This document shows positions 1 to 64,000 of a DNA stretch of 64,000 bases, piece after piece. The position numbers and the translations under genes are program-made. Numbering within the stretch: the first letter of the stretch is position 1; each line of letters opens with the position of its first letter. The stretch covers positions 5,580,001-5,644,000 of the forward strand of contig OZ038379.1 of NCBI GenBank assembly GCA_964036045.1, read 5' to 3'. The notes under the pieces were generated by a model, which was not told where the DNA came from, searched no databases, and saw only the letters and a list, made by a program, of their open reading frames with translations. The DNA is from Eutreptiella sp. 'Long Island Sound 2002'. Lineage: Eukaryota > Protista > Euglenida.

Positions 1-1701
1 CCCTGGGGCAGTGGGCAGTGGAACTCTTGCAATGCACTGCCTCACTGCCTCTGCCTGGGGGCAGCGGATAGTGCAACTCCTGCAATACACTGCCGCACTG
101 CCTGGGGGCAGTGGGCAGTGCAACTCCTGCAATGCACTGCCTCACTGCCTGGGGGCAGTGGGCAGTGCAACTCCAACTCCTGCAATGCACGGCCTCACTG
201 CCTGGGGGCAGTGGGCGGTGCAACTTCCACAATGCACGGCCTCACTGCCTGGGGGCAGTGGGCAGTGCAACTCCTGCAGTGCATTGCCTCACTGCCCTGG
301 GGCAGTGGGCAGTGCAACTCCTGCAATGCACTGCCTCACTGCCCTGGGGGCAGTGGACAGTGCAACTCCTGCATTGCACTGCCTCGCTGCCTGGGGGCAG
401 TGGGCAGTGCAACTCCTGCAATGCACTGCCTCACTGCCTGGGGGCAGTGGGCAGTGCAACTCCAACTCCTGCAATGCACGGCCTCATTGCCTGGGGGCAG
501 TGGGCGGTGCAACTTCCACAATGCACGGCCTCACTGCCTGGGGGCAGTGGGCAGTGCAACTCCTGCAATGCATTGCCTCACTGCCCTGGGGCAGTGGGCA
601 GTGCAACTCCTGCAATGCACTGCCTCACTGCCCTGGGGGCAGTGGACAGTGCAACTCCTGCATTGCACTGCCTCGCTGCCTGGGGGCAGTGGGCCGTGCA
701 AGTCCTGCAATGCACTGCCCCACTGCCTGGGGGCAGTGGGCAGTGCAACTCCTGCAATGCACTGCCTCACTGCCCTGGGGGCAGTGGACAGTGCAACTCC
801 TGCAGTGCACCGCCTCACTGCCCTGGGGCAGTGGGCGGTGCAACTCCTGCAATGCACTGCCGCACTGCCTGGGGGCAGTGGGCAGTGGAACTCCTGCAAT
901 GCACTGCCTCACTGCCTGGGGGCAGTGGGCAGTGCAACTCCTGCAATGCACTGCCTCGCTGCCTGGGGGCAGTGGCACTGCAACTCCTGCAATACACTGC
1001 CGCACTGCCTGGGGGCAATGGGCAGCGCAATTCCTGCAATGCACTGCCGCACTGGCTTGGGGGCAGTGGGCAGTGAAACTCCCGCAATGCCCGGCCTCAC
1101 TGCCTGGGGGCAGTGGGCAGTGCAACTCCTGCAATGCACCGCCTCACTGCCTGGGGGCAGTGGGCAGTGCAACTCCTGCAATGCACTGCCTCACTGCCCT
1201 GGGGGCAGTGGACAGTGCAACTCCTGCAGTGCACCGCCTCACTGCCCTGGGGCAGTGGGCGGTGCAACTCCTGTAATGCACTGCCGCACTGCCTGGGGGC
1301 AGTGGGCAGTGGAACTCCTGCAATGCACTGCCTCACTGCCTGGGGGCAGTGGGCAGTGCAACTCCTGCAATGCACTGCCTCGCTGCCTGGGGGCAGTGGC
1401 AGTGCAACTCCTGCAATACACTGCCGCACTGCCTGGGGGCAGTGGGCAGCGCAATTCCTGCAATGCACTGCCGCACTGGCTTGGGGGCAGTGGGCAGTGA
1501 AACTCCCGCAATGCACTGCCGCACTGCCTGGGGGCAGTGAGCAGTGCAACTCCTGCATTACTCTGCCCCACTGCCTGGGGGCACTGGACAGTGCAACTCC
1601 TGCAATGCACTGCCTCACTGCCTGGGGGCAGTGGGCAGCGGAACTCCTGCAATGCACTGCCTCACTGCCTGGGGGCAGTGGGCAGTGGAACTCCTGCAAT
1701 G
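1..1701 (+). repeat. 47-bp hairpin satellite (gggcagtgggcagtgcaactcctgcaatgcactgcctcactgcctgg)n, with higher-order blocks
   Basis: Period 47 (gcctcactgc at 1141 and 1188). Variant blocks recur at 289 bp (162/451) and 424 bp (1073/1497). The Cys/Ala/Gln-rich ORFs here are repeat translations. Confidence 0.95.
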
Positions 1702-2800
1702 AGTACTCCCCAGCTCTACCCACGGGCTGGGTGCCGGGTGCGAAGCCCCGGACGACAGGGCCCGGGCACTGCCAGCAAGCAGTGTACTAACAGTGTCGGG
1801 TGCGTGCACGTCCCAGTGCCAAGCACCATCCCTAGGGACCCCGCGGCCCCTAGTACCGGCCGCCTGGGCCCTGGGAACGGTCAGCGACCCCTAGCAGGGA
1901 CGGCTGGCCAGGCCTCCCCCTCCTCTCCCCCCAACGCACCCGCCCACACACGGGGCCCTCACCAGAGCCCAGCGATGCGCCCCCCCCAGCGCCCCTGCCT
2001 CTGCCCCCCCCCGACGCCGCTCCCGCTCCGCGGAACGGCGGGACCGGGACGGGTGTGCCGGGTGTGTGCGTGGGAGAGGGAGGGGTGAGAGACTGGGGCC
2101 CCAGTGGGACGGCCTGCGCCGAGGCCTGAAAGGCCCGTGGCCCGGACATGCGCGGGGGGCCTCAACAACGACCCCCCGCCCTGCAATCTGTGAAAGAATA
2201 TGTGGAGGGATATGTGGAAGAAATAGTCCCTGTCCCCGTCCGGCTGGACGCCCCGGTATCGGTATCCAACATCCTTTAGGTACGGTATAAGGCCCCCCGG
2301 CCACCACCCCGGCGCCAACACCAGGGAGGGCATCCGGGAGGGGTAACAGCCCCCGATCCCCCAAAGGCAGCCCCAAAGGTGAGCGCACCACTGGAAGGGG
2401 CATGTCTGCGGGGTAACCAATTGCGCTGAGTAACTACCTAATGTAATAAATAGTGCCTACTTCCATAAGTAATGCTTAACCGGGTAAAACGGCCCTCCCC
2501 CGGTGCCGGTTTAGTGCGCAGCCCCCAGAGCCGGACCCGACCGGCCGTACTGAGGCGAGCCCAGAAATGGGTATGGCAGGCCAGACTTTAAGTGCTGGTA
2601 GCCACGCCTCAGTACACTCCGTGGGCTCATAAGGCCCACGGGGGCCCCAAACACCGTTACGTTCGGGAGTTAAGCCCCGGCGGTGTTTGGGGTTGTTCCT
2701 GGTTAAGAGGACTCACGTTGAGTCCCAGATACTGTTACCCCGGGGTTATGACCCCCGGTACTGCCTGCTTACTTGCCTGCTGCTGCTAAGAGGTAGGAGG
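1702..2800. other. Non-repetitive, hairpin-dense segment (candidate structured RNA or internal part of a mobile element)
   Basis: Perfect stems seen: 2547-2556/2606-2615 (10 bp), 2559-2572 with GAAA loop, 2619-2626/2634-2641, 2645-2656/2681-2692 (12 bp), 2709-2725, 2151-2179. Long-range pairing of 1917-1939 with 2066-2085. Confidence 0.5.
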
Positions 2801-2817
2801 GAGTACCCACGGGTCCT

Positions 2818-5040
2818 GCCGGAGGCTCCGAACACCCCCTGGGCTGGGCTCCCCGTCCCCCCCAAGCCGGTGCGCCCGGTTCTCCGAAGATACTGGCCCC
2901 CCACTGGCCTGGCAGAAGGCTCCGAACACCCCCTGGGCTGGGCTCCCCTTCCCCCCCAGGCCGGTGCGCCCGGTTCTCCGAAGATACTGGCCCCCCACTG
3001 GCCTGGCAGAAGGCTCCGAACACCCCCTGGGCTGGGCTCCCCGTCCCCCCCAGGCCGGTGCGCCCGGTTCTCCGAAGATACTAGCCCCCCACTGGCCTGG
3101 CAGAAGGCTCCGTACACCCCCTGGGCAGGACTCCCCGTCCCCCCCAGGCCGGTGCGCCCGGTTCTCTGAAGAAGATGGCCCCCCATTGGCCTGGCAGGAG
3201 ACTCCGAACACCCCCTGGGCAGGACTCCCCGTCCCCCCCGGGCCGGTGCGCCCGGTTCTCTGAAGAAGATGGCCCCCCACTGGCCTTGCAGGAGACTCCG
3301 AACACCCCCTGGGCAGGACTCCCCGTCCCCCCCAGGCCGGTGCGCCCGGTTCTCTGAAGAAGATGGCCCCCCATTTGCCTGGCAGGAGACTCCGAACACC
3401 CCCTGGGCAGGATTCCCCGTCCCCCCCGGGCCGGTGCGCCCGGTTCTCTGAAGAAGATGGCCCCCCACTGGCCTGGCAGGAGGCTCCGAACGCCCCCTGG
3501 GGAGGACTCCCCGTCCCCCCCGGGCCGGCGCGCCCGGTTCTCTGAAGAAGATGGCCCCCCACTGGCCTTGATGGAGACTCCGAACACCCCCTAGGCAGGA
3601 CTCCCCGTCCCCCCCGGGCCGGTGCGCCCGGTTCTCTGAAGAAGATGGCCCCCCATTTGCCTGGCAGGAGACTCCGAACACCCCCTGGGCAGGACTCCCC
3701 GTCCCCCCCAGGCCGGTGCGCCCGGTTCTCTGAAGAAGATGGCCCCCCATTGGCCTGGCAGGAGACTCCGAACACCCCCTGGGCAGGACTCCCCGTCCCC
3801 CCCAGGCCGGTGCGCCCGGTTCTCTGAAGAAGATGGCCCCCCATTGGCCTGGCAGGAGACTCCGAACACCCCCTGGGCAGGACTCCCCGTCCCCCCCGGG
3901 CCGGTGCGCCCGGTTCTCTGAAGAAGATGGCCCCCCACTGGCCTTGCAGGAGACTCCGAACACCCCCTGGGCAGGACTCCCCGTCCCCCCCAGGCCGGTG
4001 CGCCCGGTTCTCTGAAGAAGATGGCCCCCCATTTGCCTGGCAGGAGACTCCGAACACCCCCTGGGCAGGATTCCCCGTCCCCCCCGGGCCGGTGCGCCCG
4101 GTTCTCTGAAGAAGATGGCCCCCCTTTGGCCTGGCAGGAGGCTCCGAACGCCCCCTGGGGAGGACTCCCCGTCCCCCCCGGGCCGGCGCGCCCGGTTCTC
4201 TGAAGAAGATGGCCCCCCACTGGCCTTGATGGAGACTCCGAACACCCCCTGGGCAGGACTCCCCGTCCCCCCCGGGCCGGTGCGCCCGGTTCTCTGAAGA
4301 AGATGGGCCCCCTTTGGCCTGGCAGGAGGCTCCGTACACCCCCTGGGCAGGACTCCCCGTCCCCCCCAGGCCGGTGCGCCCGGTTCTCTGAAGAAGATGG
4401 CCCCCCATTGGCCTGGCAGGAGACTCCGAACGCCCCTTGGGCAGGACTCCCCGTCCCCCCCGGGCCGGTGCGCCCGGTTCTCTGAAGAAGATGGCCCCCC
4501 GTAGGTCTGGCAGGAGGCTCCGAACACCCCTTGGGCTGGACTCCCCGACCCCCCCAGGCCGGTGCGCCCGGTTCTCCGAAGATAATGACCCCTCATTGGC
4601 CTGGCACGGGGCTCCGAACACCCCCTGGGCTGGACTCCCCGTCCCCCCCAGGCCGGTGCGCCCGGTTCTCTGAAGAAGATGGCCCCCCATAGGCCTTGCA
4701 GGAGGCTTCGACCACCCCCTGGGCTGGACTCCCCGTCCCCCCCGGGCCGGTGCGCCCGGTTATTGGAAGATGATGGCTCCCCATGGGCCTTGCAAGAGGT
4801 TCCGACCACCCCCTGGGCTGGGCTCCCCGTCCCCCCCAGGCCGGTGCGCCCGGTTATTAGCAGATGACGCCTCCCCATGGGCCCTGCAGGAGGCTCCGAA
4901 CACCCCCTGGCCTGGACTCCCCGTCCCCCCCAGGCCGGTGCGCCCGGTTCTCCGAAAATTATGGCCCCCCATAGGCCCTGAAGGATGCCCCGACCACCCC
5001 CTGGGTTGGACTCCCCATCCCCCCAGGCCGGTGCGCCCAG
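2818..5040 (+). repeat. 94-bp tandem repeat, about 23-24 units, with a 658-bp (7-unit) higher-order duplication
   Basis: Unit ggcaggagactccgaacaccccctgggcaggactccccgtcccccccaggccggtgcgcccggttctctgaagaagatggccccccattggcct. Identical 60-aa ORF variants recur at 3175/3833, 3269/3927 and 3363/4021. Confidence 0.95.
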
Positions 5041-5080
5041 TAGTACATCCCCACAGGCCCGGCACTACACTCCGACCACC

Positions 5081-5356
5081 CATTGCAGGAGTTGCACTGC
5101 CCACTGCCCCCAGGCAGTGAGGCAGTGCATTGCAGGAGTTGCACTGCCCACTGCTCCCAGGCAGTGAGGCAGTGCGTTGCAGGAGTTCCGCTGCCCACTG
5201 CCCCAGGGCAGTGAGGCAGTGCATTGCAGGAGTTGCGCTGCCCACTGCCCCCAGGCAGTGCGGCAGTGTATTGCAGAAGTTGCACTGCCCAATGCCCCCA
5301 GGCAGTGGGGCAGTGCATTGCAGGAGTTGCACTGTCCACTGCCCCCAGGCAGTGAG
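5081..5356 (-). repeat. 47-bp satellite, inverted copy
   Basis: Reverse complement of the 1-1701 unit (cattgcaggagttgcactgcccactgcccccaggcagtgag). Confidence 0.95.
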
Positions 5357-5401
5357 GTGTGGTGTGGTGTGGTGTGGTGTGGTGTGGTGTGGTGTGGTGT
5401 G
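5356..5401. repeat. (GTGTG)n pentanucleotide microsatellite
   Basis: Direct reading. Confidence 0.95.
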
Positions 5402-5696
5402 CCGAAGGCGCTGTTACCAGAAGGCAATGGCCGGGATGTCTACCCACGGGTATAGGTAAACGGGAGGGCTGCGTGTCTTAGTGCGCGCTGTGTGCTAGTG
5501 TGTTGTTGTACAGCCGGGACCAGTGCACAGCCGCACTTGGCCGGTGCTGCTCTGCTGACGCCTGTGCACGGTCACTCCAGTGGGCCCACTGCACCGTGTG
5601 TGCTGTGCTGCACCATTAGTATTTTGTGTGCGGTGCCGCACTACTTGGTGCTGTGCACCGCACCGCACTGTGTGTGCCCCGCTGCACTGCACTTGT

Positions 5697-6050
5697 GGGC
5701 AGTGGGCAGTGGGCAGGAACTTTTGCTATACACACTGCCTGGGGGCACTGGGCAGTGCAACTCCTGCAATGCACTGCCTCACTGCCTGTGGGCAGTGGGC
5801 AGTGGAACTCCTGCAATGCACTGCCTCGCTGCATGGGGGCAGTGGGCATTGGAACTCCTGCAATGCACCGCCACACTGCCTGGGGGCAGTGGGCAGTGGA
5901 ACTCCTGCAATGCACTGCCTCGCTGCCTGGGGGCAGTGGGCAGTGGAACTCCTGCAATGCACTGCCTCACTGCCTGTGGGCAGCGGGCAGTGCAACTCCT
6001 GCAATGCACTGCCTCACTGCCTTGGGGGCAGTGGGCAGTGCAACTCCTGC
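5697..6050 (+). repeat. 47-bp satellite, forward copy
   Basis: Same unit as 1-1701. Confidence 0.9.
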
Positions 6051-6064
6051 TGGTGGTGGTGGTG

Positions 6065-6207
6065 GTGTGGTTTGGTGTGGTGTGGTGTGGTGTGGTGTGG
6101 TGTGGTGTGGTGTGGTGTGGTGTGGTGTGGTGTGGTGTGGTGTGGTGTGGTGTGGTGTGGTGTGGTGTGGTGTGGTGTGGTGTGGTGTGGTGTGGTGTGG
6201 TGTGGTG
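6065..6207. repeat. (GTGTG)n pentanucleotide microsatellite
   Basis: Direct reading. Confidence 0.95.
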
Positions 6208-6298
6208 CGTTGCTGTGCTGCTGTGCTGTGTTGTGCTGTGTTGTGTTGTGTTAGGTTTGGCGAGTGTGTTGGTATTGTCTGCTGTGGACTATCTGCAG

Positions 6299-6478
6299 GA
6301 GGTGCTGCCCACCAAAAAAGTGCCACCACCCGATGCGACCAGCGCGGACCCTCTGCAGCGCTCCAACAGCATGACCCTGAGCATCGACTCTGGGCCCTCT
6401 GTCCCTGTCGCGCTCGACTCACCCCACTCCGATAATGGAGCGAGCTCACTTCCTGGTGACATAAGCCCGACAGTGCCG
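6299..6478 (+). CDS. Internal exon of an uncharacterised Ser/Pro/Arg-rich protein (gene 1)
   Basis: ctgcag|GAG acceptor and CCG|gtattc donor; 180 nt, phase 0/0; EVLPTKKVPPP...DISPTVP. Confidence 0.55.
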
Positions 6479-8520
6479 GTATTCTGGCCTTCTGTGCCTC
6501 CCTCAGACTGCCTATGCCATCCCTGTGTGTGTGCCTAGGCACGGCGGATTACCACTTGCAGGGCCAGCGGGGATTGTTGGCGGGGCCATCCGGAGAATCT
6601 TTCTGACCTATGTGAGCATAAGTTCAACACCGAGCTGATTGATTCCCCTTTGAAACCCAAGCATTGTCATGTGTCTCGATGCGAGCACATGGTGCCAAAA
6701 CGGCCAGTTTAGGGTCCATGGGCCTACAAAGAGGCCCTGCTGGGTTCTACATGGCTCCCCGTGGGTTGATATGTGCTTCCATTGTCACCAAATGATGACC
6801 CAAGCCTCGCCCAAGGGTCCCAGGGGGTCATTAGGGATCGTCAGAAAAGGTCAACTTTTCAACCAACCCATGCAGGCAATTGTTAGTGAAAACTGTGATT
6901 TCACGCCACTCAAATAGGCCATTACCAGCCCTACGCAGGGCGGGGCTAAAGACTGCAAAACATGTCTGTTCGCATCCTGTGACTACTTCCCCAAACCCAC
7001 CCTTCAGATCCTTCCTCCGAGGGCCTCATGCTGGGGCGGATACCCGAAGATAGACCCTTGGTGCCCCACAATGCTTAGGGCGTGCATATAGAAGAAAAGC
7101 GTGGAATGGGACGCAGGTCTGGGTCCATGCCCAGTGGCCATAGGAGGCCAACCAAGTTCTGCCCACCACAGTGCAAATAACCCCCAAAGGGAGCTTTAGG
7201 GGCCAATGCGCACCACTAGGAGGGCCTAATTGGTGCCACATGGCACCCCATAGTGTACATGTACTTCCACGTTGTTACCCAATGATGCCCAATCCTGGGC
7301 TAAGGCCACCCAGGAGTCATCGGAAGTCACCCAAAAATTGTGATTTTTCAGTCACCTCATGCCAGCCTAAAAATGGCTCAGTCCTCACCACTGGGTGGAT
7401 CCGGGGGGAACCAGGAGATAGAGCCCGGGACCCATTGCTTAGGGGGTGCATATAGAATAGAAAAGTGGAATTCTACCCGGGTTTGAATCCATGCGTAGTG
7501 GCCGCAGTAGGCCAACCAAGGTTTGCCCACCTTAGTGCAAATAATCGCAAAATGCCATTTAATGGGTCAATGGGCTCATATAAGGACCCAATTGGTGCTG
7601 TACGGCTCCCCGTAGGTGTACATGTACTTACATTGTCACCAAAAGATGACCCAAATCTGGGCCCAAGTATTCAGGGATCGTTGAGAAGGTCCATTTTTCA
7701 AGCCCATGAAGGCCACTTCCAGTAGAAACAGTGATTTCATGGCTTTTACGCGGGCCATGACTCGCCCTAGATGGAGCGGGAGCCTGCAATGCAAGTCTGT
7801 TTGCATCCTACCATCAGTATATTCTCACTATTTCCCCAATGTCCAGGCCTCTACAGGGTCACTGATGCCGCCAAAAACGCTGTCACAACACTAATGGTTG
7901 AAAACTGCACAAATTGCATGGCAGCTCATCCCATTCCACCTCACCAAGTCCCATGGAGTTGGGATCCAAAGATGCTTTTCGGCTCAAAATCGAAGAAATG
8001 CAAAAGATTCGTGATTTTTGACCCAGAAGAAGGGGTTTCGTGTTTTTGACATGCTTTGACCTCTCTCCCAACCTAAAACGTGGATTCCAGGTGGAGGAGT
8101 GACCCAACCAAAGATTCATTAGTGGATTCTTTATTGGACAAGTTACGGGTTTTACAAGGGGTTAAACCACCAATTTCACCCCTTGGAGTATAGTATGCGA
8201 ATGAGCACCAAAAAGGAGGGTATGCGCGGGGGGAAAAAAAGCACCTTCAGTACCCACTACTAATGAGGCTCTTCTTGTGGTAGTGCTGGGGGAGGTTTAG
8301 AGTGGCAACCACCACTGCAGGGCGCTCCTTAGCTGCCCCCGGCCCCTGCCCCACTTCTCCCCCTCACCCCCCTCGGTTTTGAGAGATAGTTGGGGAGGCC
8401 GTTTCAAGTGCCCCTCTGGGGTGCCGTGCCCATTTCTGCTTCAGAAGGCCACACAACAATTTGCGGGGTGTGTGTGGTATTGGGGCACATTTCCGTGATG
8501 CCCATGTGTTGCCTCCTCAG

Positions 8521-8694
8521 GAGATCTGCCTGGAGATTCCCATAGAAATCATAGGGGCAAAGACAGATTTCCGTGCCTCACCTGCGCCGCCTGCGGCGCC
8601 CAAAGTGACCAAGCGCAAGGTCCGCACGCAGTCGCTGCAGTTGGCAAAGGACAAGAGCCGGCGGATGCAGCGGGCGCAGCGCTCGCCCGCAAAT
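8521..8694 (+). CDS. Internal exon of gene 1
   Basis: cctcag|GAG acceptor and AAT|gtacgt donor; 174 nt, phase 0/0, in frame with the previous exon; EICLEIPIEIIG...QRSPAN. Confidence 0.6.
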
Positions 8695-9499
8695 GTACGT
8701 GTGCTGGACCATTTGATGGAGCAGATCAGCCTTGGGGGGCGGACTGGGCACACTCCTATTCACTTGTTTAATGTATGTCTTGGAGGGCAGGGAAGGAGAA
8801 ATGCGATTGTGAAGGAGTTACAGGAGGGAAGGGGAGGGAGGGGAGGGAAGGAGTTGGAGTTGGAGCAGATCATGGCATACGGTGCGCAAACTGCCTGCCC
8901 AGGGAACGTTTGTGCGACTGTTGTTTGGACCTGATACTGCACGATTGCCTCTAGGTCCTTTGCTGCTTGCTTGCCTCCTGCATCATTTCACCATCACACT
9001 CTGGTCAACTCCCACGACACTCCTCTCACCATACTGTTTTTTTTTTGTGCACTGAACGGCGCTGCATCTGGCTGGCCAGGCCATGTTGCTGTGTTTTGTT
9101 TGCTGCGCTTTACTTGTGCAGTCTCTCTCACCACATCCCTTTCCGGTTGCCCTTAAACGGCGTTTCCTAGGGCTGCCTTCCTGGATGCCACCCCTGGTCA
9201 TGCCACGGCACAGGCTTGCCCTTACCATACAGCTTGTCTGAGCTCTTTGCTGGACCTTTGCAACCTGTAGAGGGTCATACAAAGGCAGATAGATACACAG
9301 CTAATTGCTGGGAGAGGGTTATGGGAACTGAGGCATGCCACTCCATATACTGCTGCTGTGACATATGTGCTGCACCACAGGTCCCACATTGCCTGTGTTG
9401 TGCTGCTGCCTTGGATGGAAACCCACCTCCACCATACCATGGCTTGTGCTGTTTGTGGCCAGTGCCCAACCACTGCCAGCAACACTTGAGCCTTTACGC

Positions 9500-9875
9500 A
9501 GTCAACTGTGGGTCTGGCCACTTGCCTCACACGTTCTTGGCTGCCACCGTTGAGTTCCTAGCTCATACTTTGTGTGATTGTCCCTCACACCCATAGGTAT
9601 CATTCACCAAAATTTGGCCAAATCCGAAGCACCACGATGGAGTTGTGATTTTTGCCCATTTCGCGCGTGCTTGCTCGCTGCTGCTGCTGCTGCTGCTGCT
9701 GCTTGCTGCTTGCTGCCGCTGCCGCTGCTTGCTTGCTTGCAGGTCCACCCTAGACACTAAAAAGGGTTATAAAACCAAGATTGGGTCCACTAGCTCAGTG
9801 ACCCTAGCCCTAGCCCCAACCCCAGCCCTAGCTCTAACCCTAGGCTAGGGTCAGAGTTAGTATTGGGACCAAAAA
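9500..9875 (-). mobile_element. Partial inverted copy of the TTAGGG-bounded ~1.15-1.4-kb element, including a telomere-like tract
   Basis: Reverse complement of the element's left end (ggtccaccctagacactaaaaagggttataaaaccaag). CCCTAG/CCCTAA-like repeats at 9802-9860. Confidence 0.75.
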
Positions 9876-9978
9876 TGGAGAGCAATGATATGGCAAAGCA
9901 ACCATGAACGCAATTTGGGGGATCTTGTTCAGCGTAATCAACATGGCTGGCATGGAACAAACCAGCTCGCTGCAAAGG

Positions 9979-11367
9979 TTAGGGTTAGGTCACCGAGTTG
10001 GTGGAACCAGTCTTGGTTTTATAACCCTCTTTAGTGTCTAGGGTGGACCTAACAGGTTTGGCAAGCAAGCAAGCAGCAAGCAAGCATGCGCGAAATGGGG
10101 GAAAAAATCACAGCTCCGTCGTGGTGCTTTGGATTTGGCCAAAATTTTGGTGGATGCTACCTATGGGTGTGAGGGACAACCACACAAAGTATGAGCCAGA
10201 AACTCAACGGTGGCGGCCGGGAACGGGTGTCACAAGTGCCGGACCTCCATTTCAAAATCTGCAATTTAGGGCCAAAATCAGCCCTTTTTTGCTCAAAACC
10301 GCCACAGAACCTGTTGAAAACGGCCAAATGAAGGGAAATAGTGGCTACTCTACACATGCAGCTAGACTTCCCCGTGCCGAAGGGCCCTCTAGGGCCCTCT
10401 AACTCCACAATATGTCCGCGAACCGCCCCCAAAAGGCCCCCGAATCCCTAGACTTTGTCCACACTGGCCGCCGACAGCCCCAAACGAAAACCAGACCATA
10501 TCTTGGGCTACATGGCTCAAGACGCAATTCCAAGCGCACCTAATCCACCCGCAACCACACTTTTGGTGGTTTCCAGCCCTCAAAATTGCCCTAACCAACG
10601 CCTAGACTCCCGATCTTAGGCCCAGTGGGCTTCGGCAAGCTGCAAGAGGTAGCCCAAAGAGGTGGGTGGCAAAATGGGTCAACAAGGTCCACCGGGTGCA
10701 AAAAAATCCCTATTCTCAAAAATGATCTTGGACCACATGGAATGCCAAAACAAGTGTTTTTGATGTGTTTTGAGCTCGTGGTGGCCCGTTATGGCTCTCC
10801 TAAAAGCCCAAAATGCCTTGAAAATGGGCTGTTTTGCGACCAAAATTGGGTCAAAAATGGGTCAAAAATGTGTTTTTCCAAAAATGAACCGCGACCATTT
10901 GGGGTGCACAAACAAGTGAAATGAGCCCTTTTTGAGCCCATTGCAAGCCATTTTGGCCCCTCCAAAGTCACAAAATGCTTTGAAAATGGGTTGTTTTGCG
11001 GCCAAAAAAATGGGTCAAAAATGGATCAAAAAGTGTTTTTCCAAAGATACCTTTGAACTATTTGGGGTGCACAAACAAGTGAAATGAGCCCATTTCGAGC
11101 AATTTTGGCCCCTCTCAAGGCTGAAAGGGCCTTGAAAATGGGCCAATTTGGGACCACAAATGGCTCAAAAACGAGTCAAAACCATGGTTTTCCAAAAATG
11201 ATCCCAGTCCAGTTGTGGTGCCCAAACGGATGAATACAGCTCATTTTGAGCCCCTTTTGAGCCGCTCTCATCCACTTTCAAGTGCGTACCTCATTTGTTT
11301 TTGAAATCTCCTAGACGATGTTCCTTCCCCCACCAGCTCGGTCCCAATATTCAATCCTGGTTTAGGG
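9979..11367 (+). mobile_element. Non-coding repeat element bounded by TTAGGG, with 13-bp subterminal inverted repeats
   Basis: TTAGGGTTAGG at 9979; accgagttggtgg 9992-10004; ccaccagctcggt 11330-11342; TTAGGG 11362-11367. Homologous to the 1148-bp tandem unit. Confidence 0.75.
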
Positions 11368-11766
11368 TGATGGTATGGTTACAGGGAGGGCAAGGGGAGC
11401 TAACAGGAGCCTGTGATTGACCAACGCTTGGCCTTGGGGCATGCCCCCCCCCCGCCCCAAGCTGCCCCCCCCGGACCCCCCCCCCCCCAACTGACCTTCC
11501 CGGACCCCCCCCCCCCCATCGCCTCCCCCCCCCCCTTGGGGGACTCCAGCCAACAGTGAGTGGGGAGGGTAGTTTGTGTCCAAGCTAGTGCAGCCGCAGC
11601 ATGCCGCAGCATGCCGCAGCGCCTGTTTTTTGGAGCTGCACTAGGGGGTTTTGAAGCATGCCGCAGCATGCCGCAGCATGCCGCAGCGAGCCAAAATTTT
11701 CACGTGGCGGACTTTTTTTTTCATACCACGTCGAAACTATGAACCCTTTGTTGCACAGATGTCTCA

Positions 11767-11966
11767 NNNNNNNNNNNNNNNNNNNNNNNNNNNNNNNNNN
11801 NNNNNNNNNNNNNNNNNNNNNNNNNNNNNNNNNNNNNNNNNNNNNNNNNNNNNNNNNNNNNNNNNNNNNNNNNNNNNNNNNNNNNNNNNNNNNNNNNNNN
11901 NNNNNNNNNNNNNNNNNNNNNNNNNNNNNNNNNNNNNNNNNNNNNNNNNNNNNNNNNNNNNNNNNN
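11767..11966. other. Assembly gap (200 N)
   Basis: Direct reading. Confidence 1.
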
Positions 11967-12281
11967 GGTTCTGTATATCTCTGACCATTGAGCGGGAGTC
12001 CCCCCGGCTGCTGATGGGCAACCGAATATACATGGGATTGCGACGGCGTGCTAACCGACAGCTGTGGATGCTCAATGGAGAGGTCGAGGGCGGACTGACA
12101 GCATCCGAGGCCTGGCGCCCGGCGGTCGGCAGAGGAAAAAAAAGCCAGCAGCTGCTGCCCGGCTGGAGGGTTCTCGATGTCCCGAGAAGCGACGCATCTC
12201 CGCGCAGCCCGTCTCCGTGTGTGTGCGTGCGTCGCATGCGCTGTTCCTGGAGCAGTCGGTGCCTCACTGCTTCTGCTGCAG

Positions 12282-12801
12282 GCACCCCCGACCCCTGTTT
12301 ACCCCCCAGCCGCCGGTCCTCCGGCAACACCTCCGGCAACGCCTCCGGTGCCCCCCGCCGCGACTCGCCCCCGCACATGCGCCTCACCAACCCGCCCATG
12401 ACCGTGGCGGAGCTCTTCAGCGGGTCCCAGTCCCCGGCGCCCGCGCTGCATAGCCCCACCGCCCGCACGTTCGCGCAGTCGCACCTGCTGCGGGCCCCGT
12501 CCCCGGAGAAGGGCGGCCGCCTGGGGGATTCGCCGAAGCGCGGCGACGACGGCGCCGCCCCCAAGACCCCCCCGCTGTGGACCTGCCTGGGGGCCCGCAC
12601 CACTGCGCGGGTGATGCCGGACACCCCACCGCGCACTCCACCGCGGCACCGCGGGTCGCCCAGCGCCGCGACGGCTCGAGGCGCCTTGACCACCCCGCCG
12701 GAGAAGAAGCAGGTGGTTGTGCGTGCGCAGACTGCGGTCGTGTGCTCGTGCCAAAGGCGACCGGTTCGACAGAGGGACGCCAAGGGGCAGAAGCAGCACC
12801 C
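12282..12801 (+). CDS. Internal exon of gene 1 (5' boundary uncertain)
   Basis: ctgcag acceptor; GC-rich open frame (TPDPCLPPSRRSSGNTSG...KGQKQH); CC|gtgagc donor, phase 2. Confidence 0.55.
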
Positions 12802-13134
12802 GTGAGCGGAGGGGCAACGGCCCCACTCTCTCCTACACAGACCGCGTTTCCCCGCCGTCTGCGGGCAAACCATGCAGAACGCCCCCTGAAAACCCAAACC
12901 CGCAGAGGAGGGGTGACAATGTGCAACTTCAGAAAATTCCCCGCAAAAAAGGCAAGCACCCGCCCCCCGGAATGGTGTGGAAGGTTGGTTTCAGTTGGTG
13001 ATGGGACACAGGGGGTGGATGTATTGAGGCGTCTCCCCCATTTTTCCTGAGGTCTTGGGGGAAAATGGGGCTTGTGCTTGTGCTTGTGATTGTGATTGTG
13101 CTTGGGATCGCGTCCGGCCAATCTCAGAAGGCAG

Positions 13135-13281
13135 ATCTCTGCCAACCCCACGGAATGCCGCCCACAGCGGAAGAAGACTCGCACCAGAGAAATCTGACGA
13201 GCCGGAACGCGCTGGGTCCCCACCTCCGGCACCCCTTCCCCGCACTGGAGAAGGCCCGTCAGCATGCCGGCAATGTGCCCG
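13135..13281 (+). CDS. Internal exon of gene 1
   Basis: ggcag|A acceptor completes the phase-2 codon; SLPTPRNAAHSGRR...ACRQCAR; CG|gtgcat donor. Confidence 0.5.
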
Positions 13282-13731
13282 GTGCATTGGGGGGACCAAG
13301 GCATGGGCGACACCTACGACGGTGGAGGGAAATGGGGGTGAAGGGGGGGCGTGTGGGAGGAAACCAGGGGGGGATGATTGGCAACATGGGACACATGGGT
13401 CTGTTGCCGCAGTGTTGCCTGGCTCGTCTGTCCCTTTGTTGTCATGGGGTATGTGCACACCTGCCATGGGGTGTGTTAACGGATGCGGAGGTTTGGGGAT
13501 TTCAGTCACCGGATTGATGTTGTGCTGGGGGAATTTCACACGGAGCTCGCCCGTGCTGTATGCGTGCAGGACATGTGGCACTGTGACAGGGTCGTGACCG
13601 TGGGAGGCAGCGCGGACCTCCAAGTACTCTGCATTTGGCTGGCCCCGGATCCAAAGCATTACCCATGACTGGACCATCAACAGCGCTGGTCCCCCTGCAA
13701 AGTGGGCACACACCACACCATTGTGCGTCAG

Positions 13732-13780
13732 CACTGATCCCTACACCGGCAGGCGCAACGACTGTGTGGGGGTTGTCATG
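13732..13780 (+). CDS. Small internal exon of gene 1
   Basis: cgtcag|C acceptor (phase 2) and ATG|gtgagc donor (phase 0); TDPYTGRRNDCVGVVM. Confidence 0.45.
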
Positions 13781-13916
13781 GTGAGCAGTGCGGCGGTGAA
13801 CTTCCCGCCCGATGGCATCGGGCAGACATTCCTGCCCGATGGCATCGGGCAACACGGGGGGGCGGCCGGGCCCGGTCCTTGTATGCGACACCCCCCACCC
13901 CCCCCCCCCCCCCCCC

Positions 13917-16900
13917 GGGTTTTGAAAGATAGTGGTGCCGGGCTCAGTTTCGAAAACTGCAGTTTAGGGCCAAAAACAGCCATTTTTGGGCCAAAAAAGC
14001 CCTGGAACACATTCAAAACGGCCAAACGAAGGGAAACGGTGGGTACACTCCACGTGCGGCTTGACTTCCCCGTGTCAACGAGCTCTTTGCCGCCCTCTAA
14101 CTCAATGATATGTCCGGGAAACGGCCCAAAAAGGCCCCCAGAAGCTTCAAATGCCGACAGCCACAAACCAAGAATAGGCCATATCTTTGGCTACATGGCT
14201 CAAAATGCGATTCCGAGGGCACCTACTCCACCCGCAACCCCCCACTTTTTGTGGTTTCCACCCCTTAGAATTGCCCAAACGGACGCCTACACCCTCGTAC
14301 TTAGGCCCACTAGGCTGCGGCAAGCTGCAAGCTCAAGCCCAAACATGTGGGTGCCCAAATGGGTCAACAGGGTCCAGTAGGGGCAAAAAGATGACTTTTC
14401 TCAAAAATGATCCTAGACCATGTGCGACGCTAAAACAAGTGTTTTTGGACCATTTTGAGCTTGTGGTGGCCCATTTTGGTCCTCCGAAAATCCCAAAATG
14501 CCTTGAAAATGGGCTGTTTTGGGACCAGAAATGGGTCAAGAATGGGTCAAAACCGCGTTTTTCCAAAAATCATCCTAGACCATTTGGGGTGCACAAACGG
14601 GTGAAATGAGCCCATTTTGAGCCCATTTTGGGGCATTTTGGCCCCTCAAAAGTCCAACAAAAGCCTTGAAAGTGGGCCTCCTGGTGATGGGGTTGACTTG
14701 CAAGCTGATTTCACTTTGTGAAGAGCCATCAATGTGTGAATCATTCTTGATGTCCTTCACCAGTCATAGCTAATGTTCCCTCCCCCACCAGCTCGGTCCC
14801 AATATTCAGTCTTGATTAGGGTCACCGAGCTGGTGGAACTAGTCTTGGTTTTATAACCCTTTTTAGTGTCTAGGGTGGACCTACCAGGTTTAGCAGCAGC
14901 AGCAGCAAGCAGCAGCAAGCAGCGAGCAGCAGCACGCGCGAAATGGGTAAAAATCAGAACTCCTTCGTGGTGCTTCAGATTCGGGTGAAATTTTGGTGGA
15001 TGATGCCTATGGGTGTGAAGTACAATCACACAAAGTTTGAGCAAGAAACTCAACGGTGGCGGCCGGGAACGGGATTCGCAAGTGGCGGACCTCAGTTTCA
15101 AAAGCTGCAGTTTAGGGCCAAAAACAGCCATTTTTGGGCTTAAAAAGCCCTAGAACACATTCAAAACGGCCAAACGAGGGGAAACGGTGGGTACACTCCA
15201 CGTGCGGCTTGACTTCCCCGTGTCAACGAGCTCTTTGCCGCCCTCTAACTCCATGACATGTCCCGGAAACGGCCCAAAAAGGCCCCCAGAAGCTTCAAAT
15301 GCCGACAGCCACAAACCAAGAATAGGCCATATCTTTGGCTACATGGCTCAAAATGCGATTCCGAGGGCACCTACTCCACCCGCAACCCCCCACTTTTTGT
15401 GGTTTCCACCCCTTAGAATTGCCCAAACGGACGCCTACACCCTCGTACTTAGGCCCACTAGGCTGCGGCAAGCTGCAAGCTCAAGCCCAAACAGGTGGGT
15501 GCCCAAATGGGTCAACAGGGTCCAGTAGGGGCAAAAAGATGACTTTTCTCAAAAATGATCCTAGACCATGTGCGACGCTAAAACAAGTGTTTTTGGACCA
15601 TTTTGAGCTTGTGGTGGCCCATTTTGGTCCTCCGAAAATCCCAAAATGCCTTGAAAAAAGGCTGTTTTGGGACCAGAAATGGGTCAAGAATGGGTCAAAA
15701 CCGCGTTTTTCCAAAAATCATCCTAGACCATTTGGGGTGCACAAACGGGTGAAATGAGCCCATTTTGAGCCCATTTTGGGGCATTTTGGCCCCTCAAAAG
15801 TCCAACAAAAGCCTTGAAAGTGGGCCTCCTGGTGATGGGGTTGACTTGCAAGCTGATTTCACTTTGTGAAGAGCCATCAATGTGTGAATCATTCTTGATG
15901 TCCTTCACCAGTCATAGCTAATGTTCCCTCCCCCACCAGCTCGGTCCCAATATTCAGTCTTGATTAGGGTCACCGAGCTGGTGGAACTAGTCTTGGTTTT
16001 ATAACCCTTTTTAGTGTCTAGGGTGGACCTACCAGGTTTAGCAGCAGCAGCAGCAAGCAGCAGCAAGCAGCGAGCAGCAGCACGCGCGAAATGGGTAAAA
16101 ATCAGAACTCCTTCGTGGGGGTTCAGATTCGGGTGAAATTTTGGTGGATGATGCCTATGGGTGTGAAGTACAATCACACAAAGTTTGAGCAAGAAACTCA
16201 ACGGTGGCGGCCGGGAACGGGATTCGCAAGTGGCGGACCTCAGTTTCAAAAGCTGCAGTTTAGGGCCAAAAACAGCCATTTTTGGGCTTAAAAAGCCCTA
16301 GAACACATTCAAAACGGCCAAACGAGGGGAAACGGTGGGTACACTCCACGTGCGGCTTGACTTCCCCGTGTCAACGAGCTCTTTGCCGCCCTCTAACTCC
16401 ATGACATGTCCCGGAAACGGCCCAAAAAGGCCCCCAGAAGCTTCAAATGCCGACAGCCACAAACCAAGAATAGGCCATATCTTTGGCTACATGGCTCAAA
16501 ATGCGATTCCGAGGGCACCTACTCCACCCGCAACCCCCCACTTTTTGTGGTTTCCACCCCTTAGAATTGCCCAAACGGACGCCTACACCCTCGTACTTAG
16601 GCCCACTAGGCTGCGGCAAGCTGCAAGCTCAAGCCCAAACATGTGGGTGCCCAAATGGGTCAACAGGGTCCAGTAGGGGCAAAAAGATGACTTTTCTCAA
16701 AAATGATCCTAGACCATGTGCGACGCTAAAACAAGTGTTTTTGGACCATTTTGAGCTTGTGGTGGCCCATTTTGGTCCTCCGAAAATCCCAAAATGCCTT
16801 GAAAAAAGGCTGTTTTGGGACCTAAAATGGGTCAAGAATGGGTCAAAACCGCGTTTTTCCAAAAATCATCCTAGACCATTTGGGGTGCACAAACGGGTGA

Positions 16901-18780
16901 AATGAGCCCATTTTGAGCCCATTTTGGGGCATTTTGGCCCCTCGGTACGCCGCCCCCCTTACTGAATTACTCAAGGTTGGTAGGGAGGCTGGTTGTGCGG
17001 GCTCGAAGGTGCGAGTGCAGTGGACCGACGAGTGCGATGAGGCGTTTGTGCAATTAAAAGCCGCCCTTTGCGAAGTCGCCACTTTGCACGTTCCCAAATT
17101 CGATCGCCCTTTCTACCTTAGGACTGATGCTAGTAAGTATGCGGTTGGGGCAGTGTTAGAACAGCAAGATTTAGAAACTGGGGCTCATAGAAGTCCAACA
17201 AAAGCCTTGAAAGTGGGCCTCGTGGTGATGGGGTTGACTTGCAAGCTGATTTCACTTTGTGAAGAGCCATCAATGTGTGAATCATTCTTGATGTCCTTCA
17301 CCAGTCATAGCTAATGTTCCCTCCCCCACCAACTCGGTCTCAATATTCAGTCTTGATTAAGGTTAGGGTCACCGAGCTGGTGGAACCAGTCTTGGTTTTA
17401 TAACCCTTTTTAGGGTCTAGGGTGGACCTACCAGGTTTAGCAAGCAAGCAGCACGCGCGAAATGGGCCAAAATCAGAACTCCGTCGTGGTGCTTCAGATT
17501 CGGGTGAAATTTTGGTGGATGATACCTATGGGTGTGAAGTATAATCACACAAAGTTCGAGCAAGAAACTCAACGGTGGCGGCCGGGAACGGGATTCGCAA
17601 GTGGCGGACCTCAGTTTCAAAAGCTGCAGTTTAGGGCCAAAAACAGCCATTTTTGGGCTTAAAAAGCCCTAGAACACATTCAAAACGGCCAAACGAGGGG
17701 AAACGGTGGGTACACTCTATGTGCGGCTTGACTTCCCCGTGTCAACGAGCTCTTTGCCGCCCTCTAACTCCATGATACATCCCGGAAACGGTCCAAAAAG
17801 GCCCGCCGAAGCTCCAAATGCCGACAGCCACAAACCAAGAATAGGCCATATCTTTGGCTACATGGCTCAAAATGCGATTCCGAGGGCACCTACTCCACCC
17901 GCAACCCCCCACTTTTTGTGGTTTCCACCCCTTGAAATTGCCCAAACGGACGCCTAGACCCAATACCTAGGCCCACTAGGCTGCGGCAAGCTGCAAGCTC
18001 AAGCCCAAACATGTGGGTGCCCAAATGGGTCAACAGGGTCCAGTAGGGGCAAAAAGATGACTTTTCTCAAAAATGATCCTATACCATGTGCAAAGGTAAA
18101 ACGAGTGTTTTTGGACCATTTTGAGCTTGTGGTGGGGCATTTTGGTCCTCCGAAAATCCCAAAATGCCTTGAAAATGGGCTGTTTTGGGACCTAAAATGG
18201 GTCAAAAATGGGTCAAAAACGCATTTTTCCAAAAGTCATCCTAGACCATTTGGGGTGCACCAACGGGTGAAATGAGCCCATTCTGAGCCCATTTTGGGGT
18301 ATTTTGGCCCCTCAGAAGTCCAAAAAGCCTTGAAAGTGGGCCTTGTGGTGAAGGGGTTCACTTGCAAGCTGATTTCACTTTGTCAAGAGCCATCAATGTG
18401 TGAATCATGGTTGATGTCCCTCACCAGTCATAGGTGATGTTTCCTGCCCCACCAGCTCGGTCCCAATATTCAGTCTTGATTAGGGTTAGTCCGAGAGTTA
18501 GGGTTAGTCCTAGGGTTAGGGTTAGCCCTAGGGTTAGGGTCACCGAGCTGGTGGAACCAGTCTTGGTTTTATAACCCTTTTTAGTGTCTAGGGTGGACCT
18601 ACCAGGTTTAGCAGCAGCGGCAGCAGCAGCAAGCAGCAGCAAGCAGCAGCACGCGCGAAATGGGTAAAAATCAGAACTCCTTCGTGGTGCTTCAGATTCA
18701 GCCGAAATTTTGGTGGATGATACCTCTGGGTGTGAAGTATAATCACACAAAGTTTGAGCAAGAAACTCAACGGTGGCGGC
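13917..18780 (+). mobile_element. Tandem array of about 4 copies of a 1148-bp TTAGGG-bounded element, inside a predicted ~6-kb intron
   Basis: Period 1148 (accgagctggtgg at 14824 and 15972, then 17371 and 18542). Each junction reads ccaccagctcggt-spacer-(TTAGGG)n-accgagctggtgg. Confidence 0.9.
16944..17188 (+). mobile_element. Ty3/Gypsy pol fragment (RT connection/RNase H) inserted in one array unit
   Basis: YAAPLTELLK...WTDECDEAFVQLKAALCEVATLHVPKFDRPFYLRTDASKYAVGAVLEQ matches the Gypsy RT-RNaseH signature. Absent from the other units, which read cccctc|a(a/g)aagtcc. Confidence 0.9.
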
Positions 18781-19774
18781 AACCGGATGGCCTGCCTCCA
18801 GTATGAGATGGAGAAGCCCTTTGACATTGCCCCTCGTGTTTTCTCCCCTGCTCCCCCCCATGCGCCCCCATTTTTCCTCGGAAATGTTGTTGGGAAGCTC
18901 ATCACCGCCGGGTCAGTTCTTGACCACGGAGAGACCCCAGCTCCTGAGTGTAGCTGCAAACGGCACGAGTCTTACTCAGTGGCGCCTGGTCTGGGGCTGA
19001 GTCCTGGCGTGACCCCGTTTCTGTGCAGGCCACAAGCAACGAGTTGGTGGGAGTTGCTGAGTGGCCGGTTGATACTGCAACCCGGGGGGGGGGGGGGGGG
19101 TCTGAGGGTGGGGGGTGGGTTTGTCTGATTTTCCCCCGATTTTGGGGAAAGTGCAGGTACCCCCTGGGGGGGGGGGGGGTCAGCTCTGCTGGGTGGGTGG
19201 GTGGGTGGGTGGGTTGTATGGCGTGGCGTACCTCCTCCGTGCTACAGCTCAAAAGGATTCATTCATTCCAGGGGCGTTTTTGGGAACGCTATTCCTGCGG
19301 TGCACAATTTGGGGAATTGTCGGGGCACGGGGGACATTGTACCCTTTGTGAACCGTGCCTTTGAATGGGGAGTGGCCATTGCAACATGTTTGTCCGTTTT
19401 GAGTGTTGTGTCCATGGGCAAGGTTGGCGGCACACCAACGCTCTGCGGACCCCCCGGTCCCCAGGGTACATGGGGAGGTGGATCTAGATGGAGCAATGGG
19501 TGGGTGCGTGGGTGCGTGGGCCAATGTCCCGCGCTGGCTAAGTTAACCCCCTCCCCGCTCCCCCGCCGAAGTATTACGAAGCGATTCCCTTGCCAACAGT
19601 TGGCCCTGACGCAACAGCGGGGAGGCTGAGGCCCTCCTAGACACGGCAGGGCAAGGGCTAGGCAAGGGCTAGGGTAAGGGCAAGGGCAGGCACCCGCATG
19701 GGAACGGGCGCGACAATGCGAGAATACAGGGCCAGAGTGCGGATCGATCCTGCGGACTCCCATACGTGCCTCAG

Positions 19775-20086
19775 GCTGCTGACTCTGCCCCCCGGTCCCC
19801 GCCCGTGCCATCGAAGCGGCTTTCACTGTCCTTAGCCGCAGCCCCGGCCTCACCGGGGGGCTATCCTTCGCCCGGGCGCGTCGCCGCCGCGCCGTCCCAC
19901 GGGAGCCACGCGACCGCGTCGCCCGCGCGTCGCTTGTCTCCGCCTCGAAACTTCACGCGCAATGCCACCTCCTCGCCGGCCCGGGCGTCTATCGGGTCCC
20001 CCACGGTGTCGCGAAGAGCGGGGGGCTTGTCCCGCCGGGCCGCGCCGGGGTCCCCCCCAAGTGCCCCTGATTCCTCGCGGACATGA
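19775..20086 (+). CDS. Probable terminal exon of gene 1
   Basis: cctcag|GCT acceptor, phase 0, compatible with the 13780 donor; AADSAPRSPPVPSKRL...PDSSRT then TGA. Confidence 0.55.
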   Translation, partial: AADSAPRSPPVPSKRLSLSLAAAPASPGGYPSPGRVAAAPSHGSHATASPARRLSPPRNFTRNATSSPARASIGSPTVSRRAGGLSRRAAPGSPPSAPDSSRT

Positions 20087-23000
20087 TGCTTGTTAATCGC
20101 GAGACGGCTGGTGATTGACGTTGAGGTGACGTGCTGTGAAGGGTTTGCCCAGCGCCGCGTGACACTACGGCGGGTTGCTTTGGTGTTCTTCGTTGGACGC
20201 AACTGTCCGGAGATGGTGCAGATTCGGCGGTGCCGATCTAGCCGGCAGACCCAATCCAATCCAATGAGCTGGCGCTCTCGACCTGCTCACTGCCCTGCAC
20301 ACTTCCTGACAGGCAGTGCACTATTCCTCCATAGTTCCTGACAATCAGTGCGTTGTTGCAGCGTAGTTCGTGACTATGCCACTCATGCTGTGCGACAGAG
20401 TGAGAAGACCTGTGAGACTATGCCTTTGTTCGCTCCTACTGTAGACTATCTTAATGTCCATATTTGCACCTCCTTTCGTGCACTGGTGAAGCAACAAGCC
20501 AACTGCGTTACATACGCATTTGGCATCCTTTTGTGGCCCGTCAATCTGGGTTCTGAGACCGACATCGTGTGACATAGGCGGATTTCAGATTGATCCGATT
20601 CTTTTGGAGAGCCTGTTTTTTTTTTTGCGGGGGGGGGGCTACAGCCCATTGACTCAATGATGAATAAGACGCTGTAGTGGCGAACCGTTTGTAGGTGTGG
20701 TGGACAGTATTGAGCAGGGTCAAACAGGATTACCCCCAGACAACCCACCCCCGAATGTGTGGCTTCAGCCTTTGCATCGTGGTGTGCAGTGCTTCACCCC
20801 TTTGTTCGTTGCTCCCATCCGGAAATGGGTCGGAGAGCCTGGGCTGTGGACGGCCGAGGCTTTGGCGGTGCAGTGGTCCCGCTGCGCGTGGGTGAGCGCA
20901 CGAGGTCGTTTCGTTGGCCACGCGATGTCCTCGTCAGTGGCCGAACACGTGAGCCCCCGAGACTCGGGGGGCTCGGGGTGGGGCTTTGGGTGGGGGAGGG
21001 GGGGGCTGGCGGATCCATCCCGGCCGCACAGGGTCGTCAGCTGCTTGGACGAAGCAATGAGGAGGCCCTGGATTGCCATCAGACCCGAGCACAACGATGA
21101 GCACAACAATAAAGAGGCCCGCGGTACATTGCAACTCCGGGGAGAGGGGCCCTTAAAGCCTGTTTTCTCGATCCCCCAGCCCCCCAAACAAAGGGGTGGG
21201 CCTAAAAGCATCGCATGACATTTGAAATCGTTGAAAGGAGTGATTTGACGGAAGATTTAGGCAAATCTGGGTCACCCCCATTTTGCTTCCAAAGATGAAT
21301 CTTCTGAATCAACGCCAATGGAAACAATGGCGTCTGGCGTCTGCCGTCTTTTGAGCTTATTTCCCAGACCCCCCCCCCCCCCACCTCTAATTCACACAGG
21401 CATGAAGGGCCCCCCTCCCCGGAGCTGCAAAGGACTGCGGGCCATGGGGAGATGGGGGGGGGTGGGGGGCGATTGCACGCGTGGGACTAACCAGGAAACC
21501 CCAAACCCCTGCCATCCAGCCCACTCTATGAGATGCCTCCAATCGAACCACTTCTTGTCCCTGTGGTATCCGGGTTTGCGCACGCCATCGGGGCTGGGCC
21601 TCCTCCATTTTGCTTCTCAACCAATCGCTTCCCACCCAGTGAGCATTCCATGGAATGACCGCAGGCAGTGTGTCGGTGGACTCGTCAGGGGCCTGGGGAA
21701 CGCTGTATCGTGTACCGCACTGCAGATCCGTCGTGTGATTCCGCTGGTACCGCAGCCCCAGGCCCCATGGACGCCAAACTCGTGGCGGACGTTTTAGTTT
21801 TGCTCAGTGCTGGGGTCCTGAGCTGGTTCCTGGCGAGTCGCTCTGAGAATGCGGCTGGTTCCTGCCCATTCTCCTAAAGGTGGGGCGGCTGGTGCGGGCT
21901 GGATCCTACGGAGAAGCAAAGCCCAGGGGAGGGCTCTGGCCCCTGACCCCCCATCACCAGCAAGCAAAGGCCTGGGCTTGTGTGCACGGGGGGGGCGACC
22001 ATGCCAATTGTACCATTGGCACCCCGGCAGAGGGTGTTCCCGGGCCAACCGCGTTACCCACACATTTGGCACCCTGTGTTTGCGGTCTGTCCTCGGGTGA
22101 CAGAGGCAGATGTCGGATTGACGTAATTCTTTTGGAGAACCTCACAGAGTGTGTGTGGGGGGTCTGCTGCCGTAGTGGTGAACCGTCTGATGAAGTGTAG
22201 GTTTGGTTGACACCTGCTGACGGCCTCCTGCCGTTGCCAACAGGCTTCGCTGGAGGGAAGCGGGGACAAGCTACCCAAAATTTGGCAATATCAAGCAGGC
22301 CAGAACCTCCGACATTGAGCAGCTCTTTCATGGCATAGGCCATGATGCACGAAGTAACAGTAACAGCAGCAGAATCCTCCTGACAATGCCCATGTCGTTC
22401 GTTGCAGATTGCATGGATGCACACGGGGAGTAAGAGAGGGCTTGGGCATAGGAGGGTGGGGGCGGGAGGATGAAATGGGGAAGAGTGAAAAGGTCAGGGT
22501 GAGGAAACAAGGTGGGCCTGTGCTCTTTGCCACTAGAAACCTCAAAGTGCCCCCCCCCCCCCCCATGGGTTCCTGAATCCAGGATCCTGAATGTGTTGGT
22601 GCCACGACCCACCACCATGGAGAAACGGAAACGGTGAGCCAACACAGCTGCTTGGTGGATCTTCATGACCCAGGTAGGCCTCGGCAAAGGAAGGCCTGGT
22701 CGAGATCTTGGTGATTGGTGAGAGATCGATTGACGCTGCCAGTTCCAGGAGAGCAGCCAATTTGCTGGGCTCTGTCCCCCCTACCCCCTGGGTGTAATCT
22801 GGGGTGTTGATGGTTGGTGTGTATTCTGTTTGACCCTGTTTAATACAGAGGGTTTCAGCGCTCCCCATCCCATAGCCCCCCAATCTCCCCTTCCCCCTTG
22901 GGTCCGCTCAATCTCAGGATCCCTAAACCCCACTCCCGAATTCTGGCCCAGAATGGGCGTTGTTGGCCCTCCCACCACAGTATGGGTGTTGGCCCTCTCA

Positions 23001-24351
23001 CATGGCGGCAGGAGCCGGCATGAAAGTGGCTGTAGCCCCGGGGGTGGATGGCACTCTGCCCTTGACATCAATGACCTAATGCCTGGAAATGCACTGCACC
23101 GCTTTTGGTGACCCGGCGGCCCAGGAAAGAGTTGCGGCTGAGGCCTACCGGTGCCCATGGGGGAGGAGGTGACACTGGGGCGATATGCTGCTGTCGATGG
23201 GATTCATTCACAGTCCTGCTCAGGCCCCAACATGGATGCCCCTCACTGCCATGGACGGTCCACACAGAGCCTACTATAAGGTCCTGCACCATGTGGGTTG
23301 CGGTGCAGTACAGCAGGAAAACCCCAGGGAAAACCCTACTGGGCCACCCCCCTTTGCCTCACCCCGCTGTGTACACTGCAGGAGAGAAGGATCAATGTGA
23401 AGGGACTAAGTCTCTTTGTTGAATGCTCTCACGTGCTCAGTCACTGAGCTGTGTGCCTGTGCGGCAGCTCCCACTATGAGGGCAAAGGCTCCGGTTGACA
23501 TGGATGTGCACTGGCCAATCCCACCCCAGCCCCCTAATCAAGACCCCTCATCCATCATCATCACGATCATCCATCATCCAAGCCATACTGGGCTCTGAGG
23601 AACGTGGTGGTCCAAGGCAGTGTAAGGTTTCAGGGGGAGCGGGCACACCGTGCGCGCACCATGCATCTTTTTTACATAGATAATTTACCAAACACCATTG
23701 TCCTACTTTGTTGTTGCCCGGTGAGGTGCCTGGTTGCGGCCTCATGGATGGGTCCAGCTCGTGATGCATTCTTTTGCATTTTACGCAATTTCAGATCTGT
23801 TGGCAGAAGTGGCATCAGCCCTATGGACCTTGGGACCATTTCCCTTCATCCATTTGGCGCAACGAGGAAGCACCTCCTTTGGTGCCTGACTCGATAATAC
23901 CTATTTGTGTCAGTTGTGTGCACACAAGGAGACATGGGATTGGCTAACATTGCGGGGGTTTGCATGGTCTGTGTAGGCAAGGATATCTCTCGGGGACGTT
24001 GCTGATCCTTCCAACTTTGTGGGTTTTCGCCGGTTGGCGACCTTGTTGCCTTATTTGTGCCAACTGGGTGTTCCGGAGGTAGGGGTATGTGGGGTATATT
24101 CGGAAAGCCCTTGAATAGGGCTTTTCAGAGATGTATGGGTTGGGGGGGGGTCCGGAACCATATTTTTTCGAAAATTGGCCGTTACTGTTGACAGGTTGGG
24201 TTTTTTTTGCCTGTTCTGATCCGGTTTCAGACAGACTGCACCGCACTCCTACCCCCATTACTCCAACATATGGGCATATAAGGGTCAAGTCATTCGGGTG
24301 GATTTGTTGCATTTGATGTGTAGAAGACATGTGCAACATGGGTCCCCCTAA

Positions 24352-25125
24352 GGGGGAGCCTTAAGCGCGGTGCGCGTGCAGTGCGCGCGCAGTGCAACTA
24401 TTTGGGCGTCCGGCCGTACTAGAGACCCATACTTTTAGATACTAGGGGCCCCTAGGGGCATCATGGTGACCCTTAGCGGAGGTTTTGACTTCTGATTTTG
24501 TCCCCCTTTGTTTGGGTTTGCCAAAGGTGATTGGGCAGATCTTGCGGTTCGGCAAGGGTAACCACTTACCAAGGGATGAGGAAAGTGTAATTATCCAGGA
24601 TGGGCTTGATGGCCAACCATTCTCTGAAGGCAGCAGTGAAGCGCCAACACTGCAGCCTGCGATTGACCGTTTGCGCCATGAGAAAAGAGAGAGAGAGGCC
24701 AAGAAACAAGCAAAACATGCGCAGCAGGTCCTAGAAAAGCGGCAACGCACACTGGATGCTTTTTGTGTTGCTGCGCCCCCTCGGGCCGATGTGGCTTCGT
24801 CCAGCTCCAATCTCCCTCAACCCTCTCAGTCCTCGCAACCCCCTGTGGCTACACAATCTCAACCCCAATCCGATTCTAACCGCAAGGGAAAGGAGAGAGC
24901 CCCTTCCTCACAACCGAAACCACGCATGTGGCACTGGGGCATCGTAAGGAACATGTGTGTGTTATGTTAAGGGAAGGTTTGCAACTTTCTTGAGCTGGGG
25001 CAGTTTGGGTCACCTAATTCTAAGGGCGTTTCCAAGGGGTGTGCTTGGGGGCTCTTCGGGGGGAACATAGTCCAAAAGTAGCGCGCAGTGCGCGTGCAGT
25101 GCGCGCGCAGTGCAAAGATTCCCCC
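24352..25125 (+). mobile_element. Non-autonomous DNA element A (GGGGGA...TCCCCC ends, TAA target duplication) carrying a coding fragment
   Basis: taa at 24349-24351 and 25126-25128. Both ends shared with element B. Internal ORF 24485-24970. Confidence 0.8.
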
Positions 25126-26777
25126 TAAGACCCCAATGTTGATCACTTTGACCAATGACTACCTTGGACACCCGGGTGATGCGTGGTGCAACTTGCAGCA
25201 TCAAGCTCACCAGAGTGCAAGAAATCAAAGATGGCAGAAATTCTCAAACAGGCTGTCAAGTTGGGACATGGGACCACAATAGTTGGATTCAGCACGTCAA
25301 AATGCATTCATTTACCTCCTTTCACGTTGCTCCAACTCCACAATATGTCGGAGCACCCATGGGAAAACCTGTGAGTTGGTGTCCCGCACGCGTGAGCGGA
25401 GCAGCCTGAGGCCCGAAAACCCTGAAACACCGAAAAGTTCGGCCTCGGTACTCAAAAATATGGTCACCTATCCCCCCCCAACCCATACATTTCCGAAACG
25501 GCGTTTTCTCACAGATTTCAAAAAGTATACACATACCTCCCCCTAGGTGACGACATGTTTGCACGCGGAAGCAAAAGTTGCAGAAACTACCGAAAAGTGC
25601 CAAAACCCACAAAGTTGGAAGGTTATGAATGTCCCCGAGAGATATTGCTATTTGCCCTGAATTTCTCCAATTTCTCATTGTAAAAGGTGCGTTGTGCCTG
25701 CGCTGTGCACAAACGCCCACATGGACAAGGAAACGGAAGGGGAGGGTCCAGTGACAATCCTGATAACCAAGGGAGATGGGGACAACAGTAGACCAGGGGA
25801 AGGGGAACGGAAATGAGGATGCACGACAACGGGGACACAGCCCCATCTGTAAGACGACTGTCATCCTGCAACAGCCCTGTATGGGTGTGGTGAAGTTGTT
25901 GAGCAGCTCCCGCCGGTTTCACTCCTCCCCTGTCACTTCTGCCAGATGTCTCCCACTGCGTCGCTGCGGCAGAACTGTCTGACGCTGTGCCGAAGTGTGC
26001 TGACAGTGGGACACAGGGTGCGTCTCCCACCATGTCCCACGCCGCTCAGTGGTGGGTGACTGGGGCGCCAGCCAGTGGGGAGAGAAGGGGGGGTCGTTGA
26101 TTGATTACAGGTTGCCATGCGAGTCCTGTTCCATGCCACCCGCCCTGTTCCATCTCGTTGTTTAGGCACAGGACAAAGGGCCCGGGTCTGCAGGTCATCA
26201 ACTGGTGGAATCAGTAGTGTGCTGCATTTCTGGGGGCAAGCCGCTGGTGGAGGATATGGGGTGTTGGGGGCAGGCAGAATGACACACAAAGCCAACGTGT
26301 TCAGCTCCCGACTCTGCTATGGTCACCAACGTCGGCGGAAGTTTGCGCGGTGGCAGGGGGCTCATGTTGCATTTGTTCAATTTGGCCTACAGCTTGGCAC
26401 GTGCACCGCTCGTACGCTACCCTGGCTTGTTTTTGGGAGTGGTACCCCTTTGTGCAGCGTTGCATATTTGCGCAGCCCTAACCGTTGACCCCCGGCCGCC
26501 AGTGCCGTGGGCGTCCGGCATCAAGGGAAAGGGAGGGAACAGATCAGAAATAAAAGTGAAGTTGGATGATTGAATTGGATAATGCCAGTGCCTGCCTGCA
26601 GCGGATCGGCTGTTAGGGAGGGTAACCTGCAAGGGTATGGGAGACCGAACAATACCTGCGGTACAACTGCCGACATCATGTTCAAGTCAGAGCAGACATG
26701 TCTGGCGGGCAGACAGTGTGGACAGACCCTCCAGAGGATTCCTTTTGTTGGGTGCAGCCATTCGGGCAGCACTTTGT

Positions 26778-26838
26778 TGGTGGTGGTGGTGGTGGTGGTG
26801 GTAGTGGTGGTGGTAGTGGTGGTGGTGGTGGTGGTGTT

Positions 26839-26925
<87 letters not shown>

Positions 26926-26926
26926 G
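26778..26926. repeat. Compound (GGT)n(GTT)n microsatellite
   Basis: Direct reading. Confidence 0.95.
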
Positions 26927-27006
26927 GGAGCTCCATAGAATTTGATATTTGGTTCTCCCATACAGACATTCTAGGCCACTGCGACTGAGTAGCCGAAGGG
27001 GCAGCA

Positions 27007-27370
27007 GGGCTTTCAACTGGGGGGGGGGGGGTCAATAAAGCCCCCCAAAACCCGGGAAGGGGGGTCTGGGAAAAGGGCTCAGTTGATAGGACCATTATTC
27101 AGTTATTATCTGGCACCGAAGGCGCCGAAAAAAAATTTTTAGGCATTAAAAATGGTCAATTTTTTTTACACATGATGACTTTTCTGAACCCCCTCGACGC
27201 GATGATTCTAAAAACCCCATTTTCATTTTTTGCCGATTTTTGGGTCAGGGTCACCTCTGAGGCCCGGGGGTCAGTCTCGGTAGGGTTTTCGGGGTCCCGT
27301 CAATCGAGCCCCTTTTGGGGGGGGGGGCTAGCCAGGGGGCTCTATTGACCCCCCCCCCCCCTGAAAGCCC
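27007..27370. mobile_element. MITE-like element with ~35-bp imperfect TIRs
   Basis: gggctttca...(g)n gtcaataaagcccc pairs with ggggctctattgac(c)n...tgaaagccc. No TSD resolved. Confidence 0.7.
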
Positions 27371-28064
27371 GCCTGCCCAAGTGTGGTGCAACATACCGTG
27401 CAACATACCCTGGACAACGCACTCGCCACCCATGGCACAAGGCCACTTGTGACTGTGTGCCCTCCCCAGAGTGTTCTGGCCTTCTGCGCACAGCCTTTGC
27501 TTGGCTTTTATTGTGGCAGACATCTGGATTGCTCCTTCCGCCACCCAACTACTCTGTGCGTTTGCAGGTGTGGAGGTGTTGCGTGTCGTGGCGGCTGCGC
27601 GGCACGGCCGCGTGTCGCCATGGCGTCCATTCGAAGCTTGGTTTCACAGTCTGTGGTCTCTCTGTGTCGTTTCCAACTTCCTTGTCATCCAACTTCCAAG
27701 TTGCGCCGCCCCCTCTTCCTATCGCTTCGTCAAGCACGCTACTCCTGTGGTACTGCACCCGAAACCATCCCTGTGTCTGACCCATGACCTGCTGCGTGTA
27801 CTCTCGATGGACACTTGGTGGAACTTCGGGCACGAGTTAAAAAAAAAATCCTGTGGTACTGCACTTCGATTGGAAGATTCAGTTTGTTTTGGTTCCATTC
27901 AGTGCAGGCCCGTGGTGCCCTCCTGGCTGTTGCTTGCACAAAAGAGGTGGGGAAGAACCAGGGATGCACTGGAGGTGAGCGGTCCCAGAGCAGGGGTATT
28001 AGCAGCGGTTGGGAAGGCGGTTGGAGGGAGGGTTGGCAAGGTGGGCTGGAGCAGCAGCATCAAA

Positions 28065-29549
28065 GGGGGAGCCTTAAGCGCAGTGCGCGCGCAGTGCAAC
28101 TATTTAGGCGTGTGGCCGTACTAGAGACCCATACTTTGAGATACTAGGGGCCCCTAGGGGCATCATGGTGGCCCCTAGCGTACGTTTTGACTTCTGATTT
28201 TGTCCCCCTTTGTTGGGGACCCCCGAGAATGCAGGGGTGACGTAGCATTTCCGCCCTCTTTTGGGCCCCAACCTTCCGGTGCTATTGAGGAAACCGGGAC
28301 AATCTTTGAATCCACGCTTTGTTGCGTGGCCCCTCGAGTTCGGGTCAGGGACCCATACTTTGAGAAACTAGGAGCATCATGGTGACCCCTAGTGTAGGTT
28401 TTGACTTCTAATTTTGTCCCCTTTGTTGGGGACCCCCGAGAATGCAGGGGTGACGTAGCATTTCCGCCCACTTTTGGGCCTCAACCTTCCGGTGCTATTG
28501 AAGAAACCGGGACAATCTTTGAATCCACGCTTTGTTGCGTGGCCCCTCGAGTTGGGGTTAGGGACTCACAATCCACGCTTTTTTGCGTGGCCCCTCGAGT
28601 TGGGGTTAGGGACTCACAATCCACGCTTTGTTGCGTGGCCCCTCGAGTTGGGGTTAGGGAGAAAAGGAAAGGAAGCAACGCGATGAACCTCGAACATTCA
28701 CCGAGGAGGAGGTGGCAAAAATGAACAAACAAACGGAAGACAAGATCCTGGAGATGTTGCTCCATGTACATGAGAAAAGCAACGGAGCTCATCCTCTTGA
28801 CCCGCAAAAAGATGGTGTTGAGTGGTGGATTAAGCGTTGTGGCGGAACTCGGTCCTTAAGGACGCAAATCAGTTATATGGGTATTGATGCCTACTCTGCC
28901 GAGGAGTTTTGGCTAAAGTATGGGCATGATGATTTACTTCCGCATATGGAGGGGATCTGGTACGGAGTTGCATGAGTACGTGCGTGTACTCTTGCATTTG
29001 CAGCAATTTTTGATTCGAAGACAGGTACGGTACCCTCCATATGGTCTGTGGGAACACGTACCTACACATGTATGGACTGCACCTACACAGGAGGACAATG
29101 ATGATGAGGATGTTGTGGGTGATGATGGGGATGTTTGTGCCCTTTGTTGCACCAAGTTTGAAAAGATGTCCATGTGTGACAAGTGTGAATTGCAATATTG
29201 TACGGATTGCATTGACACGCACACATGTGACGGTGTGACATTTCTTTGATTCTGCAACTGTGTCATGTTGTGCACACAAGTTGCGTATTCTCAATGTGTA
29301 CTTAGTTGACAATGGAACAGAAAGACATTTGTGTGTTCTTGAGGGTGGCGACCAATGCGCTGTTCATGGCCTTTCCAGTTGTGCATGATGTGCGTTGTGT
29401 GAAGGGAAGGTAGTTTGCAACTTTCTTGAGCTGGGGCAGTTTGGGTCACCTAATTCTAAGGGCGTTTCCAAGGGCTGTGCTTGGCGCTCTTCGGGGGGAA
29501 CATAGTCTAAAAGTAGCGCGCAGTGCGCGCGCAGTGCAAAGATTCCCCC
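28065..29549 (+). mobile_element. Non-autonomous DNA element B (same family as A; AAA target duplication) with internal duplications and Cys-rich coding cargo
   Basis: aaa at 28062-28064 and 29550-29552. Termini match element A. Internal ~227-bp duplication and a 48-bp repeat x3 (28522/28570/28618). Frameshifted ORFs 28712-28975 and 28920-29249. Confidence 0.8.
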
Positions 29550-31234
29550 AAAGTCAGTAGGTTTGGCCACCTCCAGCAACATTCATGTGTTTGTGACACG
29601 TCATCTTAGATCCATTGCAGTCTTCACTTTGTTGCGTGTTCATGAGGCATTTCTACGGGACATCAATTTGCACGACAAGGTTTGTGGTGGGGTTGGTTTG
29701 AGCCCCTGCCCCCCCTCCCCCTTGAGAAATACCTGGCTGCGCGCAACAATAACCTCACACCCCTGGGGGAACACACCCAAAGTGACGGTATCCACGGTAT
29801 GGGAGGCATCCACTGCGACATTTTTTGGTCGAAGGATTCTAAGAATTTTTCATGGCACACCCCCAAGTGGCTGGCAATGGACTGGTCTCCTTGCTGCAAA
29901 ACAGTTTGCATGATGGACATCTGTCATATCATCCAGTATAGCCCAACACATAGTGCAAAAATTGATGGGGTCAACACCCGATTTTGCTTGGACATAGGTA
30001 TTGCTTAGACACAGGCATTGCTCGGATAAGGTGGGGCGGGGGGTAGGAACGAGTGGAACAAGAGACAAGGCAATGAGAAGAGAAAACCAAGGGAGTGTCT
30101 GAGAGTTGCGGCGGTGCATTTTCCAATTGGTGGTGTGTGCTGTGTGTGCTGTGTGACACTGGTGTTGAGTTGCATGACGTCTGTATTTTGTGTCTCAGAA
30201 GCTCACTTAGCCATCATGGCATTTTCGCATTTTTGCCTCTTGACTGTCAGAATAATGCACCATGTCTTGGATGGACCCTGGTTGCCTGTTGTAGTACACC
30301 TGATTTGGATTCAGAATCTGGTGGCGTGTCAAGCAGCAGTGTGGAGTTTGCACCCTCTCCTGCTAAAAAGGCAAAGGATATTTTGTGGGTGAAGGCTGAT
30401 GGGAGAATTAGGGGTCATACTTTTGGAAATCAGTTGTATTGGACCAGGGGTCTAGCGGATGATGCATGCATCCCTTGGTTTTATTTCAGAGTGTGTGAAC
30501 CCCTAATGTCTGTTACTTTGGAACTGCATATGTCAAATTGTGTGTCCCCAATAACAGTTTCTGGTGAGGTTTCGTCGCATTTGCCAACCCTCTTGTTGCA
30601 TTCCACACTTCTCATCTTCAAGCCCCCTGTGCATCCAATACAGCTGGACCATGCACAGTGCGGTGTGCAAGCAACACCTTTGTCCCAGCAACACTAGGCA
30701 TTGGTTCCATCAATTTCTGACCATTTACCGCTGCTCGAGGGCGGGGGGGGGGGGGGTATGTTCGATTTGCCATCGGGAGTCACACCCTTGTTATCAGTGG
30801 CCGAATTGATGTTGCAGGTTGTGGATGGGTCGTCCTTATCTGCTATGGGCACACCATACAGCATGGTGCAGTGGGTGTGTCCTTCCGTCATCGACTCTGA
30901 TCACCCCCACTGGTAAGGCCATTGGTCTGACCCACGCTGTTATGCTGCTGATATGGATGATAGTGGCTGGTGTGCCGTCTCAGTGTCAACATTCACTTTG
31001 GTACATGTACTGCAGTGGCTTGAGCCCAGCTGGCAAAGCCTCTTGCCCGATAGAGGTGGGCCACTCTACTGACAAACCAGCTCATGAAGCATGGAAGGTA
31101 GAAGTACGGCTCCAGACACTGAGCCACAGGTCAATGCTCCATAGTGCACATTCCTCCTTCTGTCATCTCTCCCTAAATGGTGGTACTGCTTGGCCACACA
31201 GCGAAGTGCAAGTGTGACCGAGGCTGCATCTGGG

Positions 31235-31250
31235 CTTCTTTTTCTTATAG
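31235..31250 (+). promoter_or_regulatory. Candidate spliced-leader trans-splice acceptor
   Basis: cttctttttcttatAG, 4 nt upstream of ATG 31255. SL trans-splicing is established in Euglenozoa; use of this site is inferred. Confidence 0.55.
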
Positions 31251-31254
31251 AGAC

Positions 31255-31740
31255 ATGGCTGAGCACTTGAGCCCACAGGCAGGACAATGGGACAAAGACT
31301 ACTACAACTACTGGTCCCACCATGAGCCACAGCACCAGCATTGGCCTGCTCACGGCGTTCACCACCACCACCACCACCATCACATGTCCCAAGCACACCA
31401 CCACCGCCACCACCACCATCACCACCACCACCGTCAGCATCACCTTCACACCGTGCACACTGTCAAGCAAGAAGAGCTTACTGAAGACACCCGCGATCGC
31501 ATCAAGCGCCCTCGTACCGACGAGCCCGCCCCAGCCGGCCCCCTGCAACCCCCTTGGAAACAGAGCAGGCACCAAAGCCTTCAGGCCCGCCCAAGGCTCC
31601 AAAGCGGACACAGCCACAATCAGCAGCAATCCGAAGAATCAAGTTCATTATTTTCTTGTCCCTATGATGAGCAGCACAAAATGCCCCTTGAGGAGCTGCA
31701 CAGGCACGTGCAGTCGTGTCCTTCGCGCCCTTTGCAACCT

Positions 31741-31775
<35 letters not shown>

Positions 31776-33945
31776 CCAACAGCTGGAGCAGGCGCACCAG
31801 CAGCTGGAGCAGCTGCGGCAGCAGCGCCAGGAGCTGCAGCAGAAGAAGCAGCAGCGCCAGCAGATGCAGCAGCAGTACCACCAGAAGCAGCAGTGGCAGC
31901 AGCTGCGGCAGCAGCAGCAGCAGCAGAGGCAACAGCAGCAGCAGCCGCAGCAGCAGCAGCAGCAGCCGCAGCCGCAGCAGCAGCCGCAGCAGCAACAGGC
32001 GCAACAACAGCTGCAGCAGCAGACACAGGAACAGCTGCAGGAGGTGCGGCAGACGCTGCATCTGCTGCAGCAAGAGCGGCAGCTGCTGCGGCAAGAGCGG
32101 CAGCAGCTGCAACAGGAACAGCAGCAGCAGCGGTGGCGACAACAGCCACAGCCACAGCCACAGCCAGAGCCACAGCCACAGCCACAGCCACAGCCACAGC
32201 GACTGCCACAGCCACAGCGACAGCCACAGCGACAGCCACAGCCACATCCGCCGCCACTGCCACTGCCGAGGTCGGCGCCTATAGGCACCAGACACCCTCT
32301 CCCTCCCCCTATCGCTCATAAAAAAATTCCCGTTTCCACTAGGTTGGCTGAAACCGAAGAATTTGAATTGGAATCAGAGAGTGCTCCACCGGAATTTGAT
32401 CCGGCGGAATTGGAGACTGTTCAAGGGTCCCACGGTGAACTGGTGGTCTGCCCGTACTGTGCTCACCACATCAATAAGAAGAATCTACAACGGCACATGA
32501 GGAAGTGCATCAGTCGTCCCACAGTCCCCCCCCTGCCGCAACAACTGCAGCGGCGGCAGTATAAGCCGCAGTATCAGCAGCATTATCAGCCGCGGCTGCA
32601 GCAGCAGAAGCTGCAGCAACAACCTCAACAGCAGAACCTCCAAAAAGGCAGACTGCAAAGCCGCCCAAAGGTGCATGATCCATGTCTCAAGTCTGTGTCC
32701 CACGGGTTTTCACAATTCTCGACCGCGTGCTTCTCGCCTGATGGAGCCACCCTCGTTACTGGAACAGGCTCGGGCTCAGTACAGCTCCTGTCCCTGCACC
32801 CACCCCGTCACACGCAGCTCACAGCAGACTACGATATGAAGGTCATCACTGCCGTGTGTGTGTCGCACGACGGCAGCACCATCGCCGCCATCCAGGGACA
32901 GCCACCCCGCGTATTCCTGTGGAGCGTCGCGTCGGGCAAGCTCCTGCATTGCCACAACTACTCCCACCCCGACACCAGCGCAGCGTCGCGCTGGCGGTTC
33001 TGCTCGGTCGCGCTCTCGTCTGACGGCGGGTCCGTCACCGCGGGCACGTGGATCGGCGGAATCTGGACCTGGACCCCCGCGGAGGGCGACGCGGTGCGGC
33101 ATCTGGAGGGGCACAACGGGAAGGTGAACCGCCTGTGCCTGTCCTCCGACGGCAGCAACGCCGCATCCTTCTCCGCCAAGGACCGGCAGCTGCGGATGTG
33201 GGACTGGGCCGAGGGCACGGTCCGGGCTTCGACCAACATCACGGCCCAGCTGAACTGCATGTGCCTCGAGGCCGATGGCTGGAACGTGGTGGGCGGCATG
33301 CGGGACGGCAACATCGCCGTCTGGTGCGGCGACTCCGCGGCGGTGCTGCGGTACTTCAAGCCGCAGGCGCAAGTGCCGACGGTGGTCTGCAGCGACGGTA
33401 GCGGGGGCTTCTTGACGGGCGCCGAGGACGGGACCGTCCGGCTGTGGGACGGGGCGAGCGGGGCCGTCACGGCGGTCGTGGGGCAGCACCGGAGCCAGGT
33501 GAAGGCGGTGTGTTTCGCCGCGGACGGCTCGGTGGTGTCCCTCAGCCGAGAGGCGCTCCAGACCTGGAACGGCGCCGCGGCGGAGGGGGAGGGGGAGGGG
33601 GAGGGAGAGGGGCTCGATTCCGGGATTGCACCGCAGGTGGAGGAGGTGGAGCAGGTGGAGGAGGTGGAGGAGGTGGAGGAGGTGGAGGAGGTGGAGGAGG
33701 TGGTGGAGGTGGTGGAGGTGGAGGAAGTGGAGGAGGTCAAGGCGGAGGACAATGGTTACAGCATGGAAGAGCTTGAGAGGTGGGACTGCCCCGGGGAGAC
33801 CGGCGAGGACGAGCAATGGCAGCTGAAGACGCAGGAGCCGGAGTATGAAATGAAGCCGGAGCTCGAGGATTACGGCACGGCAGGGCTTGAGGAGTGGGAC
33901 GGCGTGAAGCCGGAGGAGCCGGAGTACACCTTTGTACCCTCTTAA
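31255..33945 (+). CDS. Intronless protein: His/Gln-rich N-terminus, CHHC (U11-48K-type) zinc finger, polyQ, C2HC finger, 7 WD40 repeats, acidic tail
   Basis: Continuous ORF. CPYDEQHKMPLEELHRHVQSC (~31657-31719); CPYCAHHINKKNLQRHMRKC (~32449-32508). WD motifs such as GHNGKVNRLCLSSDG...LRMWD and LTGAEDGTVRLWD (~32710-33570). Confidence 0.85.
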
Positions 33946-34330
33946 CGGCCCCTATAGTTGGGGTCTGCATTGGGACGGCCCGAACCTCTGGGGTGGCAAT
34001 GCTTGCACTTTCCACGGGGCCGCGCGCTCCCGCCCGTCAGATGGTTGTTCGAATTACGCTGTGCCCGTGTCCTGAGGGCAGGGAGGATCCAGAGAACCAG
34101 CCAAACCTCTGGGGTGGCAATGCTTGCACTTTCCACAATTCTTGCACTTTGAAGCGGCCCCAGGACCGGCCCCTGAGACAGTCCACGGAGTGACTGGCTG
34201 AGCTGTTACGTGCATCCGGCACCTGCTCACTAGGTAGGCCCAGATGCGGGCGCCCATGGACATTGGGGGGTCGATTGGAGGGCTGGGGGATCACTGCACA
34301 ACCTCCAATCCGCCCAGGGACAACGTCTTA

Positions 34331-34632
34331 CCCCCCGTCCCCCCTTGAAATCCCCCGGCCCCCACCCCCTTGCAACAACAGCGCCATGGATAGTAATAGG
34401 CGCCCTGGGGGGCGAACCGTCGCTTGGCCCAAAAAGCATAGGAAATACTAGGCGCCAAAGGCGTCGGAGAAAAATTTTCTTCAGGTTGCATTGGAACTGC
34501 TGCAGTTGTAGTGCTACCATTGTGTGGTGCAACCACCCCTGTCCTGGGGGGGTGAATCGTCACTTCATGACCGTCCCCCTCCCCCTTGACCGTCACGACA
34601 TTTGGGGGGGGGGGATTTCAAGGCGGGGCGGG
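34331..34632. mobile_element. MITE with TA target duplication (Tc1/mariner-Stowaway-like)
   Basis: ta|cccccc...ccttgaaatccccc and gggggatttcaagg...ggg|ta; 14-bp perfect TIR core. Confidence 0.7.
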
Positions 34633-37600
34633 GTAGTGAGTGGCACTGTCCTCAAGCGAAAGATAATGCCCACAACCTTGGGAGGCTCTTTCTGCACCCC
34701 TGCTTTGGAACCTTGCGCATTGGGAGGTATTCTTTTGCGGCACCTGCGGCGCTTGCGGTGCCTTTGGAATAAGTCAGCCAGTAGAATGGGTGTGCCACAC
34801 TGTGCACATTGAGCCAGGGCCGAGGTCTCTGGATGGTGTTGCAGGGTCGATGTGTACCCACCCGCCCCGGTACCATGTTCGTGGACAAGTACCCCAAATG
34901 GCTACTGAATGGTGGTTTTTCCTTCTGATTGAAGGTTTTGGTGCTTTTTTCGTTGAAAGAGAAATATTCCCGCCCTGGGCGCCTGCAGCACCTGCATGCG
35001 AAAGTGCCACCTGTTGCACACCCGAAAAAAATAGTTTCATCATCCATGCGCTGCCGCACGTGGGTCAGCCCTGCTGTGTGGACCCAGTCACAGCCAACAG
35101 CAATGGATGCCTTAGGGGAGCTGCGCAGGCTTCTTGGTGCCTTGCGGCCCAGGGCGTGTGTGAGCAGGTATTGAGCGGCAGCGTATGCCGGATGTTGTTT
35201 GTTCCCTGTGCCTGTCACAGGCGCGCATACCTATGCGCTGATACATGTGCAGTGCTTGCGCGCTGGCCTGGCACGTGTTTGTGAATTGCACCGCGACACC
35301 TGTAATCCTAACATAGAAGCGCCAACAGCCGCAGCAGCCTGAATTTTCCAGGTGGGTTCATACAGCTACACATGTCTCCTGTTGTGTCACAGATTGTCGT
35401 CTTTTTTGTATCAGTTCACCACTTCTTTGATGTCAACTCCCACGGCTACTCCCACTACTGAAGGACCACAGCAACCTTTGAGGAACAAGGAGGCAACCAG
35501 GAGTACTGCAGATTGTTTACAGTGGCCAATTAGGGAGGGTATTGGGGAGCATCGTGTTTGGGTCTGCTTTTTGCCACTTTTGCGCCTTTTGGAAAAGAGC
35601 ATTGCCCCACCAACGGCTTGAAGCATGCCGCAGCGGGCCGAATTTTTCTTGGCGAGCGTTGGTGCTTGTCCACTACAACCATAGGTCCATGAGAACGCAC
35701 TGGTTTGGGTTTCCAGAAGGATATTGTCTGCATTGCTTGTTCCAAGCCACTGGGGAACAGTATGGGACCAGTTTGGTCGGTGAGAGTGGGACAGTTGTGC
35801 CTCTGCTCAAAAGTATTGCTTCTGGAGGGAAGAGGGGAGGGGAGATGGGGGCAGGGTCGAGCCCTGCACGACTGCCTCAAGTACCAATTGGCACACTAAT
35901 TGAGCGTTAAGAGCGAACCCTGCTCTGGGACTCCATACATATACACCCATGGGGAGAAGCCTTTTTTTGGCATTTTGAATTCCCCATCAAACTCTAAGCA
36001 TTTTGAATATACAAGTGGGCCATCCCCCATTCACCACGAGTGAAAACAAAATAGGGCATTCCGGCAGATGCAGAAATGGATGAGACATAGACGTTCTGAA
36101 CCCCCCTCCGCTCACGCTGCGGGTGTCAGGGCCCAGAACTGAACTGAAACATTCCCCACCCCTTGTCGTACAAGAGCCCGATGAAGCTATGAATTTGTCG
36201 TGGTATCCTCGTTACAGTCAGACTCTTCTTTCTCTGTTGCAGTGTGAATCATGATTGCACCCCATGACTCCCATATTTGTGCAGTCGAATCTTCCAACCG
36301 ATGCAACATCGTCTGGTTGGCTTTGAAAAGGCAATATGGCGGCGGCTCCATGCGCATGCTGCTCTGTGTGCAGGGTGGTATGCAGGGCAGTCACTGGGGA
36401 CACCACAATTTTTCTTCTTAAGATTGCAGCCTCTGTTGTCACTTTCAACCGCCCATCCGTCATCAGCAACTCTCCAGTTGCATCCAGTGGACAGTGGTCA
36501 GTGAACAGATCTGCGGCCGTAGGGCTCTGGAAAGTAGCCCCTTGTAGCCATGCGGTTGGAGGCTAACAAGTCGGGTACGCATCAGGTTCGATTGTGAAGC
36601 CTCTGGGGCGGGGGGGTTCAATGAGTCAAAAGGGGGGTGTATTTGACAGGACGTCCCTGAAAAGCGAGCCCAAGGCTCAAGGAGACTGACATTGGTGTGT
36701 GTGCAGAAGCCAACGCGACGCCCTGTCGGACTGCCACGTGTACCATCGATGTCGCGTGGCGGTCCTTCAGGCAAGTTGTCCCCCCCACATCCTGGGGCCC
36801 AAAAGCCGCCGTTGGGGACGGGTTCCCCACTGTTGGTATTGGGGTGCCCACTTGGACGCCCCGGGCCAACGGCAAGGGCACTCCCTCCTCCGTGTGAACC
36901 CGACATGGAGCAGTGAAACAAGGAAACCACTGGAGGGAAAGGGTCCAAGGGAAGGGCAGGAAGTGGCGATCGGCCAATTGGCGCCGCCGGCTGCAGACCA
37001 AAGCACACCACGGCGTCATGCCGAACCCCCCACCCCACAGCCATCGGTTAAGTCGCTCTTACCCAACTCAGGGAGGAAAGGGACATGGAGCACACATGCA
37101 GCAGAACAATGTGCAAACTGTCCAGTGCACTGATGTGGCAATGAAGGGTATGTGAAGGAAAGTGCGACTGGAGCTAAGTGGTGGGTCCACACCTGCCCTT
37201 TCAGCCCCTGCTCCCTCCCGGTGATATGTGGACTGATCGAACCGCCGTCTTCCTGGCAGTCTGCCACCCCAACGCCCCGGCTGTCATACCGGAGGCTAGA
37301 CCCCCAGGAAAAGCACAACGCATAGCACCGGATGTCAGCCCCCCCCCCCCCCCGCTCCCTTCCACCTCTTAAGGAGCTTTGTTTGGGAGCTGTTCACAGA
37401 CGGATAGATGGGCCAGGGGACAGGCGCCGTGGTGGATGATTTGTGGGATTGCGCAGGACTGACAGTACGTGCGCTAGACCTCAATACCATGGACGCTGTC
37501 TGAGTGCGTGGTGAGGTGTAAAGCGGGGACTAAACCCACCGAAGCCCCTCCTCCCCGCCCCCCCCCCCCCCAGCCACTGTGATGTTGCGACCAACCTTGT

Positions 37601-38509
37601 GGCACCCAAAGAGCGGGCGTCCCCTGCGTTCATGGCTTCCAGAAGTGGTCGCATGGACAGCGGTGTTTGGTAGAAGCAGGTGCAGCCAGGGTCAGAGCAA
37701 TAGACGCCGGGGCTGTGCAGTGCCAGTGACTGGGAGCACTCTGGCATTGTGCAGGACGGACTAGACGGAGGGGCCGATAGGCGGTGTTCACCGGGTGCGG
37801 GATCCGAGGTTTTGGATGGGGATTGGTCGTTTTCCCCTGCGGTGGACCAACATCCTTGATCTTTGGTCTAGACCAGATTTTCTTTAAACAGGTGCTGTGG
37901 TCATTGAGGCCTCACTCCCATGATACCGAACCTGCTATGAGCTACCATGACATAGTGCAGATGCATTGTGATGTGCCACGCCATCTACACCAGGATGGTT
38001 CTCGGTCAAAACTAAAACAAGACACTGCAGTCGCCCGATAGTCAGCTCAGCGATTAGGCACTGCGGCAGAAGCTGCCGATCTCTTGGATTCGCCTGCCTG
38101 CAACCCTCTCCCACGACACGACCCACCGACACGGCTCGGGTGACGGGGGGTTGGGCATGATGCCTGGATGGACTGCTATCGGGGTGACGGTGGATGGAGG
38201 GGGGGGATTCAGGGTTCCTCAACATACATCAGTCAAAATCATCCCCACGACACAGCGATCATTTACAGTCATGTGTCATGGAGAAATTTCTTTCGACTGA
38301 CTCTGTCGTATGCCCCGCTTTGCAGCACAATTTCATTGCCATCATCGGCCCTCACACTGCCTTTTTCTCAAGGCCTCCGCCCTCCGCCCCCTCCTTTGCT
38401 CCAAAGCAGCCCCGGCCCCAGGGCCCGCCAGGGCGCTCTTCTACCATCCCGTGTTTCTTTTTTTTTTTTGTATGCACCAAGGAGCGCTGTCAGGGAGCGC
38501 CCAAACAAC

Positions 38510-38595
38510 CTGCTGAACCGCCGTCGGTTACCCCCCAACCTCCTTCGGTTACCCTCCAACTGCAGTTGGCTGCCGCTCAACCGCCGTCGGTTGTT
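38510..38595 (-). repeat. Degenerate 21-bp repeat, related in reverse orientation to 60513-60570
   Basis: aaccgccgtcggtt-type units. Confidence 0.55.
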
Positions 38596-39020
38596 GCTGG
38601 AATATGACTGGGTGTTTGGTCACCCACTTTCTTTTTTTCTTTCTTTGAGTTAGGGGCGCCTGAGGACCACTTGAAGCTACCTTGCACAGGTTGTGCCGTT
38701 GTGACAACAGGCCCAGTTAGGCCCCAGTCCAAGTGAGGAGTCACGACCATCTTGTCCAACAACCACTGATGATGGCTGATCGCCATGCTTTGTATTCAGT
38801 GTGGGGAGCGGGGGTCTTTCCTGCCTTCAGTGAGGGCACTTTGCAGGGTGCCAGATGCAAACAGCAGTATGCTACAGTTACCTCTCTTCACTGATCCGAT
38901 TGGTGAAGCTTTTTTGGGACTGCTTTGTTAAACAACGTAAGTCAGGCCAGCATGACATGTCTACCCTGACTGTACAATGTGCTTGTGGTTGCACTGAGAG
39001 TATGTTATGCACTGGGCGCT

Positions 39021-39100
39021 GGGCTTGGCCCATCCTCACCACATGTCAAATCCGCAACCACAGTGGTTTGTGGGATCGTCGCAGAACTGGACGGCGCTGG
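39021..39100. repeat. Dispersed degenerate coding fragment; inverted homolog at 61744-61825
   Basis: About three-quarters identical by eye. Shared frame reads AVQF(C/Y)DDPTN(H/D)CG(C/S)G, with several synonymous differences. Confidence 0.6.
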
Positions 39101-42100
39101 GGAACCGTGAGTGCGCCGGGCGTGCGCTGAGCATCTTTTTAGGCCGAAATGCTCCTCACAAACACGATACAAGCGAGGGCTATGCACCTTCATATGCATT
39201 CCTAACACTGCGCTGTGGATACCTGAGCAGGCAGGGTTATGTAACCACTTTGATTCCTCTCTGCTTGGGGGGAAATCAAGACAGCACTCGCTACGTTGCC
39301 ACTTTTGATTGCATCTGCTCATCTTTCCGGTGTAGTCAGGTTAACCTTGTTACTCTCCACATTGGAGACCCTGAGAAGGCGGGGGTTATGCAGCCATTTC
39401 AGTTCCTGTTTTAGTTCCAGGTCTGTTACCCCCCCTTATGGACCATGGGAACACATTTCCCCTCACGTTTGGAATATGACTGCCATGCGAATACAACTGC
39501 CATGCGAGACAATGGTTTGATGAGGTCGATGTTTGCACCCCCAGAAGCACACCACCACACTCACAATTGTGGGGACAAAACTGTTCATTTGGCACATATA
39601 TGTCACATGTTGAGGAAGTGGAATTCACAGCTTTGGTCCTTTGTTGTGTGCTCTGTAGGGAAGGGTTTGGGGTTGATTCTAGTCTGTCCGAGGCGCTTGT
39701 CTAGGATACGGTACAGTTCGGGCTAAAGCCTGGCAAAAGTAAAAGTAGCGCGCTGGGTGCACGCTGGGCAAACACTGCCCCTCTGAACCTTGATCCTGAG
39801 AAGTTATCTCGAGTACCATGAGTACCATGAGTGAGCAGTCTACACCAGCTCATCTTGGTCTGCCCATAATGCCCGTATCCGCAGCCCCCCCCCCCCCATA
39901 TAAAGGGATAGAGTCCATTAGACTGCAAGTGGCAGCTGCCATCTAGAGCCCAGTAATGGTGGAGATAGGAAATTGGGGTAGGGAACGTCCGTGAACAATG
40001 GGGATGCAGTGATGCAACGAACTCTGAGCAACTAGCTTGAATAGACATTGGGTGATGAAGGCTGTGGACCCTTGGCAGATCCACCCTGACCACTTTGAGA
40101 CCCCAGTCAGGCAGTGTGCTTTGCTTGGTGCCCCTGAGCTAGCTACTGTTAGACCTGGGCTAGTCCAACGACCAGTGGTTGGCGGTGATTTCAATTTTCA
40201 CACCTGACCCTGATAACCCATGCTGGTATCCCTCCCTAATTTTGTTTTTCCACATTTGCCTCCAAGAACAGGTACACTTTCTGTGACAAATTTCTGAGTT
40301 CATTTCTTTGCACCTCACTGTGTTGCATTGATTTGCGTGTAACAGGGGTTCGCTGAAGTAACAGAGTGTACTAGTCTAAGGGGGGGGTTTACACACAGTG
40401 CAAAGTTTTTGTGCTTCTAGAAACCCTGCCCTGAACAATTGCATGCACCCAAGCAGTGACAGCATTGCTTGCATACATTTTTGTTGAGGAAGGGGTTTAC
40501 AGCAGGGTTTTCACCCTCTGTGGACTGCACATGCCCTGTTGACAAGCCTCCGGAGGCATTCAGACAACTTTAGACTGGTCTTGATGCTCTATCATGTTTG
40601 CATGTCTGGCAATCTGAGTGTCACCACACATCAGCATTCTGGTTCTTCAAAGCTGTTTTGAATAACTTTCAACAACTCCGTTGAGCAACAGAAAGACATC
40701 AAATGGTGAGATTTATGCAAAGAACAACCACATAGAGGGTGCCTCACATGCGGTGCAGGCGTGTGATGTGACTGAGGCCTGAGGCCTGATTGGTGTAGAA
40801 CGCCAGTACAATGAATATTGTCCACAAGCGGTCATAGGGGCCTTAGAATCACAAATGGATGGCAGCCACCTACGGCGACTACCAAAACATAGAGGGTTGC
40901 AACAACTCTGATATTCTGGCAAACATGGGGGGCTAGACCCATAGACCTACCAATCTAAACCATGTGACACACCACCACACGACCACACGCATGTGGCCGT
41001 GGCTCTAGCTGTGTCGCCCCTGCACGTGTGACCTTATGTTGTACTTCACTTGTGATGTCCAAGGCTCATTGACTGGGACACTGGTACCCGTGGCAGACCT
41101 CGTTTGCACAAACATGACAACCGACATGTGTCGTCGCCTGTCCCCATGGACGTCCACTTGTGGACCTGCATAACCTGCATGAAGTCTGTGAATTTTTTTT
41201 TTCGCGGTTGTACATATGCTAGGCCACTACCTGAGTGCGTCTTCTTTGTTCATAGCTCATCTGTGAACTCCGAACTCATGTGGTGCCGGTACACACAAAA
41301 CAAAAAACTACACTGCCACATCATGCGCACTCCCTCCAAATCATGGATATTGCAGTTACGTTGCAAGATACGCACGGTAGTTGTGCATTGGGTCAGCTAG
41401 ATTGCACTTAAACACTGTCGTTGCAACGCATGGATCGCATGGCTTTGGGCCAAGTACACTGATGGGGTTACGGGGCACCATGGGAGGGCATTCCAACACT
41501 TTGCGGCCCCTGTGGGCTGTGCCACAGTGGGTTGGTGCAAATTTGCCTAGCCCTCTATTGTGGTCCTTTTTTTTTTTTAACAACGAGTGGGCAAAATGGT
41601 GGAATGACTGGAGCCACCAAGCCCAAACTTGGTTGTAGACAACAACACCACGAGCGGTGACTCCGCGCACGTCTCCTCATCCCACTATCACTAGTTGAGA
41701 CCTTCCCGCAACAAGAACAATACAAGTTTTGCGCCGTTGTCAGTCTTTTCCAGTTCTAGGCACTCGGGGGGGGGGGGGTGGTAACAAGGACTCCGCCGAA
41801 CATTGGCGGACCCTACACCGGACCTACCCCCGTCAGCATTGTGGATCACTCGATTGCCAACACTACACACCGTGGGAAACCCCCCCAAAACTTATGCGAC
41901 CACGTGGGAGCCCCATCAAGAATGTGACAAAAACGAAGATGAGACGTGAACGACGATCCACAGGTCACAAACGTTGACACCTAGCTCCAGGAGGCACGCC
42001 AAGCCAATGATGAAAAAACCGTATCATGGTTCACACGAACCATTCTGCACCAATCCACCTCACCAACGACGTCTAACAAACGTGCCCGTCACCACCACAC

Positions 42101-42959
42101 CCTTAGCGCGCGGTTGACTTGACACCTCTCTAACATGGGGGACCTCACAATGAGACACCTTTGTGCGGTCACCAAGGCCTATGAGTACACCGGCGCATGT
42201 GAGCATGCCATGGAGCACCTGAGACACCTTAGGGATCCGTACTACGCAGCCTGCAGTGAAACGGACTAACCACACACTGCTCGGCGCACAACTACAAGTT
42301 CAACGCACTACACCTGGAGTGCCAATATGCACGGCAGTGCATAGTCGCCATAGGCACCTACGCAACAATGAAACAGGCAGCACGTGCACTGCATGCTCAT
42401 GGCACATCTATGATACGCCTCGCCCGACGATACACTGCCCACCCGCAATACCTATAAGCGCACGTAACAACGTATAAGTGCTACCTACTATTGCTGCACC
42501 ACCCGCAAGGCCTGGTCCGACCGCCAACTGCTGGAATAGTATGTGTACCGGGCACAACCTATACACACAACCTATACGACACGGAAACACGACCAATGTG
42601 GTAGCAACGGTACTTTCAACGGAAAAGACCCAAGGAATATGGGACCCCACTTTGTGAGAAATCCCATTACAACCACTACCCAAGCGACACAAAATACACT
42701 GGGACCCAACGGATTGGGAAATCCCTACGGACCGAAATGAGGACGGGTCATCTGCCGTCCTCATTTTGTGCGACATGACTGAACCACACCAGACCACCAC
42801 CGTAGACAACCACCCAACACACCACATATGTGTGATCCAGCAATGACGCCATGACCCTACGGGAACCCATGGTCCAGCCAACAGTTGCAACTCGTATGCT
42901 GACCCTTGCATTGCCAAAATCTGTATGTAGGTCAGACACAAACTTGCCCTCAAGCCCCC

Positions 42960-44820
42960 GGCCTCTTCTCATTTGGCCTATTTGATGAAAAAAGATGTGG
43001 GGACATATATGGGGGTGCGCAAATGGGGGCACGTAGATGGGGGCGTGCAGATAGGGGCACATATATGGGGGTGCGTATATGGAGGCACGTATATGGGTGC
43101 ATGTAGATGGGGGTGCATAGACGACACCGTGCAGATGGCGGCGCATACATAGGGGCGTGTAGATGGGGGCGGGTATATTGGGGGGCGCACATTGGGGCGC
43201 GTAGATGATGGTGCGTACAAGGGGGAACATAGACGGGGGTGCGTAGATGGGGGGGCGTAGATGGGAGCGCGTAGATGGGGGCTTGTTGGTGGGGGTGCGT
43301 AGATGGGGGCGTAGATGAGGGCACGTAGATGGGGCCGTGCAGATTAAGGCACGTCGCTGGGGGCGTGTAGATGGGGGCGCGTACGTGAAGCTGTGTATAT
43401 GGGGGCGCCGATATGGGGGCACATACAGGGGGGCACGTACATGGGTGTGCGTAGATGGGGGCGTGTTGATTGGGGTGCGTAGATGGGCCCGCACGGATGG
43501 AGGCGCGCACATGGGGTTATGTAGAAGGGGCCCGCGCACATGGGGGCGCGCAGATGGAGGTGTGTAGATGGGGGCGCGTATATGGGGGCACGTCGATATC
43601 GGGCGCGTCGACATAGGGCACGTAGATGGGGGTGCGTATATGGGGCACATAGATAGATTGGGGCACGTAGATGGGGCCGCACGGATGGAGGTGCGCAGAT
43701 GGGGGCGCGTAGATAGGGGCACAAAGATGGAGTCGCACAAATGGGGGCGCGTACCTCGGGGCGCGCAGAGGGGGGCGTGTGTTTGGGGACACGTAGATGG
43801 GGGCGGGTTGATGGGGGCGGGTATTTGGGGGCGGGTAGATGGAGGTGCGTAGATGGGGGCACGTAAATGGGGGCACATATAAGGGGGTAGCATAGATGGG
43901 GGCGCGTAGGTGGGGGTGCATAGATTGGGGCGCGTAGATGGGGGCGTGTAGATGGGGGCGCGTAGATGGGGGTGGTAATATTTGAGGTAGTGCAAAGATG
44001 GTAGATGGGTGCGTAGAAGGGGGTCGCGTAGATTGGGGCGCGTAGGTGGGGGTGCATAGCTTGGGGCGCGTATAAGGGGGTCGCGTGGATGGGGGCGCGT
44101 AGATGGGGGTAGGTAGATGGGGGCACGTAGATGGGGTCGCGTAGATGGGGGCGCGTAGATGGGGGCGGTAGTATTTCAGGCAGTGCGGCCCTGCGGTAAG
44201 TCCTATGTGTCAGGGACACCGTGTGCTGGAAGGTTGAAAGTGGAACCGGCGTCCGCTGCCCTGAAGAAACCTCCCTACCGACAGGCATTGGTATCTACCT
44301 GATTTTGGAATGAAAAAGCTTGTGTTTGATGCTAGCTACAGACCCCATGTGAACGAGTCTTGGATTCCACCCCACTGGAAGAAGTATAATTCTTATCATT
44401 TTTGGCAGAGTCGACAACCCCTGAAGGGCCGCCCGCTCGGTCGCAAACATGTCTATGTGTTCAAGTTGGCTCCTGCGTGATACGAAGAGACTTGCAGGTA
44501 ATGATCAGCTCCGTTTGGTTGGTGCCAGCTCAGCCGTGCTTGTTTACTTTGTGGTTCGAGTGTGTAGATGGGGCGCGTAGAAGGGGGCACGCACATGGGG
44601 GCATGTAGATGGGGGTGCGTAGATGGGGGTGGGTAGATGGGGGCGCGTAGAGGGGTGTGTGTAGATGGGGGAGTGTAGATGGGGGCACACCGATGTTGGT
44701 GCGAAGATGGGGGTGGGTAGATGGGAGCGCGCAGATGGCGGCGCGTAGATGGGGGCGCGTAGAAGGCGGCGTGTAGATGGGGGTGTGTAGATGGGGTTGC
44801 GTAGATGGGGGCGAGTAGAT
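42960..44820 (+). repeat. Degenerate ~14-bp G-rich minisatellite (gtagatgggggcgc)n, interrupted at ~44175-44565
   Basis: Direct reading. The long Pro/Thr/His-rich minus-strand ORFs are repeat artefacts. Confidence 0.9.
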
Positions 44821-44954
44821 ATAATGCCTAGAGATTGCAGCCTTATTCCAATCACCCTGCACTGGTGCCTCAGTATCCTTTTGCATAGGTCTGTTTCGAA
44901 TTTTGCAACTTAAGTTCCCGGCCAGGTGCCGCTAATGGCAACACATATGGTTGT

Positions 44955-45780
44955 GTGTTGGTTGTTGTTTGCAGACTAATTTGGTACTCGGTGTCGGTCC
45001 CATGCAACAAACCGTGAATGCACCTATTTTGGCAGATTTGTACCCAGAAAAGGGTGGTACCTATTATGGGTCGGCAGGTGGTGGTGAAGTCACTACGCCC
45101 GTTGTTAGCAAAGACTGGCTGGAATCCATATCCACGTCCATACCTCCACACTGACATCAACGGAAAACCATGGGGAACCAGCCCAGAGCTGACTTCCGTA
45201 TGCACACCCTGGCTCTGCCGAAACCTGTACTTAGCACTATCACTGCGCGAGTGGCACATGGCACTATCGTGTTTGGCGCATTTGACCAAAATAAAAAAAG
45301 AATAGCAAAGACTGGCCGGAAAAATTGGGCCAAAGTGCTTCCACTTGCCTTATGGGTTTCCAACAACATACGTGGGCCCATCAGCGTTTGTTCCCCACAC
45401 CAAATGGTATGCGGTTGTATGGTTGTCGGCTTTGGCTACTGTCCACCAATATTTTCCCACTCTGAGGCCTGGGATGCGGTCTAGCTCTTCTGCCAGTTAG
45501 TCGCAATCTGCCGTTACGTTCATGTTACCCTAAACAAGATTCATGACATCTCTTGACAGAAATAACTCCAAAATGGGGGCCTGAAAATTTCGTTTGCAGC
45601 CGTGGAGGGGATATATTATCTCAGATCCTTATGGCCGTAGTCAAATGCTTGTTTCGCTGCAGGAAATCTGTCATTGCACGACCATCAGAGGCTTCCATGG
45701 ATCCACAATGGGGGGCAAATCTGGGGGTTGGACTGCACATTCCAGATTGTTGTCAGATACCCCATCAAACAAATCTGACA
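44955..45780 (+). pseudogene. Degenerate LTR-retrotransposon (Gypsy-like) integrase remnant
   Basis: Broken frames giving LVVVCRLIWYSVSVPC, YLHTD and NWAKVLPLALWVSNNIRGPISVCSPHQMVCG, resembling the rve core and C-terminus. Many stops and frameshifts. Confidence 0.5.
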
Positions 45781-46178
45781 CATTGCCATCATCTTCATAC
45801 TCTGTTGAAGCAGCTATCAGAGGTCTGTCCATTTCATGCACTGCACAGGGGTGGTGCCCGATAAGAGGGCGCTCTTGCCACACCACACGGTGCCAATGTT
45901 GGGTATATCTGGGGACCCAGAGGGACCTGTAGCACCCACTAGAGAGCCCTCAACACATGTTGCTGTGCCCATTTGCGACAGCATGCTGTCCAAGCAGGAG
46001 ATGGCGCGCGCGCGGTGTGCGTGCGGGGCAACAACACCCGCTAAGAACATGCAAACCACCACGGCACACAGAATCATCAGCACATGCGCATTCCGTTGTT
46101 CTGGGGGGTTTACTCAAGCAAGTTCGATGCCCTCGCAGGTCTGCTCACCCCGTCTGCACAGGTTGTCCAAAGGACAAG

Positions 46179-48578
46179 ATGCTTTCGGATGCGGTCGTCA
46201 TCTGTTCACCGCAAATGATGGCCCGCGTCGGGAAGCAGCCACAGACCCGAAATCAGGGCAGAGGAGTCCTGGTCGCGTATCTTGTAGTGGCGGTTGTACT
46301 TGCCTTGCTGGCCGCCCCTCACCGCCCTTCTGCCCCGTCATTCCTGGCTGGCTCACCCGCGCTGAGCCGGGGCCCACGGGTGCAGCCCATCGCTCTGAGG
46401 GATGCTGCTCCAGTCCTGCGGGGTCGCGTGCGCAGGGTTCCGAGCGGTGCGCCCTTTGTGACGACCTCTGGCCACGCGGGACAGTCTGAGGCCGCGGCCT
46501 CCATGACGATGGCCCATGGTGCGGCTGCCTCAGGCTTTGCGCCGGTGTTGTTCAGTCTCAGTGTTGGTGCTGCAGCCGCTGCGGTCGTCGTCAGCCTCTG
46601 TTCGCTCTGGACGGGCTTCAGACCCAGGATCAGCCTTGCGGCGACCAGCGGTGAGAAGCAGGCGGAGGACGAAGACTTGGAGGGGGGTGCCCGGCCGCAT
46701 CGGAGCGGTGATCGGGGGTCAGGGCTGACGGGGCAGCAGATGCCATCGGCTGATGAGGGATCAGGCCAGGCAGGGGAGGATGGGCAGGACAGTGCTGAGG
46801 AGGACTTGCAGGACGCAGGCGTGCTGTCGCCTGATGAGTATTCCGAAATATTTGACGAGGAGTCGGAGGTGTCTGATGGGGATTCCGATGAACTCGATGA
46901 GGAGGTGGACATGTCGTACGAGGGTTCGGACGAGTATGAGGAGGAGCCAGAGGCGTACGACGAGGAATTCGAGGAGGAGTCGGACGTGTTCGACGGGGAT
47001 TCGGATGCGTTTGAGGAGGGGCCGGACCCGTTCGACGAGGGCGCAGACATTTTTGACGAGGGGTCGGACGTGGTCGATTCGGATGCGGAGGACGCCGAGG
47101 AGGCAGAGGCGCTGCCTTTCCCATGCGCCCTGTGCAGCAGCGGGTACCGTCGTGAGGAGAACCTGCTGAGGCACATGGCCTACAAGCACGGCATCCCCCC
47201 GGAGCGGTACACCCCCTTCATGCGGCTGCGCGCCGCCAGCGCCGACGCGCCCGAACCGTTCGAGCAGTCGGCCGGGTACGAGACGCAGCTGCAGAAGGTG
47301 GGCCGGGGCGTGTCCTGGGAGATGGAGCGGCTGCGGCCGCACCCGCAGCAGATCAAGAAGTGGCTGCGGCTGTACGAGCAGCTGTACTGGATCGTGACGC
47401 AGGCCCTGCCGGACGCCAAGCTGTTCGTGTTCGGCTCCGTGGCGCAGGGGACGTGCACCGTCGACAGCGACATCGACTTCTGCGTGCTCTCCGGCCCCGA
47501 CCACGAGCGGCTCATGCGGCGGACCAAGTTCCGGGACGACACCATCTTCGCGATCCGGCGCGTCCTGGCGCGCCGCGGCATGGGCAACACCCTCGTCACG
47601 CGCAGCCGGTGGCGCGCGATCCTGAAGTTCCGGGGCAGCCGGGCCGTCGAGCCCTTCGACGTGGGGCTGGAGTTCGTGCCGGTGCGGAACTCCGCGTTCA
47701 TCCGGCGGTACGTCGCGCAGCACCGGCCGCTGCTGCAGCCGCTGCTGCGGGTCGTGAACCGGTGGTCGAAGTCCGCCGGCATCAACGGCGCCGACCGCGG
47801 CTGGCTCAACACGTACGCGTTCACGCTCATGGCGCTGCACTACGCGCTCGCGGCGGGCGCGATCCAGCACCAGTCGCCGGACACCCTCCCGCACGAGTAC
47901 CTAGAGTACAACCCCCTGCCCCGGCCCCGGGAGGCCCGCGACCCGGACTTCGCGCTCGTCGCGCGCACCCTCATTGGCTTTTTCGATTACTACGGCTACG
48001 AGTTCGATGCCGCGCGGCACGTGGTGCACCTGCGCCCTCCTGGCGACCCGGTGACGAAGGCGTCCAAGGGCTGGACGCACGCCGTGTTCACCATCGAGGA
48101 CCCGATGGAGCCGGACTCCAACGCGGGCCGCCTGCTGTCGGAGAAGCGATGGCTCTGGACACAGGCGCACTGCCGCGTTGCTTCGCACCTGCTGAGGAAG
48201 GACTACACCTCCTTCTTTTCGGGCTTGGCCGAGCCCGCCGCCCCTCCGCCCCGGAGAGGGGAGCCGCACGGCCCCGGGCCGCGGCGCGCGCGCGGCCGGG
48301 GCCCCACACGCTCGCCCACCCGCTCCGGGAGTCCGGGGCGCCGCGTTCCCGGCGGCGTGCGCGATGCGCTGCGCGGACGGAGCCGCTGGAGGGCGGAGGG
48401 CACCTTCGGAAGCCGCGCCCCGCCGGACGACGGCGACCCACCCCGCCGGAGGGTGGACAGTAAGGGAAAGGGAAAGGGGGAGGGGAAGGGGAAGGGGAAG
48501 GGGAAGGGGAAGGGTGGACCGAAGAGGAAAAGACGACTTCGGGGGAGAAGGCGCGGCGGCGACGAAGATGAATGGTGA
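46179..48578 (+). CDS. Intronless terminal nucleotidyltransferase (TUTase / non-canonical poly(A) polymerase, Cid1/Trf4 fold) with C2H2 finger and predicted euglenophyte class I plastid presequence
   Basis: FGSVAQGTCTVDSDIDF (GS + DxD), third Asp in FDV, VRNS, LNTY, and PAP-associated FFDYYGYEFD...IEDPMEPDSNAGR. C-x2-C-x12-H-x4-H at ~47124-47189. TM1 ~46266-46316, TM2 ~46536-46610, then ISLAATSGEK. Start may be 46179 or 46215; AG acceptor at 46160-46161. Confidence 0.9.
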   Translation: MLSDAVVICSPQMMARVGKQPQTRNQGRGVLVAYLVVAVVLALLAAPHRPSAPSFLAGSPALSRGPRVQPIALRDAAPVLRGRVRRVPSGAPFVTTSGHAGQSEAAASMTMAHGAAASGFAPVLFSLSVGAAAAAVVVSLCSLWTGFRPRISLAATSGEKQAEDEDLEGGARPHRSGDRGSGLTGQQMPSADEGSGQAGEDGQDSAEEDLQDAGVLSPDEYSEIFDEESEVSDGDSDELDEEVDMSYEGSDEYEEEPEAYDEEFEEESDVFDGDSDAFEEGPDPFDEGADIFDEGSDVVDSDAEDAEEAEALPFPCALCSSGYRREENLLRHMAYKHGIPPERYTPFMRLRAASADAPEPFEQSAGYETQLQKVGRGVSWEMERLRPHPQQIKKWLRLYEQLYWIVTQALPDAKLFVFGSVAQGTCTVDSDIDFCVLSGPDHERLMRRTKFRDDTIFAIRRVLARRGMGNTLVTRSRWRAILKFRGSRAVEPFDVGLEFVPVRNSAFIRRYVAQHRPLLQPLLRVVNRWSKSAGINGADRGWLNTYAFTLMALHYALAAGAIQHQSPDTLPHEYLEYNPLPRPREARDPDFALVARTLIGFFDYYGYEFDAARHVVHLRPPGDPVTKASKGWTHAVFTIEDPMEPDSNAGRLLSEKRWLWTQAHCRVASHLLRKDYTSFFSGLAEPAAPPPRRGEPHGPGPRRARGRGPTRSPTRSGSPGRRVPGGVRDALRGRSRWRAEGTFGSRAPPDDGDPPRRRVDSKGKGKGEGKGKGKGKGKGGPKRKRRLRGRRRGGDEDEW

Positions 48579-50039
48579 TAGTGTGAAGATGGGCGGGATG
48601 GGTGGGGGGGGTGGGGTGCACAGGGATGCACTTGGAAAGGGGACGGGGGGTAAAGGGGGGTTTAAATGAGTGGTTGCCAACGTGGGTACCGGCGGTTGGA
48701 AAGCCGTTGGGAGGCCATTTCTGGCGGGTAACAACCGGTTGGAGGACGGTTCGGGGAGGCCTCCAGTGGATCTGTCCGAAGAGCAGCCGTGTGACTCAGG
48801 CTGCTGCAATCCCCCCCCCCCCCCCCCCTCGCGGTCGGTTGTTGGGGGCTTGCGCAGGGTCGCGCACCGAACGCCGACACAAGACCCGCTCCAGTCAGCC
48901 ATGGGCATCGCAGAGGAGATGTAGGAGGGGGGGCAAAGCACAGGACACGCCTTACTGGCCACGGACCCCAATCTTGAGACGGGGTTCTGTGAGTGGCGCG
49001 GTACCGGCACCGCTACGCCAGGGCGACAGACTGTGATTGTCTGACTACCTGTAGTCAGGCATGGTGTTCTGTTTTCTGTTTCAGACACAGTGTGTGTCCT
49101 GAGGTGTAACCAGGTTTGGCGTAGAGAAAAAAGATGCACTCATGCCTTACTGTGGAGTGCATTGCCTCTGGTTTGCATTTGTCTGTTTTTTAATTCGGTC
49201 CCCCCCCCCCCCCACAACCTTGTGAACCCCCCCCCCCCCCCCCAACCGATGCCAGGCACTACTGGCCATGGAACGCCCAGAGTTCCGCTTGAGGAGGGGC
49301 TGATTCTTCACAACAAAAGTGCAATGGCACTGCCGGAAACTAGTGAACTGCCCGTCACCAACGCCTCGCGCTCCGTACACTCCCACCTCATCCCATTGGG
49401 GCCGCGTTCCATGTTTTATTGCTGGCTGTGGGGGGCTTGGGGTGGGGTGGGGTGGGGGGGTGCCTCACAGGCAGTCGCCACAATACTACCCCCCCCCTTT
49501 CCTGTGTGTTTGGATGTGAATTGGGCTTTGCACTGGTTTTTTCTGTCACACTGGCTTTTCTTTGGAAAGCGGTCGTCACTGCCCCCCACATGTGTATCCT
49601 CCGGATCGTCAACATTTCCAATTTCCAATGCTATGAAATTGTGTCCCATTCCACCCTCATTCACAAAACTGCATTCCCCCCCCCCCAGGGCTCCTTTTAA
49701 CAACTCGGCACCGCTGGGGGGGGGGGGGGGCATACCACCCACCCACCCCCTTAAAAGATGGGGCCCAATTTTCTTCTGGGCCTTCGGTCAATCAAAATCT
49801 TTCTCTGGCGCCTCCAGCACCAATTAGTTGAGACCAAAAATTTTCTTCGGCGCCTTTGGCGCCTCTGAAAACTCAGTACCACTGGGGGGGGGGGCTCCTT
49901 TTAAGGGTTGGGATGGAGGGGTGAAGGGGGTCCACACAGGGGTCCCCCCCTGCGCAGCACAACTCGACCTTGCGCCGTGTTTGCACTTGACCCTGTGCCC
50001 GCCAGACAATGCATGATAATCTGTCGCCACTTAGCAATG

Positions 50040-50230
50040 AGAGTGTTCCGGAGGGTGAACGACCATCGTCAATGTATGGCCAAGCCACCCCTTGTCTGCC
50101 TTGTCTGAGCCTTGCCACCTCGAGGAACTGCATGACCTCGGCACCCAATCCAGATCGGTGCTGTTTGAAGGGACACTCGGAATGGTGGTCCATAAAGGTG
50201 TGGCGCTCTGCACGGTCACAGCGCAACGTA
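50040..50230 (-). pseudogene. Possible reverse-transcriptase remnant
   Basis: Minus frame ...EVMQFLEVARLRQGRQGVAWPYIDD resembles RT motif C. No other motifs recovered. Confidence 0.3.
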
Positions 50231-51726
50231 GTGACTAGTCGTCTTTGAGTCCCCAAGTTGTGCACATGCTGCATACAGGAGGCTTTGCTTTGGGAGTTTG
50301 CAAGTCAACACTCAGGCCCGTGGCTGTGAGTGCATGCTGTGGTGCACTCGGGTGTGGTGTCGGTGATGCACGGTCCACCGTCCACACGGAGGAAGGCGTG
50401 TGCCCCGACCTGTCTGGCCCCTGGTCGAGGGAGGTGCGCCCCTTGGCTCCCCGAAAGCACATCCACCGACCCCTTGCGCCCTCAGTGGACTGGGGCGAGT
50501 AGCCCAAAGCCCAACCCTCCAAGCCTCCTTGCAAAAGGGCTCCAAATTAGGCCGCAGAGGGGGTTTCGGGGAGGAGACCAAGGTACCACAACATATACCA
50601 CTCAAGATGATCCCTATGCCGCGCTGATCGGTCTGAGGGGTACCTTATGAGGGAGAACAATCTCTTAAAATGTGTTATTGTTGCCCGCGCATTTTCAACG
50701 GGACGCAGATGCAAACGGCCACATGCACAACGCAATACATATATACAGAGAAGATACAAAATCTTCATTCATCAATACTGGACGTTGAGAACAACAAGAC
50801 TGCGTATAGACATGGGATGCCTGATGTATGATGGGCGATTTGGTCGCTATACACAGGACTGACCTCCCGCGGTGCCCACACAGAAGCGCTATGGGGAACC
50901 TGAAAGGATGGCAGCCCAGGGCTGTGCCGCTTGTGAAGTCCGAAGTGACACACCCCCTCGAGGTGGTCGCTTGCGCATGGCACCGGGAAAGGTGAAGGTG
51001 TGCGGTCCTCGAAACATTCTTGAGCGGAGCCCTGGCTGTGCACAATGTAGACACTTGCGTGATCTGTGTCCAGCGGCAACACTACACACCCAACTTTGGA
51101 AGGTACCTGCGTGGTGCATGGCTTTCGATCGACGATGGTCGTCGCCCTCCAGATTGTCACCGTCGTACTGCAAATTGCTTTGAGTAACACCGCGGCAAAC
51201 GTTGTGCTTACACAAGTGCAGGCGGGGGGGGGGGCATGTTGTAGCATGTTTTGATTTGATTGGCAGCCCCCTCCATGCGGTCAAAACTTCGGTGTTCAGC
51301 TCCAGGTCTGCAATGCTAAGGGGATCGGCTGCAGCACAGTGAAGTGGCGTGGGAGTGCAGGGACGTGCCCCAGCTGTTGCTCTCGGTGGGTCAGTGTACA
51401 GCCAAAAAACGACACCAACAACCCTTTTGTCATGCTGGAGAAGGGCAGGGCAAGCATAGTTCAGTGCTGATGTCGGGGCGAAACGGAGCTGTTCAAGCGC
51501 TGCGAAAAACTGATGTGTGGTCTTGTTTGCCGACCTGCCTGTGTATGTGTGTGCGTGCACGTGCGCGCGCGCGCGCGTGTGTGTGTGTTTACTCTTATGC
51601 GTGCTTGCATGGGCACCCCCTTTTCAATATGTGTCCAATTTCAATCGCAAGCTGTGTCTTTTCAATCAATCAGAAGGATTCTCCAGACACTACACAGCAA
51701 AATCCGTACAAATCACCTCGAACAGA

Positions 51727-52250
51727 GGTTATTAGATCAAGCGCAGGCGCGGGCGCCATACCCCCCCCCTTCCCCTTTTTGGGGTCATTTGCGTAGCATA
51801 CCTCAAGGAATGGTATCGGATGTCACACTCTTTGTAAAATCTTCATTTTGCGAGACAACATGATCCCCCAATGAATTTTCCGATTTTGATCCCCTCCTAC
51901 CCCACCATACCTAGGCACCCCCTTTTTGGAAGGGGGGGGTTTCAAATCTTTGCATATTCTGTCGGCTGTGTGTGGATTTGGACATGGGTCTTGAGGAATT
52001 TTTTCTTTGTTCTTGATCCCCTAACTCCGGGCCCTGGTCGCCCCACTCCATAGTCGCCCCTGCTGGCGCGTGGGCTGACAATCACTTTGAAGATAGGTTG
52101 TTAGATCAAGCGTAGGCGTAGACACAATACACCTCCCCCTCCCCCTTTAGGGTCACTTGCCCAGCATACCCCAAGGCATGATATTGGATGTCCAACCCTT
52201 TGTGAAATCATTGTTTTGCCCAACAAAACAATCTCCCAATGGATTTTTGG
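51727..52250 (+). repeat. Diverged direct duplication (~155-bp homologous blocks, ~370 bp apart)
   Basis: aggtt(a/g)ttagatcaagcg...cccaatg at ~51727 and ~52096. Confidence 0.7.
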
Positions 52251-52299
52251 ATTTTGAGGCTTTCGTTTTGAAACTGGACAGCGTCATTACACGGGTGTG

Positions 52300-53040
52300 T
52301 CCATACCCAAGGGTGTCTTTACACAGAGGCGTTTTTACAGAAGTTTTCTGTTACGCAAATGTTTCGTTACACAAGTGTGTCTTTACACAATGACGTTTTG
52401 GCACAAGTGTGTTTTTACCCAAGTGTGTGTTTGTGTAAAGATACATTTGTGGAAGGACACCTTTGTGAAATGCCACCATTGCATGGCTTTGTGTAAAGAC
52501 GCTCTCTTGTGTAGGGACGCCTTTGTGTCAAGAGGCTTTTGTGTACGGACACCGATGTGTAAGGATGCTTTTGGATAAAAAGCCTTTTGTGTATGTTTTT
52601 ACACAAGGGCGTCTTCACACAAGGGTGTTTTAGAATTAATGCGTTTTTACACTACGGTGTCTGTACACAAAGGCATCTTTACACAAGTGTGTTTTTACGC
52701 AAGTGTCTTTGTACAAGGGCATTTTCACATAAGGATGTCTTTGCACAAGGGCGTCCTAGCACAAGTGTGTCTTTACACAACGGCGTATTTACACAAGTGT
52801 GTCTTTACACACGGGTGTTTTTACACAAGGGTGTCTGTACACAAGTGCTTTGCACAAGAGCGTCCCTACACAAGGGTGTCTTTTACCCAAGTGTGTGTTT
52901 ATACAAGTGAGTTTTTACCCGAATGCGTCTTTCCACAAGGGTGTTTTTACAAAAGCGTGTTGTTACCCAAATGTGTTTTTACAACCCAAATGTGTTTTTA
53001 CACAAGTGTGTGCTTACACAAGGGCGTTGTTACACAAGGG
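52300..53040 (+). repeat. Degenerate minisatellite (tttacacaagtgtg / tttacacaagggcg)n
   Basis: Direct reading. Confidence 0.85.
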
Positions 53041-53054
53041 TGGCTTTACGGAAC

Positions 53055-53750
53055 AGCTCCATCTACACATGCATCTACCCATTCATCTACTTACCCATCT
53101 ACCTACCCATCCACCCACCTACCAAATTGGAAAATGGCATCTACACCTCCATCTATTTAAGCATCCACACCTCGATGCATCCATTTGAAAAATGAAATCT
53201 AGCCCTCCATCTACGTACCCATTCACCCACCCATCTACCCAGCCATCTACCTACTCATCAACCCACTTGAAAAAGATCATCTACACCCCCATCTACTTCC
53301 CCCTCTACGGATCCATCTACGCACCCATTTACCCAGTTGAAAAATGTCATCCACACTTCCATCTACTTGTGCATCCACACCTTAATCTACCCACCCATCT
53401 ACCCACCTTTCCAACCACTTGAAAAATGTGATGCACACCTCCATGTACCCACCCATGTACCCACCCATCTACCCACTTGAATACTGTCATCTGTCCATCC
53501 ATCTATTTACCCATCCACAACCCCATCTACCCGCCCTTCTACCCACCCATCTACCCAATTGAAAAATGTCATCTATTCCACAATATATCTACCCATCCAC
53601 ATTTCTATGCAGCCTTTTGAGAAATTTCATCTACATGTATATTACCCACTTGAAAAATGTCATCTACACCTCCATCTATCCACCCATCTACCCACCGATC
53701 TACTTACCAAGCTGCCCACTCATCTACTGAACAATCCACCATTCGACCCA
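53055..53750 (+). repeat. Degenerate (catctaccc) minisatellite with cacttgaaaaatgtcat blocks
   Basis: Direct reading. The core ccatctac is the reverse complement of the gtagatgg core at 42960-44820. Confidence 0.8.
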
Positions 53751-54829
53751 TTTTGAAAGAAGTCATGTACTGCTACATTAGCATCACTGAGCAGACATTC
53801 CACGTAAACATTGATGATCTAGATTATCGAAACAAAAACTAGAGATATTGGACACACCATGGTGCACCAGAAGCATATGAACATCGTGTGTACTTGCATA
53901 GGGGTTCATTCGCTGTCAACTACCGCCTTACTGCAGATCTTTGTGTTCATCACGCGCATGGCCATTGCGAGTAGCAACCTAATGCACGTAGCCTATCGAC
54001 AGCTGGCTCGTATTTTTTTCATGTAAATGATTCGCTTGTGTAGGTCAGCATCATCACGACGAGGGCCGTGACCACGTAGGGAATGTCCGGGAAGGACAGG
54101 GGGTAACCACCACAATATGGGAGCTCTCCTAGTACGCCCTTTGCAATGAACACATTCACCGTGACCGACAGTGTCACAAGTGCGAGTACCGGTGGTATCG
54201 CTGTTATGAATTTATATGCAAATTCCGTGCGATAACCTCTCTATTCCGCATATCAGATCATCGTCAACCGTTTCGTGTCTACGACAATGTGTGGGTGTGG
54301 TTCGTGACAAAGATCGTTTGAATAGTTCATTTTTAAGACAAAAGGGAGCACGCATGTATGTAGACAAATGGTAAGGCGGGATCGCGGTCATGTGTCACAT
54401 CCACCCGATTCATTGGATTAATCGGTTCTAATACCGCAAATAATCGGTAAAACTGATGATTTTGAAAACCACTATGAGCCACATACCCGCACCAGTCATA
54501 TTTGACGAAGAAACATTTCACTGATATACCACGTCTTTTTTTTTTCAAAAACAGGGGACTTTGCAACATTACAGGCACGTTGGGATAAAATTCAAAAGTG
54601 GTTCACATCCTTTCACTTTTTCTTGCAGTTTACTGACCGTTTCGTGAAAATCGAGAGCTTTTGGTCAATAATTGGTTAACTCAGAAATAATAATCGGAAA
54701 AAACTAATTAATTTCATGACATAAAATCGGAATAATTGGTTATTTTCTGCGAAATGATTGAAAATAATCGGTTATTTTTGCATGAAACCAATTCCTTTGT
54801 CTTCATTTTTGGGCACAAGTGGCACAGCG

Positions 54830-55020
54830 GTTTGCGAGCTATCTTCGAGCACAGCAGCTCGAATATGCGCGCGCATCAGCTCGGGATTTGCTCGCAGTTT
54901 CCCTAGGTAGTGAAGGCAGTCCCGTTTGCGAGCTATCTTCGAGCACAGCAGCTCGAATATGCGCGCGCATCAGCTCGCAATTCGCGCGCAGTTTCCCCAG
55001 GTAGTGAAGGCAGTCCCGGG
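54830..55020 (+). repeat. 96-bp tandem duplication
   Basis: gtttgcgagctatcttcgagcacagcagctcgaatatgcgcgcgcatcagctcg...gtagtgaaggcagtccc, twice. Confidence 0.9.
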
Positions 55021-55667
55021 CCACGCCAGGCGATGTTGTGCGCGTGCGGCCGCCTTTTGAACCACTCCTGGGACCCTTTCATTTTCATTCAGAAAACCGT
55101 ATATCGATGTCGAGCACAAATCTGCACAAGCCTCTATCTTGTCACTCAAGGCGGGGCCTTTGAACCCCTGGAGGTGCAGGACCTGCGGCCTGAGACAAAT
55201 TTTCTGGAGTATCTTTTATCGATCACAATCGCCACGTAGTTGTTCATACCATACGATTCGGGATCGCCAGAATGGATGTGTTCACCCTATGTTCACAACC
55301 AGATTGCAAGAGTCTATTTGTGCGATTTCACGATTTTCCAATTTTTTCGTGTTGCGATGTTGATGTTTTTTCGATGTAGCGTATTATATGAAGCTATTGG
55401 TGTTGTTTCTGTGTCCATTGGACCATGTTTGGACCACCATTGGACATTTCTGCCACTATCATGCATGGAATCATGTGATATTGAGTGCAATTACACTACA
55501 ACTAGTTTCAAAGTTGTGCCATGAGTGAGGTCTTATCGAAAACTAAGGTGGTTTGCTCACTTGGAAGGGTTGAAATGCAAATTGTTTGTCTTTGTCACTT
55601 GTGATTCATTTCACCTCGGGATTCTTGTGTTATCGCCTCATTGCCCCAGATCCTGTTCCTCAAGGGA

Positions 55668-55835
55668 CGAATCAATCAGAACAGCGTCCAACGGAAGACA
55701 GAAATCCTGTACATCCTCAGCATCCCGTACACGGGATAGGGGCAAGCACTGGACGAATCAATCAGCACTGCGTCCAACGGAAGACAGAAATCCTGTACAT
55801 CCTCAGCATCCCATACACGGGATAGGGGCAAGCGA
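55668..55835 (+). repeat. 75-bp tandem repeat (~2.2 units)
   Basis: gcgtccaacggaagacagaaatcctgtacatcctcagcatccc(g/a)tacacgggataggggcaagc repeated. Confidence 0.85.
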
Positions 55836-55989
55836 CACGTGGACAGTGGACGATGCAGCAATGCATAGACAGTCTCGTGCATGCACCTTCTCGTCATTCA
55901 CCTCACTTGTTCTGGGGTTTTGGTTTGGGGACTGAAGCGTCTGTAAACTGCAGCACCAATGAAAACTATTTACCACTTTTCACATCTCG

Positions 55990-56255
55990 GTCGGCATATC
56001 AAAGAAAGAAATCCAAAGCCAATGCCAAAAAAAGCAACCCAGCAAAGTCAAAGACGGTCAGAATATAAAAGAAAGAAATCCAAAGCCAATGCCAAAAAAA
56101 GCAACCCAGCAAAGTCAAAGACGGTCGGCATATAGAAAAGAAATCCAAAGCCACTGCCAAAAAAGATGCAACCCGGCAAAGTCAAAGACGGTCGGCATAT
56201 AAAAGAAAGAATTTCAAAGCCAACGCCAAAAAAGTGCAACCCAGCAAAATCAAAG
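55990..56255 (+). repeat. ~66-bp A-rich tandem repeat x4
   Basis: aaagaaagaaatccaaagccaatgccaaaaaaagcaacccagcaaagtcaaagacggtc at ~56001, 56068, 56135 and 56201. Confidence 0.9.
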
Positions 56256-56607
56256 ACGTGTCACAAGCCAAATGTAGCCGCAGCAGCAGCACAAGTAGTA
56301 GTAGTAAAAAGGGTTCAGACTTGTACAATCCGGACACCTACGGGTTCACCCTCACGGGGCCATAGGTAATGGCAGGCATGTTGGTTGTGTACTTTGGGTT
56401 TTGTGTTGTGCCATAAATGCAACAAAACAATGTCACAATAATAGAGAGCGAAGACGAATATCGCACAAATGCAAAAAGTTCTTAATCTAGCTGTAAAATC
56501 TCTTCATTCTTCATTCTTGATTGATCAATTTCTTGATACTTTTGACGTGGCATGTGCAATTGATTACTGTGTTGTATTGTATACGTGTGTCATTTTCTCA
56601 GTGTCCC

Positions 56608-59600
56608 ATGGCCAGCACCACCCACATCAATGCCAATGCGAGCTATGGTCCACAGGACTCCCACGTACAGCCCCCGGTGCAAAGGATGGCACATTCATTC
56701 CCGTGGCAGTCCGCACGGCCCATTTCCGCTGCTGCGCCCTTCCCACCATCCGCAAGGCGTTGGTGGTTTGTGAGTTCGTTGTTGCCAACGAGGCCACTCC
56801 TGGCGACATCCGTGCCACCCTTCACTTCCCCCTACCCTCTGATGCAGTTGTCTCAGGGTGCCGCTTTGAGGTTGGCAAGGCGCTGGTTCCTGCCGTGACC
56901 GTCAGCAAGAAGAGGGCTGCCGCCGTAGCATACGTGGAGGAGGAGCCGGGCCGTCACGTTGGGAGCACGAGTGCCGTGCAGGGCAACATGTGGCAGATGG
57001 ACATCTTCCCACTGCCTCGTGGGCGGCCCCGGCGGCTCAAGGTCAGTTTCACGTGCCCACTCCGCGAAGCGTCAGCGGGGCTGGAGCTGCGTATCCCGAT
57101 GTCATTTGAGACCCCCTTGAGGAAGGTGACGGTGCAGACGCACACCCAGCCCCAGGGCGTTCAAGTCAGTGACAGTTTGGGCGGCCGTGTGACGAACACT
57201 TTGTTGTCAGAGGGCGTCTGCATCACAATGGCCGACAGCCGCAGTCGTGAGCCAAGCGTCCTCTCATGTCTGTACCTCGACCGCCTCCACTTCGCTGTGT
57301 TTATTCCGGACGACGCCCTCGCAGTGATGGCGGCAGGGCAGGCGGGCCCGGTCAGCGCCAAGCCGCAGGGCAGCGTCCTGGTGGGGCTTGTGTGGGACGT
57401 CTCGCGCAGCTGTGCGGGCCTGTGCGGCCCCCAGACGAAGGCGTTCTTGCAGGCGCTAGCGCGGCACTACCAGACCCAGGGCACGGCTGTGGCGTTCCGG
57501 CTGACCACGTTCAGCACGACGGCCGCGCGGCGGCTGGAGCAGGGCACGCTGGCCGACCTCCTTGAGGCGCTGAAGGGCCTGGAGTACGAGGAGGGCACCG
57601 ACCTCACCGTTCTGGAGAAGGCGCTGGCGGACCGGGCCGTGACCTACTCCCTGCTGTTCACGGACCGCGTTGACAACCAGTCGGGCCAGCGCTCCCCGCA
57701 CTTCGCCCCCGACTCCCCGCCCACCCACGTGGCCATTCCCCCCGCGGAGTCCTGTGGGGTCGCCGGGGTGAACGCCCAGTTCCTCCGGCGCGTGGCCTAT
57801 CAGACGGGCGGGACGGCCATGGCCCCCGACGGGGCCTTTGCGGCGGTCCTGGCGGGCGTGCGGCCCCGCCGAGTCCTGAGGCAGGTCGAGTGCCTGGACC
57901 TCCGACGCGACCCGGAGCTGCTGCTCGACGAGGACCTGGAGACGGTGCCGAACTGCAAACTGTCGGCAAATGCGTGGCCGGTGGCGGCGGAGGGCGTCCC
58001 GCAGGGGGTCACTGACTTCCAGGTCCGCTTCACGCACGGCCGCCAGGACGGGGCCGTGGCCATCCGCGTGCCGCCGTCCCTGCCCCTGGCCCCTGAATTC
58101 GCGCAGCTGGTGGGGGTACAGCATTGCCTGCAGTTGGCGGAGCACGTGGTACTGGCCGTGGCCAACAGTGAGAGCGCGAAGGCCTGAGTGCGGGAGCGCG
58201 CCCTGCGGTACCAGTTGGCAGGGGAGCATACGTCGCTGCACAGTGCGGAGCAGTTCCGGGACAACGACCTGGACTGCCCTGCGCAGCACCCGGCCCACGC
58301 CGCGTGGCTGGCGCTGAAGGCCCAGCAGGACCGGGACCGTGCACAGCAGGCCGAAGAGGATGCGGCAGGGCTGGCGCGGAGGCTGGCGCAGGTCCAGCAG
58401 CTTGGGGGCGAGTATGTGAGGCTGTGTGCTTGGCGCCCGCCCCGCGTGTGCAGAGGCAAGGCGAAAGGGCCCGTACAATCGGGAGGTGATCGTGAAAGTG
58501 AAAGTGGAAGGGGAAGTGAAGGCTATGCCCCGAGAAGGGCACTGTGCCTCGAGAGAAGCCGTGCTCCGAGAAGGGGCATGGGCACGGCGTCGAGAACGGC
58601 GACAGGGCGCCGCTCCCCGCGTCCCAAGGGGGTGGCGATGCGCATTGCCTCGAGAAGGGCATTGGAAGGGGATGTAGATGAAGGCCCTGCTCCGAGAAGG
58701 GCAAGGAAGTGTCGCCGTCTCTGCCCTGGCTCCGCCACTCCACTGGAGCGGGCCTTCGACCGCCCTGGCTCCGCCGCTCCAGTGGAGTGGGCCTCCGACC
58801 CCTTCTCCGACTCCGACTTCGAGAGCCGTGGGGCAGCACCGCAGTCGATGGGATCGGAGGGACCCACGGCAGAAGGGGACATGGATGGTGTGCGGCTCAG
58901 CCATGCGCAATCCCGCCGCCCGGCACAGGCATTGGCACGGAAGGCATCCGTGAGGTCCCAGGACATGGATAAGGACGTCGCCCGCATCCGCGCTGCTTTG
59001 ACTGGCCCTGCTCCTCCATGTGGGACTTGCCAGGCGTTGATGAAGGTCCAACATGGCGATATTCCTGAATACCATGGGGCTCAACAATGTGACAAATGTG
59101 AGAGGAGCGATATTGCGTCAGACCCGCAGACCTGGCATTGTCGTGCATGCAAATATGACTTGTGCACCAAGTGTGCCACGACCCAAGAGGGGATCGACAA
59201 GGCCATGCGGGTGTACAAGAACGTGCGCGCCGCGCACATCGCCACGCCCTCGTTCTACTTCTACATCGCAGAGGCGCTGCGCAACGGCGGCGCCCCCAGC
59301 GCCGTGTGCACCCCGATCGCCCTGAACGTCCTGGAGATGTGCCTGCCGTCGGCGCAGAGCTGCCGGGCCGTGGCATATTTCCTGGTGTCCGTGGGGGAGT
59401 GGGAGACCGCCCTGCAGCTGCTGCACGAGGTCAAGGAGCCGGCCCCAGAGGAGCCCCAGAGCTTCAGTGACATCGCCCTTGTGACCCTCCTAATGGCGCG
59501 GCAGCAGCGCCACGAGTGGGACCGTGAGGAGCTTCGCGACCGGCTGCGGGCTGTGGTGGACAACTTGGTGGCGGTATGCAAGGGCACGTGGCCGCGTCGG

Positions 59601-60106
59601 TTTGCGGACATTGAATGGCCGTGTCTGATCCTGCGGCCCAGTCCACAGCCCACGTGGGCCTCCCGGGTCTCTGGCCTGAGGCAGAGCTGCCGGCGGCGGA
59701 TTTCCGCCTCCGCACAGCGGAGGGTGTGATGAAGATGGACCTGTTCGTTTCGATGGGCTGGGACACGGACCATACCGACGTGGACCTGCACGTGTTGGAG
59801 CCCGGCAACTCCGAGGTCTACTACGGAAACCGCCGCTCCGCGCAGACGGGGGCCTTGCTCCCGCGTGACTTCCAGGAGGGGTACGCCCCGGAGTGCTACG
59901 TGTGCTGCCATGCCCCACCGGGCAGTTACACCATCCAGGCCAAGTACTACTCGTCTCACCAAGCCAGTGCGGTGACGGGGGCCACCAGTGCCATCGTGTG
60001 GAGGGTGCGCCACATGGGGGACTTCGAGCGGGAGGAGTTTGTGTTCAGCACCATCTGGCTCACGAGCTCAAAGCAGTCCGAAGAGCTGTTCACAGTTACG
60101 ATGTGA
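56608..60106 (+). pseudogene. Disrupted intronless VIT + vWA-like + ZZ-like zinc finger + DUF2135 (YfaP-like) gene
   Basis: VIT: ATLHFPLPSDAVVSG...KKRAAAVAY...GNMWQMDIFPLP. vWA: WDVSRS...GTD...LFTD. Finger: CDKC...WHCRACKYDLCTKC. DUF2135: MGWDTDHTDVDLHVLEPGNSEVYYGN...GYAPECY. Lesions: frameshift at the C-run 56671-56675, in-frame TGA 58185-58187, frameshift near 59628. Confidence 0.8.
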
Positions 60107-60512
60107 TTGTGCACGGGCGAGTGCTGATGTAGCCCACCCATTGGTGGAAGTATCGCGCGCACGGGGCGCGCAGGGGGCGATTCTCGGGCACGTTTGCTGC
60201 CTACAGGCCGGTTGGGGTATCACCAAGAGGGACGGCATGGAATTGTATGCTGCCGTACTTGACCTGAGGGTCATCTCCTGTCCACTGCCATCTTGGAGGA
60301 CCATTGCACAGACGTTGCGCACGGGGCGCGCACGGGGCATTTACTCGCCCATTCTCTTGACCTTGTGAAAGCAAGGTGGGTTTGTGCACAGGGTTGGTAG
60401 TGGGCATTGGGTTTGGCTCCCTTGATGCGGCCCAGGGCCCAGGGCTTTTTAGGAATGAGAGGGTTCTTTGCTTTGTTTTCACGAACGCCAGCCTTGGGGG
60501 AGTTGTCAAGGT

Positions 60513-60570
60513 GAACCGACGGCAGTTGGCGGTTAACCGACGGCAGTTGGCGGTTAACTGACGGCAGTTG
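60513..60570 (+). repeat. 21-bp tandem repeat (aaccgacggcagttggcggtt) x~3
   Basis: Direct reading. Confidence 0.85.
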
Positions 60571-61585
60571 ACGGCCCATTGACGCCTGCTGGCCGGTAGC
60601 GGATATCAGTAACCGGTCGGCCAGCGCTGAGCTGCGGTGCAGATGTACCGGAGTCCAGCAATTTTCTTTCTTTTTTGTGCAAAAGACGCCCCTGATTGGG
60701 CTTACACTGAGGTGTCACATTGCGGGGATGGGCGAGCTACAATAGGCCAATTCGCCACTGACATCACGACTCCAGCAACATCCCAGACTTCCGCACTGGC
60801 ACCCCTTGGAGCTCCGCACTGTTTGCGCATGGCAGCGACCCTGAATACGGTGGCCTCCGCAGGAGACCGACGGATGAACACACTCCATTACCGCTGATCC
60901 CTCCTCTTGCTGCTTTCTCTTCACCCCAAAATGATGCTGCCGGGCAGACTAGCGTCCAGCACCTCAGACATGATTAGGCGGGTGTGGGTCCTCCTCAGCC
61001 ATGCGCTGGATGCAGCATGTTCCTTCTGAGTTCCGGGTGTGACGGGGGCAGGTATTACTGACTGGCACATGATATGATGTGTTTCTGTTGCCTCGTGTCA
61101 GAGTTTTGGTAAAATGGCGAAGTTGTGTTGTCTTGTGGAGGCTGTCCTCCTTTTTCGTGATCAAGTGTGTGTGAGCTGCCTGCTTGGCAGGGCACACACC
61201 AGGGTTTCAGACCGCCGGTACACAAAATGGATTGTTTGTGAGAGTGGAACGGCGGCGCCACAGCTACAGTTACAGCATTCTGCACAGACAATCGGTTTGC
61301 CTGCCGGACGCGAGTGGCATGTCTGCTCCCAGGCCGTCAGTCACAAGCGACCCGGCTGCACCGCGATACGCTCTTGCAACACCGCTCTCCCTTTACCAGA
61401 AGGGGGCGTATGTTGGGGCCTGGTCTGTGCCCGTTCTACACCACTGTGCTCAGTGGCCACTGTGTATGCCACTGTGTGTGTCTATATGCCAGTGTATAGT
61501 GTTCAGCGCTGTGCTCAATGGCCTGGAGTTGGGGCCATTGGGGTTTAGCTGGGAGCTGTGAAGCCACATTGTGTCATCCCAGCCG

Positions 61586-62090
61586 TAGTCCAGGGGTTGC
61601 ATATCATTCCAAGGATGCCTAATGGAACATTGTGGTGCTGTGGCTGGTTTGATACTTTTGTTTTTTTTGGGCCAGACCAATATGAGGCTGACGTAGCCTG
61701 CTCACTGTTCTGGTACTTGAGATGACTTCTCGGAATCAAGGATCAGAGCTGTCCAGTTCTATGATGATCCCACAAATGACTGTGGTAGCGGATCTGACAC
61801 ATAGTGAGGGTGAGCTTGAGCCTGATACCAGATTACGCAGTGGGAAACTGCCACGCCTGTAGGCTTCCCGGTGTGCACAGGAGGCACTAAAGACTGTAGG
61901 CTGCGAAGAACGGCGGATTAAATATAGCAGCGCTATTGCTGACACGCAATGTGTCCCTGTAGTACCGAAGATGATATGTTGACGTGGCAGCATATGCATG
62001 GTACAACAAGGCAGGGGTAGTCCAGGGGTTGCACATCATTCCAGGGATGCCTAGCTGAACATTGTGGTGCTGTGGCTGGTTTGATACAAA
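61586..62090 (+). repeat. ~70-bp direct repeat pair, 432 bp apart
   Basis: tagtccaggggttgca(t/c)atcattcca...ctgtggctggtttgatac at ~61586 and ~62018. Confidence 0.8.
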
Positions 62091-64000
62091 AGGCCACAAG
62101 AAGACGCACTGTCCAATGGATTTAGACACAGGGCCTTGCAGTCACTCGCAGAGCCCCTGTGTGTGCCCACCCAGATGGCGGACAGGGGCGCTGAAAGGGT
62201 ACATAGCCAATGGTGACTTGCTCAGCATGAAGCCTCGGTGGGGCAGCGACGCCAAAGTCAGACCTTGTGGGATGTGCCTGGTTTGGTGCATCTGCTGCAC
62301 CAGAGCAGCACCGGTCATGCCCGTGTCCACGCCACTGTTTGGTGGCCCCAAGTAGACCGAAACAGCCGGTCCAAAGAGGAAGGAAAGACCAAGTGACCCG
62401 GTGAGTACAGAGGTGGGCCCTAAGGGTGGGGGTTGGTGTTCAACACGGTGTCAGGGTGCTGCTCCCCGTCCGCTACCGCAACCTCCCTGCTCGACGTGCA
62501 CAGGCACCGCGCTGCTCATATCATATTCAGCAACTGTGCTGCCCGCAGGGGGGGCACCCTTGCCCGGCATGGCATGTGCAGCGGCGCACGGGCGCTGGCT
62601 AGTGGTTGGCTGGTGCCGGGCAGGGAGGCTGTGAGGTTGATTGCGATGTCGAACGCCCCTCATAAAGCGTTTTTGAGTGCCATGGGCTTGGTATCCAGGC
62701 GGCCAACGCCTTCTTGTGCAATAGCTACGCACTGCAAACACGCTCCTTTTGTTGTATAATGGAAGCTCCTGCCGCACTGTGCGAGAGAAGGCCAATGGAC
62801 AGAGACCACTGCAATGGCACATGAATAATGCTTGGCAGCCGCTTGCCCTTGGCAGAGCGGCTGGTCTGTGCTATACCTTCTCTCCATGACAGAAACTGCT
62901 TGTGGATTGGCAGTTTTGGGGCCAGTTGTGTTGTGCTGTGCTATGTTATGCTAAAACAGGATGTGTAGTATTGTGTTGCGTAATGTGATTTATTGCTGTT
63001 GAGTTGCGCTGTGCTTTGCCCATTTTTTTTTTATACCACAGCAGCAAAACGAGGCCTTCATAGAGGCCTTCAAAGTTGCACCCACCAAGCCAATTTTCCA
63101 AGACTTTGTGCGGGAGAATCAGGTACAGACTAAAGGACAAAACAGGGCAAGGCTGAACAGACCCCCTGAAAAGGGAGGATGGGCCTGTGTATGAGCCTTT
63201 GGTCATGGAAGGAACAATTCATCACTGTGATGTAGTCGACACTCAAGAGACCAGCGCCTGTGGTACAAGACATGCTATGCAGCTAGAAGTTGTGGGCTGC
63301 AATGCAGAAATACACCAATATGGTGCATGAGATTGTACTGGTATCGGGTATCGGCGGCAAAGCAGGTCTGTGGGGGACAACAACGTTTCGAGGATGAGTG
63401 CACGGATGATGAAGTGGTAACCATGACGAGGATACTACCATTGGATGGGGCAAAACACAGGTACCCGTTTCATCAGCAACCTAGATGCACGATAGAGCCA
63501 AGGCTGGAGCTTCCGGAGGGTGGGTGGGTGTGCAAACAAAAGGAGGATTAGCGTGTCAATGGGGAGTTAAACCATAACTAGGAGAACGAACATGGATAGG
63601 CAGGAGCAAAACACAGTATGGAGTGGGTCGTTGGGTTGTAGCAAAAACATTTTGCCAGTATGGGTGGCTTGCAGGACCCCAAACCTGGTATAGAGGGGAA
63701 CTCATGGGTGTATGGGGGTGACATTGCATCTAGCCTAGGAAGTACGATATGACGAATTTTGTTCTTGGGTGATGGTAGTGGTGCTGTTTGCAGTTCTGTT
63801 GAGTTTGCACGCATCGAATGTGCCAGTGGCCCCCGTGGCCCCCATTGGCAGCTCTAGTACCTACAAAATACGGCATATGGACACCGGAATATGCCATCTG
63901 GTTTGCCTACTTGGAAATGACCTTGGAATTGGAATTGACCAGCTGTCTATGGCTAAATGTTGATGTTGAACCCATGACGCAGCAAGAGAGAAGCAAGCGA

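Follow-up and report, generated by a model that had tools for sequence, protein, structure and literature searches.

Does a tailing enzyme of the host lineage act on the RNA of the secondary plastid of Eutreptiella gymnastica? This question is raised by a single gene in the window, that is, the whole 64,000-nucleotide stretch of Eutreptiella DNA that was analysed. The encoded protein, P0001, is a candidate plastid RNA 3'-tailing enzyme as judged from its sequence: a nucleotidyltransferase core and a C2H2 zinc finger are preceded by an N-terminus that resembles the signals for chloroplast import in euglenids. We examined the gene, its catalytic core, its relatives and its N-terminal region, and weighed import into the plastid against other explanations of the same data.

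Gene structure

The gene (window:46179-48578, plus strand) consists of one uninterrupted open frame of 799 codons plus stop and contains no intron. Every motif that the sequence-only reading of this DNA had named was found in the translation, and the features are collected in Table 1. Minisatellite and poly-C repeats lie on both flanks of the gene. We rejected the idea that the gene is transposon cargo, since there are no terminal inverted repeats around it, just minisatellites and poly-C/G tracts. An origin as a retrogene with a spliced-leader relic was discarded as well, because no leader-like sequence was found upstream. Within the frame there is a 20-nt inverted repeat (46327-46346 / 46720-46739). 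It was considered as the ends of a non-conventional intron and dismissed, since a similar number of such pairs is expected by chance in 8 kb.

Table 1. Features of the P0001 gene, in window coordinates, with the corresponding residues of the protein.
Feature	Position	Residues	Strand	Characteristics
Whole open reading frame (protein P0001)	46179..48578	799 aa	+	Translation without internal stop
Met13-Met14, alternative start	46215..46220		+	15-residue basic n-region ahead of the hydrophobic core if used
Hydrophobic core 1, read as signal-peptide h-region	46263..46316	29-46	+	Hydrophobicity; published range 9-60
Transit-peptide-like spacer	46317..46535	47-119	+	Rich in Ser/Ala/Pro/Arg; net positive, with 2 acidic residues
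Hydrophobic core 2, read as stop-transfer anchor	46536..46610	120-144	+	R-P-R comes next
Acidic low-complexity linker	46659..47117	161-313	+	About 35% Asp+Glu
Single C2H2 zinc finger	47118..47189	314-337	+	C-x2-C-x12-H-x4-H; homology to sisters starts here
Pol-beta-type catalytic domain	47322..47678	382-500	+	G419, S420, D431, D433, D494
Base-contact region	47682..47816		+	VRNS (N504) to LNTY (Y546, stacking Tyr)
PAP-associated domain	47964..48131		+	Nucleotide recognition motif IEDPMEPDSNAGR
Basic Arg/Gly and Lys/Gly tail	48276..48575	700-799	+	34% R+K

Catalytic core

Pfam domains NTP_transf_2 (PF01909, 35.9 bits, cut-off 21), MTPAP-like_central (PF22600, 35.7 bits, cut-off 27) and PAP_assoc (PF03828, 47.9 bits, cut-off 22.6) were all detected in P0001 above their cut-offs. 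The top PDB sequence match was Trypanosoma brucei TUT4 (PDB 2ikf, 7e-19), followed by RET1 (2e-18) and Cid1 (3e-17). The AlphaFold2 model reached a pLDDT of 91.4 and a pTM of 0.90, and Foldseek searches with this model gave a probability of 1.00 to RET1, TUT4, Cid1, CutA, GLD-2 and URT1. In the model the zinc finger takes a beta-beta-alpha shape; the Pfam zf-C2H2 profile matched it over its full length with a score below the gathering threshold (E 0.005, 17.8 bits).

The core motifs are FGS (from residue 418), DSDIDF (429-434) and PFDVG (492-496), and VRNS and LNTY occupy residues 502-505 and 543-546. The catalytic triad, described beforehand as intact, proved to be so: D431, D433 and D494 are all kept and, together with G419, S420, N504 and Y546, are invariant in an alignment of 30 homologues. 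D431, D433, D494, N504 and Y546 correspond to D310, D312, D473, N483 and Y524 of RET1. Domain profiles, the PDB sequence matches and the predicted structure support assigning the core to the Cid1/TUTase/non-canonical PAP family of nucleotidyltransferases, with a complete triad and a TUTase fold.

The nucleotide recognition motif IEDPMEPDSNAGR (residues 639-651) includes D641 and E644, and has Ser647 where Cid1 carries its UTP-selecting His, H336. The caution voiced at the outset, that sequence cannot tell a preference for U from one for A, was upheld. Judged from the base-contact residues, UTP is more likely than ATP to be the substrate.

Comparison with known terminal uridylyltransferases

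The sequence-only reading had likened the arrangement of C2H2 finger, nucleotidyltransferase and PAP-associated domains to that of RET1, the mitochondrial guide-RNA/mRNA uridylyltransferase of T. brucei (PDB 5hzd). This comparison holds in part. The finger lies directly ahead of the catalytic domain in both proteins, as described for RET1 (PMC5159558). In addition, RET1 is the first Foldseek match by E-value, and its triad, Asn, stacking Tyr and D..E pair all have counterparts in P0001. However, RET1 has extensions of its own and carries an RRM-like middle domain inserted after its second catalytic Asp and before the third. This domain is missing from P0001: D433 and D494 are separated by 60 residues, whereas about 160 lie between D312 and D473 of RET1. 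The alignment of P0001 to RET1 breaks into two pieces, while that to TUT4 is continuous. RET1 is a host-lineage enzyme that works in an organelle, and P0001 would be another if the proposed import takes place, with the plastid rather than the mitochondrion as destination. A phylogenetic grouping with RET1 was not recovered: the RET1 sequences (P0022, P0028) form a clade apart from P0001, which falls into a euglenid one. Without the inserted RRM-like domain and with a place outside the RET1 clade, P0001 is, by its sequence, not a RET1 orthologue.

A second proposed link to trypanosomes was the IEDPxE motif, taken as their alternative to the His of Cid1. P0001 does have this motif, but so does Cid1 (IEDPFE), and the motif thus does not set trypanosomes apart. 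In human TUT7 the site reads IEDPFD, a closely similar sequence. The cytosolic uridylyltransferases Cid1, TUT7 and URT1 share the two-domain fold with P0001 but form a separate clade with 100% support. The best structural superposition was obtained with TUT4, a minimal cytosolic TUTase (Foldseek target-normalised TM 0.78-0.80, rmsd 3.0-3.7), which is collinear with P0001 and likewise has no inserted domain. Nevertheless, TUT4 is only about 25% identical and lacks the zinc finger, a targeting sequence and long tails.

Relatives among euglenids

In the tree, P0001 belongs to a clade of five euglenid zinc-finger TUTase sequences (96% SH-aLRT) and sits on a long terminal branch (0.94). Its sisters are E. 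gracilis EG_transcript_10831 (P0002) and E. gymnastica A0A7S4GKT1 (P0152), both of which are transcript-derived. They are 38-40% identical to P0001 and share with it the C2H2 finger directly ahead of the catalytic domain, a compact core without inserted domain and the motif IEDPx(E/D). Unlike P0001, they have three fingers, start at the first of these, and are devoid of the hydrophobic N-terminus, the acidic linker and the RG/KG tail. The genome also encodes a paralogue that is 100% identical to UniRef entry A0A7S4GKT1; a 3.4-kb GT-AG intron interrupts this gene, in contrast to that of P0001.

Since the sisters have no presequence or comparable N-terminal extension, retargeting of one paralogue of the host lineage, as had been suggested, is a fair reading. 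In E. gracilis and E. longa data no orthologue of P0001 was found. The best match was just 40% identical, so P0001 is no plastid factor conserved across euglenophytes, and the gene appears to be specific to Eutreptiella.

The putative N-terminal presequence

Class I presequences of E. gracilis contain two hydrophobic segments with published ranges of 9-60 and 97-130, and their transit-peptide-like region is described as net positive, rich in Ser, Thr, Ala and Pro, and poor in acidic residues. This double-segment layout marks 47% of the well-supported E. gracilis plastid proteins. In P0001, hydrophobic core 1 has a Kyte-Doolittle peak of 2.6-3.0, and counted from Met13 the two cores span residues 17-34 and 108-132. 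The spacer (72 residues scored, 48-119) is composed of 17% S+T, 21% Ala, 11% Pro, 11% R+K and 3% D+E, with 8 basic versus 2 acidic residues, and shows no sign of a folded ectodomain. Past core 2, ISLAATSGEK occupies residues 151-160. According to the euglenophyte class I rule, the stop-transfer segment follows 60 +/- 8 residues past the signal peptide; the 73 residues between the cores of P0001 come inside this range only if cleavage occurs about 5 or more residues past core 1.

How often such a pattern arises by chance was estimated with two sets of 40,000 composition-matched random sequences from a second-order Markov model. Two hydrophobic segments separated by a basic spacer poor in acidic residues occurred in 0 of the 40,000 sequences of one set and in 4 of the 40,000 of the other (<=1e-4). 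When all six frames of the window were screened (125 open stretches starting with Met), there was one other match, a Trp/Leu low-complexity repeat. Furthermore, P0001 is alone among about 190 retrieved homologues in having two N-terminal hydrophobic segments, although a few distant ones have a single N-terminal hydrophobic anchor. The signal-transit-stop-transfer layout claimed for this N-terminus fits the published class I type in the position of core 1 and in the composition of the spacer, and it is rare by chance. We favour the explanation that a lineage-specific zinc-finger TUTase paralogue gained a class I presequence and is imported into the E. gymnastica plastid, and put its probability at roughly one half.

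A start of the mRNA or of the translated frame further downstream, such as at Met188, would instead yield a TUTase/ncPAP of the nucleus, nucleolus or cytosol, and the presequence-like stretch would then be either 5' UTR or what is left of a captured exon. The codon score per codon is in line with this, being +0.12 over residues 1-160, compared with +0.46 in the acidic linker and +0.51 in the core, and GC3 is 0.60-0.70 in the presequence versus 0.93-1.00 in the core. Other frames across this GC-rich stretch are likewise open for more than 200 codons, and 2-7% of random sequences keep the frame open on composition alone. The sister proteins do without a presequence, and the tail of P0001 contains the NLS-like PKRKRRLRGRRRG (48519-48557); an acidic stretch together with an NLS-like basic tail is characteristic of nuclear or nucleolar proteins too. 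The weak codon bias is not decisive, though, since GC3 drops in the same way in poorly conserved parts of the paralogues and of other genes of this genome. For this reason we also discounted the sharp change of GC3 at the zinc finger as a sign of a chimeric origin. Upstream of 46179 the frame remains open to 45957 with a negative codon score, which turns positive exactly at 46179, and the score ranks within the top 4-9% of window segments. The presequence is moreover in frame with the conserved enzyme and at the right distance before it, and random sequences rarely reproduce its pattern. We consider a downstream start unlikely.

Expression and integrity of the gene

Four sequencing runs contain the P0001 locus (X1-X4). 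Read depth is flat over the gene and its flanks apart from repeat spikes, and because of this even depth the runs represent DNA. The reads skip 48454-48520, around a (KG)n repeat in the tail (residues 762-779, 48462-48515) that is encoded by a GGGAAG-type repeat. The locus was absent from the RNA-labelled runs of the species, and no run was listed when the search was restricted to RNA-Seq libraries. Word-indexed protein searches with the full-length protein, the core within the full length and the core alone returned nothing, or nothing beyond the protein of this genome itself. As these searches also missed the relatives of 40% identity, they exclude only near-identical copies of P0001. In contrast, the paralogue A0A7S4GKT1 from the same strain is present in the protein collections, where no near-identical P0001 was found. 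A metagenome scan with the P0001 protein found no relative.

Neither a transcript nor an orthologue of P0001 was thus found in the data searched, as would fit a lineage-specific duplicate that is young, silent or decaying and at present without function. The long terminal branch, the repeat-derived (KG)n and the minisatellite and poly-C repeats on the flanks can be read in the same way. But the frame is intact over all 799 codons, the invariant catalytic and fold positions are without exception retained, and the structure is predicted with confidence. A decaying gene would not be expected to show the extreme GC3 seen in the core. We therefore hold a functionless duplicate to be quite improbable.

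Proposed import route

If P0001 is imported into the plastid, as we favour, translation would start at Met1 or Met13, and hydrophobic segment 1 would bring the chain into the ER. Segment 2 would then arrest translocation, so that the enzyme stays on the cytosolic side of the transport vesicles. These would carry it through the Golgi to the plastid, and once imported it would lose its presequence of about 150 residues. The predicted mature protein of about 640 residues would comprise the acidic disordered region, the C2H2 finger, the catalytic and PAP-associated domains and the basic RG/KG tail, and may add untemplated nucleotides to the 3' ends of plastid RNAs.

That P0001 instead stays in the ER, the Golgi or another endomembrane as a type I membrane protein, with its TUTase domain in the cytosol tailing cytosolic or membrane-associated RNAs, is very improbable: a signal peptide plus stop-transfer segment predicts exactly this topology in transit, R-P-R follows segment 2, the 73-residue spacing slightly exceeds the rule and single anchors occur in the few distant homologues mentioned, but the lumenal part would then be 73 residues of transit-peptide composition rather than a folded ectodomain, and the double-segment layout is the signature of 47% of the well-supported E. 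gracilis plastid proteins.

Possible role in plastid RNA tailing

The idea of a plastid TUTase is not wholly new, as the plastid proteome of E. gracilis already lists a uridylyltransferase-like protein (transcript 4157), along with PNPase and PARN (bioRxiv 10.1101/573709, supplementary table). The transcript 4157 protein has the same annotated enzyme class as P0001 and was detected in the plastid fraction only. Its N-terminus, verified by the spliced leader, carries no signal and falls into no presequence class, which sets it apart from P0001. Since no E. gracilis protein was found above 40% identity, it is not a close P0001 orthologue, nor did it turn up in the 30 clusters of P0001 homologues that could be named. 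EG_transcript_10831 is absent from both E. gracilis organelle proteome tables that were checked. For Eutreptiella, our searches turned up no plastid proteome.

Poly(U) tails occur in the plastids of dinoflagellates and chromerids, and we know of no enzyme named for them. For euglenophytes, our literature search found no report of U-tails on plastid RNAs; polyadenylation has been reported for some plastid transcripts of E. gracilis (Zahonova 2014, as cited in PMC6242988). It is conceivable, if rather doubtful, that the green secondary plastid of E. gymnastica takes up a terminal transferase that comes from the host and prefers UTP, and that plastid RNAs of euglenophytes bear untemplated U or mixed tails at their 3' ends. 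If true, these tails would parallel, by convergence, the poly(U) tails found in the plastids of dinoflagellates and chromerids.

Should P0001 be produced and reach the plastid, it would clearly exemplify the recruitment of an RNA-tailing enzyme from the host lineage by a secondary plastid. Tailing of the 3' ends of euglenophyte plastid RNA could then be tested directly, as the gene, its catalytic core and the predicted processing sites are specified. Comparison of P0001 with its sisters would then show how one paralogue gained organelle targeting. In this comparison, P0001 has the presequence and the acidic linker in place of two zinc fingers.

An uninterrupted frame with a divergent N-terminus

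The gene of P0001, the protein under study, comprises 799 codons in a single frame with zero interruptions in translation. All motifs claimed by the sequence-only reading were found, and their positions are compiled in the table. The open frame reaches upstream to 45957, with a codon score that is negative within 45957-46179 and positive from 46179 onwards. The presequence scored just +0.12 per codon, yet this ranks within the highest-scoring 4% of segments in the window, and within the highest 9% when GC-rich segments alone are compared. GC3, at 0.93-1.00 in the core, fell to 0.63-0.83 in the linker and 0.60-0.70 in the presequence. Since this drop in poorly conserved parts was also seen in paralogues and other window genes, low GC3 is no proof of the presequence being non-coding or foreign.

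Positions of features along P0001 and in the surrounding window
Feature	Residues of P0001	Window positions
P0001 gene		46179-48578(+)
Hydrophobic core 1	29-46	
Hydrophobic core 2	120-144	
ISLAATSGEK	151-160	
C2H2 finger	314-337	
G419-S420	419-420	
DSDIDF (D431, D433)	429-434	
PFDVG (D494)	492-496	
VRNS	502-505	
LNTY	543-546	
IEDPMEPDSNAGR	639-651	
(KG)n	762-779	
GGGAAG-type microsatellite		48462-48515
Inverted repeat, 20 nt		46327-46346 / 46720-46739
Minisatellite, 14 nt		43500-44880
Dispersed repeat		45182-45375
Poly-C and poly-G tracts		48808-48830, 49197-49243, 49676-49733

The frames at window:31177-33942 and 56445-58184 and at the paralogous loci L003 and L004 showed GC3 near 0.9-1.0 in conserved folded domains and 0.6-0.8 in N-terminal and low-complexity parts. 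Such contrast within frames is a general trait of the genome and could mislead codon-based exon calls. The inverted repeat (85% complementary) lies inside the P0001 frame and flanks the transit-peptide and stop-transfer region; as an intron signal it was discarded, because chance predicts about an equal number of such pairs.

Enzyme core and family

P0001 exceeded the Pfam cut-offs for NTP_transf_2, MTPAP-like_central and PAP_assoc, and its top PDB sequence matches were T. brucei TUT4, RET1, Cid1, URT1 and RET2. An AlphaFold2 model of residues 305-705, built with 30 homologues as input, reached a mean pLDDT of 91.4 and a pTM of 0.90. Foldseek ranked RET1 first by E-value, while TUT4 gave the best superposition (target-normalised TM 0.78-0.80, rmsd about 3.0-3.7). 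G419, S420, D431, D433, D494, N504 and Y546 were invariant in the alignment of homologues. Alignment with RET1, together with the published RET1 description, equates D431, D433 and D494 with the metal triad D310, D312 and D473, N504 with the base-contacting Asn483 and Y546 with the stacking Tyr524. Because these positions are kept, the predicted active site looks complete. In the nucleotide recognition motif, D641 and E644 are equivalent to RET1 D654 and E657, and the UTP-selecting His of Cid1 aligns with Ser647. The IEDPxE pattern had been taken as a trypanosome signature; it also occurs in Cid1, and TUT7 carries IEDPFD, so the motif is not trypanosome-specific.

When 1.84 billion representatives were scanned with profile-free HMMER, only six proteins, P0001 itself included, reached E <=1e-30. 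A tree built from 77 core domains placed P0001 in a five-row clade (SH-aLRT 96%) together with E. gracilis EG_transcript_10831, E. gymnastica A0A7S4GKT1 and two metagenomic proteins. The RET1 sequences of trypanosomatids formed a group apart, and Cid1/URT1/TUT7-type proteins split off with 100% support. P0001 has no RET1-type inserted RRM-like domain; the gap between the second and third catalytic Asp is 60 residues, versus about 160 in RET1. The missing insert and the separate tree position thus overturn the assignment to RET1-type enzymes: P0001 is not a RET1 orthologue but a compact TUT4-like core with one adjoining zinc finger, and should rather be labelled "euglenid zinc-finger TUTase clade, TUT4-like core". 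Neither the E. gracilis nor the E. longa data contained an orthologue with >40% identity. Whatever its nature, the function of the gene appears restricted to Eutreptiella.

A candidate class I presequence

Plastid precursors of E. gracilis show a signal-peptide hydrophobic peak at residues 9-60 and, in class I, a stop-transfer peak at residues 97-130. The region between is net-positive, rich in Ser, Thr, Ala and Pro and poor in acidic residues, and usually separates the two segments by 60 +/- 8 residues. Should translation begin at Met13, the P0001 cores would lie at 17-34 and 108-132. The spacer (measured over residues 48-119; Ser+Thr 17%, Ala 21%, Pro 11%, Arg+Lys 11%, Asp+Glu 3%) agrees with the published transit-peptide-like composition. 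The cores are 73 residues apart, somewhat more than is typical unless signal peptidase cuts a few residues beyond core 1. By explicit criteria, the two-segment pattern arose in 0 of 40,000 sequences simulated with a second-order model fitted to the region, and in 4 of 40,000 when the model was built from the flanks. Among 125 Met-started open stretches of the real window, the one other match was a Trp/Leu repeat.

Among about 190 retrieved homologues, only P0001 had two N-terminal hydrophobic segments. Both transcript-derived sisters begin right at the first of three zinc fingers: EG_transcript_10831 does so as it stands, and the genomic exon of A0A7S4GKT1 runs upstream into a third finger and then to a stop codon. 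Where these sisters carry two extra fingers, P0001 has the presequence and an acidic linker (35% acidic residues), a swap that would look like the expected result of retargeting one paralogue. At L009:5896-6624, a further C2H2 finger preceded by Met-Met lies in frame upstream of A0A7S4GKT1, which would bring the total to three, the number found in the E. gracilis sister; the UniRef start seems annotated too late.

We consider it about an even chance (roughly 0.5) that P0001 is a plastid-targeted terminal nucleotidyltransferase tailing the 3' ends of plastid RNA. Four points weaken this view: the searches for transcripts, which found none, the low codon bias of the presequence, a competing signal in the tail and the absence of a close orthologue from the data searched. 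A downstream start, yielding a nuclear or cytosolic product, is unlikely. If translation began there, one would naturally expect a nuclear enzyme: an NLS-like run is present in the C-terminal tail, and low-complexity regions that pair acidic with basic stretches, as in P0001, are common among nucleolar proteins. Basic residues make up 34% of the C-terminal 100 residues, whose (KG)n stretch is encoded by the microsatellite, with the copy number taken from the assembly sequence, 48454-48520 having been skipped as a repeat in read mapping.

Four runs contained the locus, with even coverage of 13-30x over gene and flanks and spikes at repeats; these are DNA, probably the reads of the assembly itself. 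Sampled words of the locus were absent from RNA-labelled runs of the species, and a search limited to RNA-Seq libraries listed no run. The 90% cluster of P0001 has a single member, from its own genome. Full-length and core protein searches found no identical or close copy, in a collection that does include the transcript-derived protein of the paralogue (A0A7S4GKT1), and a metagenome scan found no relative. A silent young duplicate is an improbable reading of the gene, and a membrane-anchored enzyme facing the cytosol, which the hydrophobic cores might also suggest, is quite improbable.

For plastid-targeted tailing, the E. gracilis literature offers context. Transcript 2593, a terminal uridylyl transferase, figures in its mitochondrial proteome, and its plastid proteome table lists, beside PNPase and PARN, a "uridylyltransferase-like protein" (transcript 4157) from the plastid fraction only, with a spliced-leader-verified N-terminus lacking a recognised signal. 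Therefore, a TUTase-like enzyme in the euglenophyte plastid is an idea already known; one bearing a putative class I presequence of textbook layout is new. As cited in PMC6242988, a small fraction of E. gracilis plastid transcripts is reported to be polyadenylated (Zahonova 2014), and a citing paper gives poly(U) tails as established in dinoflagellate plastids (Wang and Morse 2006). Our literature search found no paper tying poly(U) tails to euglenophyte plastids.

Genome, paralogues and surrounding repeats

The contig belongs to ENA assembly ERZ25074135, which holds three TUTase-like paralogous genes. One has two exons and a GT-AG intron, and its product is 100% identical over 537 residues to A0A7S4GKT1, from which we infer that the genome is that of E. 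gymnastica or a near-identical strain. As this is a marine photosynthetic euglenid, the euglenophyte presequence model is appropriate.

At L004:1001-3958 (ctg10247), P0010 (985 aa) starts with a TUTase-like core and ends in a Upf1-like SF1 helicase region (Pfam AAA_11, AAA_19; AAA_12 in the next called gene). The locus may encode a tailing enzyme fused to a helicase, or it may be a single spliced gene. At L003:1001-6418 (ctg9708), P0006 (1805 aa) has several repeated Cys/His-rich modules and a C-terminal R3H domain. Its TUTase core is interrupted by a Gly/Thr/Ala low-complexity insert, which could be an in-frame intron because GC3 drops to 0.62-0.78 there.

Upstream of the P0001 gene, the minisatellite forms two long arrays with a consensus close to GTAGATGGGGGCGC. 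The dispersed repeat, a short segment that lies about 800 nt before the start codon, showed about 40-90 times single-copy depth in all four DNA runs. Right downstream of the gene, the long poly-C and poly-G tracts reach word depths up to thousands of times baseline and are joined by many read joints; they are a very abundant repeat type across the genome.
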